Shown here in pieces: positions 1-38,522 of a stretch of DNA of 38,522 bases. The DNA is from Thermoplasmata archaeon (GTDB taxonomy: Archaea; Thermoplasmatota; Thermoplasmata; RBG-16-68-12; JAGMCJ01), in the NCBI GenBank assembly GCA_023130895.1, contig JAGMAI010000030.1, positions 1 through 38,522 on the forward strand. The letters are read 5' to 3'. The position numbers and the translations under genes were made by a program. Below the pieces are notes generated by a model. It saw only the letters and a program-made list of their open reading frames with translations. It was not told the DNA's origin and made no database searches. Positions within the stretch are counted from its first letter, which is position 1. The number at the start of each line of letters is the position of its first letter.

Positions 1-39
1 ACCTCCAAGGAGCTCACCAGGTGGTCATACCCGCTCGGC

Positions 40-1326
40 TTATTGAGTTTTCGCCGTGATGACCTCCATCCCCTTCATGTAGGGCCTGAGGGCCTTCGGG
101 ACAGTGACGGACCCGTCCGCGGTCTGGTTGTTCTCGAGTATGGCGACGAGCGTTCTGGACGTCGCGAGAGCGGTGCTGTTGAGCGTGTGCAGGACCCGCT
201 TCTCCCCGCCCACCTTGCCGACTCGGATGCGCAACCGGCGGGCCTGATAGTCCGTGCAGTTGGAGCAGGAGACGACCTCGACGTATTTCTTCTGGCGGGG
301 CGACCAGGCCTCGATGTCGTACTTCTTGGCGGCGACCGTGCCGATGTCGCCCGTGCAGTCGTTCACGACGCGGTACGGTATCTCAAGCATCTGGTGCAGG
401 TCCTCGGCGTTCTTCAGCAGCTCCTCGTGGTACGTCCACGAGTCCTTGGGGGTGGAGAAGATGAACTGTTCGACTTTGTTGAACTGGTGCATGCGGAAGA
501 GACCGCGGGTGTCCACGCCGCGGGAGCCGATCTCCCGCCTGAAGTTGGTGCTGAACCCCGCGTACTTGAGCGGGAGCTTGTCCTCGTCAAGGATCTCGCC
601 CTGGTACATCGCCGCTATCGGGTGCTCCGACGTGGCGATGAGGTAGAGGTCCTCGCCCTCTATCTTGTACATGACGGACTCGAAGTCCTCGAGGTCGGTT
701 ACACCTTCGTAGGGCTCCCGCCTGATCATGAACGGCGGCTCGACCGGTGTGTATCCCCGCTCGATGAGCAGGTCGAGCGCGAAGTTGATGAGCGCCTGGT
801 CCATCTGCACTAGCGGCCCCATCATGTAGAGGAAGCCCGCGCCGGCGACCTTGCGGGCCCGCTCGAAGTCCGCCATGCCCAGCGATTCCAGCAGTTCGCC
901 GTGGCTCTTCGGTTCGAAGTCCTTCGCGGAGATATCGCCCCAATTGCTGACCTCGAGGTTGTCGCTGTCGTCCGCGCCGACGGGCACGGACTCGTGAAGG
1001 ATGTTGGGCAGCCGCATGAGGCCCTGCCTGACACTGGCTTCCAGCTCCTTCCGCTTGTCCTCCAGCTTCTCCAGCTCTTTCGGAAGCTCCGAGGCGCGCT
1101 GCAGCTCCGCGGAGGCGTCCTTGCCCTCCCTCTTCAGCTCCGAGATCCTCTTCGAGACGACATTCCTTTCGTGCTTGAGCTTGTTCGCCTCTTCGACGAC
1201 CTGCCTCCACTCCTTGTCCATGGAGATGACCTTCTCGAGAAGCTCCAACTTCTCCTCGTCTCTCCTCTTGGCCAGGTTGTCTCTGACTGCCCCAGGGTTC
1301 TCTCGGATCTGCTTGATGTCCAACAT
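40..1326 (-). CDS. serS: Seryl-tRNA synthetase
   Basis: N-terminal coiled-coil arm (MLDIKQIREN...), LIATSE, motif 2 FRRE..GLFRMHQFNKVE, EVVSCSNCTDYQARRL, HTLNSTALA. ATG at 1326 preferred over GTG at 1338 because a BRE/TATA-like AAAAAGCATTAAA on the minus strand near 1353-1365 implies a leaderless start. Confidence 0.97.
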   Translation of the reverse strand: MLDIKQIRENPGAVRDNLAKRRDEEKLELLEKVISMDKEWRQVVEEANKLKHERNVVSKRISELKREGKDASAELQRASELPKELEKLEDKRKELEASVRQGLMRLPNILHESVPVGADDSDNLEVSNWGDISAKDFEPKSHGELLESLGMADFERARKVAGAGFLYMMGPLVQMDQALINFALDLLIERGYTPVEPPFMIRREPYEGVTDLEDFESVMYKIEGEDLYLIATSEHPIAAMYQGEILDEDKLPLKYAGFSTNFRREIGSRGVDTRGLFRMHQFNKVEQFIFSTPKDSWTYHEELLKNAEDLHQMLEIPYRVVNDCTGDIGTVAAKKYDIEAWSPRQKKYVEVVSCSNCTDYQARRLRIRVGKVGGEKRVLHTLNSTALATSRTLVAILENNQTADGSVTVPKALRPYMKGMEVITAKTQ

Positions 1327-1389
1327 TCGGTTGACCACATGCGGGCGGTTGGTTTAATGCTTTTTGGCGAGTGGGGGGAGAGGCGGGCA

Positions 1390-1925
1390 CCGAAACGCTT
1401 ATCAATGACTTGCTGACGCCCGGGAACGGAGTTGAAACGGAGTGGGTACGGAGTGGGTACGGAGGGGAAACGGAGTGGGTCTATAGAACACTAGGAGAAC
1501 ACTTACAGGAAGATAGGAGCGACATTACAGAGAGTTAGGAGAGACATAGGAGAAAAACGACCGAAACGCTTAAGAGCACTTGTCAAGGCCTCCTAAGCAG
1601 AGCCGAAGCGGAGTGGGTGTGGAGGGGAAGTGGAGGAGAAGCGGAGGATCACTAGTGAGACATAGGAGAAACAGTGGAGAAGCACTGGAGGCAAAGGCTT
1701 AAGAGGGGTAGCAAGGGGGCTCGGAGCTCATTCTATCACGGAGACACAGCGAATAGCAAGGATCCTGCAAGGAATAGCAAGGGAGGAGCAAGGTTTCGGC
1801 AAGGAACCAGCAAGCGACCTGCAAGGATCTAGCAAGGATTCGGCAAGGATGTCCCTGGTATGTATATGGTAGGTCCCTAGGATGTCACAGGAAACCTAGG
1901 CGGGACCTTAGGATTTGCCTATGAT
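1390..1925 (+). repeat. Three arrays of degenerate 11-bp-period purine-rich units (NNGGAG / GCAAGG cores), each preceded by a BRE-TATA-like element
   Basis: ACGGAG at 1426,1437,1448,1459,1470, then TAGGAG/TTACAG at 1492,1503,1514,1525,1536,1547. Second array has units at 1597-1685 every 11 bp. GCAAG at 1756,1767,1777,1788,1799,1810,1821,1832,1843. CCGAAACGCTTA at 1390 and 1561; GCAAAGGCTTAAG at 1691. Confidence 0.9.
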
Positions 1926-2030
1926 TTGTCACGGGTGAACGGATTCAGCCTGCTCATGCGTATCGTTTCTGTCCCCCGCGGCAACCATTATAAGCCCGAA
2001 CGCAGCTTATCAAACAGGTCGTGGAGGAAG

Positions 2031-5000
2031 ATGAGGAAGTCCATCCTGATGGCACTTCTGGTTTTCATGTCAATGTTCACAGTGGTGATGATTCTTCCAG
2101 AGACAGCGAGGGCCACCACGCTCTTCGTAGGTGGGACGGGTCCGGGCAACTACACGACGATACAAGCGGCGATAGACGCCGCGGTCCCTGGGGATACGGT
2201 GTATGTCTACAATGAGACGTACTATGAGCATGTTGCCCTGAACAAGACCTTGTCGCTGGTCGGGGAGGACAGGAACGCGACAGTATTGGACGGGAGCGGG
2301 ACCGGCGTTCCCCTCAACGTAACCGCTGACTGGGTGAATGTGACAGGATTCAACTTCACGAACAGCGGAACTGATTGGGAGGACGCGGGTCTGGAACTCT
2401 ATTCCGCGCATAACTGCAATATTTCTCACAACATCTTCCAGGACTCCATGGAGCACATAGGTCTCCTGCTTTCTGACAACAACACGATCACGTACAACGA
2501 GGTCCTGGGCCCTTTCAACGGGATCGTAGTCTCCCAGTCCTCAGACAACACGATCGTGAGGAACACCGTCTACTCGAACGGCAACATAGGCATATACGTC
2601 CCGTGGGGAGACAGCAATACGATTTCGAATAACACAGTGGTCGGCAACGACGATGGAATCATGCTTGGTGGGTGGGCCAACCACACGCTCGTTGCCGGTA
2701 ACAACATCTCCTCAAACGGAAGGTACGGTCTCGCGCTGTGGGGCGCGAGTTACAGTACGGTCCACAACAACATCATGCTCCGAAATGGTTGGGGCACCTA
2801 CCGTTATGGGATATACCTCTGGGATGCGGAAAACAACACCATCTCTCACAATGAGGTTCATGAGAGCGCGTCCATCAACATCTACCTGAACTACTCCAAC
2901 AACAACACAGTGGAGGGTAACAACGTATCTGACAGCCACTATGGTGTGAACCTCCACAATTCGGACAGTAACAACGTAGTTCGCACGAAGGCCCTGGCAA
3001 ACTCCTATGCTGGCGTTTACATTTGGCGGCTGTCCAACCATAACATGATATCGGACAGTGAGATCTCCGGCAGTAGCTTCGGGGTTTACTTTGGTGGGGC
3101 CGACAACAACACCATCAGCGACTCCAGGACATCTAACAATGAGGCTGGCATCTATCTCGATGCTTCGGATTTCAGTCAGATACTGAATTGCACGGTCCTG
3201 AGCAACGGTGGCGGCATCAGCGTCCGCGAATCCTACAACACAACGATCAGGGAAAGCAATGTCTCACTCAGTGATAGCATGGGATTGTACGTGACATCCT
3301 CCAACAACACGCTCATCTCGAACAACACTGTTCTTCAGAACGGACACGATGGCATTGGCATATACTTCTCGGGGGACGGTGAGATTACGAACAACACACT
3401 CAGCTCCAACTGGGCGTCCGGGATTGGGCTGTCATACTCAGAGCGCGTGACGATACATGACAACGTGCTAGTTGATGACGGCATAGGCATCGGCGGGAAT
3501 AGACTTTCAGATTTCAATTCCCATGTCATCAGCACCACGAACGCTGCCAATGGCAAGCCGATTCGCTACTGGAAGAACGTCACAGGAGGCATCGTTCCAG
3601 CGGATGCAGGTCAAGTCATACTTGCGAACTGCACAGGTGTCCGCGTGGAAAACCAGAATATCAGTGACGCCGATTATGGTGTTCAGCTGGGTGTTTCCTC
3701 CGGGAACATTGTCCGCGCCAACAATGTCTCTTCCAACGACTGGTACGGCATAAGTCTCACTTACTCCTACGCGAATTCCGTCGAGAACAACACCGCAAAC
3801 GGCAATAGGCAAGGCCTGCGCTTGCACCATTCCAATGGGAATGCAGTCACCGGCAGCAACGCCTCTTGGAATAGCTGGGACGGGATTCATTTGTACGAAT
3901 CCGATGGCAATGCCCTCTCATCGAACAACTTCTCGTTCAATGATGTCGGGATAGATCTCTACTGGTCCAGCGCGGACATCCTTTCGGATAACGTGATGTT
4001 CGAGGACGGGATCCTCATCTGGGGAAGCTCGATAGAGCACTGGAACACGCATGACATTGACACCACCAACACTGTCAATGGGAACCCTGTCCATTACTGG
4101 AAGAACGCCACAGGAGGGTCAGTTCCGTCTGATGCTGGCGAGGTCATACTTGCCAACTGCTCCAATGTCAGCGTTGGTGGGCAGAACGTGAACAACGGGT
4201 CGGTGGGTATTCTGCTCGGCTTCTCGGCGAATAACGACATTGCAGGAAACACCGCATCATCCAACAAACTGTACGGCGTCCATATGTACCGCTCGGACCT
4301 TAACACGCTCAGCGACAACAACATCTCCTACAACCAATGGGGGATTCATCTCTATTCATCAGTTCAGAATACCATCGCCAGAAACGAGGTATACCGGAAT
4401 AAAATGGGAATGGGAATCCGAGCGGACTCCAACAACAACACAGTCGACCTCAACATAGTCTCGGAGAGTCAGCAATACGGTATCGGAACGAGCTATTCTC
4501 GGGACAACATCATTGTTGGCAATGACGTGTTGCGCAACCGCCAAGGCATATCGATTTCCATGTCGAGCGGCACAAGGGTCTACCACAACAACATCATCGA
4601 CAACACTTTCCAGGCGGGCGACAACACTGACTCAAATCAATGGGATGATGGCTATCCGTCTGGCGGAAATTACTGGAGTGATTACGCTGGAGTGGATGTG
4701 ATGAGCGGTCCCGATCAGGACCAGCCTGGTAGCGACGGAATCGGGGACACACCGTACAACGTGGATGCTGACACCCAAGATCGGTACCCCCTGATGGACC
4801 CCTTCGGAGTACCAAGGACGAGACCGCCGAAGGTCCTAGACGCGGTTCTGAGTGGAGCGGACTTTGAGAATGTCACGATCTCATGGGCGCTATCTCCCGA
4901 CGATGGTCTAGGTCTGAACTCTGTTGTCGGATACCATATACTCAGAAACACGACCTACGACCGTAGTGGTTTCGACTATCAGTTGATTTCCACCCTACCC

Positions 5001-5618
5001 AATGGAACCAATTCCTTCGTTGACACCTATGCCGGAGAGGGCGACCCCAATGATTACTTCTACATCATATGCGCGCTGGACTCGAACAACACGACCTCAT
5101 GCTCCGAGGATCAGGCGGGGAAGTTCACCCGCCCGTTGCTCACTGGTCCCAATCTAGTGTCCATACCTCTCGTCCAGTCGGACACGCGCGTGGAGAATGT
5201 CCTCCAGACCGCAACGTTCGACATGACCTGGACATACCGGCCCTACGATCCGAATGACAAGTGGAAGTACTATATGCCCTTCAAGCCGTACAAGGGGGAC
5301 CTGAGCTGGTTGAACCATACCCAGGGGTTCTGGATCAACGCGACCGAGGAATGCAATCTCACGGTGGCTGGACTGGTTCCGCTCAGGACAAGCATCCAGC
5401 TCTACAGCGGGTGGAATCTTGTCGGATTCCCCTCATTCGATGCCTCTTTCATGCTGTCAGACCTCCGGGCAAGCGTCGCAGTTGATCGAGCTGAGGCGTT
5501 TGACCCCTCGGCACCTCCACACTTCTTGAGAATCATGCAGGACTCCGACGAGTTCTCTGCGGGCGACGGCTATTGGGTCAAGGTGACGGGGGATACGCTC
5601 TGGATGGTAGATGTATGA
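2031..5618 (+). CDS. Secreted NosD/CASH-type right-handed parallel beta-helix repeat protein with an Fn3-like domain and a C-terminal GxNLV(S/G)xP..GYWV domain
   Basis: Signal peptide MRKSILMALLVF...ARA; GNYTTIQAAIDAA motif; many SNNNTI..N/GI.L repeats; GGNYWSDY..DGIGDTPY..DRYPL closure. ATG 2031 has GGAGG at 2023 and a TATA (CATTATAA) near 1986. Confidence 0.9.
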   Translation: MRKSILMALLVFMSMFTVVMILPETARATTLFVGGTGPGNYTTIQAAIDAAVPGDTVYVYNETYYEHVALNKTLSLVGEDRNATVLDGSGTGVPLNVTADWVNVTGFNFTNSGTDWEDAGLELYSAHNCNISHNIFQDSMEHIGLLLSDNNTITYNEVLGPFNGIVVSQSSDNTIVRNTVYSNGNIGIYVPWGDSNTISNNTVVGNDDGIMLGGWANHTLVAGNNISSNGRYGLALWGASYSTVHNNIMLRNGWGTYRYGIYLWDAENNTISHNEVHESASINIYLNYSNNNTVEGNNVSDSHYGVNLHNSDSNNVVRTKALANSYAGVYIWRLSNHNMISDSEISGSSFGVYFGGADNNTISDSRTSNNEAGIYLDASDFSQILNCTVLSNGGGISVRESYNTTIRESNVSLSDSMGLYVTSSNNTLISNNTVLQNGHDGIGIYFSGDGEITNNTLSSNWASGIGLSYSERVTIHDNVLVDDGIGIGGNRLSDFNSHVISTTNAANGKPIRYWKNVTGGIVPADAGQVILANCTGVRVENQNISDADYGVQLGVSSGNIVRANNVSSNDWYGISLTYSYANSVENNTANGNRQGLRLHHSNGNAVTGSNASWNSWDGIHLYESDGNALSSNNFSFNDVGIDLYWSSADILSDNVMFEDGILIWGSSIEHWNTHDIDTTNTVNGNPVHYWKNATGGSVPSDAGEVILANCSNVSVGGQNVNNGSVGILLGFSANNDIAGNTASSNKLYGVHMYRSDLNTLSDNNISYNQWGIHLYSSVQNTIARNEVYRNKMGMGIRADSNNNTVDLNIVSESQQYGIGTSYSRDNIIVGNDVLRNRQGISISMSSGTRVYHNNIIDNTFQAGDNTDSNQWDDGYPSGGNYWSDYAGVDVMSGPDQDQPGSDGIGDTPYNVDADTQDRYPLMDPFGVPRTRPPKVLDAVLSGADFENVTISWALSPDDGLGLNSVVGYHILRNTTYDRSGFDYQLISTLPNGTNSFVDTYAGEGDPNDYFYIICALDSNNTTSCSEDQAGKFTRPLLTGPNLVSIPLVQSDTRVENVLQTATFDMTWTYRPYDPNDKWKYYMPFKPYKGDLSWLNHTQGFWINATEECNLTVAGLVPLRTSIQLYSGWNLVGFPSFDASFMLSDLRASVAVDRAEAFDPSAPPHFLRIMQDSDEFSAGDGYWVKVTGDTLWMVDV

Positions 5619-5634
5619 CCTTCCGGACGATTGC

Positions 5635-5762
5635 CGAAAGAGTCGGTCATCTGATCTGGTCCCGCTATTCCTGCTCCAGGTCATGCTTACCGTCACCCTC
5701 CTTCCACGGAGGGTGAGAGCGAGAACGCTTTGTGTCGAGGACTTGCCCGGGAACGTGACTAA
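5635..5762 (+). pseudogene. Probable decayed N-terminal fragment of a second NosD-type paralog
   Basis: RKSRSSDLVPLFLLQVMLTVTLLPRRVRARTLCVEDLPGNVT aligns by eye with MRKSILMALLVFMSMFTVVMILPETARATTLFVGGTGPGNYT of the upstream gene; similarity then stops. Confidence 0.55.
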
Positions 5763-5787
5763 GGGCGAAGTCGAGCTTTGGCACCGC

Positions 5788-8610
5788 CTACTTCTTCCGT
5801 CCCCTTCGATATTCTGGCGGTAAGCCTCTTACCACCCGGATCAGTCCGAGAATGACTATGGTCGACAAGAGGAGCACGATGAGTAGCAACGATATATCCG
5901 AAGAGACCGCTCCCGACACGGGAGGGTCTTGAGCAGGAGAGAGTTCGACGACGACGATCTCAGCCATTCCCATGCCCGACTCATATTCCTCCAGCTCGAC
6001 GTTCGCAATGATGTTGAACCTGAGATAGTCGATTCCTTCTCCGATCACTGAAGGCGATTCGACAATCACTCCCTTGATGAAGCCGCCCACCGTCGTTCCC
6101 GTGCTCGGCTCAAGTACCAGTCCCTCTGGAAAGCAGGTGAGGTTGACCGTCACACCATCTAGATGCACCCCCTTCTGGTCGGTAACCTCCACTCTCAATG
6201 GCAGTGAATAGCCAATCGGGACCACGTCCCCCGCTTCCATCTGTATCTCGACTGAGAGGAACTGCTTCTCCCTCGGGAAGACCGTGATGTACGCCATTGC
6301 TGTCTTGGAGGTCCTGTATCCGGACTTGGCGTCCGCGGTGATCGCCACCGTCAGCTTCTCCAGGTCGCCCACGTCAGGTGCTTCATATACAGCAGCGATG
6401 GCTCCGCTGATATCCGTCATGCCTGATACGCACAGACCTCTCTTTTCGCCCAGCGTGATGTTGCCAGACCGCCATGGGATAAACGCGCTAATGCAAATGT
6501 CCACCCTGACATCCGAGAGAACGCCGTAGAAGTCCTGCACGCGGACCCGGAACATCTTCGCGGACATGGCCTCCATTGCAGACGGAGCGGTGATGGTGAC
6601 GCTCATGTCCTCCACGAACGGAGGATGGATCCCAAGCAGCGTCCAGAACGACTCTCGTATGTGGGAACCCGTCAAGCCTGCCGTCCAGTTGATGAACCTG
6701 TCGATCCTGTACGCCTCGATGTTCGTCCTGTAGAAGAGCACATCGATCGGGAGCGCGTCCGCGAGCAGGCCAGAGGCCTCTTTGATAAGTCTCATCTGCT
6801 CGGATACATTGTATTCGCTCCTCGCCTGAAGGACCAGCTGGTCGAGGGCCTCATTCTGAAAGCCCGCGTCGTTCCTGCCGTCGCGCGCCTTCCCGGAATA
6901 GAATAGCTCGTAGAAGTAATCCGGGGGGTCAGAGTTTATCTCCTCAGGGAGCAGCCACATCTGCGCCTCTCTGTTCGCAACTCTCTGAGCTACCTCTCCA
7001 TGCGGAAGCAGTTTCACGCTCACGTTGAGGCCAATCGTCCTCATGTCCGACGCAATCATCTTGGTCGAGGAGTGGCATCGTACTTCGAAGTCCGCCAGAT
7101 ATGTAATGATTTCGATCTCGTCATTCCCAATTCCCGGCAGATTCCTCCAGCCATCCGACCAGCCCAGGCCGAATCCGCCAATCGTGTAGTGGTCGTCCAG
7201 GATCTGCCCCGCCAGGTCGAGATCATAGTCGTATTTCGTGACGGATGCGTTGTACCAATTCGTGAAGGCAGGGCTCACGGGCTGGTCTCCCGCGACTGCG
7301 AAGTTCAGGAGGTGGGTCGTCACGAGTCTCCTCTTGTCGATGGCATGAGCGATCGCCTTCCTGAGATGGTATCCATCATCCCCTTGCGACGGGTCATTGT
7401 CAGGATAGCCGAACGGCGACTCCCGCATGTTGTACCCGAGATAGAAGGGGCCCTTGCTGGGCGTTGCAGTCAGATCGATGTTGGGGTCGGGCCAGAGACT
7501 CATGAAGAACTCGGGAGGTATCGAGACCATGGAGGTTACGTCAACCTCCCCCGCCTGGAGCGCCCACACTATGGATTGAACCGTTTTGTAGATCTTGAAG
7601 AGGATGCTCTCTATGTGCGGCTTGCGCAGGTAGGTGTCGCCGTCCCTGTCCGCTACGTTGGTGTGGAAGTCCTCATACCTGTCCAGCCTCACGGTGGAGC
7701 CCTCAACCCATTCGACGAACTCAAAAGGGCCGGTCCCGACGATGTGTCTGTCCTCAGGAACCCACGACCGCGCCCCGGTCATGTTGAAGGCATCGATGCT
7801 GCTGGCGGGCACGCCGTTCTCCGTCACTGGGTCGTAGGCCCGCCCGAAATCCTCATGGATGTCGACCTCCCACTCGGAACAGACGCCGCTCTGGGCCACC
7901 AGGCAGTGTTTCCCCGTGCCCTCCCAGAGGTATCGCGGATACAGTCTGAGATGGCTCAGCGTGTAGTCCACAAAGCCGAAGTAGTCTGACTGGAGTTCGA
8001 AATGGAGTGCGAAGGTCAGGTCATCGTTCTGCCCGACGGGCACGCTCTCGTTCCAGACGTCGCTGACGGGATACACCCAAAGCCATCTATCGGAGGAGTA
8101 GTTCGTTGCATCTTGGTTGCTCTCGTCCTTCAATACGTCCAGCGAGTTCCCGAACACGTCCCCCGCCCGAAGAAGGGCTTCGACATGGTAGCTGAAGAGC
8201 AGGTCCTCCTTCGTGGCCTGCACGCCGTCGTGGAAGTGCATACCATTCAGATCGTAGTATGCGGTCACCGCGCGAGGGTCGAGACCGTCTTCCTTCGTGA
8301 ATACGCCGTACTCATCGGGGTCAAGCACTCCGCTATCGTCCGCATCGACCCCCTTCAGAACGTATGGACATATCTCACTGAAGTCAGGGGAGAGCACCCC
8401 TACGGTCATGTAGACAGGGAAGAGCGCCCCTCGTGTCCAGACGTCATCTGCAGCCAGGATGTTGCTCGTGGCCATGTCGGCCTTGACCGCCACCTTGAGC
8501 GTGATGTCCTGTCTGGTCTCGGAGTGCCCGTCCGAAACTCCAATGTTCAGGCTCAAGAGGAGCATGATCGCCGTAATCAGAAATGCTGACAGCCTTCTCG
8601 CCACTCTCAC
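5788..8610 (-). CDS. ABC transporter family-5 (peptide/nickel) substrate-binding protein with C-terminal Ig-like extension and TM anchor
   Basis: Signal peptide; FHDG, GTGPFEFVEW, LQAGEVD, YLGYNMR, LRKAIAHAIDK motifs; C-terminal hydrophobic helix followed by a basic tail (RRGRKK). Confidence 0.85.
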   Translation of the reverse strand: MRVARRLSAFLITAIMLLLSLNIGVSDGHSETRQDITLKVAVKADMATSNILAADDVWTRGALFPVYMTVGVLSPDFSEICPYVLKGVDADDSGVLDPDEYGVFTKEDGLDPRAVTAYYDLNGMHFHDGVQATKEDLLFSYHVEALLRAGDVFGNSLDVLKDESNQDATNYSSDRWLWVYPVSDVWNESVPVGQNDDLTFALHFELQSDYFGFVDYTLSHLRLYPRYLWEGTGKHCLVAQSGVCSEWEVDIHEDFGRAYDPVTENGVPASSIDAFNMTGARSWVPEDRHIVGTGPFEFVEWVEGSTVRLDRYEDFHTNVADRDGDTYLRKPHIESILFKIYKTVQSIVWALQAGEVDVTSMVSIPPEFFMSLWPDPNIDLTATPSKGPFYLGYNMRESPFGYPDNDPSQGDDGYHLRKAIAHAIDKRRLVTTHLLNFAVAGDQPVSPAFTNWYNASVTKYDYDLDLAGQILDDHYTIGGFGLGWSDGWRNLPGIGNDEIEIITYLADFEVRCHSSTKMIASDMRTIGLNVSVKLLPHGEVAQRVANREAQMWLLPEEINSDPPDYFYELFYSGKARDGRNDAGFQNEALDQLVLQARSEYNVSEQMRLIKEASGLLADALPIDVLFYRTNIEAYRIDRFINWTAGLTGSHIRESFWTLLGIHPPFVEDMSVTITAPSAMEAMSAKMFRVRVQDFYGVLSDVRVDICISAFIPWRSGNITLGEKRGLCVSGMTDISGAIAAVYEAPDVGDLEKLTVAITADAKSGYRTSKTAMAYITVFPREKQFLSVEIQMEAGDVVPIGYSLPLRVEVTDQKGVHLDGVTVNLTCFPEGLVLEPSTGTTVGGFIKGVIVESPSVIGEGIDYLRFNIIANVELEEYESGMGMAEIVVVELSPAQDPPVSGAVSSDISLLLIVLLLSTIVILGLIRVVRGLPPEYRRGRKK

Positions 8611-8794
8611 AGGTTCCCCTCACACAGCCCTCAATACCTCATGGGACGTGGTCCGAAATAAGGTTATTGGTGCGGGGCTTTGTGAGAGACTTCAGCGGAT
8701 GTGTCAGCGAAGCAATCCTTCTGTGAGTGATTCCAGACAAGAGCGTCTGCATCTCCTCGACGATGACTTATATTCTCCTGACAATTAGAGAGCG

Positions 8795-9265
8795 ATGTCC
8801 TACATCGGCCACGAGAAGCACAAGCACAGGCCCGAGGAGCTCCTCACTCGAGAGGAGCGGGAGAAGGTCATGGCCAGGATCCGCTCGCTGTTCTTCTGGG
8901 TGGGGGAGACGATCCCCGATGAGGTCGAGATCTCCGGGAGAGGGGTTCCCCTGCGGGACCTGGTCCACGATTTCGTTCACAAGCGGGAACTGAGCGATGA
9001 AGAGCGGGAGGACGTCAGGGCTCTGACAAGGGACCTCCAGAAGCGGGAGAAGTTCTTCGCGCACCTGCTCGACCTGCCCGACATAACGAAGGAGGAGGCC
9101 GAGGAGATCTCTCACCGACTATTGGGGATTCTCAGGGCGATAGACGAGCTCCGCTCCCTGGAGGAAGGTCCTGAGCGGGACATCGAGAAGAGATCATTGA
9201 TGAAGAAGATCGAGGACGAGAAGAGGTGGCTGAAGTACACGAAAGGGCTCAGAACGCAGATCTAG
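8795..9265 (+). CDS. Conserved archaeal helical protein (DUF5788-like)
   Basis: EREKVMARI....WVGETIPDEVEI.G..VPLRDLV pattern resembles DUF5788 family members as recalled; not verified by search. Confidence 0.6.
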   Translation: MSYIGHEKHKHRPEELLTREEREKVMARIRSLFFWVGETIPDEVEISGRGVPLRDLVHDFVHKRELSDEEREDVRALTRDLQKREKFFAHLLDLPDITKEEAEEISHRLLGILRAIDELRSLEEGPERDIEKRSLMKKIEDEKRWLKYTKGLRTQI

Positions 9266-11438
9266 GCGGGTGCCCTTCCGACGGATAACACCTCGCCTTG
9301 ACGCCCTTCCTCTCTATGTCGATCTTGCCGTCCTCGACCAACTTCTTGACGTGATAGTTAGCCAGTTGCCTGCTTGTCCCCATCAGCCTCGCGAGGTCGC
9401 TTATCGACATGCCCGGGGACTCGTTCACCCGCTCGAGTATGTCCTCCTGGATCGCGTGGAGGCCGTTGTCCGGTATCTTCATCCCGACGGGATAGAAGAT
9501 CTTCCTGCTCCCCTTCGGCTTGGACACTATCAGCCCCTCCCGCTCGAGGACGTCCAGATGATAGGTCAGCGTCCCGTTGTTCAGCTGCAGGTTCCGCTTT
9601 ATCGCGGTGTAGTGCTCTCCAGGATGCACCTTGATGTAACCGTAGATCTGACCGCGCAGGAAGTGGTCCAGGATGTCCTTGCGCTTGAGCTTGACGTACA
9701 GCGGTATGAGAAGGAACTTGAAGAGGCCGAACTTGCCCACCTCGGTGTTGAGGAACCCGCCAACGAAGGCGGCCGCGAGGAGTCCGAGCCCCAGCGGGAT
9801 AATGATCGGGAACTCCTGAGCGGGAGCCTTGACGGCCACGTGGATCTCATCGCTGTCCACGTTCCCGTCGTCGTCCTCCACGTGCAGGGTGACAGTGTAG
9901 TTGCCCGCCGCCTCGAATGCGTAGGTCACCATCTGACCGGGAAGCTCAACGCTTGCATCGCCCAGCTCGATGACCCACAGGAAACTGGCGGTGTCCCAGA
10001 ACCTCGGGTCGTTGTCCGAGCAGTTGCCAGCGTCGAAGAGAACAGAATCGCCCACATTAGCCTCTCTGAAGCCTCCCGCATCCGCGACGGGCGGAGTCGT
10101 GTCCTGCACGAATATGTTGATGTGGTCAACGTCCTCGTTGCCCTCTGGGTCTGTCACCGTGAGCGTGATTGTGTATCTACCGGGCGTCCAGAAGACGTAG
10201 TCGACCGTGATCCCCTCCAACCTCACCGAAGTGCCCTGGTTGTCGAACTCCCATACGAAGCCTCCTTGCTCGTGGAGATTGGGATCGTTATCCGTCGAGC
10301 CGCTCGCGTCAAGGAGCAGGACCACGTCCTCGTCGACATCCCTGTTCCCGCCTGCATCTGCCCTGGGCGGTGTGAGGTCAACAGCAAAGCCCAGCTCCAC
10401 CCACGTGTTGCCCTCTATCCACCTGAGCGCCTCGGCCTCATGACCCTCCTTGCTGGCGAGTACCACGTACGGGTTGTGGGTCATGGTCTCGAGCCGAGTC
10501 AGCACAGCTTCCGTGATGATCGCCCTTTCCACGAGCCCGAACTCGTCCGTCACGAAGGTCGTGTTCTCTCCGAGCTCGCTTGAGAAGGTCACCTCGGCGC
10601 CGTGAACGGGACTGCCGAACTCATCGAAGACCTCAGCGGTGACGAACCATTGCACCGTCAGGGTGGAGAGGTCGTCCTCGATGGCGACCTTGGTCCACTC
10701 GACTGGTGAATTGATGAAACTCGCGTGCGAATCCTCCTCGAGAACCACGTCAAGAAAGGCGCTCTGGACCGTTGAATTTGTCACCGTTATCTGCGAACCG
10801 AGGGTGTGGATAGAGATGCCGTTCAAGGCAACAGTGGATGAGTCGATGATTGCCTCTGAGTTCCGCAGATATATGCCCCATTCACCCGACTCCATCACGG
10901 AAGAATCGGTCATCTTCAGCGAGGAGTTTGCCGAGTATATCCCCGCATAGTGGTTGTCATGGAAGTGCACATCCTCGAGGACGACAGATGCATGGTTCGC
11001 CAGGCGCAAAGCGCGATGCCCATACCCGATCCTCGCATTCCTGATGATGTTCTCTGGCTGCGTGAGGAGTATGCTGGTCCAGTCACCGGGATGCTTGACT
11101 GTTTCGTTCGATGTGAAGACTATGGCCTCTCCCTCCGAACCGTCAGCTTGAAGGTGACCCTCGATTACCAGGCTCACGTTAGATTCGATCCGCACCTCAA
11201 CGCCGGGGTCTATGACCAGCGTCTTGCCAAAGTCTAGGGACGCGTTCTCGATGATCACAATCGGGCTTTCATCAAAGGTCCAGTGCGTGTCCGTTATCTC
11301 CCCGTGAACGTACGTAGGTCCGGCGGAAGCCTGAGGAGGAATACTATAGAGGCAGGAAAGAAGTAGCGCTGACAATAGAGCAATTGCGGAGCCCAGTCGA
11401 GCAGTGCTTTTCGCCTCTTCCCTGCCTTGTGTTTTCAA
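9249..11438 (-). CDS. Membrane-anchored transcription regulator: extracellular beta-helix and two PKD domains, TM segment, cytoplasmic tandem wHTH (COG3398-like)
   Basis: Signal peptide; two PPxADAGG...YTITLTVTD PKD repeats; TM IIIPLGLGLLAAAFVGG; ILDHFLRGQIYGYIKVHPGEHY..NGTLTYHL and a second HTH PGMSISDLAR..RQLANYHV. Confidence 0.85.
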   Translation of the reverse strand: MKTQGREEAKSTARLGSAIALLSALLLSCLYSIPPQASAGPTYVHGEITDTHWTFDESPIVIIENASLDFGKTLVIDPGVEVRIESNVSLVIEGHLQADGSEGEAIVFTSNETVKHPGDWTSILLTQPENIIRNARIGYGHRALRLANHASVVLEDVHFHDNHYAGIYSANSSLKMTDSSVMESGEWGIYLRNSEAIIDSSTVALNGISIHTLGSQITVTNSTVQSAFLDVVLEEDSHASFINSPVEWTKVAIEDDLSTLTVQWFVTAEVFDEFGSPVHGAEVTFSSELGENTTFVTDEFGLVERAIITEAVLTRLETMTHNPYVVLASKEGHEAEALRWIEGNTWVELGFAVDLTPPRADAGGNRDVDEDVVLLLDASGSTDNDPNLHEQGGFVWEFDNQGTSVRLEGITVDYVFWTPGRYTITLTVTDPEGNEDVDHINIFVQDTTPPVADAGGFREANVGDSVLFDAGNCSDNDPRFWDTASFLWVIELGDASVELPGQMVTYAFEAAGNYTVTLHVEDDDGNVDSDEIHVAVKAPAQEFPIIIPLGLGLLAAAFVGGFLNTEVGKFGLFKFLLIPLYVKLKRKDILDHFLRGQIYGYIKVHPGEHYTAIKRNLQLNNGTLTYHLDVLEREGLIVSKPKGSRKIFYPVGMKIPDNGLHAIQEDILERVNESPGMSISDLARLMGTSRQLANYHVKKLVEDGKIDIERKGVKARCYPSEGHPPRSAF

Positions 11439-11457
11439 TCGCCTCAGTCCCGTGTAA

Positions 11458-14109
11458 TTATAGCACGTATCGTCTAATAAGCATGATGGCCGCTATTATG
11501 AGCGGTATCCCGAGCGCTATGGGCAGTATCACGTCCCTGATAGGCGGCCAGGGCGGCGCGATCATGCCTCCATGGTTGTCGACGACCACGTCGACGCTGA
11601 CCACGTCGGAGTACAACTCACCATCATAGGCGCGCGCGTGCACCGTATGGTTTCCATTGTCGTACTCGGTCGTGTCCCAGAGATACGCCCATGTGGACCA
11701 GCTTCCGTCGCCGGATGTGTCCGTGGCGTTCTGCCACTCACCGTCGTCTATCTTCACCTGGACGAGATCGACCTCGTCCCCCGGGTCGGGATCGCTGGCG
11801 TATCCGTACACGAGGTACTCCCCGTCCACGGTCTCGTTCTCGACCGGATGGACGATTTCCAACTCGGGTGCGTTGTTGAGGTTGTCAACGCCCACCTCCA
11901 CGCAGTCAAGCTCGGAGTGGTGCTCTCCGTCATATGCACGAGCACAAACAGTATGGTTCCCGTTCTCGTACTCGCCAGTGTTCCACTCGTAGGCCCAGTG
12001 CGACCAGCTGCCGTCTCCGGAGACGTCTGTGGCGTCCTCCCACTCGTCCTCGTCTATCTTGACCTGGACGAGCTCCACGCCCCCGTCGTCCTCAGCGATC
12101 CCGTTGACGAGAACGATGCCGCTGAGCAGCGCACCGTCATCTGGATAGAGTATCTCGACCTCTGGCGGATCGTTCACATTGTCCGTGCACGCGATCACGG
12201 TGGCATTGTCGGACCAGAGCTCGCCGTCGTAGGACCTTGCGAGGATCCTGTAGCAGTCGTCATCCCACTCGGGGGTGATCCACTCGTACGCCCACTGGTA
12301 CCAGCTGTCGTCCGGGGAGACGTCCTTTGCCAAGTGCCACTCGCCGTCGCCTATCTTCACCTGAACCTTGGTTATGCGGTCGCCTTCATCGTTGTCCCAC
12401 GCCTTCCCGTGGATGAGATAGAACCCGCTCACTTCCTCGTTGTGCTCGGGATGGATGATCGATACCTCGGGCTTGCCGTTATCGTTCTCCACGATGACCT
12501 CTCGGACGTCCACGTCGGACCAGCCGCACTCGGAACCGGCCTTTGCCCTGACCCAGTGCTCCCCGTTCTCGTAGTCACGGGTGTTCCAGTGGAAAGCCCA
12601 TGTCCGGTAGTCGGGGCCCCAAGATGTATCGGTCGCCTCGTGCCAATCGCCCTCATCGATCCTCACCAGGACGTGAGAGACGCCGTACCCGGGGTTCGGG
12701 TCATCGGCCCTTCCGTGGATGAGCACAATCCCGCTGAGAACGTCCCCGTTCTCGGGATGCACTATCTGGACGGTCGGTGCCTCGCAGCCACCGTTCTCAA
12801 CGATGACCTTGATCCAGTCTAGCTCGGACCAGTGAACGCCGTCAGAGCCCTTGGCATGGATCCAGTGTATTCCGTCCTCCCACTGTGTGGTATCCCACTC
12901 CCACTTCCAGTACTCGAAGCCTTCCTCCATTCCCATCCAGGTGGCCTCGTGCCAGTCGCCGGTCTCGTCTATCATCACGAGGACCTCGAGCAGCTCGTTG
13001 TCATCGAAGCACTTGATCCAGACGTCCACCCAGCCGCTGACGACCTCCTCCCAATCGGGCTCGACTATCTCGCACGTCGGCGGGTCGTTGACGTTGTCCA
13101 CGTAGACGTGTATGTCCACGTACTCGGAGTAATCCTCACCGTCGAACGCTCTGGCGACGACCGCGTGCCATCCGTCCTCGAACTCCGTCGTGTCCCACTC
13201 GTACTCCCAGGTGTGCCAATCACCGTCGGGCGAGACGTCCGTGGCGTTGAACCACTCCTCTGTCCCGTCGAAAGCGACCTGCACGAGCTCGACCTGGTCG
13301 CCCTCATCAGGGTCCCCAGAGTGGCCCCACACGGTCACTGTCCCGCCGACCTCGGACCAGTCTGGCGGGTGCTCGATGTTCACCCAGGGCGGAGTGTTCG
13401 GCTCCTCGTTCATTATGTAGACATGTATGTCCGTCAGCTCGGAGTAGTCTTCACCATCAAAGGCCCTGACCACGAAATAGTGCCACCCGTCCTCGAAGGT
13501 CGTCGTGTCCCAGATGTACTCCCAGGTCCACCAGTCGCCCTCGTTGGATGTGTCCGTGCAGTTGAGCCAGTCTTCCGTGTTGTCGAAGGAGATCTGCACA
13601 AGCTCGACCACATCGCCCTCGTCCGGGTCGGATGCGTGACCCCATATCTCGACGGTCCCCCCGACCTCGCTGTAGTCCGGCGGGTGCTCCACCCAAACGT
13701 GCGGCGGGGAGTTCTCGTTCTGCACGATGAAGCCGAGATCAGCGTAGCCGTAGAACTCTCCGTCATACGCCCTCGCGACTATGTAGTGCTCCCCATCAGC
13801 AACGAGAGTGCTGTCCCAATCGTAGTCCCAGTGGAACCAGTTCCCTGACAGGTCGTTCGCGAGCACCCAGTCGTCGGGGCTGTCGATGGAGACCTCCACG
13901 GTCACGACCTCGACATCGTCCTCCGACAAACCCTGGAAGGTGACAACCCCGCTGACCGTCTGCCCAGGGTCAGGGTAGGTTATCACGACCACCGGTGGCT
14001 CGTTGGCCAACGCGATGGTGAGTGCACCCATCCCCACGACAAGTGCCAGAAACAGTGTCAAAACGATCTTGATGCTATGCCCATTACGTCCAAACCCACT
14101 TGAGTCCAT
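11458..14109 (-). CDS. Acidic Trp-rich cell-surface protein with eight Ig-like repeats and a C-terminal TM anchor
   Basis: Eight repeats of about 100 aa, PxVxIxxP...G.A.D.D..V..VQV.ID...W..W.Y.WDT..DG.H...ARAYDG; N-terminal signal and C-terminal TM. Confidence 0.88.
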   Translation of the reverse strand: MDSSGFGRNGHSIKIVLTLFLALVVGMGALTIALANEPPVVVITYPDPGQTVSGVVTFQGLSEDDVEVVTVEVSIDSPDDWVLANDLSGNWFHWDYDWDSTLVADGEHYIVARAYDGEFYGYADLGFIVQNENSPPHVWVEHPPDYSEVGGTVEIWGHASDPDEGDVVELVQISFDNTEDWLNCTDTSNEGDWWTWEYIWDTTTFEDGWHYFVVRAFDGEDYSELTDIHVYIMNEEPNTPPWVNIEHPPDWSEVGGTVTVWGHSGDPDEGDQVELVQVAFDGTEEWFNATDVSPDGDWHTWEYEWDTTEFEDGWHAVVARAFDGEDYSEYVDIHVYVDNVNDPPTCEIVEPDWEEVVSGWVDVWIKCFDDNELLEVLVMIDETGDWHEATWMGMEEGFEYWKWEWDTTQWEDGIHWIHAKGSDGVHWSELDWIKVIVENGGCEAPTVQIVHPENGDVLSGIVLIHGRADDPNPGYGVSHVLVRIDEGDWHEATDTSWGPDYRTWAFHWNTRDYENGEHWVRAKAGSECGWSDVDVREVIVENDNGKPEVSIIHPEHNEEVSGFYLIHGKAWDNDEGDRITKVQVKIGDGEWHLAKDVSPDDSWYQWAYEWITPEWDDDCYRILARSYDGELWSDNATVIACTDNVNDPPEVEILYPDDGALLSGIVLVNGIAEDDGGVELVQVKIDEDEWEDATDVSGDGSWSHWAYEWNTGEYENGNHTVCARAYDGEHHSELDCVEVGVDNLNNAPELEIVHPVENETVDGEYLVYGYASDPDPGDEVDLVQVKIDDGEWQNATDTSGDGSWSTWAYLWDTTEYDNGNHTVHARAYDGELYSDVVSVDVVVDNHGGMIAPPWPPIRDVILPIALGIPLIIAAIMLIRRYVL

Positions 14110-14188
14110 TCTAACTCACCAGGATTTCAGAGGTGAGGAGGATATAAGTTAAGATTTGAACGGCTTTTTCCTCGTATTAAAGGATTCC

Positions 14189-14647
14189 TCACTGCCCGCG
14201 GTGCACCCTCTCCATCCATTCCGGTTCAGTAACGCCCATCGCGCTGTCGTGATGTTTGGTGTATGGCTTTATGTCCAGCACTGGAGAGCCGTCAAGGGCG
14301 TCCAGGCCTTTCACCCTGAGGACGTTGCCGTCTCTGCCGAGGACCTCCACGGTCTCGAGACCTATCGGGTTCGGTCTCCTGGGGGAGCGGGTGGCGAACA
14401 CGCCGACTATGGGAAGCGAGGGGTCTCCCATCGGGCGGACCTTGAGGACCTTCCTCTCCTCCTCCGGTATCCTGTTGAGCCAGTAGACGATGATGGCGTG
14501 GGAGTGGTGCTCGATCCCGTCAAGACAGTCCCGGAGGTCCTCTTCGACAACGATCTCGGAGACGATGTCCCTGTACGCCTCCCCGGAGACCTTCTCCGTC
14601 ATCTCGTTCCTCACGAAGCCCACTGGGCGGAGCGTGATGTCGCTCAT
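14189..14647 (-). CDS. tsaA: TsaA/TrmO-family tRNA (m6t6A37) methyltransferase-like protein
   Basis: GVFATRSPRRPNPIGL and GLDALDGSPVLDIKPY motifs. Confidence 0.92.
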   Translation of the reverse strand: MSDITLRPVGFVRNEMTEKVSGEAYRDIVSEIVVEEDLRDCLDGIEHHSHAIIVYWLNRIPEEERKVLKVRPMGDPSLPIVGVFATRSPRRPNPIGLETVEVLGRDGNVLRVKGLDALDGSPVLDIKPYTKHHDSAMGVTEPEWMERVHRGQ

Positions 14648-15465
14648 CCGACCATTTCCCTTCTCCTGAAGAACAGGAATGCTAGAATCGAAGAGGCTAT
14701 GAAGTAGCCTGCCATGGTAGCCGCACTTGTAGCCAACTCCGGTACATAGAAGCAGATGGTCTGCCTGGCTTGCTGAATGCAGAACTTCCCCGCTTGGTAT
14801 TCTGGTTCCATGACATAGGTCACGGTGTCTCCGCTCTGTGTGACGAGGAACCAGGGGTCAACCTCCGCCATACCTAGTGCCATTCCGACCATTGGAAGCA
14901 CGAAGAGGAAGAGAATGAAGGTTAGGACAGTCGATCCGATTATGCCCTTCATTATAGCGCTTATTGCATACGCCACACCCAGCGCAGCTGAGAGATACAG
15001 GACTGCCAGGAGAAGAGAATACGCCAATTCGATAGTCACTGTCTTGTACATTCCCCCAATGAACAAGACAATGAGTCCATAGTATACTGATATGACAATA
15101 ACAGAGGCAATCATGCTTGCACTGAATTTCCCCAGGAAGATCGTCAGTCTTTTCACGGGATTAGGAAACAGCACGAATCCTGTCCTCTGCTGGAACTCCC
15201 CCACGAGAGCATCACTGCCAAAGAGGGTGGCACAGAGCAGGATGAGTACGCTCATAAAACCAAGATAGATCTGCGAATAGCCCTCGAACGTCGAGGGATA
15301 GTCCACACCCGCTGCTGGAAATAACAGAAGCACAAAGAAGAAGATGAGAAACAAGACGATGAAGATCACCCAGATCCTCTTCTTCCTCAGATGACCCAGC
15401 AATTCATACCTCGTGATAGTGACGTACTGGTCTGCGCCTGATGGTATCGTCGTCTTCTCAACCAT
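14644..15465 (-). CDS. ABC-2 type transporter permease
   Basis: About six hydrophobic segments; GSDALVGEFQQRTG..L..NPV.R..IFLGKF signature. Confidence 0.88.
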   Translation of the reverse strand: MVEKTTIPSGADQYVTITRYELLGHLRKKRIWVIFIVLFLIFFFVLLLFPAAGVDYPSTFEGYSQIYLGFMSVLILLCATLFGSDALVGEFQQRTGFVLFPNPVKRLTIFLGKFSASMIASVIVISVYYGLIVLFIGGMYKTVTIELAYSLLLAVLYLSAALGVAYAISAIMKGIIGSTVLTFILFLFVLPMVGMALGMAEVDPWFLVTQSGDTVTYVMEPEYQAGKFCIQQARQTICFYVPELATSAATMAGYFIASSILAFLFFRRREMVG

Positions 15466-15466
15466 G

Positions 15467-16399
15467 TCAGGAACTCCCTATCATATCCATGTACAGGTCC
15501 TCGAGCTCCATTCCGACGGACTGGAACGAGACGACCATCGCACCTTTGGCAATCATTTCTGCCAGCATCTTCGCTCTGTCTTGGTCGTTTCCCCCGAACC
15601 TGAGGTTGACGATTTCCGGATGAACCAGGCTGACCTCAGCAACCCCTTCGAAGTTCTTGATGGTATCGAGTTGCTCCTCCGTAATGGGCTCCACTAGCCT
15701 GATTTCCAGCTTCTTTGCCCCCGTCAGCTTGCTGATGTTCTCGACCTTGTCGAAGAAGATGAGCCTCCCCTTGTCCACCATGGCGACCCAGTCGCAGACC
15801 TCCTGGGCCTCGTATAACAGATGAGAACTCATGAAGATCGTTCGCTTCTCCTTCTTGAGATCCTTGATTATTTCTCGGACCTCGATCATTCCACGCGGGT
15901 CGAGCCCGCTCGTGGGCTCGTCTAGTATCAGGACCGTGGGCTCGTGAAGCAAAGCCTGGGCGATTCCGAGCCTCTGCTTCATGCCCTTGGAGAACTTCCC
16001 TATCCTCGTCGTCGCCCACTCTTCCATATGGACCTGTTCCAGGACGCGTTTCGAACGATCTCTGACGTACTCCTCACCCATGCCACGCAGTCTTCCGAGG
16101 TAGTCCAGCGTCTCGATCGGTGTGAGATAGGGATAGAACTCCGGTGTCTCGACAACGGAACCGACGTTCATGAGTGCCGCTTTCGGGCTCTCTCGGATGT
16201 CAAACCCCTCCACGTAGGCCTTCCCGGCGGTTGATCTAATCAGGCTCGTGAGTATCTTTATCGTGGTCGTCTTCCCCGCGCCGTTGGGACCTATGAAGCC
16301 CACGCATACGTCTGGCCCTATGGTCAGGGTCAGCTCGTCCAAGGCGGGGAACCCGTTGTACATCTTCGTCAAGCCGACGGTTTTGATGACCTCTCGCAT
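15467..16399 (-). CDS. ABC transporter ATP-binding protein (ABC-2/CcmA-like)
   Basis: Walker A GPNGAGKTT, signature FSKGMKQR, Walker B LILDEPTSGLDP, SSH switch. Confidence 0.95.
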   Translation of the reverse strand: MREVIKTVGLTKMYNGFPALDELTLTIGPDVCVGFIGPNGAGKTTTIKILTSLIRSTAGKAYVEGFDIRESPKAALMNVGSVVETPEFYPYLTPIETLDYLGRLRGMGEEYVRDRSKRVLEQVHMEEWATTRIGKFSKGMKQRLGIAQALLHEPTVLILDEPTSGLDPRGMIEVREIIKDLKKEKRTIFMSSHLLYEAQEVCDWVAMVDKGRLIFFDKVENISKLTGAKKLEIRLVEPITEEQLDTIKNFEGVAEVSLVHPEIVNLRFGGNDQDRAKMLAEMIAKGAMVVSFQSVGMELEDLYMDMIGSS

Positions 16400-16498
16400 C
16401 GACCACTCAAAAGCAGGGACAGTATTTTAAGCTTGATTGCGCGGGCCTCTCGAAAACGTTAAGTCTCGCGGAGGTTTTCCAGCAAAGGGTGAGATACG

Positions 16499-17266
16499 AT
16501 GGAGGACGACATAAGATTCCATGAGTACAAGAAGTGGGACTTCTCCAATTCCTTGGTCCTGACGAGTTTCCCCACGATCGGGCTCGTCAGCACGATAGCC
16601 GGGAGCTTTCTCGTGAAGACGCTCAAGATGGAGCTCGTGGGCGCGATTGTCTCCAGCAAGCTGCCGCCCGTTGCGCTCATACACGAGGGGAAGGTGTCCC
16701 CAGCCTTCAGGATCTACTCCACCTCGCAGAAGTGCGGGCCGGACAACGAGTGCGACCAGCTGACGGTGCTGCTCTCGGAGTTCATGCCCAGGGCCGATGC
16801 CATCGAGCCTCTCGCGGTCAAGGTCCTGAACTGGGCGGTGGAGGAGGACGTGGGCTTCTTCGTTTCGCTCGAGGGCGTGAACTCGCCCGTCCCTCTCGTC
16901 GGCGACCCGAAGGTCTTCGGCGTCGGAAGCACGGCCCGGACGCAGAAGCTGATCAAGGAGTACGGTCTGGAACCGCTCAAGGATGGCATGGTCAGCGGGT
17001 TCCCGGGCGTGCTGCTCTACCTGGCGGCGATGAAGGACCAGAGTGTTCTGGCGCTCCTGTCGGAGACGAGACCCGATTTCCCGGATGCGAGGGCGGCCGC
17101 GCGGATGCTCGAAGTACTCGGGAGGATGGTGCCCAACCTGGAGATCGATCCGGAGCCCCTGCTGAAGGAAGCGGAGCTCATCGAGCAGCAGATACTCGAG
17201 TCGATAGAGAACGCCAAGCCATCATCCCCGGTGAGCCCCGAGATGCCGTCATCGATGTACGGATAG
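16499..17266 (+). CDS. PAC2-family proteasome assembly chaperone-like protein
   Basis: FPTIGLVSTIA, GMVSGFPGVLL, PDARAAARML, L..EAELIE and a C-terminal MYG (HbYX-like) motif. Confidence 0.88.
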   Translation: MEDDIRFHEYKKWDFSNSLVLTSFPTIGLVSTIAGSFLVKTLKMELVGAIVSSKLPPVALIHEGKVSPAFRIYSTSQKCGPDNECDQLTVLLSEFMPRADAIEPLAVKVLNWAVEEDVGFFVSLEGVNSPVPLVGDPKVFGVGSTARTQKLIKEYGLEPLKDGMVSGFPGVLLYLAAMKDQSVLALLSETRPDFPDARAAARMLEVLGRMVPNLEIDPEPLLKEAELIEQQILESIENAKPSSPVSPEMPSSMYG

Positions 17267-17342
17267 GCCCGTCAGGGGTCTGAAGCCAGTCCGCAAAGTT
17301 ATTTATATCGTCCCAAATATGAGTGCGTCCCGGAGAATCTGA

Positions 17343-18239
17343 ATGGCAAAGAAGTCCCGAACAGCTGCACGGAAGGTCAAGGACAAATGGAAGTCCAAGA
17401 CGTGGTACAACATCATCGCGCCCGAGATGTTCGACAGCCGCATCCTCGGCGAGACGCCAGCGGACTCGCCCGAGAAGCTGATCAATCGCGTGACGGAGGT
17501 GACCGTCCAGGATATCACAGGCGACTTCAGCAAGATGCATATCAAGCTCAGGTTCAAGGTCCACGACGTGAGGGGAGGCGACGCCTACACGTACTTCATC
17601 GGGCACGACATGACGAGCGACTACATCCGAAGGCTCACTCGCAGGAAGAAGTCGAGAACGGACGGGACGTTCGACGTGATGACCAAGGATGACAACCTCG
17701 TCAGGATCAAGCCCATGGCGATCGCGGAGAGGAGGATACAGTCCTCGAAGCAGTCCGCCATCAGGAAGAAGATGGAGGACATAGTGAAGTCCGAAGCCTC
17801 CGGGAAGATCCTCAGCGAGCTGGTCCGGGTGATGATCATGGGAGAGATGTCCAAGAAGATCGCCGTGGCGTGCAGGAGCATCCAGCCGTTGCAGAGGGTC
17901 GAGATTCGCAAGTCTGAACTGTTGAGGATATCCAAGCTTCCCGACATCCCGGAGAAAGCGCCGGAGGAGGAGCCTGAGGAGCCACCGGCCACCGAAGAGC
18001 CGGAGGAGGGCGAGGAGCCCGCAGAAGAGACTCCCGAGGAGCCTGAGGCCGCGGAAGAGACGCCGGAGACCGCCCCAGAGGAATCTGAGGCAGCGGAAGA
18101 GACGCCTGGAGAGACGTCCGAAGAAGCCCCAGAAGAAGCTCCCGAGGAGCCCGAGGCTCCGGAAGAGCCGGCGGAAGCCTCCGAGGAAACGGTCGAGCCC
18201 GCAGAAGAGGTCGAGGAAGAGGAACCCGCCGAGTCCTAG
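17343..18239 (+). CDS. rps3ae: 30S ribosomal protein S3Ae with long acidic E/P/A-rich C-terminal tail
   Basis: KDKWKSKTWYNIIAP, GHDMTSDYIRRLTRR, PLQRVEIRKSE. Confidence 0.97.
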   Translation: MAKKSRTAARKVKDKWKSKTWYNIIAPEMFDSRILGETPADSPEKLINRVTEVTVQDITGDFSKMHIKLRFKVHDVRGGDAYTYFIGHDMTSDYIRRLTRRKKSRTDGTFDVMTKDDNLVRIKPMAIAERRIQSSKQSAIRKKMEDIVKSEASGKILSELVRVMIMGEMSKKIAVACRSIQPLQRVEIRKSELLRISKLPDIPEKAPEEEPEEPPATEEPEEGEEPAEETPEEPEAAEETPETAPEESEAAEETPGETSEEAPEEAPEEPEAPEEPAEASEETVEPAEEVEEEEPAES

Positions 18240-18240
18240 T

Positions 18241-18342
18241 GTCGGGGTGGCTCAGCCTGGTGGAGCGCCAGACTCATAGGGTTCGTTCGAAGAGCGCTCC
18301 TTGGAAATCTGGAGGTCGCGGGTTCAAAGCCCGCCCCCGACA
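18241..18342 (+). tRNA. Elongator tRNA-Met (CAT) with a 28-nt intron at the canonical 37/38 position (intron about 18279-18306)
   Basis: Acceptor GTCGGGG/CCCCGAC, D-arm GCTCAGCCTGGTGGAGC, anticodon stem CCAGA/TCTGG with CTCATA, T-arm GCGGG-TTCAAAG-CCCGC. G1-C72 argues against the initiator. Confidence 0.92.
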
Positions 18343-18422
18343 CCTATTCTGAGAAAAGACAGTGCCCGCGCTCTCGCAACTGACTAGATTCGTCCTCTCG
18401 CGAACCGCACAGCGCCAGCGGA

Positions 18423-18683
18423 TCAGTCCTCGATGACCTTGTACACGAAGTCGTTGGGACGGACCCTCTCGGCGACCTTGATGCCTACCGACTGACCCGG
18501 AGTTGCCTCCTGGATCGGGTTCCTGTCGATCTCCATGGACTCCACGGTCAGAGTGAGGTCGGTCGTCGCACCCTGTATGGCTATCTCGTCCCCTACCTTC
18601 AGGGTGCCCTCCTCGATCTGGATGGCGGCGACCATGGGCTTCGCGAAGTACTTGAACACCCTCCCGACTTTCATCTTCTCCAT
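18423..18683 (-). CDS. Small translation-elongation-factor-like beta-barrel protein (EF-Tu domain 2 / U32 C-terminal-like)
   Basis: KVGRVFKYFAKPMVAAI..GTLKVGDEI.I.G.TTD...VESMEI...A.PGQSVGIKV..RVRPND.VYK; start taken at ATG 18683. Confidence 0.82.
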   Translation of the reverse strand: MEKMKVGRVFKYFAKPMVAAIQIEEGTLKVGDEIAIQGATTDLTLTVESMEIDRNPIQEATPGQSVGIKVAERVRPNDFVYKVIED

Positions 18684-18723
18684 GTAACCAACCGAGAACA
18701 ACATCGGTTTGAACGATAAAAAG

Positions 18724-19086
18724 TCATCGTTCCGAGGGGAGGGACATGAGGGATAGGAGGCCCGCGGAGAGCGAGAAGAGTCCGCCGAAGAAGCTTCCCG
18801 TGTCGCCGACCCAGATGAGCACGATCCCCAACACGATGGCGGAGATGCCCACGACGCGCGGGTGCCTGTCGAGAAAGACGAGGGATGTCATGATGAGGGC
18901 GCCCACGAGGTTCATCGCATAGATGCCGACGTCGTAGAGCGTGTTCCTGCACCCGATTGTCTCCGCCAGGTAGGTGTCCATGCACATGTCGCGCAGCCAC
19001 AACATGAGGACTCCCAGTATGACGCAGAGAACAGCGCCCACCAGCAAGATCCTCTGGACCAGGCTGAGACGCCTTCGAATGGGCAT
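18724..19086 (-). CDS. Small four-TM hypothetical membrane protein
   Basis: Four hydrophobic segments; a Cys pair (DMC...IGC) in the first loop. Confidence 0.6.
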   Translation of the reverse strand: MPIRRRLSLVQRILLVGAVLCVILGVLMLWLRDMCMDTYLAETIGCRNTLYDVGIYAMNLVGALIMTSLVFLDRHPRVVGISAIVLGIVLIWVGDTGSFFGGLFSLSAGLLSLMSLPSER

Positions 19087-19172
19087 TCAAGAGACGGATT
19101 GCTTCGGGCTTCTTAATACTACTCTCGGCTTGTGTCGCTTTCATCCAAATGCCTCGGCTACACCTGTAACCG

Positions 19173-19280
19173 AAAAGGAGGAGTCGCCCGCACCGTGAGG
19201 AGATTACGTCCCCTCCGAGGGATCTTGTGAATGGTCCAGACGAAGATCACTATCGTATGCACATGAGAGCCTCGGTATGC
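19173..19280 (-). ncRNA. Candidate structured small RNA divergent from LSm
   Basis: Nested complementary segments CCGAGG/CCTCGG (19215/19270) and GATCTT/AAGATC (19221/19243); closing pair GCACCG/CGGTATGC; GAGGAGA/TCCCCTC hairpin; TTTAAA at 19302 and a minus-strand T4 at 19173-19176. Confidence 0.35.
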
Positions 19281-19344
19281 AAGGCGTTGGCGGGGCAAAT
19301 CTTTAAATCGGCGCGCTCATTACATGCCTGGGAAGGGGACTATC

Positions 19345-19560
19345 ATGGTTTTGCCCACGAAGGTATTGGAGAATGCGCTCAATAGGGAGATACTTCTGGT
19401 TTTGAAAGACAGCAGAGTGCTCGAAGGGAAGCTGGTGGGTTTCGACGAGTACATGAACCTCGTGCTGGAGGATACCGAGGAGACGAAGGAGGAGCAGGTC
19501 CGAAGGCTCGGGACAGTTGTTCTCCGCGGGAACAATGTCGTCACGATAAGCCCCAAGTGA
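19345..19560 (+). CDS. Sm-like (LSm/SmAP) RNA-binding protein
   Basis: Sm1 GKLVGFDEYMNLVL and Sm2 LGTVVLRGNNVV motifs; purine-rich SD before ATG 19345. Confidence 0.93.
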   Translation: MVLPTKVLENALNREILLVLKDSRVLEGKLVGFDEYMNLVLEDTEETKEEQVRRLGTVVLRGNNVVTISPK

Positions 19561-19597
19561 ACAAAGGTTGATAAATCCCGAGACCCTTGTCCGGGCG

Positions 19598-20620
19598 ATG
19601 CAGGCGGTCCTTCTTGTTGGCGGTCTTGGAACGAGGCTCAGGCCTCTGACGTATTCCAGACCGAAGCCTCTTCTGCCATTGCTGAACCGGCCTATGGTCT
19701 CCTACCTCCTGGACCTGCTTCCCGATTCCGTCGACGAGGTGATCGTGCCCGTGAGCTACATGTCGCGGCGGATGCGGGACTACTTCAACTCGCTCCATGA
19801 CGGCAGGAACTACGTCGTCGTTCACGAGGTCGAGCCCCTCGGGACGGGAGGGGCGCTGGCCAATGTGTCCGATCACCTGACGGATGACTTCCTCGTGTTC
19901 AACGGTGACATCGTCAGCTCGATCGATATCAAGTCCCTCATCGACTTCCACAGGGAGAAAGAAGGTGTCGGGACCATCGCGCTCTGGGACGTCGAGAATC
20001 CCGAGGCCTTCGGGATCGTGCAGCTGGACGAGGATGACCGGATAACGTTGTTCAAGGAGAAGCCCAGAGGGAACGAGATAGTCTCGCACAAGGCGAACGC
20101 GGGCATCTACGTGCTCAACGAGAGCGTCCTGGACGACATTCCGGCAGAGAAGGTCGTCTCCCTCGAGCGGGAGGTCTTCCCAGTGCAGGTCAGGGAGGGC
20201 CTCTTCGGCTTCGGCTTCGAGGGTTACTGGGTCGACTGCGGGACAACGGAGAACTTCCTCTCTGCCAGCGGTATGCTGATGGACTACTTCGGCACGGACG
20301 TGTCAGAGGAGGCCCGTCTGGGGAAGAGCGTGAAGGAGGAGCACCCCATCGTCATCGGTCAGGGGTCGAAAGTCTCTGGCGGACACATCGGACCGCGAGT
20401 CTGTCTGGGCAAGGACGTGGAGGTCAAGGGAGCGTCGCTGTCGGAGAGCGTGATTATGGACTCGACGACGATCGGCAAGGACGTGACGGTGACCTCGTCC
20501 ATAATCGGAGAGCACTGCGTGGTCCCCGACAGGTGCGTCATCGAGAGGTCCGTGATCGCCGACGACTACGAGCTGGAGAAGGGCGAGAAGGTCACAGACC
20601 TGAAGGTCGGTATGAGATGA
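19598..20620 (+). CDS. NDP-sugar pyrophosphorylase (mannose-1-phosphate guanylyltransferase-like) with left-handed beta-helix tail
   Basis: GGLGTRLRPLT..RPKPLLP, EPLGTGGA, NGD, FKEKP, YWVDCGT; hexapeptide repeats. Confidence 0.92.
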   Translation: MQAVLLVGGLGTRLRPLTYSRPKPLLPLLNRPMVSYLLDLLPDSVDEVIVPVSYMSRRMRDYFNSLHDGRNYVVVHEVEPLGTGGALANVSDHLTDDFLVFNGDIVSSIDIKSLIDFHREKEGVGTIALWDVENPEAFGIVQLDEDDRITLFKEKPRGNEIVSHKANAGIYVLNESVLDDIPAEKVVSLEREVFPVQVREGLFGFGFEGYWVDCGTTENFLSASGMLMDYFGTDVSEEARLGKSVKEEHPIVIGQGSKVSGGHIGPRVCLGKDVEVKGASLSESVIMDSTTIGKDVTVTSSIIGEHCVVPDRCVIERSVIADDYELEKGEKVTDLKVGMR

Positions 20621-21987
20621 CCAGGCTCTTCGGGACGAACGGGGTCAGGGGTGTAGTGAACGAGACGATGACGATCGGCCTCGCGACCGACCTGAGCAGG
20701 GCCATCGGTACGTTTTTTGGCGGGGGCAATGTCGCCATCGGCTGCGACACGAGAACATCAGCGGACATGCTCAAGTCCGCGTCCGTGTCCGGCCTCCTCT
20801 CGGCTGGATGCTCCGTGATAGATCTCTCCATTGTACCGTCCCCGACGTTGCAGCTGGAGGTGAAGAACGGCGACTATTCCGGCGGGATCATAATCACCGC
20901 CTCGCACAATCCTCCCGAGTTCAACGGAATCAAGTGCGTCGATGCCGAGGGTATGGAGATGGACAAGGCGGGCGAGGAGGCCATCGAGGACATCTACTTC
21001 TCGAAGCGCTTTCTCACTGTTGGATGGGAGGACTACAGGAACCGCGAGGAGAACGTCGACGCCGTTGACAATTACATCTCGTCCATACTAGGGAACGTGG
21101 ACGTGGAGTCCATCAAGCGGGCGAAACCCAATGTCGTCCTCGACTGCGCGAACGGCGCCGCATACCTCTCCTCTCCTCGACTGCTCGAACGCTTGGGATG
21201 CGAGACGGTGCTGCTGAACGAGGTCCCCGACGGCACTTTCCCCGGTCACAATTCGGAGCCGATCCAGGAGAACCTCGCCGAGCTGATGGAAGTCGTTGCG
21301 GACTCCGATGCGGTCCTCGGGATCGCGCACGATGGCGACGCGGACAGGTCCGTGTTCGTCGACGAGAATGGCGACTACGTCCCCGGGGACAAGAGCCTGG
21401 CGCTGATCGCGAAGAGGACAGTGGAGGAGAAATCGGGCGGGCTCGTTGTCACGCCAGTGAGCTCATCGAGCTGTGTTGAAGAGGCCGTGACGAAGTCTGG
21501 CGGGGAGATCAGGTACACGGCCGTGGGTTCTCCGATAGTCGCGAGGGTGATGAAAGCGACGGGCGCCGTCTTTGGCGGGGAGGAGAACGGCGGGCTGATC
21601 TTTCCAGAGCATCAGTACTGCAGGGACGGAGGCATGGCAGCGGCGAAGGTCATCGAGCTTCTGGCTCTCTCCGGAGAGCAGCTGTCGAGCCTTCTGCAGG
21701 AAGTGCCCGTCTATCACAACTTGAAGAAGAAGATCCACTGCCCCAACGAGATCAAGTCCGAGGTCCTCGAAGGGCTCTCCAGCGAGTTCGAAGGAAAGGA
21801 GACCGACACGACAGACGGTGTGAAGGTCCTCTACCCGGACGGTTGGATTCTCGTGAGACCATCGGGGACCGAGCCGCTCTTCAGAGTGTTCGCGGAATCG
21901 AAATCACAGGGTAGAGCGAAGGAGCTCGCGGACGAAGGAGTGAGAATCATCACCGAACTGATCGAGTCTAGAACGAAAGGCTCATAA
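20617..21987 (+). CDS. glmM: Phosphoglucosamine/phosphomannomutase
   Basis: LFGTNGVRG, ITASHNP, HDGDADR, GGEENGG, VRPSGTEP; ATGA overlap with the upstream stop. Confidence 0.92.
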   Translation: MTRLFGTNGVRGVVNETMTIGLATDLSRAIGTFFGGGNVAIGCDTRTSADMLKSASVSGLLSAGCSVIDLSIVPSPTLQLEVKNGDYSGGIIITASHNPPEFNGIKCVDAEGMEMDKAGEEAIEDIYFSKRFLTVGWEDYRNREENVDAVDNYISSILGNVDVESIKRAKPNVVLDCANGAAYLSSPRLLERLGCETVLLNEVPDGTFPGHNSEPIQENLAELMEVVADSDAVLGIAHDGDADRSVFVDENGDYVPGDKSLALIAKRTVEEKSGGLVVTPVSSSSCVEEAVTKSGGEIRYTAVGSPIVARVMKATGAVFGGEENGGLIFPEHQYCRDGGMAAAKVIELLALSGEQLSSLLQEVPVYHNLKKKIHCPNEIKSEVLEGLSSEFEGKETDTTDGVKVLYPDGWILVRPSGTEPLFRVFAESKSQGRAKELADEGVRIITELIESRTKGS

Positions 21988-22774
21988 GCCAATTGAAGAA
22001 GTTGGAGTGCAGCACGAACCAGGTCAGAACTGCCCCGATGGACACCGTGAGGAGGTTGTTGGTCTTTTTCGTAAGCCAGCCTCTCGTCTCCAGCGTCGCC
22101 CCGAACACGCTATCGATCTGACAGCCGACGAAGCCGATTACGAGCGGGATGATGATCACGAGCGGATTCATGGGCATCGTGTCCGTGAGGAATGCGAGGA
22201 ACACCCACCCCATGACCGCCGTGTAAGCTGCCGCGGCCAGCGCGGAGAGATTCCCGAGCCTTGACACGCCGCCGTTCGTCCCCGGTGGGACCCTCTTGAG
22301 CGTGGTGATCAGATAGGTCCTGTCGCTCAGGACACCGATCTCGCTAGCAAGAGTATCCGCTGCGGCCACCGCTATGGCCGACACGAAGATAATGCCAGTA
22401 TGCTCCAGGGGAAAGGGCTCGACCGCCATGCTCTGGGCTATGAACGGCAGAAAGGCTATCGCCGCCGGTACAAGCCCGTTCGCGACGACGTTCGCCCCTC
22501 CCCGCTCGCCCTTCACGCCTTCCTGGACGCCCTTCTTCTCCTTGAGCGCGAACTTGTAGCGCGTTGCCGCGAAGCTGGTCAGGAGGAATATCAGAAGGAG
22601 GATGAGCCACGCTATGTGACCAAAGACACCTATGACGAAGCCCACTCCGAAGGCAGTGGCGGCGCCCTCCTTGTTGAGCACTTCCTTGTGGTAGGCTAGG
22701 AAGCTCAGGACCCCGCAGACGATCGCGACCGTCGGAATTGCGACCTCGATTGGCCAGTCCAACACGAGCGGCAA
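21968..22774 (-). CDS. DUF92 (TIGR00297-like) integral membrane protein
   Basis: RGGANVVANG, AADTLASEIG, VPPGTNGGVS, DSVFGATLE motifs. Confidence 0.9.
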   Translation of the reverse strand: MPLVLDWPIEVAIPTVAIVCGVLSFLAYHKEVLNKEGAATAFGVGFVIGVFGHIAWLILLLIFLLTSFAATRYKFALKEKKGVQEGVKGERGGANVVANGLVPAAIAFLPFIAQSMAVEPFPLEHTGIIFVSAIAVAAADTLASEIGVLSDRTYLITTLKRVPPGTNGGVSRLGNLSALAAAAYTAVMGWVFLAFLTDTMPMNPLVIIIPLVIGFVGCQIDSVFGATLETRGWLTKKTNNLLTVSIGAVLTWFVLHSNFFNWLMSLSF

Positions 22775-22903
22775 TGAATTTCTCGTGATATAAAAAGGAT
22801 GTGGTCGTCCAAGCCATCGCTGTGAGGGTCAAGCACGCGGATATCGAGGAAGCGCGGTGGCGGTCCCGAACGCCGAAACGAAAACCTTCGCGTGGGGACG
22901 GTC

Positions 22904-23920
22904 TCAGAACCACTGGTCGAGGCTCTTCTGCTTCATCAACGATCTGCCCTCCCCCATCTTGCGGAGGGCCTTTCTCACCCGATCCTCGGAGAAGTCGAAT
23001 TCGTCCCTGAGATACGCGACTGTCCCGTCCTCATCGGGCTCGGACCACTCCAGGGAGAAGTCCACAGAGACGAGCGGCTCGAGGAAGATCTCCCTGATGC
23101 GTTGCACGTTCGCAACGTCGAACCCTTCCTTCTCGCACACTGTCTCGATGTCGCCGTGCTTCTTGATCATGTGAAGGGCCTTCTTCGGGCCGATGCCTCG
23201 GACGCCCTCGTTGAAATCCGTCCCCACCAGCATCGCCATGTCCACGAGCTGCTCCCTCGTGACCTCGAGCGCCTCCAACGCCGAATCGAGAAGGACAAGC
23301 TCCGGAATGGCGGGACCGCCCCCCCGTCCCCGTCCCCGTCTCCGCCCGGAAACGGTGAGGTTGCGCACGAGTCTGTCTGCGCCAAAGAGGAGCGAGTCGA
23401 AGTCCTGGGAGGCCGTCGCCCAGACCTCCCCCTTCCTCGTCATGTCGCTCGCCTGGGCTTCTCCTTCGCCGGGCGCCTGGATGCATGGTATTCCGAGGAG
23501 CTCCAGGAGCTCCTTGGACTGGTCCACCATCTCCTTGTTCAATCGGGAGGACTGAGAGGCCTTGATCCTGGCCTTCTCCGTGTCCCCCGCTGCGAGCGCC
23601 TTCTTCCACTCCTTCTCGGCCTCTCTCCTGATGGCGCTCCTTGCGGCGATCGTCTCCGACTTCAGCTTCGGCGGTTCTCCGTCGAAAACATACACGGGCT
23701 TGATGCCCATCTGCAGCAGGTTGGCGTTCCTGTACATGAGCCCCGATAGATGGGACGTTGTTCTTCCTTTCGAGTCCCTCAAAGGAGTGCCGTCCGGCTG
23801 GCGTATTATCGCGAGGAACTGGTAGATCGCATTGAAAGCGTCGATGGCAACGGTCCTGCCCCCGAGGTCCTCCAGTTTGATCTGCTTCGCGGGTATGATG
23901 TCCGCTATGTCGACTCCCAT
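22904..23920 (-). CDS. fen: Flap endonuclease 1
   Basis: AIDAFNAIYQFL.IIRQPDG, VFDG, GEGEAQA, SQDFDSLLFG, GTDFN.G..GIGPKKA; C-terminal PIP box QKSLDQWF. Confidence 0.97.
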   Translation of the reverse strand: MGVDIADIIPAKQIKLEDLGGRTVAIDAFNAIYQFLAIIRQPDGTPLRDSKGRTTSHLSGLMYRNANLLQMGIKPVYVFDGEPPKLKSETIAARSAIRREAEKEWKKALAAGDTEKARIKASQSSRLNKEMVDQSKELLELLGIPCIQAPGEGEAQASDMTRKGEVWATASQDFDSLLFGADRLVRNLTVSGRRRGRGRGGGPAIPELVLLDSALEALEVTREQLVDMAMLVGTDFNEGVRGIGPKKALHMIKKHGDIETVCEKEGFDVANVQRIREIFLEPLVSVDFSLEWSEPDEDGTVAYLRDEFDFSEDRVRKALRKMGEGRSLMKQKSLDQWF

Positions 23921-23952
23921 CGCTTCCGAATGGGTCGACCGCCTAAAAACAC

Positions 23953-24183
23953 CTAGGGTTGATCCTTCAGCAGGGTCTCTATCCGACCCAACTGCTCGGT
24001 GTTCTTCGTGGCCAGGTCCCTGTGGACCTTGTGTATCTTGAGCATCTCCTTGGAAAGACTGTTCTGGGCCTTCAGGTTGTCCTTGAGGAATCCGATCTCC
24101 CTCTCCATCGCTCTCTGATTCTCGACGAGTTGGAGAACCATCTCGCTTAATTCCCTTAGTTCCAAATCCTTCTTCGAGTGCAT
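23953..24183 (-). CDS. Small coiled-coil hypothetical protein
   Basis: Heptad-like Leu pattern; GGTGA SD upstream; fills the gap between pyrI and fen. Confidence 0.6.
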   Translation of the reverse strand: MHSKKDLELRELSEMVLQLVENQRAMEREIGFLKDNLKAQNSLSKEMLKIHKVHRDLATKNTEQLGRIETLLKDQP

Positions 24184-24231
24184 CTCATCACCCGCCAGGA
24201 AATGGTCTTCGCAGATAAAAACCTTGTCGGT

Positions 24232-24690
24232 TCAGGTTATGGCGTCCACGATGTTCTCGAGGTCTCTCTCGCAGTAGACGCATCTCAACCGGACCGGGCT
24301 CTTGGAGACGACAACGAACTCCGTCTCCACGGGCTCCCTGAGATTCGTGATGCAGTTGGGGTTCCCGCATTTCAGGATCCCCTTCGCGACCTCGGGGAGC
24401 TCCACCTTGTGCTTCTGCTTCACGTTGAAGTTCTGGATGATGTTTATCGTCGCATTAGGTGCAACAAGGGCAATCTTGTCGACCTCCTTTTCCAAGAGCT
24501 CTCTGTCCTCCACCTTGACGATGTCCTTGAGCGTGCTCTTCTTGCTCGTCACGCGCATCGCCACGCTGACAGTCGAGTCGGAGCTCTCCTCCGTTATCCC
24601 GAGTATCTTGAGGACCTTGAGCGCCATTCCCGCAGGTATGTGGTCGATCACGGTGCCGTTCTTGATCGGCGTGACCCTGAGCTCCCTCAT
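24232..24690 (-). CDS. pyrI: Aspartate carbamoyltransferase regulatory subunit
   Basis: [17 protein letters not shown], Zn ligands C.NPNCIT..E and C.YCE. Confidence 0.96.
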
Positions 24691-25622
24691 TCGACCGCCC
24701 CCAGTATGAGCGCGAGAAGGGCCATCCTCACGGGGACACCGTTGAACGCCTGCTCGAAGTACCTGGCGTGGTGCGTGCCGTCGACGGATGGGTGTATCTC
24801 GTTGACCCTCGGCAGAGGGTGCATCACGATCAAGTCCTTCTTCGCCTCCTCGAGCAGTCCCACGTCCACCTTGTACAGACCGGCCACTCTCTGGTATTCC
24901 TGCGGGTCAGGGAACCTCTCCTTCTGGATCCGCGTGACGTAGAGGACATCGACCTTTCCGATCACGTCGTTCAGGTCGCCCGTTAGCTTGGGCCGCACCT
25001 TGCCCACCTTCGCATCATCCACGACCTCCTTGGGCATCTGCAACGTCGGGGGCGCGACGAAGTATAGCTTCGCCCCGAAGAGGGAAAGCGCGTAGGAGAG
25101 CGAGTGCGCCGTCCTTCCGTACTTGAGGTCACCGACGAGGGCAACCTTCTGCCCCTCTATCTTGCCCTTCTCCGTCCATATCGTGAACAGGTCAAGCATC
25201 GTCTGCGTCGGATGCTGGCCGGCACCGTCCCCGCCGTTTATGATGGGCTTCGCGGAGAAATTCGCAGCGAGCCTTGCCGCCCCCATGTGGTGGTGTCTCA
25301 GGACGGTCACATCCGCGTAGGACTCGGCCATCTTTATCGTGTCCGCCAGCGTCTCGCCCTTCTTCAGAGAGCTCGCCTCGGGGTCCGCCATTCCGATGGC
25401 CCTGCCGCCAAGCCTGCTCATCGCGCTCTCGAAGGAGAGGCGGGTCCTAGTGCTGGGCTCGAAGAAGATCGTGGCGAGCACCTTGCCCCTCAGGGACTCG
25501 TCCCTCCTTTCGCCCTTTGCCGCGGGGACCATCTTCTTCGCGGTCTTCAGAATATGCATGATCTCCTTCACGGAAAAGTCCTTGATGGATAGTATGTCCC
25601 TCCCCTCGAACTTCATGCTCAT
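24687..25622 (-). CDS. pyrB: Aspartate carbamoyltransferase catalytic subunit
   Basis: [35 protein letters not shown]. Confidence 0.98.
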
Positions 25623-25670
25623 CCTTGCTCAGAATGAATCTATGAATAATAAAGCTACCGAGGGCAAAGG

Positions 25671-25862
25671 TCACTTCTTCCCGAGAAAAGCGTAGGTCAC
25701 CCATTCCCTCTTGTCCTTCATGCTCAACCACGCTCTTGTCAAGTCTGGGATGTGCTTGGCTCTCTCCACGGCCAAAGATGCTATCGTCCTGGCCGCTATC
25801 GCATCCACGTCCACTCCCAGAACGCTCTTGAGCAGATACTTAACCCTTTCCCTCTTGTCCAT
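25671..25862 (-). CDS. Small hypothetical protein with an internal repeat
   Basis: Leaderless ATG about 27 bp after a minus-strand TTTTTATATA; MDKRERVKYLL / MKDKREWVTYAF repeat. Confidence 0.55.
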   Translation of the reverse strand: MDKRERVKYLLKSVLGVDVDAIAARTIASLAVERAKHIPDLTRAWLSMKDKREWVTYAFLGKK

Positions 25863-25892
25863 CTCAATAATAATAGGCCTCGTTCAGGTATA

Positions 25893-26013
25893 TAAAAAAG
25901 GGGGAAGGCCCAGGTCCTTTCGGGCCCGGTCCTTGTGGAGGAGGGGGTGAGCGTAAAAAAGGGGGTGGGCAATCCCGGTTTCCCAGAACCGCCCGTGGGT
26001 TGTGGAGGAGGGG
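25893..26013 (-). repeat. Tandem duplicated 3' UTR module CCCCTCCTCCACAA - GNRA hairpin - CCCCC-T6 (terminator or sRNA-like)
   Basis: Two units (26013-25954 and 25947-25893) share a 14-nt head and C5-T6 tail but have different GAAA-capped stems. Confidence 0.75.
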
Positions 26014-26361
26014 TTATCTTGATAGGACGTCGACGGCTTTCCAGTCGCCTCCGAAGTCCTTGGTGACGCCTGAGGCCAGCTGGAACCTGACTCGAAGCCT
26101 GCCATTCTCGAAGAAGATGTAGGCGTTCCTGAGTTGCGAAAGATAGAGACTGATCCGCTTCCCTCTCTGCGTGAGGGCCCTTTCAACACACTTTATCAGT
26201 CCGGCTTTCTCCAGCATGTGGATTCTTCGGTACGTAGCAGCGATTGGAATCCCGTACTCCCTGCTGAGATCAATCGCGCTCTTGGGTTTCTTGAATGTCG
26301 CAACAAGGATTCTTGCTGCGTATTCGTCCGTTATCAGTCGTGATGCTTCCAAAGGATCCAT
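26014..26361 (-). CDS. Winged-helix (ArsR-like) transcription regulator, paralog 1
   Basis: TDEYAARILVAT..PKSA.DLS..YGIPIAATYRRI..LE.AGLI; GGAGG SD before ATG 26361. Confidence 0.88.
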   Translation of the reverse strand: MDPLEASRLITDEYAARILVATFKKPKSAIDLSREYGIPIAATYRRIHMLEKAGLIKCVERALTQRGKRISLYLSQLRNAYIFFENGRLRVRFQLASGVTKDFGGDWKAVDVLSR

Positions 26362-26425
26362 CTTCTTTCCTCCTGACCTCAATATTCCAATCCCCCACGA
26401 CCGTATATATAACGCAACGGGACGA

Positions 26426-26441
26426 GTATCATGGCTGATTC
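26426..26441. promoter_or_regulatory. Palindromic operator GTATCA-N4-TGATTC upstream of the wHTH paralog 1 TATA box
   Basis: Matches TTATCA-N4-TGATAA; minus-strand TTATATAT at about 26405-26412. Confidence 0.7.
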
Positions 26442-26454
26442 TCAATCGTAATAA

Positions 26455-26997
26455 TCAGCCGCCTATTACGTCCGCGTTTCTCTCCAGAAGAGCTAGCTCC
26501 TTCGGTTCAAAGGCCCGCGAGTCTATCGAGACGAGGAACAGGGCCTTCTTCTGCATCACGATCTCGTTCACGTACTCTATGAACTTCAGGATCCTCGGGA
26601 AGTCGTTGTTGATCATCAGATACTCGAGCCCGTCGAGGAGAATGGCTGACTTGCCACCCTTGTCCATGAAGTTGCTGATGAGGTTCGTGAGGCTCCCGAG
26701 GTTGTGGGGGTCGACATAGTCCCTGCCGAGCGTGGTGGAGAGCCATATCACCTTCATCCCATCCCGCCCGCGCTTCCTCGGTATGTGGTCCGGATGCCTC
26801 CTTGTGATGTAGAGGCCCGCGTAGCCGTCATCCATCAGCTGGGTGAGGTACTCGAGCGCTCTCTCGTGCCTCCGCTCGTGAAGGAAGTACGAGTGCCCCT
26901 CCTTGAGGACTTCTTGCCCTTTGCCCAGGAATATGTTTCGGAAGAGCTCGTCCGTCGCGTTGTCTATGCTCAACACTAGCAAGGGCAGCATTCCCAA
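26455..26997 (-). CDS. DUF835-family (inactive KaiC/RecA-fold) protein
   Basis: GLYITRRHP, VIWLS, ILLDGLEYL.INNDF..ILKF, ELALLERN. True start may lie downstream of the TTG at 26997. Confidence 0.85.
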   Translation of the reverse strand: MGMLPLLVLSIDNATDELFRNIFLGKGQEVLKEGHSYFLHERRHERALEYLTQLMDDGYAGLYITRRHPDHIPRKRGRDGMKVIWLSTTLGRDYVDPHNLGSLTNLISNFMDKGGKSAILLDGLEYLMINNDFPRILKFIEYVNEIVMQKKALFLVSIDSRAFEPKELALLERNADVIGG

Positions 26998-27051
26998 TCA
27001 ATCCTCGCTTCTTGGATTACCTCTCATGGGTTCTTATACATTCTGCAATCA

Positions 27052-27067
27052 ATATCAGGAATGATAC
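27052..27067. promoter_or_regulatory. Palindromic operator ATATCA-N4-TGATAC between the divergent DUF835 and wHTH-TPR genes
   Basis: About 12 bp upstream of minus-strand GTATAAG (27033-27039). Confidence 0.7.
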
Positions 27068-27138
27068 TCTGGTCATGTTCTGGACCCGAGCTGTGAGCAT
27101 GCGAAAACACTAAATCAAAGGCGACTGATACGACCCTT

Positions 27139-28476
27139 ATGATGCTCACCGCCTTGGAGAAGCCGACGGGCACCTTGAGAATCCTCGCGTACGTCCATCA
27201 GAACGAACGCGGGACTATCTCTGACTTCTACAGAAAGGTCGGGATAAACCAGGAATCCGCCTATTCCGCCCTGAGGAATCTCCTGCAGCTGGGCCTGATC
27301 TACGAGAAGGAGGAGGGCAAGTTCCCCTTCAGGAAGTTCTACTTGCTCACAAGCAAGGGGGAGCAGATCGCGGAGAAGCTGTCGTCCATAGAGGAAACGC
27401 TGACCGACACGGTATACGGCTACTATCACAGGCTCGAGGAGCTGGAGGCAGCGCCTGAGGCTCCTGAGAACCTTGCTGCCAGGCTCGAGATGATGCTCAA
27501 GATCCAGGATGTCTGCTTCGCGACCGGCGAGTGGGATTCCTGCATGGAGTACTGCGGGAAGTCGCTGGACCTCGCGCAGAGGTTGGATGACAAAGCCGCG
27601 CAGCTGAAGATCTTCAGAGATGTTGGGTGGATACACGAGAGGAGAAATGACTGGGATGCGGCCCGGAAGAACTTCGAGAGCGGCCTTGGGTTGGCGAGGG
27701 AGACGGGCGATTTGTCCGCCATGGCCAGCATATTCTACGACCTGGGGGCCATCCACGAGAGGAATGGAGAGTACGGCCGAGCGTTGGAGTTCTTTGACAA
27801 GTCAAGGCAAGCATCACAAGACGCCAAGAATGACTGGAATCTGGCAAGAGCTCTCTACGCCTTCGGGCGCGTGGAGGCTCAGAGAGGGAACTACCAGAAG
27901 TCCATTGGGTACATGGAGAAGTCCATCGGGATGCTCGAGGAGATCGGTGACCTGAGCGAGCTGGCCAAGGTCTGCACCGGAATGGGGGCCACGTGGTTCT
28001 ACCTGGACGACATGGACAAGACGATAGAGTACCACGAGAAGTGCATACGGACCGCCGAGAAGCTGGGGGATGCGACGGGGATCGGATATGGCCTGTCCAA
28101 CGCTGCCGAGGCCTACGCGCTGAAAGGCGACACGAAGAAGGCTTTTGAGTACCTTGAGAGGGCGCTCCTCATCTTCGAGAAGCTCAACGAGAGGATGATG
28201 ATTTCATCCGTGTACTCCCACTACGGTCAGACCCATCGACTCAGAGAGGAATGGAAGGAGTCGGAGGAGTACTTCAGCAAGAGCATCGCCCTGCTGGAAG
28301 AGCTCAATCTGCCCTACAACATGGCCGATGCCCACTACAAGTTCGGCGTCATGTACAAGGAGAAGGGTGAGCGGGACAACGCCGTGGAACACCTCTCCAA
28401 GGCGCACGAGATCTTCGAGAAGATCGGAAACAAGAGCATGATGGGGAAGGTGGCCGGTCTGAGAAACGGTCTATAG
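27139..28476 (+). CDS. N-terminal winged-HTH plus TPR-repeat transcription regulator
   Basis: wHTH (LRILAYV..GTISDF...SAYSALRNLLQLGLI...YLLTSKG) followed by about eight TPR repeats (YDLGAIHERNGEYGRALEFF etc.). Confidence 0.88.
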   Translation: MMLTALEKPTGTLRILAYVHQNERGTISDFYRKVGINQESAYSALRNLLQLGLIYEKEEGKFPFRKFYLLTSKGEQIAEKLSSIEETLTDTVYGYYHRLEELEAAPEAPENLAARLEMMLKIQDVCFATGEWDSCMEYCGKSLDLAQRLDDKAAQLKIFRDVGWIHERRNDWDAARKNFESGLGLARETGDLSAMASIFYDLGAIHERNGEYGRALEFFDKSRQASQDAKNDWNLARALYAFGRVEAQRGNYQKSIGYMEKSIGMLEEIGDLSELAKVCTGMGATWFYLDDMDKTIEYHEKCIRTAEKLGDATGIGYGLSNAAEAYALKGDTKKAFEYLERALLIFEKLNERMMISSVYSHYGQTHRLREEWKESEEYFSKSIALLEELNLPYNMADAHYKFGVMYKEKGERDNAVEHLSKAHEIFEKIGNKSMMGKVAGLRNGL

Positions 28477-28941
28477 CTAGACCAGCTCCGCCGGGAGCCA
28501 TGCCTGAGGCCAATCCTGGAAGTCCAGCGGGATAATGGCCTGTTCGTACTGAGGCCAGTCCTGATCGCTCAGCTCGATGACGAGCTCGCCCCAACCCTGG
28601 GGCCAGTCCTGATAGAAGACGAGCACATAGTCGTCATCCCCAAGCACCGGGATCAGAACCTCTTCTTCCTGCGATGCCGTTCGCAGCAGACCTCTTGCGG
28701 CCTTGGCTCCATCTGGCATCACAATGACAGGGATGTGTATGACATCCGGGTCCGACGTCGACAGGTTGATCGTGACATAGTCCTCGTAAACGTCCTGGAC
28801 CACCATGCCGATGTTCCCGTTGTCGAGGCTGTCAACGGGTACGGCTGTCCAGGCCCCGCCGGACGCTGTGGGTTGAAACGCTAGAGCAATCGATAGTACA
28901 ACGAGTGCAGTTGTTAGCTCCCTCTTCCTCGCCCACATCAC
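28477..28941 (-). CDS. Secreted precursor-like protein with three C-terminal QDWPQ repeats
   Basis: Signal peptide (RKRE, hydrophobic core, TASG); QDWPQ encoded at 28597-28611, 28549-28563 and 28504-28518; minus-strand TATAAATA at about 28963-28970. Confidence 0.75.
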   Translation of the reverse strand: MMWARKRELTTALVVLSIALAFQPTASGGAWTAVPVDSLDNGNIGMVVQDVYEDYVTINLSTSDPDVIHIPVIVMPDGAKAARGLLRTASQEEEVLIPVLGDDDYVLVFYQDWPQGWGELVIELSDQDWPQYEQAIIPLDFQDWPQAWLPAELV

Positions 28942-29164
28942 CCTTTTCTATGTTTGAGGCGGTATTTATAGATATCGAGGTTCGAAACGAGTTCCCTATG
29001 GCCTCCGACACATGATTCTGCTTGTCTGCGCAGTCGAAGTGCAGTCGCGCGAGAAGATCATGAGCGGACTGGACATTAGCCTCATCCTACCGTTTTATGT
29101 CCGTGCTATTATTCCGTATACCGAAAAACGATAACCTTTTATAATGTTCATGAGATTCATGGAT

Positions 29165-29486
29165 GTTGCGGCTTCACGGGAGGTTCAAGTCTTTGCGAGG
29201 AAGCCGCAAGATAGGAGAGGGGTCCGGTAGATGCCTCGCATGATGAGAACTCGGCCAACAAGCTTGCAATCCTTGAGGGAGTCGGTGACGACTCTTTCAG
29301 TCGCTCCCGCGAAGACACCCGCTTTTTTGGACGCAGAGGGTCGAAGACCCTACCAATCCAGTGGGAGTGAATCGGATTCGGGCGCCTTTACCCTCCAATC
29401 TGTGTGTTTGATCCCCGCCCTGACTGGTGATTGCATCCCCAGGATGGCCGACTGAATCTCACCCAAACCGGACCCCTCAGTGTTTT
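29165..29486 (+). ncRNA. Candidate large structured non-coding RNA of unknown class
   Basis: TTTTATAA at 29137; 10-bp hairpin 29166-29175/29200-29209; perfect 12-bp long-range stem 29217-29228/29467-29478 enclosing nested stems. Confidence 0.6.
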
Positions 29487-29544
29487 GCGTCCCTAGCACC
29501 TGTCTAGCAAACGTTTATTTCTCGCGAGAGTTTAACCTCGCACG

Positions 29545-30267
29545 ATGACCGCCCGCCTGGGTATTATCACGGGTTCTAAAATGGAGATATCCCGAATCCT
29601 GGAAGGGACCAGGGAGGAAAGGGTCGGTACGCCCTTTGGCGATCCCTCTTCGTCCGTTCAGATAGGTCTGATCGAGGAGAAGGAGGTCGCCTTCCTGTAC
29701 CGACACGGAGAAAGACACAGGCATCCTCCGCACAGGGTGAACCATCACGCGAACATACACGCCCTTTCGGACGCGGGCGTCACGAGGATCATCGGTGCAT
29801 CTTCAGTCGGCAGCATGAGGCAGGACATACGGCCCATGGATTTCGTCATCCCCTCGGACTTCGTGAGCTTCTGGAACATCCCAACATTCCACGACGAGGA
29901 CGTCGTTCACGTCACTCCCGTTCTCGATCCGGAACTCAGGAAGAGTCTCGTTGATTGCATCAGGGATCTGGGGTACACCGCCCATGATGGCGGTGTCTAC
30001 ATCCAAACAACTGGACCCAGGCTCGAGACCAAGGCCGAGATCCGCATCTTCAAGGAGTTCGGAGACCTGGTGGGCATGACGATGCCGTCCGAAGCCACTC
30101 TGGCGGTGGAGAAGGGCATCGCCTACGCGAGCATATGCTGCGTTGACAACTACTGCCATGGCATGGCGGACGAGGACCTCTCCTACGACGTGATTCTCGA
30201 GCATCAGATGAGGAATGCCGAGAGGCTGTTCAACATCATCACGAGGGTCATCGAGGTGCTTGCTTGA
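29545..30267 (+). CDS. mtnP: MTAP-family purine nucleoside phosphorylase, probably S-methyl-5'-thioinosine phosphorylase
   Basis: TPFG.PS, RHG..H..PPH.VN, GPRLETKAE, VGMT..EA.LA; VDNY (Asn) in place of the adenine-specific TDYD motif. Confidence 0.88.
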   Translation: MTARLGIITGSKMEISRILEGTREERVGTPFGDPSSSVQIGLIEEKEVAFLYRHGERHRHPPHRVNHHANIHALSDAGVTRIIGASSVGSMRQDIRPMDFVIPSDFVSFWNIPTFHDEDVVHVTPVLDPELRKSLVDCIRDLGYTAHDGGVYIQTTGPRLETKAEIRIFKEFGDLVGMTMPSEATLAVEKGIAYASICCVDNYCHGMADEDLSYDVILEHQMRNAERLFNIITRVIEVLA

Positions 30268-31520
30268 GCATTCTCATCGAGGACGTCCTTCTCGATGGAG
30301 ATCGCAAGAACATACGCGTGGAGGGGAACAGGATCACCTCCTTGGATTCGGATGAGGGCGCCGACACGGTGATCCATGGAAATGGAAAGGCCGCCATCCC
30401 CGGGTTTGTGAACACCCACACCCACGCGGCCATGAGCCTTTTTCGTGGATACGCCGACGACATGCCTCTCCAGGACTGGCTGAGCAACAAGATCTGGCCT
30501 CTCGAACGGCACCTGAAACCTGAGCACATATACTGGGGGACCAAGCTCGCGTGCCTGGAGATGATCAAGTCTGGCACAACCTGCTTCAATGACATGTACT
30601 TCTTCATGGAGGAAACCGCCAAGGCTGCTGAGGAGATGGGCATCAGGGCCGTCCTGAGCGAAGGATTCACTGATCTACTGGATCCCGACGCGGGAAAGGA
30701 GAGATTCCAGAGCTCCATCTCCCTGGTTCAGTCGATTCGGTCGATGAGGAACGATATGATCGTCCCCGCCCTCGGACCCCATGCGATGTATACGGTGTCT
30801 CCCGAGAGCCTTCAGATGATTTCAGAATACGCGGAGAAGGAGGACCTTCTGGTCCACTTCCACCTATCCGAGACGGAGGATGAGGTGAACGCGTGCATCG
30901 AGGAGCACGGGAAGAGGCCAGTTGAATTCCTTGAGGAGATAGGATTCCTGAACCCTCGTCTTGTTGCCGCTCACTCTATCTGGCTGAACAAGGAGGAGAT
31001 CGGCCTCCTCAGTAAACACGATGTCAAGGTGTCCCATAATCCCGTTTCAAACATGAAGCTCGCGGTTGGGAAGGCCATACCTTACAGGGAGATGAAGGAA
31101 GCGGGGCTTCTCGTATCTCTGGGGACCGATGGTTGCGCGTCGAACAACACGCTGGACATGTTCGAGACCGTGAAGTTCGCGGCGCTCTATCAGAAGGCGT
31201 TCACGGGGGATCCGACAATCCTTCCCGCCCAAGAGGCGGTCGCCCTGGCAACGGAGAACGGTGCCAGAGCCCTTGGAATCGATGCAGGGAGAATCTCTCC
31301 CGGAAAGCTGGCGGACATCGTCCTCGTCGATTTGAGGGCGCCGCAGCTTCATCCTGGTCACAACCTCGTGTCGGATCTGGCGTACGCTGCGAACGGATCG
31401 TGCGTTGACACCGTGATCTGCGACGGGAAGATACTGATGCAGAACAGAAAGATCGAGGGGGAGGATGAGATACTCGAAAGGGCAAACGAAGCGGCCCTGG
31501 ACCTGGTTGGGAATGAATAG
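30264..31520 (+). CDS. mtaD: 5'-methylthioadenosine/S-adenosylhomocysteine (5'-deoxyadenosine) deaminase
   Basis: PGFVNTHTHAAM, DMYF, PHA.YT, HFHLSET, HNPVSNMKLA, GTDG.ASNN. Confidence 0.9.
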   Translation: MSILIEDVLLDGDRKNIRVEGNRITSLDSDEGADTVIHGNGKAAIPGFVNTHTHAAMSLFRGYADDMPLQDWLSNKIWPLERHLKPEHIYWGTKLACLEMIKSGTTCFNDMYFFMEETAKAAEEMGIRAVLSEGFTDLLDPDAGKERFQSSISLVQSIRSMRNDMIVPALGPHAMYTVSPESLQMISEYAEKEDLLVHFHLSETEDEVNACIEEHGKRPVEFLEEIGFLNPRLVAAHSIWLNKEEIGLLSKHDVKVSHNPVSNMKLAVGKAIPYREMKEAGLLVSLGTDGCASNNTLDMFETVKFAALYQKAFTGDPTILPAQEAVALATENGARALGIDAGRISPGKLADIVLVDLRAPQLHPGHNLVSDLAYAANGSCVDTVICDGKILMQNRKIEGEDEILERANEAALDLVGNE

Positions 31521-31531
31521 GAAGCGATCAT

Positions 31532-32092
31532 ATGTTGGAGAAGCTGAAGAAATCCATGGACGAGTGCCCGGTCGTGAAGTTCGGTGACTATGAGTACTTC
31601 GTGCACCCCATAACAGATGGCATTCCGCTCGGGGACCCTGAGGTCCTGGAGGAAGTGACGGAGGCCATGATCAGTGTGGCGGATCTCGACTGCGACAAGA
31701 TAGTCACAGCGGAGTCGATGGGCTTTCCCCTGGCAGCGTCGCTCTCTCTGGCAACGGGCATCCCATATGTCTTCATCAGGAAGAGGGAATACGGGCTTCC
31801 CGGTGAGATTTCAGTTAAGCAGATTACTGGATACTCGGGCTCGGATATGTTCATCAACTCCATCGACGAAGGAGACAGGGTCGTCTTCGTTGACGATGTC
31901 CTGAGCACGGGCGGGACCCTAAGGGCGATAGTCCAGGCGTTGAGAACTCTCAAGGCGGTTCTGATCGACATCGTGATAGTGTTCAACAAGAACCCGGACA
32001 AGGAGAAGCTCGAGAAGGAATTGGATATGAGAATCCGGACGCTTCTTGACGTTCGTGTGATGGACGGAAAGGTCGTGTTCACTCAGGGCTAA
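31532..32092 (+). CDS. hpt: Archaeal-type hypoxanthine/guanine phosphoribosyltransferase
   Basis: YFVHPITDG, IRKREYGLPGE, QITGYS, PRPP-binding VDDVLSTGGT. Confidence 0.88.
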   Translation: MLEKLKKSMDECPVVKFGDYEYFVHPITDGIPLGDPEVLEEVTEAMISVADLDCDKIVTAESMGFPLAASLSLATGIPYVFIRKREYGLPGEISVKQITGYSGSDMFINSIDEGDRVVFVDDVLSTGGTLRAIVQALRTLKAVLIDIVIVFNKNPDKEKLEKELDMRIRTLLDVRVMDGKVVFTQG

Positions 32093-32142
32093 GAATCCCC
32101 CCTGAAAATGCCTTTCTGTGCATTTGCCAGCTCACTTCGAGC

Positions 32143-32158
32143 TTATCAGTTCTGATAA
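32143..32158. promoter_or_regulatory. Perfect palindromic operator TTATCA-GTTC-TGATAA upstream of the KaiC-like operon
   Basis: 15 bp upstream of CTTAATA (32174). Confidence 0.8.
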
Positions 32159-32215
32159 TCAGTGCGAAATCCACTTAATAGCGTGGCTCAATTCTTTTGA
32201 CTAGGCTGGGTCCTA

Positions 32216-32911
32216 ATGGTATACGAAACTGAAGTAATCGCCATGAGGGACGTCATATCCCAAATGATGAAGACCTCGCAGAACAGGCTCCTAGTGAACA
32301 CTGACAGGGTCTACTTGGCGAAAACCAACCTCATCACGCTTAAGTCCCTTCTAGAGGAGAGAGGGCCCAGAGGAATTTTCTTGTCCATCAACCGGCCCTA
32401 TCACTACATGGCCCACCTGCTGAGGATCCACAAGGTCGACTACGAAGAGATGCTCTTCATCGACGCCGTCTCCAAGATATCTGGGGAGAGGAAGATGGAG
32501 TGGAAGCAGACCACGTTCTTGGACAGCCCGTTCCAGATTCCCAAGATATTCGAGGACCTGCAGCTGATCGGGAAGACCCCGGACGGCTCTACATCCATCA
32601 TCAAGATCATCGAGAGCGACTTCGTGGTGATAGACGACATTTCCGCGATCTTCCACTACAATGAGCTGGGAACCGGAAAGCGCTTCCTGAAGGAGTTCCT
32701 CGATGCTGTCGCGTCCAATCCGAAGTCCTTCACTGCGTTCGCGATTGACCGGGAGACCCAGAGGGATGTCTACGAGTTCCTGGCCGACAGCTCCGACAGA
32801 TTGGTGGACATGGGCAACGCAGCCTTCATGGAGGTTCCCAAGGAGCTCGAGGAAGAGCACGCCCCCATGGCACGCCCGTCAGACGGCGAGGGAGGGATGA
32901 TTCATGAATGA
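32216..32911 (+). CDS. Degenerate KaiC/RecA-fold protein lacking Walker A
   Basis: GIFLSINRPY, FIDAVS, FVVIDDISAIFHYN pattern of inactive RecA-superfamily partners; overlaps the next gene. Confidence 0.7.
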   Translation: MVYETEVIAMRDVISQMMKTSQNRLLVNTDRVYLAKTNLITLKSLLEERGPRGIFLSINRPYHYMAHLLRIHKVDYEEMLFIDAVSKISGERKMEWKQTTFLDSPFQIPKIFEDLQLIGKTPDGSTSIIKIIESDFVVIDDISAIFHYNELGTGKRFLKEFLDAVASNPKSFTAFAIDRETQRDVYEFLADSSDRLVDMGNAAFMEVPKELEEEHAPMARPSDGEGGMIHE

Positions 32912-33587
32912 CGCGATAATAAGACGGTCCAGCGGAACGCCTGGCCTGGATGAGATGATATCTGGAGGTTTCCCATTCCCCTCGGTTCTCCTCGTCGCTG
33001 GGAGTGCCGGGACGGGAAAGACGACGTTCGCTCAGAAGTTCCTCTTCGAGGGTGCCAAGAACGGAGAGCAGTGCATATTCTTCACGACGCTCAGCGAGCC
33101 CACCCAGTGGATGCTGAGATTCTCCTCCCAGTTCGAGTTCGTCGATCCAGAGTACTTCGGCAGGGAAATAATCTATATCGACATAGGGCACGACATAAGG
33201 GAGAGCGGCCCTCATGAGATCCTCGACATCCTGGACGAGAAGATCGCCGCGATCATGCCACAGAGGATAGTCATCGATCCGATCACCGTCGTTTGCGACT
33301 TCATCGAGAACAACTACAGGACATTCCTGTTCGATCTGGTCACCAGGCTGAAGAACTGGGATTGCGTGACGGTCCTGACGGGCGAGGTCGCTCCCGGTCA
33401 GCTTTATCCGCCGGAGATCGCCCATGCAGTGGATGGGATCGTCCTGCTCATGTACACCCATGAAGGCGAGGAGAGACGCAAGTACATCGAGGTCCTCAAG
33501 ATGAGGGGAACGAACCACGTCACCGGAAAGCAGTCAATAGACATCACAACCGAAGAGGGCATAGTCGTCCTCAAATCGAAGTTCTAG
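32904..33587 (+). CDS. Single-domain KaiC/RAD55-family ATPase
   Basis: SGTPGLDEMISGG, Walker A GSAGTGKT, Walker B IVIDP, DGIV, EVLKMRGT. Confidence 0.92.
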   Translation: MNDAIIRRSSGTPGLDEMISGGFPFPSVLLVAGSAGTGKTTFAQKFLFEGAKNGEQCIFFTTLSEPTQWMLRFSSQFEFVDPEYFGREIIYIDIGHDIRESGPHEILDILDEKIAAIMPQRIVIDPITVVCDFIENNYRTFLFDLVTRLKNWDCVTVLTGEVAPGQLYPPEIAHAVDGIVLLMYTHEGEERRKYIEVLKMRGTNHVTGKQSIDITTEEGIVVLKSKF

Positions 33588-33614
33588 CGGGCCTGGGGAG
33601 TGGGCCAGAGGGTC

Positions 33615-33652
33615 ATTATCACACGTGATAATTGGAAAACAAGATGCTTATA
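33615..33652 (+). promoter_or_regulatory. Operator ATTATCA-CACG-TGATAAT plus TATA (CTTATA) driving a short downstream unit
   Basis: Perfect inverted repeat at 33615-33632; TATA at 33647, the same 15-bp gap as the 32143 site. Confidence 0.8.
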
Positions 33653-33674
33653 CTCTGCGCCTGCTGTTTCAGAG

Positions 33675-33762
33675 AGCCAACAGATAACGATGACCCCTCC
33701 TCCGAGGAAAGACGGAGGCCCATTTTCTTGGGACCTTTGCTTTCCTCACCCCCCTTTTTTTT
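33675..33762 (+). ncRNA. Candidate sRNA: CCCCUCCUCC head - hairpin - C6-U8
   Basis: CCCCTCCTCC at 33694; GAGGAAAG/CTTTCCTC stem 33704/33740; T8 at 33755-33762; own operator and TATA; same architecture as the 25893-26013 modules. Confidence 0.6.
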
Positions 33763-33792
33763 CTGTGCAACGGGTGAGGACGGGCTAAGGAG

Positions 33793-33927
33793 CTACTCGA
33801 GATCCTTCTTCCTCGTGTCCTTGAAAACGATGACGTTGAGGCTTATGACCTCTTTTTCTTCGTCCTCCTCCTTTGGAAAAATCACGCTTTTGCCGTTGGG
33901 AAGGATTTTGTGGAATCTTAGTTTCAT
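33793..33927 (-). CDS. Unannotated 44-aa protein MKLRFHKILPNGKSVIFPKEEDEEKEVISLNVIVFKDTRKKDLE
   Basis: Open frame from ATG 33927 to TAG 33793, preceded by minus-strand TTTAAA (33958-33963) and an operator at 33977-33992. Confidence 0.6.
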   Translation of the reverse strand: MKLRFHKILPNGKSVIFPKEEDEEKEVISLNVIVFKDTRKKDLE

Positions 33928-33976
33928 CCTATCAGTTAATCGTAGAGAGCCGGTTTATTTAAACTCAGTCTCACGG

Positions 33977-33992
33977 TTATCGAGAGTGATTC
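33977..33992. promoter_or_regulatory. Operator TTATCG-N4-TGATTC
   Basis: 13 bp upstream of the minus-strand TTTAAA. Confidence 0.6.
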
Positions 33993-33995
33993 TCA

Positions 33996-34334
33996 TCACA
34001 GAATCTCAATCGTCTCCCAATCCTGCGTCACTGCCTGCTCGTCCAGAGTGAGAACGAACTTGAGCTGGATGCCGTTGTCCTCGATGTGAATGTGCCCCTT
34101 GTTGAGGTTTGCCTCGAAGAGCCTCACGACTCTCCCTCGCCGGGTAATGACCCTCTTCCTCACCGACAAGAGCCCCGCCTTCATCAGCAGGTTTATCTTC
34201 CTGTAGCACGAGGCGATCGGGATCGAGTACTTCCCGCAAAGCTCGTACGCAGATCTCGGTGACAGAAACGTGGCAACAAGGATGTGCTTCACGTCATCAT
34301 CGCGCAGCAGTTTCAGCTTCTGATGGATGTTCAT
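33996..34334 (-). CDS. Winged-helix regulator, paralog 2
   Basis: DDDVKHILVAT..PRSA.EL..KYSIPIASCYRKI..L..AGLL; ATG 34334 follows a TATA-like TTATTT at about 34356-34361; degenerate operator TTATCA-N4-AGAGAA at 34379. Confidence 0.85.
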   Translation of the reverse strand: MNIHQKLKLLRDDDVKHILVATFLSPRSAYELCGKYSIPIASCYRKINLLMKAGLLSVRKRVITRRGRVVRLFEANLNKGHIHIEDNGIQLKFVLTLDEQAVTQDWETIEIL

Positions 34335-34406
34335 CAGAGAATGTATTAGCGTGACAAATAATGGCACTTTCGACGATTTTATCAAGAGAGAGAATCAGAA
34401 CGGATA

Positions 34407-34751
34407 CTACTCCTTTGAATCCACTCCCGTCCAGTCCCCGCCGAAGTCCTTGATCACACCGGTGGTCAAGTGGAAGCGGACCCTGAGCCTCCCGCCCTCG
34501 AAGAAAACATAAGCGTTCTTGAGCCTCGAGGTGTAGAGGTTCTTCCTCTTCCCCTTCTGCGTCAGAATACGCTCCACGCATTCCAAGAGCCCTATCTCCT
34601 CAAGGGCCCTGATCTTTCGATAGCAGGCAGCAATGGGTATCCCATATTTCCTGCTTATCTCTTGGGCGCTCAACTTCCTCTTGAAGGTCGCCAAGAGGAT
34701 CTTCGCAGTGTATTCATCCGTCAGCAATTGAGAGGCTTCTAGCGGTGTCAT
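34407..34751 (-). CDS. Winged-helix regulator, paralog 3 (closest to paralog 1)
   Basis: TDEYTAKILLAT...YGIPIAACYRKI...RLRVRFHLTTGVIKDFGGDW. Confidence 0.9.
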   Translation of the reverse strand: MTPLEASQLLTDEYTAKILLATFKRKLSAQEISRKYGIPIAACYRKIRALEEIGLLECVERILTQKGKRKNLYTSRLKNAYVFFEGGRLRVRFHLTTGVIKDFGGDWTGVDSKE

Positions 34752-34841
34752 TTCATACCCTCCCTGATACCCCCTCAGTGAGAAGTATTCAGGTACGGAT
34801 ATAGCTTGTATGACTCTTTGTATTTAAAGACTTTCTTGGGA

Positions 34842-34878
34842 TTATCAGCAAGGAGAACACAATTATCAGGACTGATAG
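34842..34878. promoter_or_regulatory. Tandem operators TTATCA-N4-GGAGAA and TTATCA-N4-TGATAG, 21 bp apart
   Basis: Proximal site is 13 bp upstream of minus-strand TTTAAA (34823-34828). Confidence 0.7.
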
Positions 34879-35220
34879 CTACCTGGTCGGGATGGGGATT
34901 TTGATCCACCTGTTGTTGATGTCCTCGTCGTAGTTGAACTCGAGCCTGATTCTGAAATGCCCTTCCTGGAACATGATGCATGCGCTCTTGAGCTGTGACT
35001 TGTAGAGCTTCATGTTCTTTCCCTTGGAGGTCGTGACGATCTTCTCGACCTCGACCAATCCAGCGTCCTCGAGATCATGCATCTTGCGGTAGCAAGCGGC
35101 TATGGGGATATCGTACTTGTCGCTGATCTCCTGAACTGACCGCGGGTAGAAGTACGTCGCAACAAGAATCCTCTCTGCGTAATCATCAGTCAATAGTCTA
35201 GAGATTGCCTTCTCCCGCAT
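34879..35220 (-). CDS. Winged-helix regulator, paralog 4
   Basis: TDDYAERILVAT..PRSVQEIS.KYDIPIAACYRKM..LE.AGLV; ATG 35220 fits a leaderless start from TATA at about 35244-35249 (alternative ATG 35232). Confidence 0.88.
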   Translation of the reverse strand: MREKAISRLLTDDYAERILVATYFYPRSVQEISDKYDIPIAACYRKMHDLEDAGLVEVEKIVTTSKGKNMKLYKSQLKSACIMFQEGHFRIRLEFNYDEDINNRWIKIPIPTR

Positions 35221-35264
35221 TGCGATACTCATTCTCTACTTGATTTAAGCACATTTCTATGCAA

Positions 35265-35280
35265 TTATCAACGATGATAC
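35265..35280. promoter_or_regulatory. Operator TTATCA-ACGA-TGATAC
   Basis: About 15 bp upstream of minus-strand CTTAAA. Confidence 0.75.
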
Positions 35281-35301
35281 CCATACACCCGCTCTGGGGG
35301 G

Positions 35302-36816
35302 CTAGATTATCGGTACTAGCACCGCCTGCGGATAGCCCTTCGAGTGATCGAAGGAAAGGGCGTGGAGCTCGGTGTAGGGTTTCTCGCCGTAGAGCACAAC
35401 TGAACCGTCTATGTTCTCGATTTTCAGGTGAGTATGGGCGAGATTCGCGAGCGGTGCTGTAGAAGAGGTCGTTGACGTAACGATTCCTATGAAGATGTCC
35501 TTCGCCTTTCTGATCGACGACATGTGACCTGCCATGTCCTCTATCACCTCGTGGCCGAAGACCGCCTCCAGGGTGTCGAACCCCATCAGGGACAGGATCG
35601 GACGCTCCGTCTGCGAGAGATGATACTCGATGTTGCTCCATTTCAGCTCGTTGTCGATGTCAGAACCCTCCATTGGGAGTGCTATCTTGGAACCCTCCAC
35701 AGAGGTTGTGGCGGACGGTTCGAACACGCGCATGCACCTCTCGAACGCTTCCTGGCCGACAAAAGGCATGATCTCGTCCCTCACCATCTCCGAGGAGGCC
35801 TTCTTCTCGGGGACGAACGCAACTCCCCTGCCAAGCGAGATGAAGTTCGACAAGAGCGAGGTCTTGATGAGGTCAGAGTACAGCGTGTCGACATTCCCGC
35901 CTATCTCCACAGCGACTATCGTACCCTTCTTGAACCCGCCTATCAGAGCGTCGAGCTGGTCGCTTCCCGTCGAGATCCAGTTCTCGGATATGTCGGGCAT
36001 GGGTTCCCAACTCGACTTCTCACGCGGGATCTCGATCTTCTCGAAGCCAAAGGTCTTGATTCTCCCCCCGTCCAGACTGTAGGCACATTTGTGCTGCCTA
36101 ATCTCCGTGCCGCGAAGCTTCTCGATCTTCATTATCCTCAGCCGTCTGCCTTCGTGTTCCTCGCTCGTGAACGTGATGACCCCGTCCCCAAGATAATCGA
36201 GCCGCGTCTCCCCAGGGCTCTCCAGCACATACAGGACATCGGACGAGGAGGTCTCGACCAGGTCCTTCTGGAGCGTGTTCATCAGCTTCGAGGGGTGAAT
36301 CCCGTATCTCTCCGCCAGTGCGTTGATGCTATCTATCAGTATGAGGCTCTTCTCTGGGAGGGTGTCCTCGACCACATCATATGCCCTGTCGATCTCGGGG
36401 AGGTCCGATCCAAGGTCCAGGATGAGGCTGGTCTCCGTGACCTCGCCCTCGCTTATCTTGTCGTAGATGCTGCTCTCGTCCTCCTCACCCATCTCTATCC
36501 GGCCCTCGAGCTTCTTGAGCTCCGTTCTGTCGACCTTGCCTTCCTCCTCCTCAGGCCTTTGGTCGAACCTCGTCGGGGCGATCCGCTTCTTGAACTCGAC
36601 TCTGTCCTTGAGCCAGGGGAACTGGTTGTACAAGGAATGATCGCTCACCCTGATTGACATGTAGTACGAGTTCTCGACGCTCCCCAGCTCCTCTGTCAGC
36701 TGCAGGGCGAACGTAGTCTTGCCCGTTCCCGCAGCACCCTTGACTATCAAGGAATGTCCGCCTGGCCCTTTGAAGAAGTCTAGCAGTGCATCAGGAATAC
36801 CCTTCTCTTCTTTCAT
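35302..36816 (-). CDS. GvpD-like two-domain KaiC/RecA-superfamily ATPase
   Basis: SLIVKGAAGTGKTTFAL, LILIDSI, LDYLGDGVI, IEKLRG; second domain STGSDQLDALIGG with a degenerate P-loop. Confidence 0.85.
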   Translation of the reverse strand: MKEEKGIPDALLDFFKGPGGHSLIVKGAAGTGKTTFALQLTEELGSVENSYYMSIRVSDHSLYNQFPWLKDRVEFKKRIAPTRFDQRPEEEEGKVDRTELKKLEGRIEMGEEDESSIYDKISEGEVTETSLILDLGSDLPEIDRAYDVVEDTLPEKSLILIDSINALAERYGIHPSKLMNTLQKDLVETSSSDVLYVLESPGETRLDYLGDGVITFTSEEHEGRRLRIMKIEKLRGTEIRQHKCAYSLDGGRIKTFGFEKIEIPREKSSWEPMPDISENWISTGSDQLDALIGGFKKGTIVAVEIGGNVDTLYSDLIKTSLLSNFISLGRGVAFVPEKKASSEMVRDEIMPFVGQEAFERCMRVFEPSATTSVEGSKIALPMEGSDIDNELKWSNIEYHLSQTERPILSLMGFDTLEAVFGHEVIEDMAGHMSSIRKAKDIFIGIVTSTTSSTAPLANLAHTHLKIENIDGSVVLYGEKPYTELHALSFDHSKGYPQAVLVPII

Positions 36817-36868
36817 TTAACACCCTGCGTCAGTAAGGGCGAATCCCTTTTAGATGTTTTTCTCTTCG

Positions 36869-36884
36869 TTATCACGAGTGAGAA
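36869..36884. promoter_or_regulatory. Operator TTATCA-CGAG-TGAGAA upstream of the GvpD-like gene
   Basis: About 13 bp upstream of a weak minus-strand TATA-like ATCTAAAA. Confidence 0.65.
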
Positions 36885-36949
36885 CGTCCGGCTCGTGGAG
36901 ATCGCCGCCTGCGGCGGCTTTTCCTGGGCGCGCCGCCCGCCGAGAACGA

Positions 36950-37945
36950 TCACTTCCTGATGGCCTCGAAGGCCTTCCACGCAACGTTCACGTCGTTCTT
37001 ATGGAAGAGGAGCTCCGCCGCCTCGGCCTCCGTGCACCACTTGTACTTGTCGAACCTGAACTCCGGCTCTGGCTTTCCCTTGGGAGCACGCGCGAGGAAG
37101 TAGGTGACCTTCTTCCGGTAGTTGATATCGTCCTGGGGCCAGTAGTAGGAGTACTCGATGTCGCACAGCTCCCGCTCGATTCTTATCGACCAGAGCCCCG
37201 TCTCCTCCCTCATCTCTCTCAAGGCAGCGTGTTCCAGGCTCTCACCTGTCTCAACGTGACCCTTCGGGAGACACCAGAGTCTCTCGCTCTTCTTGCGGAT
37301 GAGAAGGACCCTTCCCTTCCTGTGGATGACGCCTCCGGCGGCCCGGATGGAGACATCTCTCTTCCCCCTCCTAGCGGGCCCACTAATGACCCTAGTGTCC
37401 TCGGATTCTACGAACTCCTTCGCCCTCTTCAGGTCTGACGTCAGATGCTTCAGCAGCCGTCTGTTGTAGAGGACCGCCGCGGGGTGATATGTCGAGATCA
37501 GTGGCCTTCCTCTGTATTCCCCAGTTTCGAGCCGAGCCTCGGACACCTTCGCCGGCCTGCCCGCCAGGACCCTGTGCGCGAACGATCCCAGCGCCACGAC
37601 CGCGTAGGGATCCACCGCATCGATGTAGGCTTCCAGATGGGGTCGACATTCCTCTATCTCGTCCTTTCTGGGATTCCGATTCCTCGGCGGACGGCACCTG
37701 AGCACGCTCGTGATGAAGATGCCTTCCCTCTTCAGACCCGCCTTCTCGAGCGATTCGTTCAGGATCTTTCCCGCCGCTCCGACGAAGGGGCGACCTTGCT
37801 TGTCCTCCTCCCTCCCAGGGGCCTCCCCTACAAGGAAGATGCGCGCGTTCCTGTCTCCCTCACCTGGAACCGCCCTCTCGCGTGTCTTCCATAGCCTGCA
37901 CTTCCTGCATCGCCTTACCTGCCTCGCGAGTTCTTCCAGACTCAT
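36950..37945 (-). CDS. Family-4 uracil-DNA glycosylase fused to a C-terminal Nudix hydrolase
   Basis: C..C.L Fe-S ligands, GEAPG..ED..GRPFVG, CRPP.NR.P, YHPAA; Nudix box GHVETGESLEHAALREMREETGL. Confidence 0.92.
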   Translation of the reverse strand: MSLEELARQVRRCRKCRLWKTRERAVPGEGDRNARIFLVGEAPGREEDKQGRPFVGAAGKILNESLEKAGLKREGIFITSVLRCRPPRNRNPRKDEIEECRPHLEAYIDAVDPYAVVALGSFAHRVLAGRPAKVSEARLETGEYRGRPLISTYHPAAVLYNRRLLKHLTSDLKRAKEFVESEDTRVISGPARRGKRDVSIRAAGGVIHRKGRVLLIRKKSERLWCLPKGHVETGESLEHAALREMREETGLWSIRIERELCDIEYSYYWPQDDINYRKKVTYFLARAPKGKPEPEFRFDKYKWCTEAEAAELLFHKNDVNVAWKAFEAIRK

Positions 37946-37954
37946 CCCAGGCCT

Positions 37955-38419
37955 CTAGATCTCCACGTCCCTGACGACTTCCCTCTTCAGAACGATGTCG
38001 AGCACGCCGTTTCGCAGAGTCCATCTCACGTCGTTTCCAAGGACGGTCGTGGGCAGGTCCACTTCCGCGTAGTACTTCCTCCTTCCTGCCACACGGACTG
38101 TCAGTTTGGAGCCCTTCACCTCGACCTCCACATCCTCTTCCGAAGCTCCCGGAAGTTCCATTGTGACGAAGATCTCGTCCTTTCCCTGGATCACGTCCGT
38201 GAGCGGTTGTCTCTCTCCCAAGCCCTTTCTCTCTTCGAGATACCTGGTGTTGCCGAAGTCCGAGATCTCCGTCTTGCCATCTGGGCCCGTTCGCAAGGAG
38301 AACCCGTACACGAAGGACTCGTCCCTCAGCGAATCGAGTGGCGATAGCGAGAGCTGCCTGAACATCCTTCGCATGAGGCGACGCATCATTGCGAATTCGT
38401 CTTCTGGCTCCTCGTCCAT
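37955..38419 (-). CDS. Archaeal small heat-shock protein (Hsp20)
   Basis: VYGFSLRTGPDGK..I..FGN, PLTDV, ELPG, NGVLDI motifs. Confidence 0.92.
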   Translation of the reverse strand: MDEEPEDEFAMMRRLMRRMFRQLSLSPLDSLRDESFVYGFSLRTGPDGKTEISDFGNTRYLEERKGLGERQPLTDVIQGKDEIFVTMELPGASEEDVEVEVKGSKLTVRVAGRRKYYAEVDLPTTVLGNDVRWTLRNGVLDIVLKREVVRDVEI

Positions 38420-38420
38420 T

Positions 38421-38522
38421 CTATCTTTCTACCAGGAACGAGACCTTCACGTTCGCCCTGAACTCAACGATTTCGTCGTCCCTTACTTTGGCGGAGAACT
38501 TGACCACATCGATGCCGCTGAT
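38421..38522 (-). CDS. Dodecin-family protein, C-terminal part (5' truncated by window edge)
   Basis: Translates to ISGIDVVKFSAKVKDDEIVEFRANVKVSFLVER*, typical of a dodecin C-terminus. Confidence 0.75.
   Translation of the reverse strand: MSGIDVVKFSAKVRDDEIVEFRANVKVSFLVER

Follow-up and report, generated by a model that had tools for sequence, protein, structure and literature searches.

What are the three closely spaced runs of 11-nt tandem units that lie between a seryl-tRNA synthetase gene and a gene for a secreted protein in this Thermoplasmata contig, and what might they bind? An earlier note on the whole stretch of DNA that was analyzed (38,522 nt, referred to here as the window) had described them as promoter-led arrays of GGA-containing units and had offered two explanations, tandem unstructured sRNAs acting as protein sponges or helically phased DNA-binding sites. 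From the results described below, we can conclude that the three arrays are members of a genus-wide family of non-coding 11-nt tandem arrays, and we tentatively favor their transcription as RNA platforms for a sequence-specific factor.

Layout of the locus

Array 1 (1426..1557, + strand) consists of 12 units of 11 nt (ACGGAGTGGGT, later TAGGAGAACAC / TTACAGGAAGA) whose core drifts from ACGGAG to TAGGAG/TTACAG, array 2 (1597..1695, +) contains 9 units with GCGGAG / GTGGAG cores, and array 3a (1756..1853, +) comprises 9 GCAAGG units, including one of 10 nt at 1767-1776. These are followed in array 3b (1854..1925, +) by ~6.5 decaying units (CCCTGGTA, CCCTAGGA, CCCTGGTATGT, ATATGGTAGGT, CCCTAGGATGT, CACAGGAAACC, and so on), the order of whose variants is the same on contigs C25, C26, C183, and C200. 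The array-3 module also has a conserved non-repeat head (1716..1755, +; GGGCTCGGAGCTCATTCTATCACGGAGACACAGCGAATA), which was aligned in 6 copies and with which the copy on contig C39 begins, as well as a sharp and conserved 3' end (1910..1934, +; AGGATTTGCCTATGATTTGTCACGG), where the homology between copies ends. Inspection of the sequence further revealed a direct repeat, in which TTGTCACGG (1926-1934) is identical to TTGTCAAGG (1580-1588). Self-identity at lag 11 was 0.60, 0.63, and 0.57 for arrays 1, 2, and 3, respectively, and 0.52 for the whole of 1426-1925, while array 1 reached 0.62 at lag 22. For each array or region, 0 of 2000 mononucleotide shuffles attained the observed identity, even when the best value over lags 4-34 was taken, and Tandem Repeats Finder reported periods of 11, 22, and 33 at the arrays. 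The 11-bp periodicity of 1426-1925 is thus confirmed, and the unit counts and cores claimed in the earlier note reappear when the sequence is set in an 11-base register. Its claim that phase is kept while sequence diverges holds within the arrays, but not between them. Among the 35 GGA triplets found in these ~500 nt, one phase is common to 9 of the 11 in array 1 and another to 7 of the 10 in array 2, the two arrays being offset by 6, and array 3 contains one 10-bp slip near 1767-1777. The arrays are non-coding: no ORF >55 aa in the ORF list of the window crosses them, and the TAGGAG and TATAGGATGA units can be read as placing stop codons in the frames.

The left flank is serS (40..1338, - strand; Pfam Seryl_tRNA_N 1.4e-25, tRNA-synt_2b 6.5e-44), which is divergent from the arrays and probably starts at the ATG at 1326. 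On the right, a gene encoding a NosD/right-handed beta-helix secreted protein (2031..5618, +; Pfam NosD 1.3e-95, Beta_helix 2.9e-74) is read in the same direction as the arrays and is preceded by an AT-rich box of its own (ATTATAAG, 1988-1995) as well as by a GGAGG 6 nt before the ATG; its putative start at 2031 is suggested by a signal-peptide-like N-terminus. The same order of serS, arrays, and NosD-like gene is found in G005:C61, an orthologous arrangement. With regard to an assembly artefact, which the earlier note had named as a potential refutation, the array region is matched both piecewise by Logan contigs and by independent genomes. Contigs from 3 DNA runs of 3 studies tile the region, with run X1 contributing pieces at 1313-1463, 1652-1745, 1755-1900, and 1904-2300 and run X2 one at 1340-1487, all with 0-1 differences, and the same block occurs in independent genomes of the genus at 87-96% identity. 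It should be noted that the Logan contigs fragment at the arrays and none spans all of them. No RNA run was listed as covering 900-2900 of the window; the one run with a possible-RNA label (X20) probably consists of DNA reads and touches only 1716-1933.

The claim that arrays 1 and 2 are each preceded by a duplicated BRE/TATA-like element survives in its essentials. An exact 12-mer (CCGAAACGCTTA) is present at 1390-1401, where it is followed by TCAATG (1390..1407, +), and again at 1561-1572, followed by AGAGCA (1561..1578, +), and each copy ends 24 nt before its array; the distances are equal as claimed, but they are not 28 nt. The supposed third such element (GGCAAAGGCTTAAGA, 1692..1706, +) shows, by our reading, 4 mismatches to the 12-mer in 12 positions and is rather a separate TATA-like box, which takes the form (G)TTTAAGA in the alignment of homologous copies and in the serS-adjacent orthologues and which falls below the 8.5-bit threshold of a matrix built from the tRNA promoters of the same genome. 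This matrix detected sense-direction matches at 1392 (8.5 bits) and 1563 (9.1 bits) of the window and at C149:12094, with no antisense match at these loci, although all scores are modest (8.5-9.6 bits) relative to a chance rate of ~0.3 such matches per kb per strand. As the matrix was too weak to place promoters at most loci, a plain count of TATA hexamers was used instead. In the second 12-mer, CGAAAC and the downstream TGTCAAGG are conserved, while 4 of 8 homologous copies can be read as lacking the TATA-like middle. The 12-mer boxes may act as promoters, as judged from their sequence and position.

A family of arrays across the genome and genus

The earlier note had proposed an autocorrelation scan for other 11-bp arrays, and this identified ~15 loci in the genome. 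With a window of 99 and a threshold of 0.52, lag 11 yielded 14 segments and lag 22 yielded 13, while none was obtained at any of the remaining lags between 5 and 30, multiples of 3 excepted. With a window of 88 and a threshold of 0.5, lag 11 gave 17 segments vs 0-1 for ten control lags, and over thresholds of 0.47-0.52 the corresponding ranges were 14-18 and 0-4. Apart from multiples of 3 and of 11 itself, 11 is the sole period to give arrays genome-wide. Among the other genomes of the genus, 5 of 7 carry homologous arrays, as against 0 of 33 genomes from other families of the order. In literature searches directed at undecanucleotide/11-mer repeats and at 11-nt/11-bp repeats of archaeal leaders, we came across no description of the present family.

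Each unit combines a conserved core (GGAG, CAAGG, TAGGA, or TATGG; overall C-A-A/T-G-G-A) with a free spacer. Between 7 aligned copies, cores differ at 0.00-0.04 per site and spacers at 0.07-0.39; for array 2 the values are 0.00-0.04 in the GGAG core and 0.07-0.36 at flanking positions, and for array 3a they are 0.000 in the CAAG core and 0.15-0.39 in the spacers. The core G is conserved in 76% of 188 units from 12 arrays. Relative to the downstream gene, the sense strand of 13 arrays is purine-rich (56-70%) and carries 9-36 GGA vs 0-7 TCC. Inter-copy indels measure approximately one unit (-12 nt) or two (+22 nt). We also examined synteny next to serS in relatives, where arrays are indeed present but turn over far faster than their flanks: serS shows 93-97% identity across G003, G005, and G001, yet the adjoining arrays differ in the number and order of their units, and the window locus carries an extra block of ~170 bp. 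The 1388-1930 block is, in turn, 94% identical to the non-orthologous locus G005:C57. These comparisons show that units are added or dropped whole and that arrays are exchanged between loci. Arrays are located upstream or downstream of genes, or between convergent ones, and the genes concerned are unrelated in function; many arrays appear to be mRNA leaders or trailers rather than free-standing sRNA genes; those on C149, C39, C26, and C120 are 3' of genes or between convergent genes and have no downstream target. On G000:C120 and the distant G004:C46, an array directly follows the same ChsH2-like gene, even though the units differ.

Arrays at gene X in archaea and bacteria

One small unnamed gene that is mostly bacterial, here called X, has arrays in its archaeal leaders. 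Sixteen archaeal X genes were assessable, being full-length with at least 450 nt upstream, and lag 11 was the strongest upstream period in all 16 (6 genomes; 0.61-0.78), and in each case the array is preceded by a TATA-like box and followed by the start codon. A TATA-like hexamer precedes the array by 63-121 nt in 13 of the 16, while the 844 nt between array and ATG contain none in any of them. Since a leader is inherited along with its gene, these counts and those on strand orientation, which come from paralogues and close species, do not represent independent observations. Among bacteria, 21 matches to X were obtained in 8 of 301 genomes searched, a small sample, and a wider search of the order around G638 found X in 1 of 151 genomes and added nothing. 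Before the period analysis we left out G494:C82 (contig start) and G489:C11 (weak partial match), and before the control comparison G499:C30, whose result is the same as that of G494:C69. A 10/11-nt periodic element was present upstream of X in 8 of 18 bacterial windows vs 4 of 274 control windows from the same loci. The bacterial arrays are short, often with 3-5 units of 10-11 nt each, and in those that we read the sense strand is rich in purines (e.g., CGAAGGAT x4, GCGGAG x3, and TAGTGGAGGAT x4).

In the X protein, an Ig-like domain is accompanied by three helices and by a basic arm at the N-terminus; the first 45 residues are basic (median net charge +5) and the remainder acidic (median -5). 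Its homologues form 3312 representative clusters at E<=0.001, and no family for it was found in Pfam, PHROGs, or NCBIfam; a literature search on DUF6266 returned nothing. Fold searches matched only the C-terminal Ig/FN3-like domain (TapA and CopC in the PDB by Foldseek, E about 1e-4; generic beta-sandwiches by VIA-align wide, Z 8-9.6; nothing specific in BFVD), and the structure searches revealed no recognizable nucleic-acid-binding fold. X is the sole candidate binder that accompanies the arrays in both bacteria and archaea.

Possible roles of the arrays

The reading that we tentatively prefer, with confidence short of even, is that the arrays are transcribed, unstructured, multivalent binding platforms. 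Transcripts of the purine-rich strand would begin at the promoter-like boxes of the arrays themselves or include the arrays as 5' leaders, and the RNA would display one core every 11 nt to a sequence-specific factor that sets message stability or translation; arrays 1-2 and other promoter-led, stand-alone copies could act as competitors for this factor. Folding gave -12.1 kcal/mol for array 1 (z +0.81 vs shuffles) and -17.2 kcal/mol for array 2 (z -0.45), with no repeated hairpins in either and with the GGA motifs outside hairpin loops. Of the earlier suggestion of promoter-led, unstructured, GGA-rich sponge RNAs, the purine-rich sense strand, the predicted lack of structure in arrays 1-2, and the sense-only promoter-like 12-mers speak in favor, while other points speak against membership in the CsrB/RsmZ class: no CsrA gene was found in the genome (83.7% complete), no Rfam match was above threshold, no GGA is in a hairpin loop, many members appear to be leaders or trailers, and the TATA-like part of the second 12-mer can be read as lost in 4 of 8 copies. 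Counting against the RNA platform, a period of exactly 10-11 nt is the helical repeat of DNA and has no RNA-level reason. The exact spacing and common period might simply descend from one ancestral unit, and the conserved-core pattern between copies could stem partly from out-of-register unit exchange. A similar known system is the TAACTGA heptamer, a direct repeat of marine Beggiatoaceae, cyanobacteria, and some Bacteroidetes that occurs in arrays of 2 to tens of copies and has been proposed to bind a post-transcriptional regulator (MacGregor 2015, PMC4679880). Both families have one unit length per genome and many intergenic, head-to-tail loci, often just upstream of starts, with a patchy phylogenetic spread suggestive of transfer. 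Unlike TAACTGA, the present unit is 11 nt rather than 7 and is degenerate, combining a conserved core with a free spacer instead of occurring in near-identical copies, its arrays are long, reaching ~45 units in 500 bp, and have promoter-like boxes inside them, and it has an archaeal host and a cross-domain tie to one protein family. Short tandem repeats scattered through prokaryotic leaders are already known (e.g., the cyanobacterial and Beggiatoa heptamers), but with no established binder or function. The present family offers a cleaner handle, as it has a fixed 11-nt unit, a constrained core, both leader and stand-alone copies, positions kept between species, and a link to one small, widespread, uncharacterized protein family in bacteria and archaea. 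If the arrays bind X or another factor, they would constitute a new post-transcriptional or transcriptional control module, and in the case of X this would be the first function for a large protein family. They may also help to explain the expression of highly variable surface-protein genes in these sediment archaea.

A DNA-level role is possible, although we consider it rather doubtful. Here, a protein would occupy one core per helical turn and polymerize along one face of the duplex, thereby activating, repressing, or blocking transcription of the adjacent gene, with ParR on the 11-bp iterons of parC and OmpR/SARP-type regulators on 7+4-bp repeats as known examples. Archaeal arrays have a period of 11 bp, and at the bacterial X loci no period other than 10 or 11 bp reached threshold in the upstream windows (8 of 18, all at lag 10 or 11). 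A conserved core with a free spacer is the layout of an iteron. In bacteria the arrays are limited to 3-5 units, and by our reading a TATAAT- or TATATA-like hexamer follows their ends by ~10-12 bp at G624:C11 and G624:C20. The parC of plasmid R1 has two sets of five 11-bp iterons flanking a promoter, with one ParR dimer per repeat (PMC2241845), which resembles the sets of exactly 11 bp around promoter-like boxes in the window; however, those 2 x 5 iterons are near-identical and adjacent to parM/parR, whereas here 30-45 degenerate units per locus occur at ~15 chromosomal loci, probably within transcribed leaders, with no partition genes alongside. SARP/OmpR-PhoB operators (7-bp repeat plus 4-bp spacer, thus 11 bp and at times 10 bp) similarly combine a conserved core and free spacer in 10-11-bp units beside a promoter, and the PimR heptamer CGGCAAG resembles the CGGCAAGG units of array 3 (PMC5930380), but such operators have 2-3 winged-helix-bound units upstream of or overlapping the -35, whereas the archaeal arrays are downstream of a TATA-like box. 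Several further observations weigh against phased operators: the archaeal X arrays reach the ribosome-binding site downstream of the sole TATA-like box, a purine-rich sense strand across unrelated cores has no DNA-level reason, and 12-45 units greatly exceed known operators. An OmpR/SARP-type winged-helix domain was also not found in the genome, which is 83.7% complete (Trans_reg_C, PF00486, 0 matches at E<=0.01), and BTAD matches were weak (17.5-24.8 bits) and inside long ORFs. The helical phasing proposed by the earlier note is in keeping with the 10/11-bp periods of the bacterial relatives, but its centromere version finds no support, as the window arrays are flanked by serS and the NosD-like gene and no ParM/ParA/ParR-like genes were among the Pfam-scanned neighbors of other arrays.

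It is unlikely that the arrays are a neutral or selfish satellite, i.e., fast-evolving, variable-number repeats derived from one 11-bp unit that expand by slippage and unequal exchange, spread by recombination, and are tolerated, much like the heptamer repeats of cyanobacteria and Beggiatoaceae or the tandem repeats of Borg elements. Their rapid turnover next to a conserved serS, the 94% identity with a non-orthologous locus, and their presence 5', 3', and between convergent genes of unrelated function would all be expected of such elements, as would the higher-order periods of 22 and 33, which are typical of unequal exchange, and the frequent contig breaks at arrays (C75 end, C206 start, G002:C131 start). 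However, cores are far more conserved than spacers both within arrays and between copies, and neutral decay would strike all positions equally. The position kept after the ChsH2-like gene, the consistent strand bias, and the similar arrays beside bacterial X homologues also argue against a satellite. The Borg tandem repeats of Methanoperedens (PMC9879509) are comparable in being archaeal, fast-evolving, often intergenic, purine (A)-biased, and suggested to act as regulatory RNAs, but they are perfect, locus-unique, and of many unit lengths, whereas the present units are degenerate, of one length, and common to loci and species.

A more specific proposal, which we regard as improbable, is that X and its 11-nt array are a self-contained transferable module. 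Through its basic N-terminal arm, X would bind a single unit of the leader of its own gene, at the RNA or DNA level, and would thereby coat and control its own message; the module would have passed from Bacteroidota-like bacteria to the archaeal genus, where cis-arrays multiplied before surface-protein (NosD-like) and other genes and the promoter-led arrays 1-2 became decoys. If true, this would be a Csr-like titration network that arose independently of CsrA and is common to two domains.

We consider it very improbable that the GGA/GGAG units mimic Shine-Dalgarno or CsrA sites and thereby titrate 30S subunits or a CsrA-like protein. The density of GGA is suggestive, as are occasional GGAGG or GGAGGA units and the last in-phase unit of G003:C14 (CGGAGGTGATT), which by our reading looks like the ribosome-binding site of the gene itself. 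If transcribed, the arrays would share with CsrB/RsmY/RsmZ and CsrA-bound leaders the presence of many GGA on one RNA, and the family includes both putative leaders and promoter-led stand-alone copies that could compete for one binder, but the present arrays differ in their strict 11-nt spacing and in holding the motifs outside hairpin loops. CsrA (PF02599) gave 0 matches at E<=1 in the 83.7% complete genome, and the best Rfam hit was RsmY at 11.1 bits (E 5.8), compared to a gathering score of 57. Strong pairing sites for the 16S tail (duplex of -6 kcal/mol or better) were not enriched either: arrays have 1-6 each, 8 of 12 arrays were matched or exceeded by at least 81 of 100 composition-matched shuffles, and in no array did fewer than 21 of 100 have as many sites. 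As the genome has no assembled 16S, a generic 3' tail motif was used. Lastly, it is scarcely credible that the arrays encode 11-residue protein repeats (33 nt, or 3 units) or a frame-shifting phase-variation tract, since, despite GCAAGG-type arrays that lack stops in the sense frames and the ATG-led ORFs of 124-125 aa through the arrays on C25 and C183, the C25 ORF has no Pfam family, most unit types hold TAG or TGA by our reading, the DNA period is 11 rather than 33, and indels of ~11-12 and 22 nt would shift the frame.

The serS-adjacent arrays and their turnover

The gap at window 1339-2030, between serS (40-1338, minus strand; Pfam Seryl_tRNA_N and tRNA-synt_2b) and a secreted-protein gene of NosD/beta-helix type (plus strand, ATG at 2031; Pfam NosD, 1.3e-95), contains three arrays that print in an 11-base register: array 1 (1426-1557, 12 units), array 2 (1597-1695, 9 units) and array 3 (1756-1853, 9 GCAAGG units, followed by ~6.5 decaying units to 1925). 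At lag 11, self-identity is 0.60, 0.63 and 0.57 in arrays 1 to 3 and 0.52 over the whole stretch, values unmatched in 2000 shuffles each (best over lags 4-34), and Tandem Repeats Finder likewise reports the period. The 11-bp periodicity described in the earlier note was thus borne out, except that phase is kept within arrays and not between them. The 12-mer CCGAAACGCTTA, duplicated at window 1390 and 1561, does lie at the same distance from arrays 1 and 2, but both copies precede the array starts by 24 nt rather than 28 bp, and what had been taken for a third such element before array 3 is a different TATA-like box. Coding repeats were not supported, as an ORF scan found no frame >55 aa crossing the window arrays.

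Synteny beside serS was recovered in three other genomes of the genus (G003, G005 and G001), where serS is 93-97% identical and arrays occupy the same place and direction; their unit counts and order differ, and each has two arrays versus three in the window. Thus, the arrays turn over far faster than their flanks. By reading, the window gap exceeds the G005 gap by ~170 nt, in agreement with the 171 bp that separate the two 12-mers. The block at window 1388-1930 is also 94% identical to a non-orthologous locus, G005:C57, with unrelated flanks. In an alignment of seven copies of the block, homology stops sharply at ...GATTTGCCTATGATTTGTC, and the copies differ by indels of about one (12 nt) and two units (22 nt). 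Mean pairwise difference across these copies is 0.000 in the CAAG core of array 3 and 0.15-0.39 in its spacers; in array 2 it is 0.00-0.04 in the GGAG core and 0.07-0.36 at other positions. Out-of-register exchange could add to this pattern, but within single arrays, too, it is the cores that are conserved.

Several further features of the block were observed. A 9-bp direct repeat, 8/9 identical, brackets the module of arrays 2 and 3 (window 1580-1588, TTGTCAAGG; 1926-1934, TTGTCACGG) and may be a target duplication or recombination site; a ATTTGTCA(A/C)GGG pair also brackets the serS-adjacent arrays of G003. Contig C39 of the window's genome (446-1955; L023) carries a truncated array-3 module, 98% identical to window 1716-1933, adjoining a 133-aa gene without a family and a phage-integrase-family gene (1254-1955, minus strand). 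At the orthologous site, G005:C1 carries cbf5 instead. An integrated element may have inserted at the C39 array or next to it. An AT-rich box of its own, ATTATAAG, a 12-mer-like element, CCGAACGCAGCTTATCAA, and GGAGG 6 nt 5' of the ATG precede the NosD-like gene (window 1988-2030); all are kept in G005:C61, so the gene may be transcribed independently of the arrays.

A dispersed family of 11-nt arrays

The genome of the window, G000, comprises 2.06 Mb in 228 contigs and is 84% complete. An autocorrelation scan of every lag from 5 to 30, as the earlier note had proposed, returned periodic segments solely at multiples of 3, which are coding repeats, and at lags 11 and 22; lag 11 gave 14 segments, and every other lag outside the multiples of 3 and 22 gave none. 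At a second setting, lag 11 gave 17 segments versus 0-1 for ten control lags. About 15 loci resulted (contigs C25, C26, C39, C42, C75 at its end, C120, C126, C149, C153, C172, C183, C200 with two, C203 and C206); they have unit types in common and even arrange unit variants in the same order, and 188 units from 12 arrays give the consensus C-A-A/T-G-G-A plus five free positions. BLAST found homologous arrays in 5/7 other genus genomes and in none of 33 genomes from six other families of the order. Searched as a pattern, five GGA spaced at period 11 matched 2-21 times in 6/8 genus genomes and once each in 6/71 other genomes of the order; the reversed pattern also matches inside the genus, as expected because the units contain AGG, and is therefore not an independent control.

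Array direction was set by the purine-rich strand (56-70% purine, GGA far exceeding TCC). In this direction, arrays lie 5' of NosD-like genes (C153, C126), of five copies of a small unnamed gene, X (C25, C200, C75, C42, C172), of gcvH (G005:C63, G001:C27) and of an aminotransferase gene (G001:C33); others lie 5' of an operon encoding a Ras-like GTPase and a 1389-aa secreted protein (G000:C203, G005:C89, G003:C296, G001:C9). Arrays also follow, in gene direction, atpD (C149), cbf5 (G005:C1) and a ChsH2-like gene (G000:C120), the last position being kept with different units in the distant G004:C46, and further arrays lie between divergent and between convergent genes. The family therefore comprises leaders, trailers and stand-alone copies. 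Two GCAAGG arrays (G000:C25:1266-1640 and G000:C183:13838-14215, both minus strand) share a conserved ~70-nt head with a good TATA box and GGAACC; an ATG in the head starts a frame of 124-125 aa that runs on through the array, probably by chance because the units lack stops, with a translated leader peptide as the less likely reading.

Among described repeats, the dispersed heptamers of Beggiatoaceae, cyanobacteria and Bacteroidetes come closest; for these, too, binding of a post-transcriptional regulator is a proposal only (PMC4679880). Unlike the 11-nt family, Borg tandem repeats are perfect, come in many unit lengths and are unique to individual loci (PMC9879509). A search of the literature, main texts only, found no description of such a family or of X; as far as this search reached, the arrays are a previously undescribed form of dispersed short tandem repeat.

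Gene X, in archaea and bacteria

G000 has five paralogues of X, a 186-aa protein (C25:755-1318, C200:1116-1676, C75:8269-8829 and C172:2690-3250, minus strand; C42:1166-1729, plus strand). Among full-length X genes with at least 450 nt upstream, two near contig ends being left out, lag 11 was the strongest upstream period in 16/16 from six genomes (0.61-0.78); three partial matches in G004 and G007 had no lag-11 period upstream. A TATA-like hexamer lies 63-121 nt before the array in 13 of the 16 and in none within the 844 nt between array and ATG, so the arrays fall in the predicted 5' leader of X. Since each leader is inherited with its gene, the counts are not independent.

Pfam, PHROG and NCBIfam searches assigned X to no family. 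The AlphaFold model (pLDDT 83) shows three helices and an Ig/FN3-like sandwich, with low confidence over the N-terminal 24 residues; the first 45 residues form a basic arm and the remainder is acidic. A profile search of 1.84 billion proteins returned 3312 representative clusters at E<=0.001, mostly Bacteroidota, including the nearest, as assigned by the Atlas. X was not found in the 71 other genomes of the order searched, and 400 sampled other genomes of the phylum gave a single marginal match (E 2.3e-6) inside a 1323-aa ORF; in bacteria it is patchy (8/301 and 1/151 genomes). X was likely acquired horizontally.

After G494:C82 (at the start of a contig), G489:C11 (weak partial match) and G499:C30 (same outcome as G494:C69) had been left out, 8/18 bacterial loci carried an element with a 10- or 11-nt period (identity >=0.64 over 33 nt) in the 195 nt before X, versus 4/274 control windows from the same loci. 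These elements consist of 3-5 units around a conserved core and are purine-rich on the sense strand, with unit types CGAAGGAT, GCGGAG, TAGTGGAGGAT, GTGCGG, AGGAAG and 10-nt ACGTAA. The neighbours of array-bearing X genes are mutually unrelated, and X is the sole gene travelling with arrays among the bacterial loci compared. In one Bacteroidota genome (L094), X adjoins a true DUF6266 gene and a DUF5675 gene. An Ignavibacteriota MAG (L083) has a TCTGAYC-like array of 7-nt units (1550-1620; lag-7 identity 0.64-0.69) ~400-480 nt upstream of its X homologue; between roughly -150 and -100 it also has four AGGAAGnAGGT units of 11 nt. In two loci of genome G499, a CACCTTACACG-type 11-nt array, pyrimidine-rich in gene direction (L085:1305-1369, L092:2175-2237), lies between X and the next gene, which encodes 293-332 aa without a Pfam family; this suggests a second bacterial gene family preceded by 11-nt arrays.

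Candidate functions

We tentatively favor a reading in which the arrays would be transcribed and their RNA would act as a multivalent binding platform. An RNA-level role is favored by the predicted leader position, the strand bias common to unrelated cores, the absence of predicted folding in arrays 1 and 2, and promoter-like boxes in the sense direction only, scored with a matrix from 27 tRNA promoters of G000 (GAAAnnCTTAAATA; 24/27 start at -37 to -43). Helically phased DNA operators are a less probable reading. In their favor, the period in archaea and bacteria alike is that of the DNA helix, some bacterial arrays end ~10-12 bp before a -10-like hexamer, and the layout resembles parC iterons (PMC2241845) and SARP operators (PMC5930380); against them, no OmpR/SARP-type domain was found in the 84% complete G000. 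That the arrays are a tolerated satellite seems somewhat more doubtful still. The CsrB/RsmZ-type sponge suggested earlier was not supported, as CsrA was not found in the same 84% complete genome and an Rfam RsmY match was not supported either. Nor was a Shine-Dalgarno sponge, since each array has 1-6 strong SD-like sites, in no array exceeding composition-matched shuffles and in most falling short of them. For the binder, co-inheritance points to X alone, as a hypothetical candidate.

Follow-up and report, generated by a model that had tools for sequence, protein, structure and literature searches.

Does a short palindrome recurring upstream of several genes of one archaeal contig mark a shared operator and, if so, which protein reads it and to what effect? 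The question is raised by a contig of a Thermoplasmata archaeon (GCA_023130895.1, JAGMAI010000030.1), analysed over its whole 38,522 nt (hereafter the window), in which a preliminary description had placed the motif TTATCA-N4-TGATAA before four small winged-helix (wHTH) genes, a DUF835 gene, a KaiC operon, a small-RNA unit, a 44-aa ORF and a GvpD-like ATPase gene. A weight matrix recovered the motif at every position listed there, at 14.1-23.4 bits per listed position, in front of all these units (Table 1). Two exact copies occur in the window (32143 and 33616) vs none in 100 shuffles; palindromes having at most two mismatches, these two included, number 11 (shuffles: mean 0.48, maximum 2). 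An extra match reported at 26331, within the wHTH-1 coding region, is present but weak (11.3 bits), with no counterpart of at least 11 bits in the orthologous loci. The operator was said to be absent before the housekeeping genes, which agrees with our scan: no site of at least 11 bits lies between 27052 and 32143, where a nucleoside-salvage, mtnP-like operon is found, and the first 26 kb hold only two weak matches at that threshold (10729 and 15846). The description knew of no account of such a regulon, and we found none in the literature either.

Table 1. Operators and genes of the regulon region in the window (offsets such as +14 give the start of the BRE/TATA 15-mer relative to the palindrome centre)
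Feature	Position	Strand	Details
wHTH-1, small ArsR/Phr-like winged-helix protein	26014..26361	-	HTH_20 22.2 bits, under Pfam cut-off
wHTH-1 double operator	26426-26441 and 26439-26454	-	Overlapping, 13 nt apart; 17.7 and 18.9 bits
DUF835 protein	26455..26997	-	PF05763 124.7 bits (cut-off 33.1)
DUF835-gene operator	27052..27067	-	21.3 bits; kept in orthologous loci L035, L037
wHTH-TPR protein, divergent from DUF835	27139..28476	+	TPR_12 136 bits; weak N-terminal wHTH matches
KaiC-operon operator, exact	32143..32158	+	23.4 bits; BRE/TATA ~32166-32180, +15, 7.4 bits
Two-gene KaiC operon	32216..33587	+	231-aa protein 32216-32911; KaiC-like ATPase 32904-33587
Small-RNA-unit operator, exact	33616..33631	+	21.1 bits; BRE/TATA ~33638-33652, +14, 7.4 bits
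Predicted stand-alone small RNA, ~90 nt	33675..33765	+	Ends predicted
44-aa microprotein gene	33793..33927	-	Protein conserved in four orthologous loci
44-aa-gene double operator	33977..34005	-	Overlapping, 13 nt apart; 33977 (17.6 bits), 33990 (14.1 bits)
wHTH-2	33996..34334	-	Aligned with paralogs; wHTH-4 query match E 1.6e-18
wHTH-2 double operator, degenerate	34379..34407	-	Overlapping, 13 nt apart; 34379 (15.2 bits), 34392 (12.0 bits)
wHTH-3	34407..34751	-	HTH_20 29.6 bits (cut-off 27)
wHTH-3 operators, two	34842..34878	-	21 nt apart; 34842 (14.1 bits), 34863 (18.7 bits)
wHTH-4	34879..35232	-	HTH_20 26.9, TrmB 24.9 bits, both just below cut-offs
wHTH-4 operator	35265..35280	-	21.4 bits; BRE/TATA at +14
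GvpD-like P-loop ATPase, 504 aa	35302..36816	-	GvpD_P-loop 62.3 bits (24); GvpD_bR2 43.5 bits (27.9)
GvpD-like-ATPase operator	36869..36884	-	20.5 bits; BRE/TATA 10.5 bits at +14

The genome, which has a G+C content of 56%, contains 12 exact copies with the N4 spacer and none at each of the 15 other spacers within 0-15; the core TATCA-Nk-TGATA is found 23 times at k=4 vs 0-2 times at other values of k. At a threshold of 14 bits the weight matrix retrieves 128 sites vs 19 in a Markov null, counts that are partly circular since the matrix was derived from the same genome; 62% of these sites are intergenic, while intergenic sequence makes up 11.3% of the genome. The motif thus stands above background frequency. 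What the sites share is confined to the 16 bp and the BRE/TATA, as their flanks differ, and ten tandem pairs are spaced by exactly 13 nt, the extra copies running upstream, away from the promoter.

The position of the operator relative to the core promoter is constant. In terms of a 15-mer BRE/TATA model learnt independently from 867 upstream regions, 32 site-orientations have the 15-mer beginning at +14 relative to the palindrome centre, seven at +15 and three at +13, vs 0-4 at every other offset within 0-49. The gap from palindrome to BRE is 6 bp and that from palindrome end to TATA start 13 nt, which sharpens the 12-17 bp upstream of a TATA-like box given previously. About 51 nt separate the operator centre from the expected transcription start downstream of it, and start codons cluster 50-80 nt from the centre; contigs of RNA libraries yielded no transcription start sites. 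None of the sites overlaps the BRE/TATA or the start site. At least 58 strict operator-promoter modules are present genome-wide; the earlier picture of a shared operator at a fixed distance stands, but not its local extent. The BRE/TATA elements of the regulon promoters are weaker (median 8.6 vs 10.8 bits, p 9e-4), a comparison biased by a model trained largely on the comparison set.

Ras-like small GTPases are the most enriched target family (7 of 17 with a strict module), followed by other enriched targets, namely KaiC-like ATPases, DUF835, tandem-RAM proteins, small TPR proteins and the four small wHTH paralogs; a conserved small RNA and the 44-aa protein also belong to the regulon. The network was previously called KaiC-type, and KaiC-like proteins are indeed among its targets, but the GTPases rank above them. 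The two top-scoring operator promoters of the genome, C222 912 (26.5 bits) and C109 5763 (21.4 bits), lie in front of two paired 240-aa proteins whose N-terminal wHTH matches are weak (E 0.004-0.08); their family is narrow (14 clusters in 5.8 billion proteins).

Within the window, the wHTH-1 operators form a strict module with the BRE/TATA at +13 (minus-strand TATA box at ~26404-26412) and are kept in the orthologous loci L035 and L037; the ATG at 26361 is preceded by a Shine-Dalgarno-like GGAGG. Site 27052 has a BRE/TATA (9.1 bits, +14) only on its minus side, towards the DUF835 gene, whose domain is listed as an inactivated KaiC-like domain (“iKaiC”) in the part of PMC5847659 that deals with it. 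On the plus side, facing the wHTH-TPR gene, the fixed offset holds no BRE/TATA, nor is any of the 15 members of the wHTH-TPR family preceded by a strict module, so that this protein, formerly a candidate regulator, is unsupported in that role and doubtful as a regulon member. In six orthologous sequences, the half-sites and BRE/TATA at 32143 are kept while the upstream sequence and the spacer diverge. The ATPase of the operon that follows is a single-domain KaiC-like protein (PF06745, 149.2 bits vs a cut-off of 26.6); its 231-aa partner matches no Pfam family and has no BLASTP similarity to it.

The operator at 33616 has no called gene downstream and is also kept in six orthologous sequences. 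The small RNA predicted there has a conserved core of ~70 nt from ~33687, with an 18-bp hairpin and a terminal T-run, and the block is non-coding, because it is conserved despite frame-breaking indels of 1-2 nt. Pairing in the hairpin is kept, in some cases through one-sided changes and with no compensatory changes, and no Rfam family matches. The operator of the 44-aa gene has a BRE/TATA of 9.5 bits at +14 and is kept in L035, L037, L038 and L039; across the four orthologous loci the gene itself displays third-position changes and one in-frame 6-nt indel, and tblastn places it next to wHTH-3 in 8 out of 10 loci drawn from the order's other families. The wHTH-2 operator does not count as a strict module, since at the fixed offset its BRE/TATA stays under 5 bits; the proximal wHTH-3 operator has one of 13.1 bits at +14.

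In loci whose proteins are 74-92% identical, all window sites are kept in position although their spacers vary, so that in related Thermoplasmata genomes they are in place at orthologous loci. The eight genomes of the genus each contain 7-14 exact copies and none of the reversed pattern, a control that gave zero in 41 of 41 genomes. Beyond the genus, homologues of the Ras-like GTPase and GvpD-like genes also have operators in front of them at the same BRE/TATA offset, both in a second genus and in a second family. Seven families of the order were sampled and each has the operator, invariably around a conserved block made up of genes for a GvpD-like ATPase, wHTH-4 and wHTH-3. The block is syntenic in 10 of 10 loci from seven families; each of these loci holds 2-10 sites of at least 12 bits, has the GvpD-like gene directly upstream of wHTH-4 and co-oriented with it, and encodes a wHTH-3 homologue (75-86% identity). 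In the class, an exact copy occurs in 55 of the 82 genomes having the wHTH vs 17 of the 68 without it (hand count), an association overstated by the non-independence of kin genomes. Ten of those 17 are AT-rich, with chance-like matches: in AT-rich relatives, 8 of 14 exact copies lie inside long open frames and only one has a BRE/TATA at the fixed offset. The exact copy is absent from 27 of the 82 wHTH-bearing genomes, including all six of one family of the same order, in which weaker matrix sites lie beside the wHTH genes in both loci examined.

As to the binder, among the DNA-binding families of the regulon the small wHTH alone recurs in each of the families examined within the order. The four paralogs can be aligned with one another and have a common recognition helix, whose P-I-A-A-C-Y-R-K residues are invariant or at least 90% conserved among 40 family members. 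An AlphaFold2 model of wHTH-4 (mean pLDDT 90.2) has Phr (2p4w) as its best Foldseek match (E 1.4e-5, query TM-score 0.65, 98 columns). Modelled as a homodimer, wHTH-4 scores 0.78, vs 0.00 for the best of three controls, with 100% contact agreement between runs and partner pLDDT of at least 89. Of 30 proteins solved as same-chain pairs, 20 reached this mark, as did 1 of 23 solved as single chains; these counts apply only roughly here because our own alignment was used. ArsR-family dimers have already been solved, so this result may reflect likeness to them. The modelled interface is built from a beta strand (residues 83-89) and helix 1, leaving the recognition helix (44-56) outside. Given their association with the operator, the four small ArsR/Phr-like paralogs probably bind it as two-fold symmetric dimers.

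Other readings must nevertheless be weighed. It is hardly conceivable that the matches play no part in regulation and represent a dispersed repeat, the end of a mobile element or an artefact of composition: chance exact copies do occur in AT-rich relatives, but this genome has 56% G+C, sharing stops at the operator and core promoter, and the reversed pattern is absent from all 41 genomes of the control. The sites are also intergenic, hold a fixed offset to the BRE/TATA and persist at orthologous promoters despite spacer changes. The controls, footprint, offset and spacer counts already contradict this reading. Rigid spacing to the BRE and the many promoters concerned would also suit a palindrome that extends the core promoter and is recognised by a dedicated TFB or TBP paralog rather than by a regulator of its own; we consider this very unlikely, as a perfect two-fold palindrome with a strict N4 spacer and 13-nt tandems fits a dimeric HTH protein and misfits the asymmetric contact between TFB and BRE.

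Less improbable, though still unlikely, is that the operator is real and another factor binds it, the small wHTH being merely targets. This factor could belong to the wHTH-TPR family, whose gene is divergent from site 27052, or to the 240-aa proteins behind the two best-scoring promoters, or be encoded elsewhere, since the small wHTH are tied to the operator only by association. However, the operator occurs across the order and outside it, unlike the narrow 240-aa family, the wHTH-TPR family lacks strict modules (0 of 15), and no other DNA-binding family is constant in the regulon among the families of the order examined; a 164-aa AsnC-type protein, a recurrent “regulator” in the regulon, was rejected as it has no HTH. 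The same pair of wHTH and operator might instead repress or act in both directions, for instance by spreading from the 13-nt arrays over the BRE/TATA or by trapping TFB unproductively, a possibility that we likewise regard as unlikely. Phr, the closest solved relative by our computed fold match, and ArsR/SmtB proteins are mostly repressors, which counts against activation; sites in a regulator's own promoter often mean negative autoregulation, and the ten tandem pairs suggest cooperative arrays. Against repression, the 6-bp distance to the BRE is rigid, neither the BRE/TATA nor the start site is ever covered by the operator, additional copies are stacked in the direction leading away from the promoter, and regulon core promoters are weaker than average, while archaeal repressors usually overlap the promoter or sit downstream of it, according to the passages on this point in PMC5512572 and PMC4706686.

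Because the site rigidly abuts the BRE without overlapping the BRE/TATA or the start, activation seems the most likely outcome, and we think it reasonably probable that the bound dimer aids TFB/TBP binding. Homo- and heterodimers would all read the operator through the common recognition helix; occupying it next to the BRE, they would help to recruit TFB/TBP to the target promoters. The operators in the promoters of all four wHTH genes point to the feedback suggested previously, by which the paralogs would regulate their own expression. The GvpD-like ATPase and the KaiC-like and DUF835 proteins probably modulate the amount or activity of the regulators, and the output would be a signalling set of Ras-like GTPases, small TPR proteins, tandem-RAM ligand-binding proteins, the small RNA and the microprotein. 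Taken as a whole, the evidence leans slightly towards the palindrome being the operator of a conserved, genome-wide regulon that is bound by wHTH proteins, activating and subject to feedback.

Among known systems, the Thermococcales glycolytic motif (TGM, TATCAC-N5-GTGATA) of TrmBL1 in Pyrococcus/Thermococcus is a palindrome read by a global archaeal wHTH regulator, as is presumed here, and has a near-identical TATCA half-site core; the small wHTH, the presumed binders here, also give near-threshold matches to Pfam TrmB. In contrast, the core is TATCA-N4-TGATA here and TATCA-N7-TGATA in the TGM (this genome has no exact TGM and one N7 core), the proteins are ~115 aa long without a sugar-binding domain, and the targets are signalling proteins rather than sugar metabolism. 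Moreover, the operator is rigidly placed and always upstream. The upstream location itself is a point in common: TrmBL1 is described in the relevant part of PMC4706686 as activating from a site upstream of the BRE/TATA. The location immediately upstream of the BRE/TATA is shared with Ptr2, TFB-RF1, EarA and the ara-box factor. Archaeal activators typically bind there, and the section of PMC5512572 on such factors proposes that they bring TBP or TFB to core promoters that are sub-optimal, in line with the below-average scores of the regulon core promoters. Nevertheless, these activators belong to other protein families (Ptr2 is Lrp-type, and those of EarA and TFB-RF1 are unrelated) and serve one or few promoters, whereas the presumed activator here would serve 58 modules or more with one fixed offset.

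Phr (PF1790), the heat-shock regulator of Pyrococcus furiosus and a repressor, is the best match to the small wHTH both by sequence profile (E 3.2e-5) and by fold, and is likewise an ArsR-type wHTH with a long wing; it differs in its length (~200 aa with a C-terminal extension, vs 112-117 aa) and shares only 21-22% identity, and the modelled pairing through the strand at 83-89 and helix 1 is a further point of difference. In haloarchaea, the site of the gas-vesicle activator adjoins the BRE, and GvpD reduces the level of that activator, GvpE. Here too a gene for a GvpD-type P-loop ATPase neighbours that of the presumed regulator, which is a wHTH rather than a GvpE-type protein; that the ATPase acts on the wHTH is pure inference. 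Finally, KaiC-like ATPases have been presented as hubs of archaeal signal transduction (Makarova, Galperin and Koonin 2017, as cited in PMC5847659), in work that, as far as the citing passages tell, centres on domain architectures and gene neighbourhoods. As in the single signalling network outlined in those passages, KaiC-like ATPases, DUF835 proteins (inactivated KaiC) and TPR proteins are brought together here.

The exact palindrome TTATCA-N4-TGATAA (the operator, 16 bp) occurs twice in the window and in none of 100 shuffles, and 11 matches are found when up to two mismatches are allowed, against a shuffle mean of 0.48. A weight matrix trained on sites of this genome recovered all the operator positions named in the preliminary description, which had claimed a shared operator and regulon from the sequence alone, and the window holds three double sites with a 13-nt step and one with a 21-nt step. 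An extra match had also been described inside the gene of wHTH-1, one of four small winged-helix paralogs (wHTH-1 to wHTH-4); this match is present but weak (11.3 bits) and was not recovered in the orthologous loci. The 5 kb with the intervening operon (PNP/MTA-type phosphorylase, amidohydrolase, and phosphoribosyltransferase) are free of operators, as had been reported, and Pfam upheld the gene identities first proposed, namely DUF835, wHTH-TPR, single-domain KaiC-like, GvpD-like, and small HTH_20/TrmB-like wHTH proteins.

The genome to which the window belongs as contig C153 (2.06 Mb, 228 contigs, 56.4% G+C; 84% complete and fragmented) contains 12 exact copies of the operator, 22 with one mismatch and 54 with two. 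The spacer is strictly N4: among the lengths from 0 to 15, this is the only one at which the exact palindrome was found (12 times), and the core TATCA-Nk-TGATA occurs 23 times at k=4 and 0–2 times at other values of k. Controls with half-sites in reversed order and direct repeats also gave 0–2 occurrences. With the weight matrix, 128 sites of at least 14 bits were obtained vs. 19 in a first-order Markov null, and 50 sites of at least 18 bits vs. 2.3, counts that are partly circular because the matrix was trained on the same genome; the exact-match and spacer controls are free of this circularity. In total, 62% of the sites of at least 14 bits and 84% of those of at least 18 bits are centered in intergenic DNA, which represents 11.3% of the genome according to our own simple and crude gene caller (1837 genes, 88.9% coding).

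A BRE/TATA model was learnt, independently of the palindrome, from 867 upstream regions. Its genome-wide consensus is CGAAAGCTTTATATA, with a peak 40 nt before the start codons and a second one at 50 nt. The 40-nt peak indicates that most transcripts have little or no leader, and from these profiles most genes look leaderless, with a minority carrying a short leader. When the 128 sites were scanned in both orientations for boxes of at least 8 bits, the box started at +14 relative to the palindrome center in 32 cases, at +15 in 7 and at +13 in 3, and each remaining offset from 0 to 49 had only 0–4 boxes. With the box at +14, the end of the palindrome is thus separated from the BRE by 6 bp and from the TATA box by 13 nt, and if TATA is centered near -26, the palindrome center lies near -51. 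This 6-bp gap is found at 42 sites with a strong box, so that neither the BRE/TATA nor the start site is overlapped, and the distances from palindrome center to start codon cluster at 50–80 nt. Motif frequency and spacing to TATA, which the preliminary description had proposed to examine genome-wide, are thus above the null and fixed, respectively, according to the matrix and the BRE/TATA scan.

Applying a strict rule (site of at least 12 bits and box of at least 5 bits at +13 to +15) yielded 58 strict modules, 46 of them followed by a called gene, and 66 genes after simple operon chaining. The core promoters of this regulon are weaker than those of a biased comparison set (median 8.6 vs. 10.8 bits, p 9e-4). 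Contigs from RNA libraries include portions of the KaiC operon and the GvpD-like gene, and one spans the GvpD-like promoter, whereas the small-RNA unit is covered by none; they are silent on start sites and levels. Ten site pairs are exactly 13 nt apart and overlap by 3 nt, three pairs are 30 nt apart, and each other distance occurs once; in the tandem cases that we read, the second copy is on the promoter-distal side. The 13-nt period and 3-nt overlap create a second small palindrome at the junction (TGAT-A-ATCA). This arrangement suggests that dimers could be placed side by side on different faces of the helix. The positions of these and the other features are collected in the table.

Table. 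Positions of operator sites, genes, and other features in the genome that holds the window (contig C153).
Feature	Contig	Position	Strand	Remark
Exact operators	C153 (window)	32143; 33616
Double sites, 13-nt step	C153 (window)	26426/26439; 33977/33990; 34379/34392
Double site, 21-nt step	C153 (window)	34842/34863
Match inside wHTH-1 gene	C153 (window)	26331		weak
13-nt array	C20	6917/6930/6943
13-nt array	C196	6015/6028
13-nt arrays	C186	1709/1722; 7981/7994
Ras-like GTPase locus	C13	1738-4188
Ras-like GTPase locus	C169	1082-1903
Ras-like GTPase locus	C226	2309-2947
Tandem-RAM protein	C135	12551-13045		no HTH
Tandem-RAM protein	C39	10945-11439		no HTH
Tandem-RAM protein	C228	2347-2841		no HTH
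240-aa protein	C222	97-819
240-aa protein	C109	5865-6593
Giant KaiC-like/TPR protein	C79	2867-9982
Giant KaiC-like/TPR protein	C212	253-8061
Giant KaiC-like/TPR protein	C135	15890-21148
Site near fructose-bisphosphatase	C66	3427		16.0 bits
Predicted small RNA	C153 (window)	33675-33765	+
Microprotein	C153 (window)	33793-33927	-	44 aa
Uracil-DNA glycosylase/NUDIX ORF	C153 (window)	36950-37945	-	331 aa

A Pfam scan of 61 of the 63 first-pass targets (the two longest were omitted) revealed 8 Ras/Roc/Arf-type GTPases, 4 KaiC-like and 3 AsnC_trans_reg proteins, together with TPR and wHTH proteins. Single enzymes and envelope proteins were also included, some of which are mere far-side neighbors of a palindrome. 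Under the strict rule, with the 46 regulon genes set against the 1837 genes as background, the strongest enrichment was that of the Ras-like GTPases (7/17, p 6e-8), followed by the small wHTH (3/4, the fourth site being degenerate, p 6e-5), AsnC-type (3/6, p 3e-4), KaiC-like (5/31, p 8e-4; 8 KaiC-like genes at contig ends could not be judged), DUF835 (3/10, p 0.002), and small TPR proteins (4/32, p 0.007). The fructose-bisphosphatase gene, considered by analogy with TrmBL1, was rejected as a target since its site has no plus-side BRE/TATA at the fixed offset.

The 17 Ras/Roc/Arf-type paralogs are found in a genome of 2 Mb, and four of them are clustered on contig C13. Single Rab-like copies are described for Thermoplasmatales-type genomes in PMC4915359. 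Three giant proteins of 1750–2600 aa are matched by both KaiC-like and TPR family profiles and look like fused signaling proteins, and no strict operator was found before these three loci. Clock KaiC has two PF06745 domains. The KaiC-like protein of the window has one PF06745 stretch in its 227 aa (149.2 bits, cut-off 26.6), which makes it a KaiC-like ATPase with a single domain and sets it apart from the two-domain clock protein. The idea that the first gene of the KaiC operon is a diverged KaiC was rejected, as neither BLASTP similarity nor any Pfam match was found. The window also encodes an ORF combining uracil-DNA glycosylase superfamily and NUDIX domains in one protein.

The conservation upstream of orthologs on which the proposed regulon depends was borne out, as every window site was recovered in the same place in loci at 74–92% protein identity, with a variable 4-nt spacer. 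In the orthologs of the KaiC-operon promoter, the half-sites and the BRE/TATA are all that survives, and the upstream sequence has fully diverged. The eight genomes of the window's genus all have 7–14 exact copies, and two genomes of a second genus of the same order have 19 and 6; other families have 0–2, and the reversed-pattern control gave 0 in the 41 genomes searched. In the second genus, and likewise in another family of the class, homologs of a Ras-like GTPase of the regulon and of the GvpD-like ATPase are preceded by exact sites whose strong box starts at +14/+15; of the 16 sites examined there, 7 have such a box. At a deeper level, the GvpD-like ATPase is followed by wHTH-4 and then wHTH-3, in one orientation, in 10/10 loci from seven families of the order. 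Each of these loci contains 2–10 matrix sites of at least 12 bits vs. approximately 0.3 expected per 8 kb under the Markov null, located mostly, from our own reading of the coordinate tables, in the gaps upstream of the GvpD-like and wHTH genes. Across the class, one or more exact copies were found in 73 of 151 genomes.

Regarding the protein that reads the operator, all four small wHTH paralogs have it in their own promoters and share the recognition helix I-P-I-A-A/S-C/T-Y-R-K/R, in which P, I, A, Y, and R are invariant among 40 family members, with a conservation of 90% or more for A, C, and K. The family is found in 41/41 genomes of the order and 83/151 of the class. By a hand count in which related genomes are not independent, an exact copy is held by 55/82 class genomes with the wHTH vs. 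17/68 without, and 27 class genomes have the wHTH but no exact copy. Ten of the 17 copy-bearing genomes without wHTH belong to one AT-rich family (copies in 10/15 genomes, wHTH in 0/15), which we discarded as a counter-example because its copies resemble chance: the DNA around the 14 copies read in three genomes has 28–42% G+C, 8 copies fall in long open frames, and only 1 has a BRE/TATA at the offset.

For the Pfam family HTH_20 (PF12840, cut-off 27), wHTH-3 scored 29.6, wHTH-4 26.9, and wHTH-1 22.2 bits, and most database homologs carry a precomputed PF12840 match. Pfam score and architecture both place the small wHTH outside the TrmB family, with 24.9 and 21.5 bits against PF01978 (cut-off 25.6) and proteins that end at 112–117 aa with only a short beta region, in contrast to the C-terminal sugar-binding domain of TrmB. 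The AlphaFold2 model of wHTH-4 (mean pLDDT 90.2) displays a winged helix to which three strands are added. Its Foldseek matches are Phr (2p4w, from P. furiosus), PH1932, SrnR, SmtB, CzrA, and HlyU, the first four being the best matches. A homodimer was modeled with a score of 0.78 (best control 0.00; 100% contact agreement among runs, pLDDT of at least 89). This mark is reached by 20/30 one-chain pairs vs. 1/23 single-chain solved proteins, reference counts that are only rough because our own alignment was used, and the pass may be owed to already solved ArsR-family dimers. In the modeled dimer, helix 1 and strand 83–89 form the interface and the recognition helix is free. A dimer with two-fold symmetry fits a palindromic site.

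Other proteins were considered as binders. The wHTH-TPR family failed the strict rule (0/15, p 1). The 164-aa AsnC-type proteins have some of the strongest sites in their promoters. They differ from Lrp/AsnC (FFRP) factors, in which an N-terminal HTH precedes one RAM domain: Pfam gives AsnC_trans_reg only, in two stretches, and the alignment shows two tandem RAM-like halves and no HTH, and they were rejected as the binder. These genes are targets. Their homologs have the operator 54–103 nt upstream in 20/30 loci (at least 2 of the 10 misses are contig ends), and it is kept in several families of the order. These tandem-RAM proteins form two sub-types with 29% identity, both with strong operators. 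The operators with the highest scores in the genome precede a paralogous pair of 240-aa proteins, with unusually long leaders (approximately 95–100 nt from site center to start codon); these proteins show only weak N-terminal wHTH matches, and their family is very narrow, with 14 clusters in the database. Considering all candidates, we regard the small wHTH paralogs as the probable, although by no means certain, binder of the operator.

The direction of control is suggested by the geometry. Phr and its ArsR relatives are mostly repressors, and this kinship favors a bound factor that represses. A repressor is, however, less easily reconciled with the rigid 6-bp gap, the BRE/TATA left free of overlap, and the somewhat weaker core promoters, all of which favor activation. 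According to PMC5512572, archaeal repressors usually overlap the promoter or bind downstream of it, and activators such as Ptr2, TFB-RF1, EarA, and the ara-box factor typically occupy a site immediately before the BRE, from which they recruit TBP/TFB. Similarly, TrmBL1 is described as activating from a palindrome upstream of BRE/TATA (PMC4706686). On balance, it seems rather likely that the bound factor activates.

Two of the modules precede small transcription units. Behind the 33616 module lies a conserved segment of approximately 70 nt with a long hairpin and a terminal T-run, in which indels among orthologs break the reading frames; the Rfam search returned no family, its sole match (U6atac, E 0.33, below the gathering score) being attributable to chance. 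Together, these features indicate a likely small RNA. An unpaired and invariant C-rich stretch, CCCCUCCUCC, precedes the hairpin. It is complementary to the GGAGG-type ribosome-binding sites of genes with leaders, such as wHTH-1, so that the predicted small RNA could mask Shine-Dalgarno sequences. Behind the 33977 module, a 44-aa ORF is kept as a protein, with an in-frame indel. This acidic and basic microprotein has its own double operator, and in 8/10 loci across the order its gene is found beside wHTH-3. No similarity between the microprotein and the wHTH family could be detected, and the idea that it mimics the wHTH C-terminus was rejected (hhalign probability 0.3%).

The GvpD-like ATPase has both the P-loop domain and basic region 2 of GvpD, with 62.3 bits against PF07088 (cut-off 24) and 43.5 against PF20440 (cut-off 27.9). 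GvpD, encoded in the gas-vesicle gene cluster, acts on GvpE and sets its level. The neighbors of the GvpD-like ATPase are wHTH genes, and by analogy the position of such an ATPase beside regulators may point to a post-translational control of the regulator. A broader scenario can tentatively be proposed, although we consider it rather doubtful as a whole. Four wHTH paralogs with one recognition helix would form homo- and heterodimers competing for one operator type, set in 13-bp overlapping arrays adjoining the BRE. They would act as master switch of a signaling network with eukaryote-like parts, comprising approximately 17 Ras-superfamily GTPases, TPR scaffolds, KaiC-like and GvpD-like ATPases, RAM sensors, the microprotein, and the small RNA with its anti-Shine-Dalgarno-like stretch. 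Control over the amount of the regulators would fall to the GvpD-like ATPase, in the manner of GvpD and GvpE. Finally, the core block (GvpD-like, wHTH-4, wHTH-3, and microprotein) would be ancestral to the whole order within Thermoplasmata, and the regulon would have been much enlarged in two genera.

Next to nothing is known of how genes are regulated in uncultured Thermoplasmata, and few functions have been assigned to KaiC-like ATPases and prokaryotic Ras-like GTPases. Here, sequence data by themselves yield a defined operator, a rigid promoter architecture, approximately 60 promoters as targets, and a few candidate regulators, all conserved across the order. Therefore, the network can be tested with recombinant proteins even though the organism is uncultivated. 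One transcriptional programme appears to join small GTPases, KaiC-like proteins, and a GvpD-like ATPase, and its promoters offer a clean case in which to study the contacts of archaeal activators with TFB/TBP over a fixed distance.

KaiC-like, DUF835, and TPR proteins have been linked as signaling parts (PMC5847659, citing Makarova et al., 2017). In the literature searched for the motif, the regulon, and the small GTPases of Thermoplasmata, no published description of this operator or regulon was found. Among the closest known systems is the TGM of Thermococcales, TATCAC-N5-GTGATA (PMC4706686), in which the half-site is similar and the spacing differs; no exact TGM copy is present in this genome. 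The regulon is new, and its mode is known, with a palindrome upstream of the BRE and a putative dimeric wHTH reader. Compared with such systems, its size, rigid geometry, 13-nt overlapping arrays, four co-specific paralogs, and content of Ras-like GTPases are unusual.

Follow-up and report, generated by a model that had tools for sequence, protein, structure and literature searches.

Organization of the mtnP locus

The window, that is the whole stretch of 38,522 nt analysed here (contig JAGMAI010000030.1, assembly GCA_023130895.1), belongs to a Thermoplasmata archaeon whose assembly comprises 2.06 Mb in 228 contigs and is about 84% complete. On the plus strand, between the divergent gene orf154 and mtnP, it carries a gene for a structured RNA of about 315 nt (Table 1). 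The gene order is constant in the six species of the genus whose contigs are long enough: a TPR protein gene (+), orf154 (-), the RNA (+), mtnP (+) and an amidohydrolase gene (+), with the RNA always sitting between orf154 and mtnP. The predicted orf154 product, a small protein, matches no Pfam family. Its gene was found only in this genus (7 of the 79 genomes of the order; in the species that lacks it the contig breaks at this place), and it changes more rapidly than the genes beside it (identity 52-57%, theirs 75-80%). The co-distribution and adjacency of the two suggest that orf154 may belong with the RNA.

Across the order, mtnP and the amidohydrolase gene stay paired, and mtnP itself occurs in 71 of the 79 genomes. 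In other families, 21 mtnP loci include enough upstream sequence to compare, and most of these have a long ORF immediately before mtnP; a covariance model of the RNA (R1, see below) matched nothing upstream of mtnP in 23 loci from those families. The RNA and orf154 thus look like a genus-specific insertion.

Several other features of the region were recorded. The TPR protein has relatives in the family of this archaeon and in one other family of the order, where each genome encodes several paralogues at 29-36% identity; an orthologue at 79% identity or more was found only in the genus. Between the promoters of orf154 and the RNA lies an ORF of 40 codons that is 68-100% identical at five of the eight loci, those of the closer species, and that may reflect mere conservation of the promoter region. 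Beyond the salvage operon that begins with mtnP, a few kb further downstream, come a KaiC-type ATPase gene and the gene of a GvpD-like P-loop protein. The window also includes a tRNA gene whose anticodon loop is interrupted by a 30-nt intron, which fits an archaeal origin. No gene for an RNA-binding protein was found near the RNA.

Table 1. Features of the RNA locus and RNA-library contigs that cover it (window coordinates).
Feature	Position	Strand	Description
tRNA gene	18241-18342	+	30-nt intron in the anticodon loop
TPR protein gene	27139-28476	+	weak TrmB-like HTH at the N-terminus
orf154	28477-28941	-	divergent neighbour; hydrophobic signal-like N-terminus, three QDWPQ repeats
40-codon ORF	29012-29134	+	between the orf154 and RNA promoters
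Promoter of the RNA	29114-29144	+	near-invariant upstream element (29114-29136) and BRE/TATA; nearly all positions invariant in eight species
TATA TTTTATAA	29137-29144	+	BRE/TATA, from reading of the sequence
RNA	29166-29480	+
P0	29166-29209	+	10-bp 5' hairpin with 24-nt loop; 29166-29175 pairs with 29200-29209; 95.7% paired
P0 loop motif GGGAGG	29178-29183	+	invariant in the eight-species alignment
P1	29217-29228 with 29467-29478	+	perfect 12-bp closing helix (helix 2); 94.8% paired
P2	29231-29241	+	small hairpin ATGC-CTC-GCAT; contains the ATG of the 74-codon ORF
74-codon ORF	29231-29455	+	ATG inside P2; open in 8/8 species (72-74 codons); probably incidental
P3	29244-29248 with 29457-29461	+	from duplex folds of each species
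P4	29251-29257 with 29445-29451	+	helix 4
P5	29265-29271 with 29429-29435	+	closes the four-way junction; 98.6% paired, one compensatory pair
P6	29272-29300	+	hairpin with GNRA tetraloop (29285-29288); from the alignment and the covariation count
P7	29301-29370	+	branched arm (helices 7-10) with U-rich junction (T6, 29323-29328) and hairpin 29337-29351
P8 stem	29380-29384 with 29416-29420	+	5 bp; carries the 31-nt loop
Core	29380-29445	+	near-invariant 66 nt: P8 stem, 31-nt loop, junction, P5 3' strand, C-rich internal loop
Probable 3' end	29479-29490	+	short T-run (29483-29486) after P1
mtnP TATA	29514-29520	+	conserved
KaiC-type ATPase gene	32904-33587	+
GvpD-like P-loop protein gene	35302-36816	-
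Run X17	29175-29472		one 298-nt contig, depth 55.7, neither flank covered
Run X16	29178-29328 and 29302-29452		151 nt each
Run X18	29338-29492		depth 43.9; separate lower-depth contigs on orf154 and mtnP
Run X15	29337-29550		crosses the mtnP start

The RNA adopts a conserved, covarying fold

The locus had been predicted, from one sequence, to encode a highly structured, independent non-coding RNA of about 315 nt and of no recognizable class, with a 5' hairpin followed by a domain that has a perfect 12-bp closing helix. Both parts are present (P0 and P1), and on reading of the sequence every element listed in the original prediction was found at its place or adjoining it. The nested stems TGAGA/TCTCA, TCGGCCA/TGGCCGA and TGCAATC/GATTGCA correspond to P3, P4 and P5; of the two internal hairpins, that with the GNRA loop is P6, and AGGGTC/GACCCT is a hairpin of the P7 arm. 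The internal T6 run, raised at the time as a caveat, is indeed there, and contigs from RNA libraries read across it.

The plus strand folds with a minimum free energy of -135.3 kcal/mol (z -3.7), which none of 100 shuffled sequences equalled; the fold of the minus strand is weaker (z -2.65). We assign the gene to the plus strand, to which the many G-U pairs, the TATA located upstream and the stronger z-score all point.

Homologues from eight species of one genus were compared in a trimmed alignment with 81 consensus pairs. RNAalifold recovered P0, P1, P2, P4, P5, P6, the branched P7 and P8 from these eight sequences. Within this consensus 95.3% of the alignment cells are paired, against a mean of 92.7% in shuffled alignments (0 of 500 reach the observed value) and 37-48% in controls where the structure was slid along the alignment. 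Both sides change in 13 of the 81 pairs, against a shuffle mean of 7.3 (again 0 of 500) and 2-5 in the slid controls; the latter are the fairer comparison, since relatedness among the sequences inflates the shuffle test, and the statistics are limited by the fact that only eight related sequences exist. The compensatory changes are far above the chance expectation. They are spread over the molecule: three pairs of P0 (helix 1) change on both sides, P1 has one compensatory pair (A-U in four species, G-C in three), two of the four counted pairs of P4 are compensatory (A-U in four species, G-C in four), as are three of six in helix 10 of the P7 arm. The P6 loop is a GNRA tetraloop in seven of the eight species (GTGA, GAGA or GAAA) and CCAA in the remaining one, and the pair that closes it is G-C in five species and A-U in three.

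P3 was missed by RNAalifold because MAFFT misaligns its 3' side. This helix covaries nevertheless: it reads TGAGA/TCTCA in five species, and the three others have different, still complementary letters that form a longer helix. Moreover, the minimum-energy folds of the divergent sequences, each computed independently, reproduce the same architecture. The comparison of homologues therefore supports the predicted fold, P3 included.

The RNA has its own promoter and is covered by RNA-library contigs

The predicted BRE/TATA is present, and the promoter is almost invariant in the eight species. The conservation also takes in the 23 nt or so just upstream of BRE/TATA, which may bind a transcription factor. 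From the centre of the TATA to the first nucleotide of P0 the distance is about 25 nt, and because the same spacing is seen at the SRP RNA gene of this genome, we placed the start of the RNA at about 29166. No promoter motif common to this gene and the SRP RNA or RNase P RNA genes was seen. At the other end, a T-rich tract follows P1 in most of the eight species. The transcript would thus extend from about 29166 to 29480-29490.

Expression had been proposed as a check on the gene, and contigs assembled from metatranscriptomes of three studies do cover it. Six runs recorded as RNA carry part of the stretch, and four of these, which represent the three studies, were compared with the window (Table 1); the runs with the locus, among them also 14 metagenome runs of DNA type, are labelled as cold-seep and marine-sediment metagenomes. 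Such contigs give neither strand, nor ends, nor level, and the libraries may contain DNA; parts of the window that no RNA contig covers were given no weight. The longest contig inside the element, of 298 nt, corresponds to almost the entire RNA. Contigs of two studies begin at 29175 and 29178, 9-12 nt past the predicted start, and this agreement to within 3 nt gives a weak hint of a discrete transcript; contigs end at 29472 and 29492, close to the predicted 3' end.

The fold, its covariation, the coverage by RNA-library contigs and the lack of a match in Rfam (next section) all support the prediction of an independent structured RNA. We conclude that the locus is a stand-alone, separately transcribed gene for a folded RNA, with its own BRE/TATA promoter.

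The RNA belongs to no known family

We compared the sequence with the 4227 models of Rfam 15, both at the gathering thresholds and at E<=10. At the gathering thresholds, the only match in the whole window was the tRNA gene mentioned above (54 bits), which lies elsewhere. In a search of 28950-29650 at E<=10, no match overlapped the RNA, and four homologues, the three most divergent among them, matched no family either; the only matches returned were two unrelated single ones, of 11.5 and 16.2 bits, both outside the RNA. The scan suggested with the original prediction thus leaves the RNA outside the known families.

The prediction had also failed to recognize the signatures of SRP RNA or RNase P RNA. 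Neither model matches here, and the genome encodes canonical archaeal copies of both on other contigs: RNase P RNA (RF00373) at G000:C204:7585-7858 (214.6 bits) and SRP RNA (RF01857) at G000:C51:4070-4379 (198.1 bits). Both identities are therefore ruled out. The model of type T RNase P RNA (RF02357) matched nowhere in the genome, and its control search likewise had no match. Downstream of the genuine gene, at a distance of about 1 kb, there is a second, weak match to the archaeal RNase P model (G000:C204:8898-9043; 47.2 bits against a cut-off of 84), which may be either a partial duplicate or due to chance. The new RNA resembles archaeal SRP and RNase P RNAs in being a stand-alone multi-helix RNA of about 300 nt with a strong TATA promoter, abundant in RNA libraries; it differs from them in that one hairpin, at its 5' end, stands outside the closing helix, and in being confined to one genus, where these two are universal.

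One element of the prediction did not survive the comparison of species. Box C-like ATGATGA (29240) and box D-like CTGA (29452) face each other in the source species, as in archaeal box C/D sRNAs, and had been read as a possible k-turn, but unrelated letters replace them in three of the eight species (G004, G006 and G007). Manual reading found no conserved tandem G-A arrangement around P5 or P8, and no Rfam C/D family matches. The RNA also differs from box C/D sRNAs in size and architecture and has none of their 12-nt guide spacings. It is not a box C/D sRNA.

Large orphan structured RNAs are known from bacteria and phages, among them OLE, GOLLD, ROOL and raiA, all of which are in Rfam. Like them, the RNA is long and intricately folded, with covariation support and a conserved unpaired core, and it shares their narrow or patchy distribution and the absence of an assigned function at the time of discovery. 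Unlike them, it is archaeal, single-copy and syntenic, without a prophage or mobile context; it matches none of them in sequence or structure and is smaller than GOLLD, ROOL and OLE. In those portions of the literature that were accessible to full-text search, we found no description of such an RNA. The family is new and has not been described before, a newness that covers the family and not yet its mechanism.

The RNA was found in one genus only

The RNA is present as a single copy in the source genome and once in each relative, and it was found in all eight species of one uncultured Thermoplasmata genus, at about 72-98% identity. A DNA search of 41 genomes recovered it from the source genome and, at 73-97% identity, from the seven other species, and from none of the 33 genomes that represent six other families of the order. 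Its single copy and constant flanking genes rule out the multi-copy, MITE-like mobile repeat that had been named as one of the findings that would overturn the call.

R1, the covariance model built from the eight sequences (316 positions, 81 pairs), scores 284-376 bits on the members of the genus. Run on 79 genomes of the order, it gave only one match, of 21 bits, among the 71 outside the genus; in a run on 151 genomes of the class it gave only three (14.6-20.9 bits) in the 146 that lie outside. No Rfam match was found at the sites of these weak matches, and one that we read consists of a 31-nt match to the region of the P8 loop with only scattered identity. A 29-mer from the core, with up to three mismatches, was present in all seven genus genomes among the 401 genomes of the class searched and in none of the other 394, which represent 103 other genera. 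In a species-level genome collection, an exact 21-mer matched six Thermoplasmata MAGs, which are the same genus genomes (their R1 scores are identical), and three bacterial loci by chance. A gapped pattern of the core gave a single chance match in metagenome contigs and none in viral contigs. These genome sets are samples of their groups, and the absence holds for the genomes searched.

An invariant core and a possible contact with the 5' hairpin

Conservation is concentrated in a 66-nt core, in which about 58 positions are identical across the eight species, while the RNAs as a whole are 72% identical. The P8 loop within it contains CCCTCC and TTGATCCCC. In every reading frame, the core has zero changes at third codon positions; in mtnP of the same species, 51-57% of third codon positions differ (pS 0.69-0.77). 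This contrast indicates that the core is under selection on its nucleotides.

The P0 loop contains the invariant GGGAGG followed by TTCAA, and is complementary to CCTCC or to TTGATCC of the P8 loop. Only two changes occur in this stretch, both in one species, and both remain wobble-compatible with the P8 loop. The complementarity of the two sequences suggests that the G-rich P0 loop probably docks on the P8 loop of the core; the contact is put forward as a proposal because invariant letters cannot covary.

Proposed role of the RNA and alternative explanations

The reading that we favour, at slightly better than even confidence, is that the locus is a stand-alone gene for a compact non-coding RNA of a new family, which acts in trans through its invariant core, a partner-binding surface. 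The transcript would form P0 and then the P1-closed domain, which encloses the stacked helices P3-P5 and the four-way junction of P6, P7 and P8. The helices would provide the scaffold, free to change by compensatory substitutions, and the 66-nt core, with the P8 apical loop and the adjacent C-rich single strands, would be the working part. Docking of the P0 loop would probably bring the 5' hairpin onto this core. The core would bind a trans-acting partner, most likely a protein, in a lineage-specific ribonucleoprotein; a G-rich RNA would be the alternative partner. We think of a protein first because the invariance exceeds what a base-pairing seed needs and because no RNA target was found. A core housekeeping role is hard to square with the confinement of the RNA to one genus.

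Searches for an RNA target bear directly on a second possibility, that of a base-pairing regulator. Three invariant C-rich motifs in the core, CCCTCC and two copies of TCCCC, are single-stranded and could mimic the anti-Shine-Dalgarno sequence of 16S rRNA (which in a sister species ends in GATCACCTCCT), pairing with the G-rich ribosome-binding sites of mRNAs. Motifs resembling the Shine-Dalgarno sequence are modestly enriched upstream of long ORFs of this genome (18% against a background of 10%), although this figure rests on crude start-site calls. In Staphylococcus, RNAIII and RsaE/RoxS expose several C-rich motifs able to pair with Shine-Dalgarno-like sequences, and RNAIII further resembles the present RNA in being long and in having a small ORF. 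There is no homology between these RNAs and the one described here, whose C-rich motifs are embedded in a 66-nt invariant block where theirs lie in short hairpin loops, and no target for it was found. Short-match searches for pairing with the rest of the genome yielded only chance 12-15-mers. The best pairing with 16S rRNA was a 10-mer (E 0.37) from an unconserved segment, and pairing with the 5' region or mRNA of orf154 was no better than shuffled in six species (z -0.3 to +1.4). The invariance also extends far beyond the needs of a seed. We therefore regard a base-pairing regulator as unlikely.

Somewhat less probable still is a coding or dual-function transcript, in which the 74-codon ORF would be translated and the core would specify the conserved C-terminal part of the resulting small protein. 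The frame, which the original prediction had not noted, is open in all eight species: a 3-nt deletion in one of them keeps it, and a 1-nt insertion alters only the last few residues. When the 140 changes inferred on the tree by Fitch parsimony were placed at random, all eight frames stayed open in about 0.3% of trials (P about 0.003, before correcting for 3-6 frames), and the chance of remaining open per deep lineage was 15-28%. A purine-rich GGAG/GAGG also lies 9-14 nt before the ATG. The pattern of substitution speaks against coding. A protein-coding gene would have a pN/pS well below 1 and free synonymous change; between deep pairs, the pN/pS of this frame is 0.77-1.15 with a pS of 0.17-0.32, whereas the values for mtnP are 0.16-0.20 and 0.69-0.77. 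The part of the ORF that appears conserved has no synonymous changes, a sign of selection on the RNA. In addition, a second plus-strand frame is also nearly open in all species, the minus strand has ORFs of 85-93 codons in three of the eight, and the fold hides the start codon in P2 and the purine-rich stretch in P1. The product has no Pfam match and shares fewer than three 5-residue words with any protein in 5.8 billion clusters. Judged by its substitutions, the ORF evolves without amino-acid constraint and is probably incidental.

The position of the RNA directly upstream of mtnP, on the same strand, raises the possibility of a cis-acting, riboswitch-like leader of the purine/methylthioadenosine salvage operon (mtnP, amidohydrolase, phosphoribosyltransferase). 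Conserved unpaired cores are typical of ligand pockets, the RNA has such a core, and one RNA contig spans 29337-29550 and so runs into mtnP. The original prediction had judged a leader less likely because mtnP has its own TATA, and this reasoning holds up: that TATA is conserved, and its position 25-31 nt upstream of the ATG at 29545 suits an mRNA with almost no leader. The fold is self-contained, closed entirely by P1, which ends at 29478, and no alternative pairing reaches the mtnP start. Contigs over the RNA stop short of mtnP in three of the four RNA runs. Other families of the order also have the mtnP-amidohydrolase pair, yet R1 matches nothing upstream of it in the loci searched there. 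At 315 nt, the RNA is also, to our knowledge, longer than every known aptamer. The TATA of mtnP itself and the self-contained fold thus make an mtnP leader very improbable.

Weakest of all is the idea of a new ribozyme whose active site is the core. The compact multi-helix architecture, the GNRA loop and the invariant unpaired core of about 66 nt might suggest one, but no known ribozyme family matches, no substrate is evident, and no sign of processing appears: the runs have no joints or internal contig ends in common.

More speculatively, the RNA could be the first 'ornate' RNA specific to archaea that itself performs a biochemical task, as a ribozyme, a ligand sensor or the RNA subunit of a new ribonucleoprotein, with the core as active or binding site. 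It would then have arisen when the genus originated, together with the neighbouring orf154 as a gene for a secreted repeat protein. We offer this broader view tentatively and consider it rather doubtful.

Significance

The narrow distribution of the RNA limits its general importance. If the universal RNAs and the guide RNAs are set aside, archaea have yielded very few large structured RNAs, and their uncultured lineages almost none. This one is clearly supported by the comparison of species and has evidence of expression, and its core equals a ribozyme or riboswitch core in conservation. The RNA is young, being confined to one genus, and so can serve to study the origin of a complex RNA fold. 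It also provides a defined target for biochemistry on archaea that are abundant in cold seeps and marine sediments.
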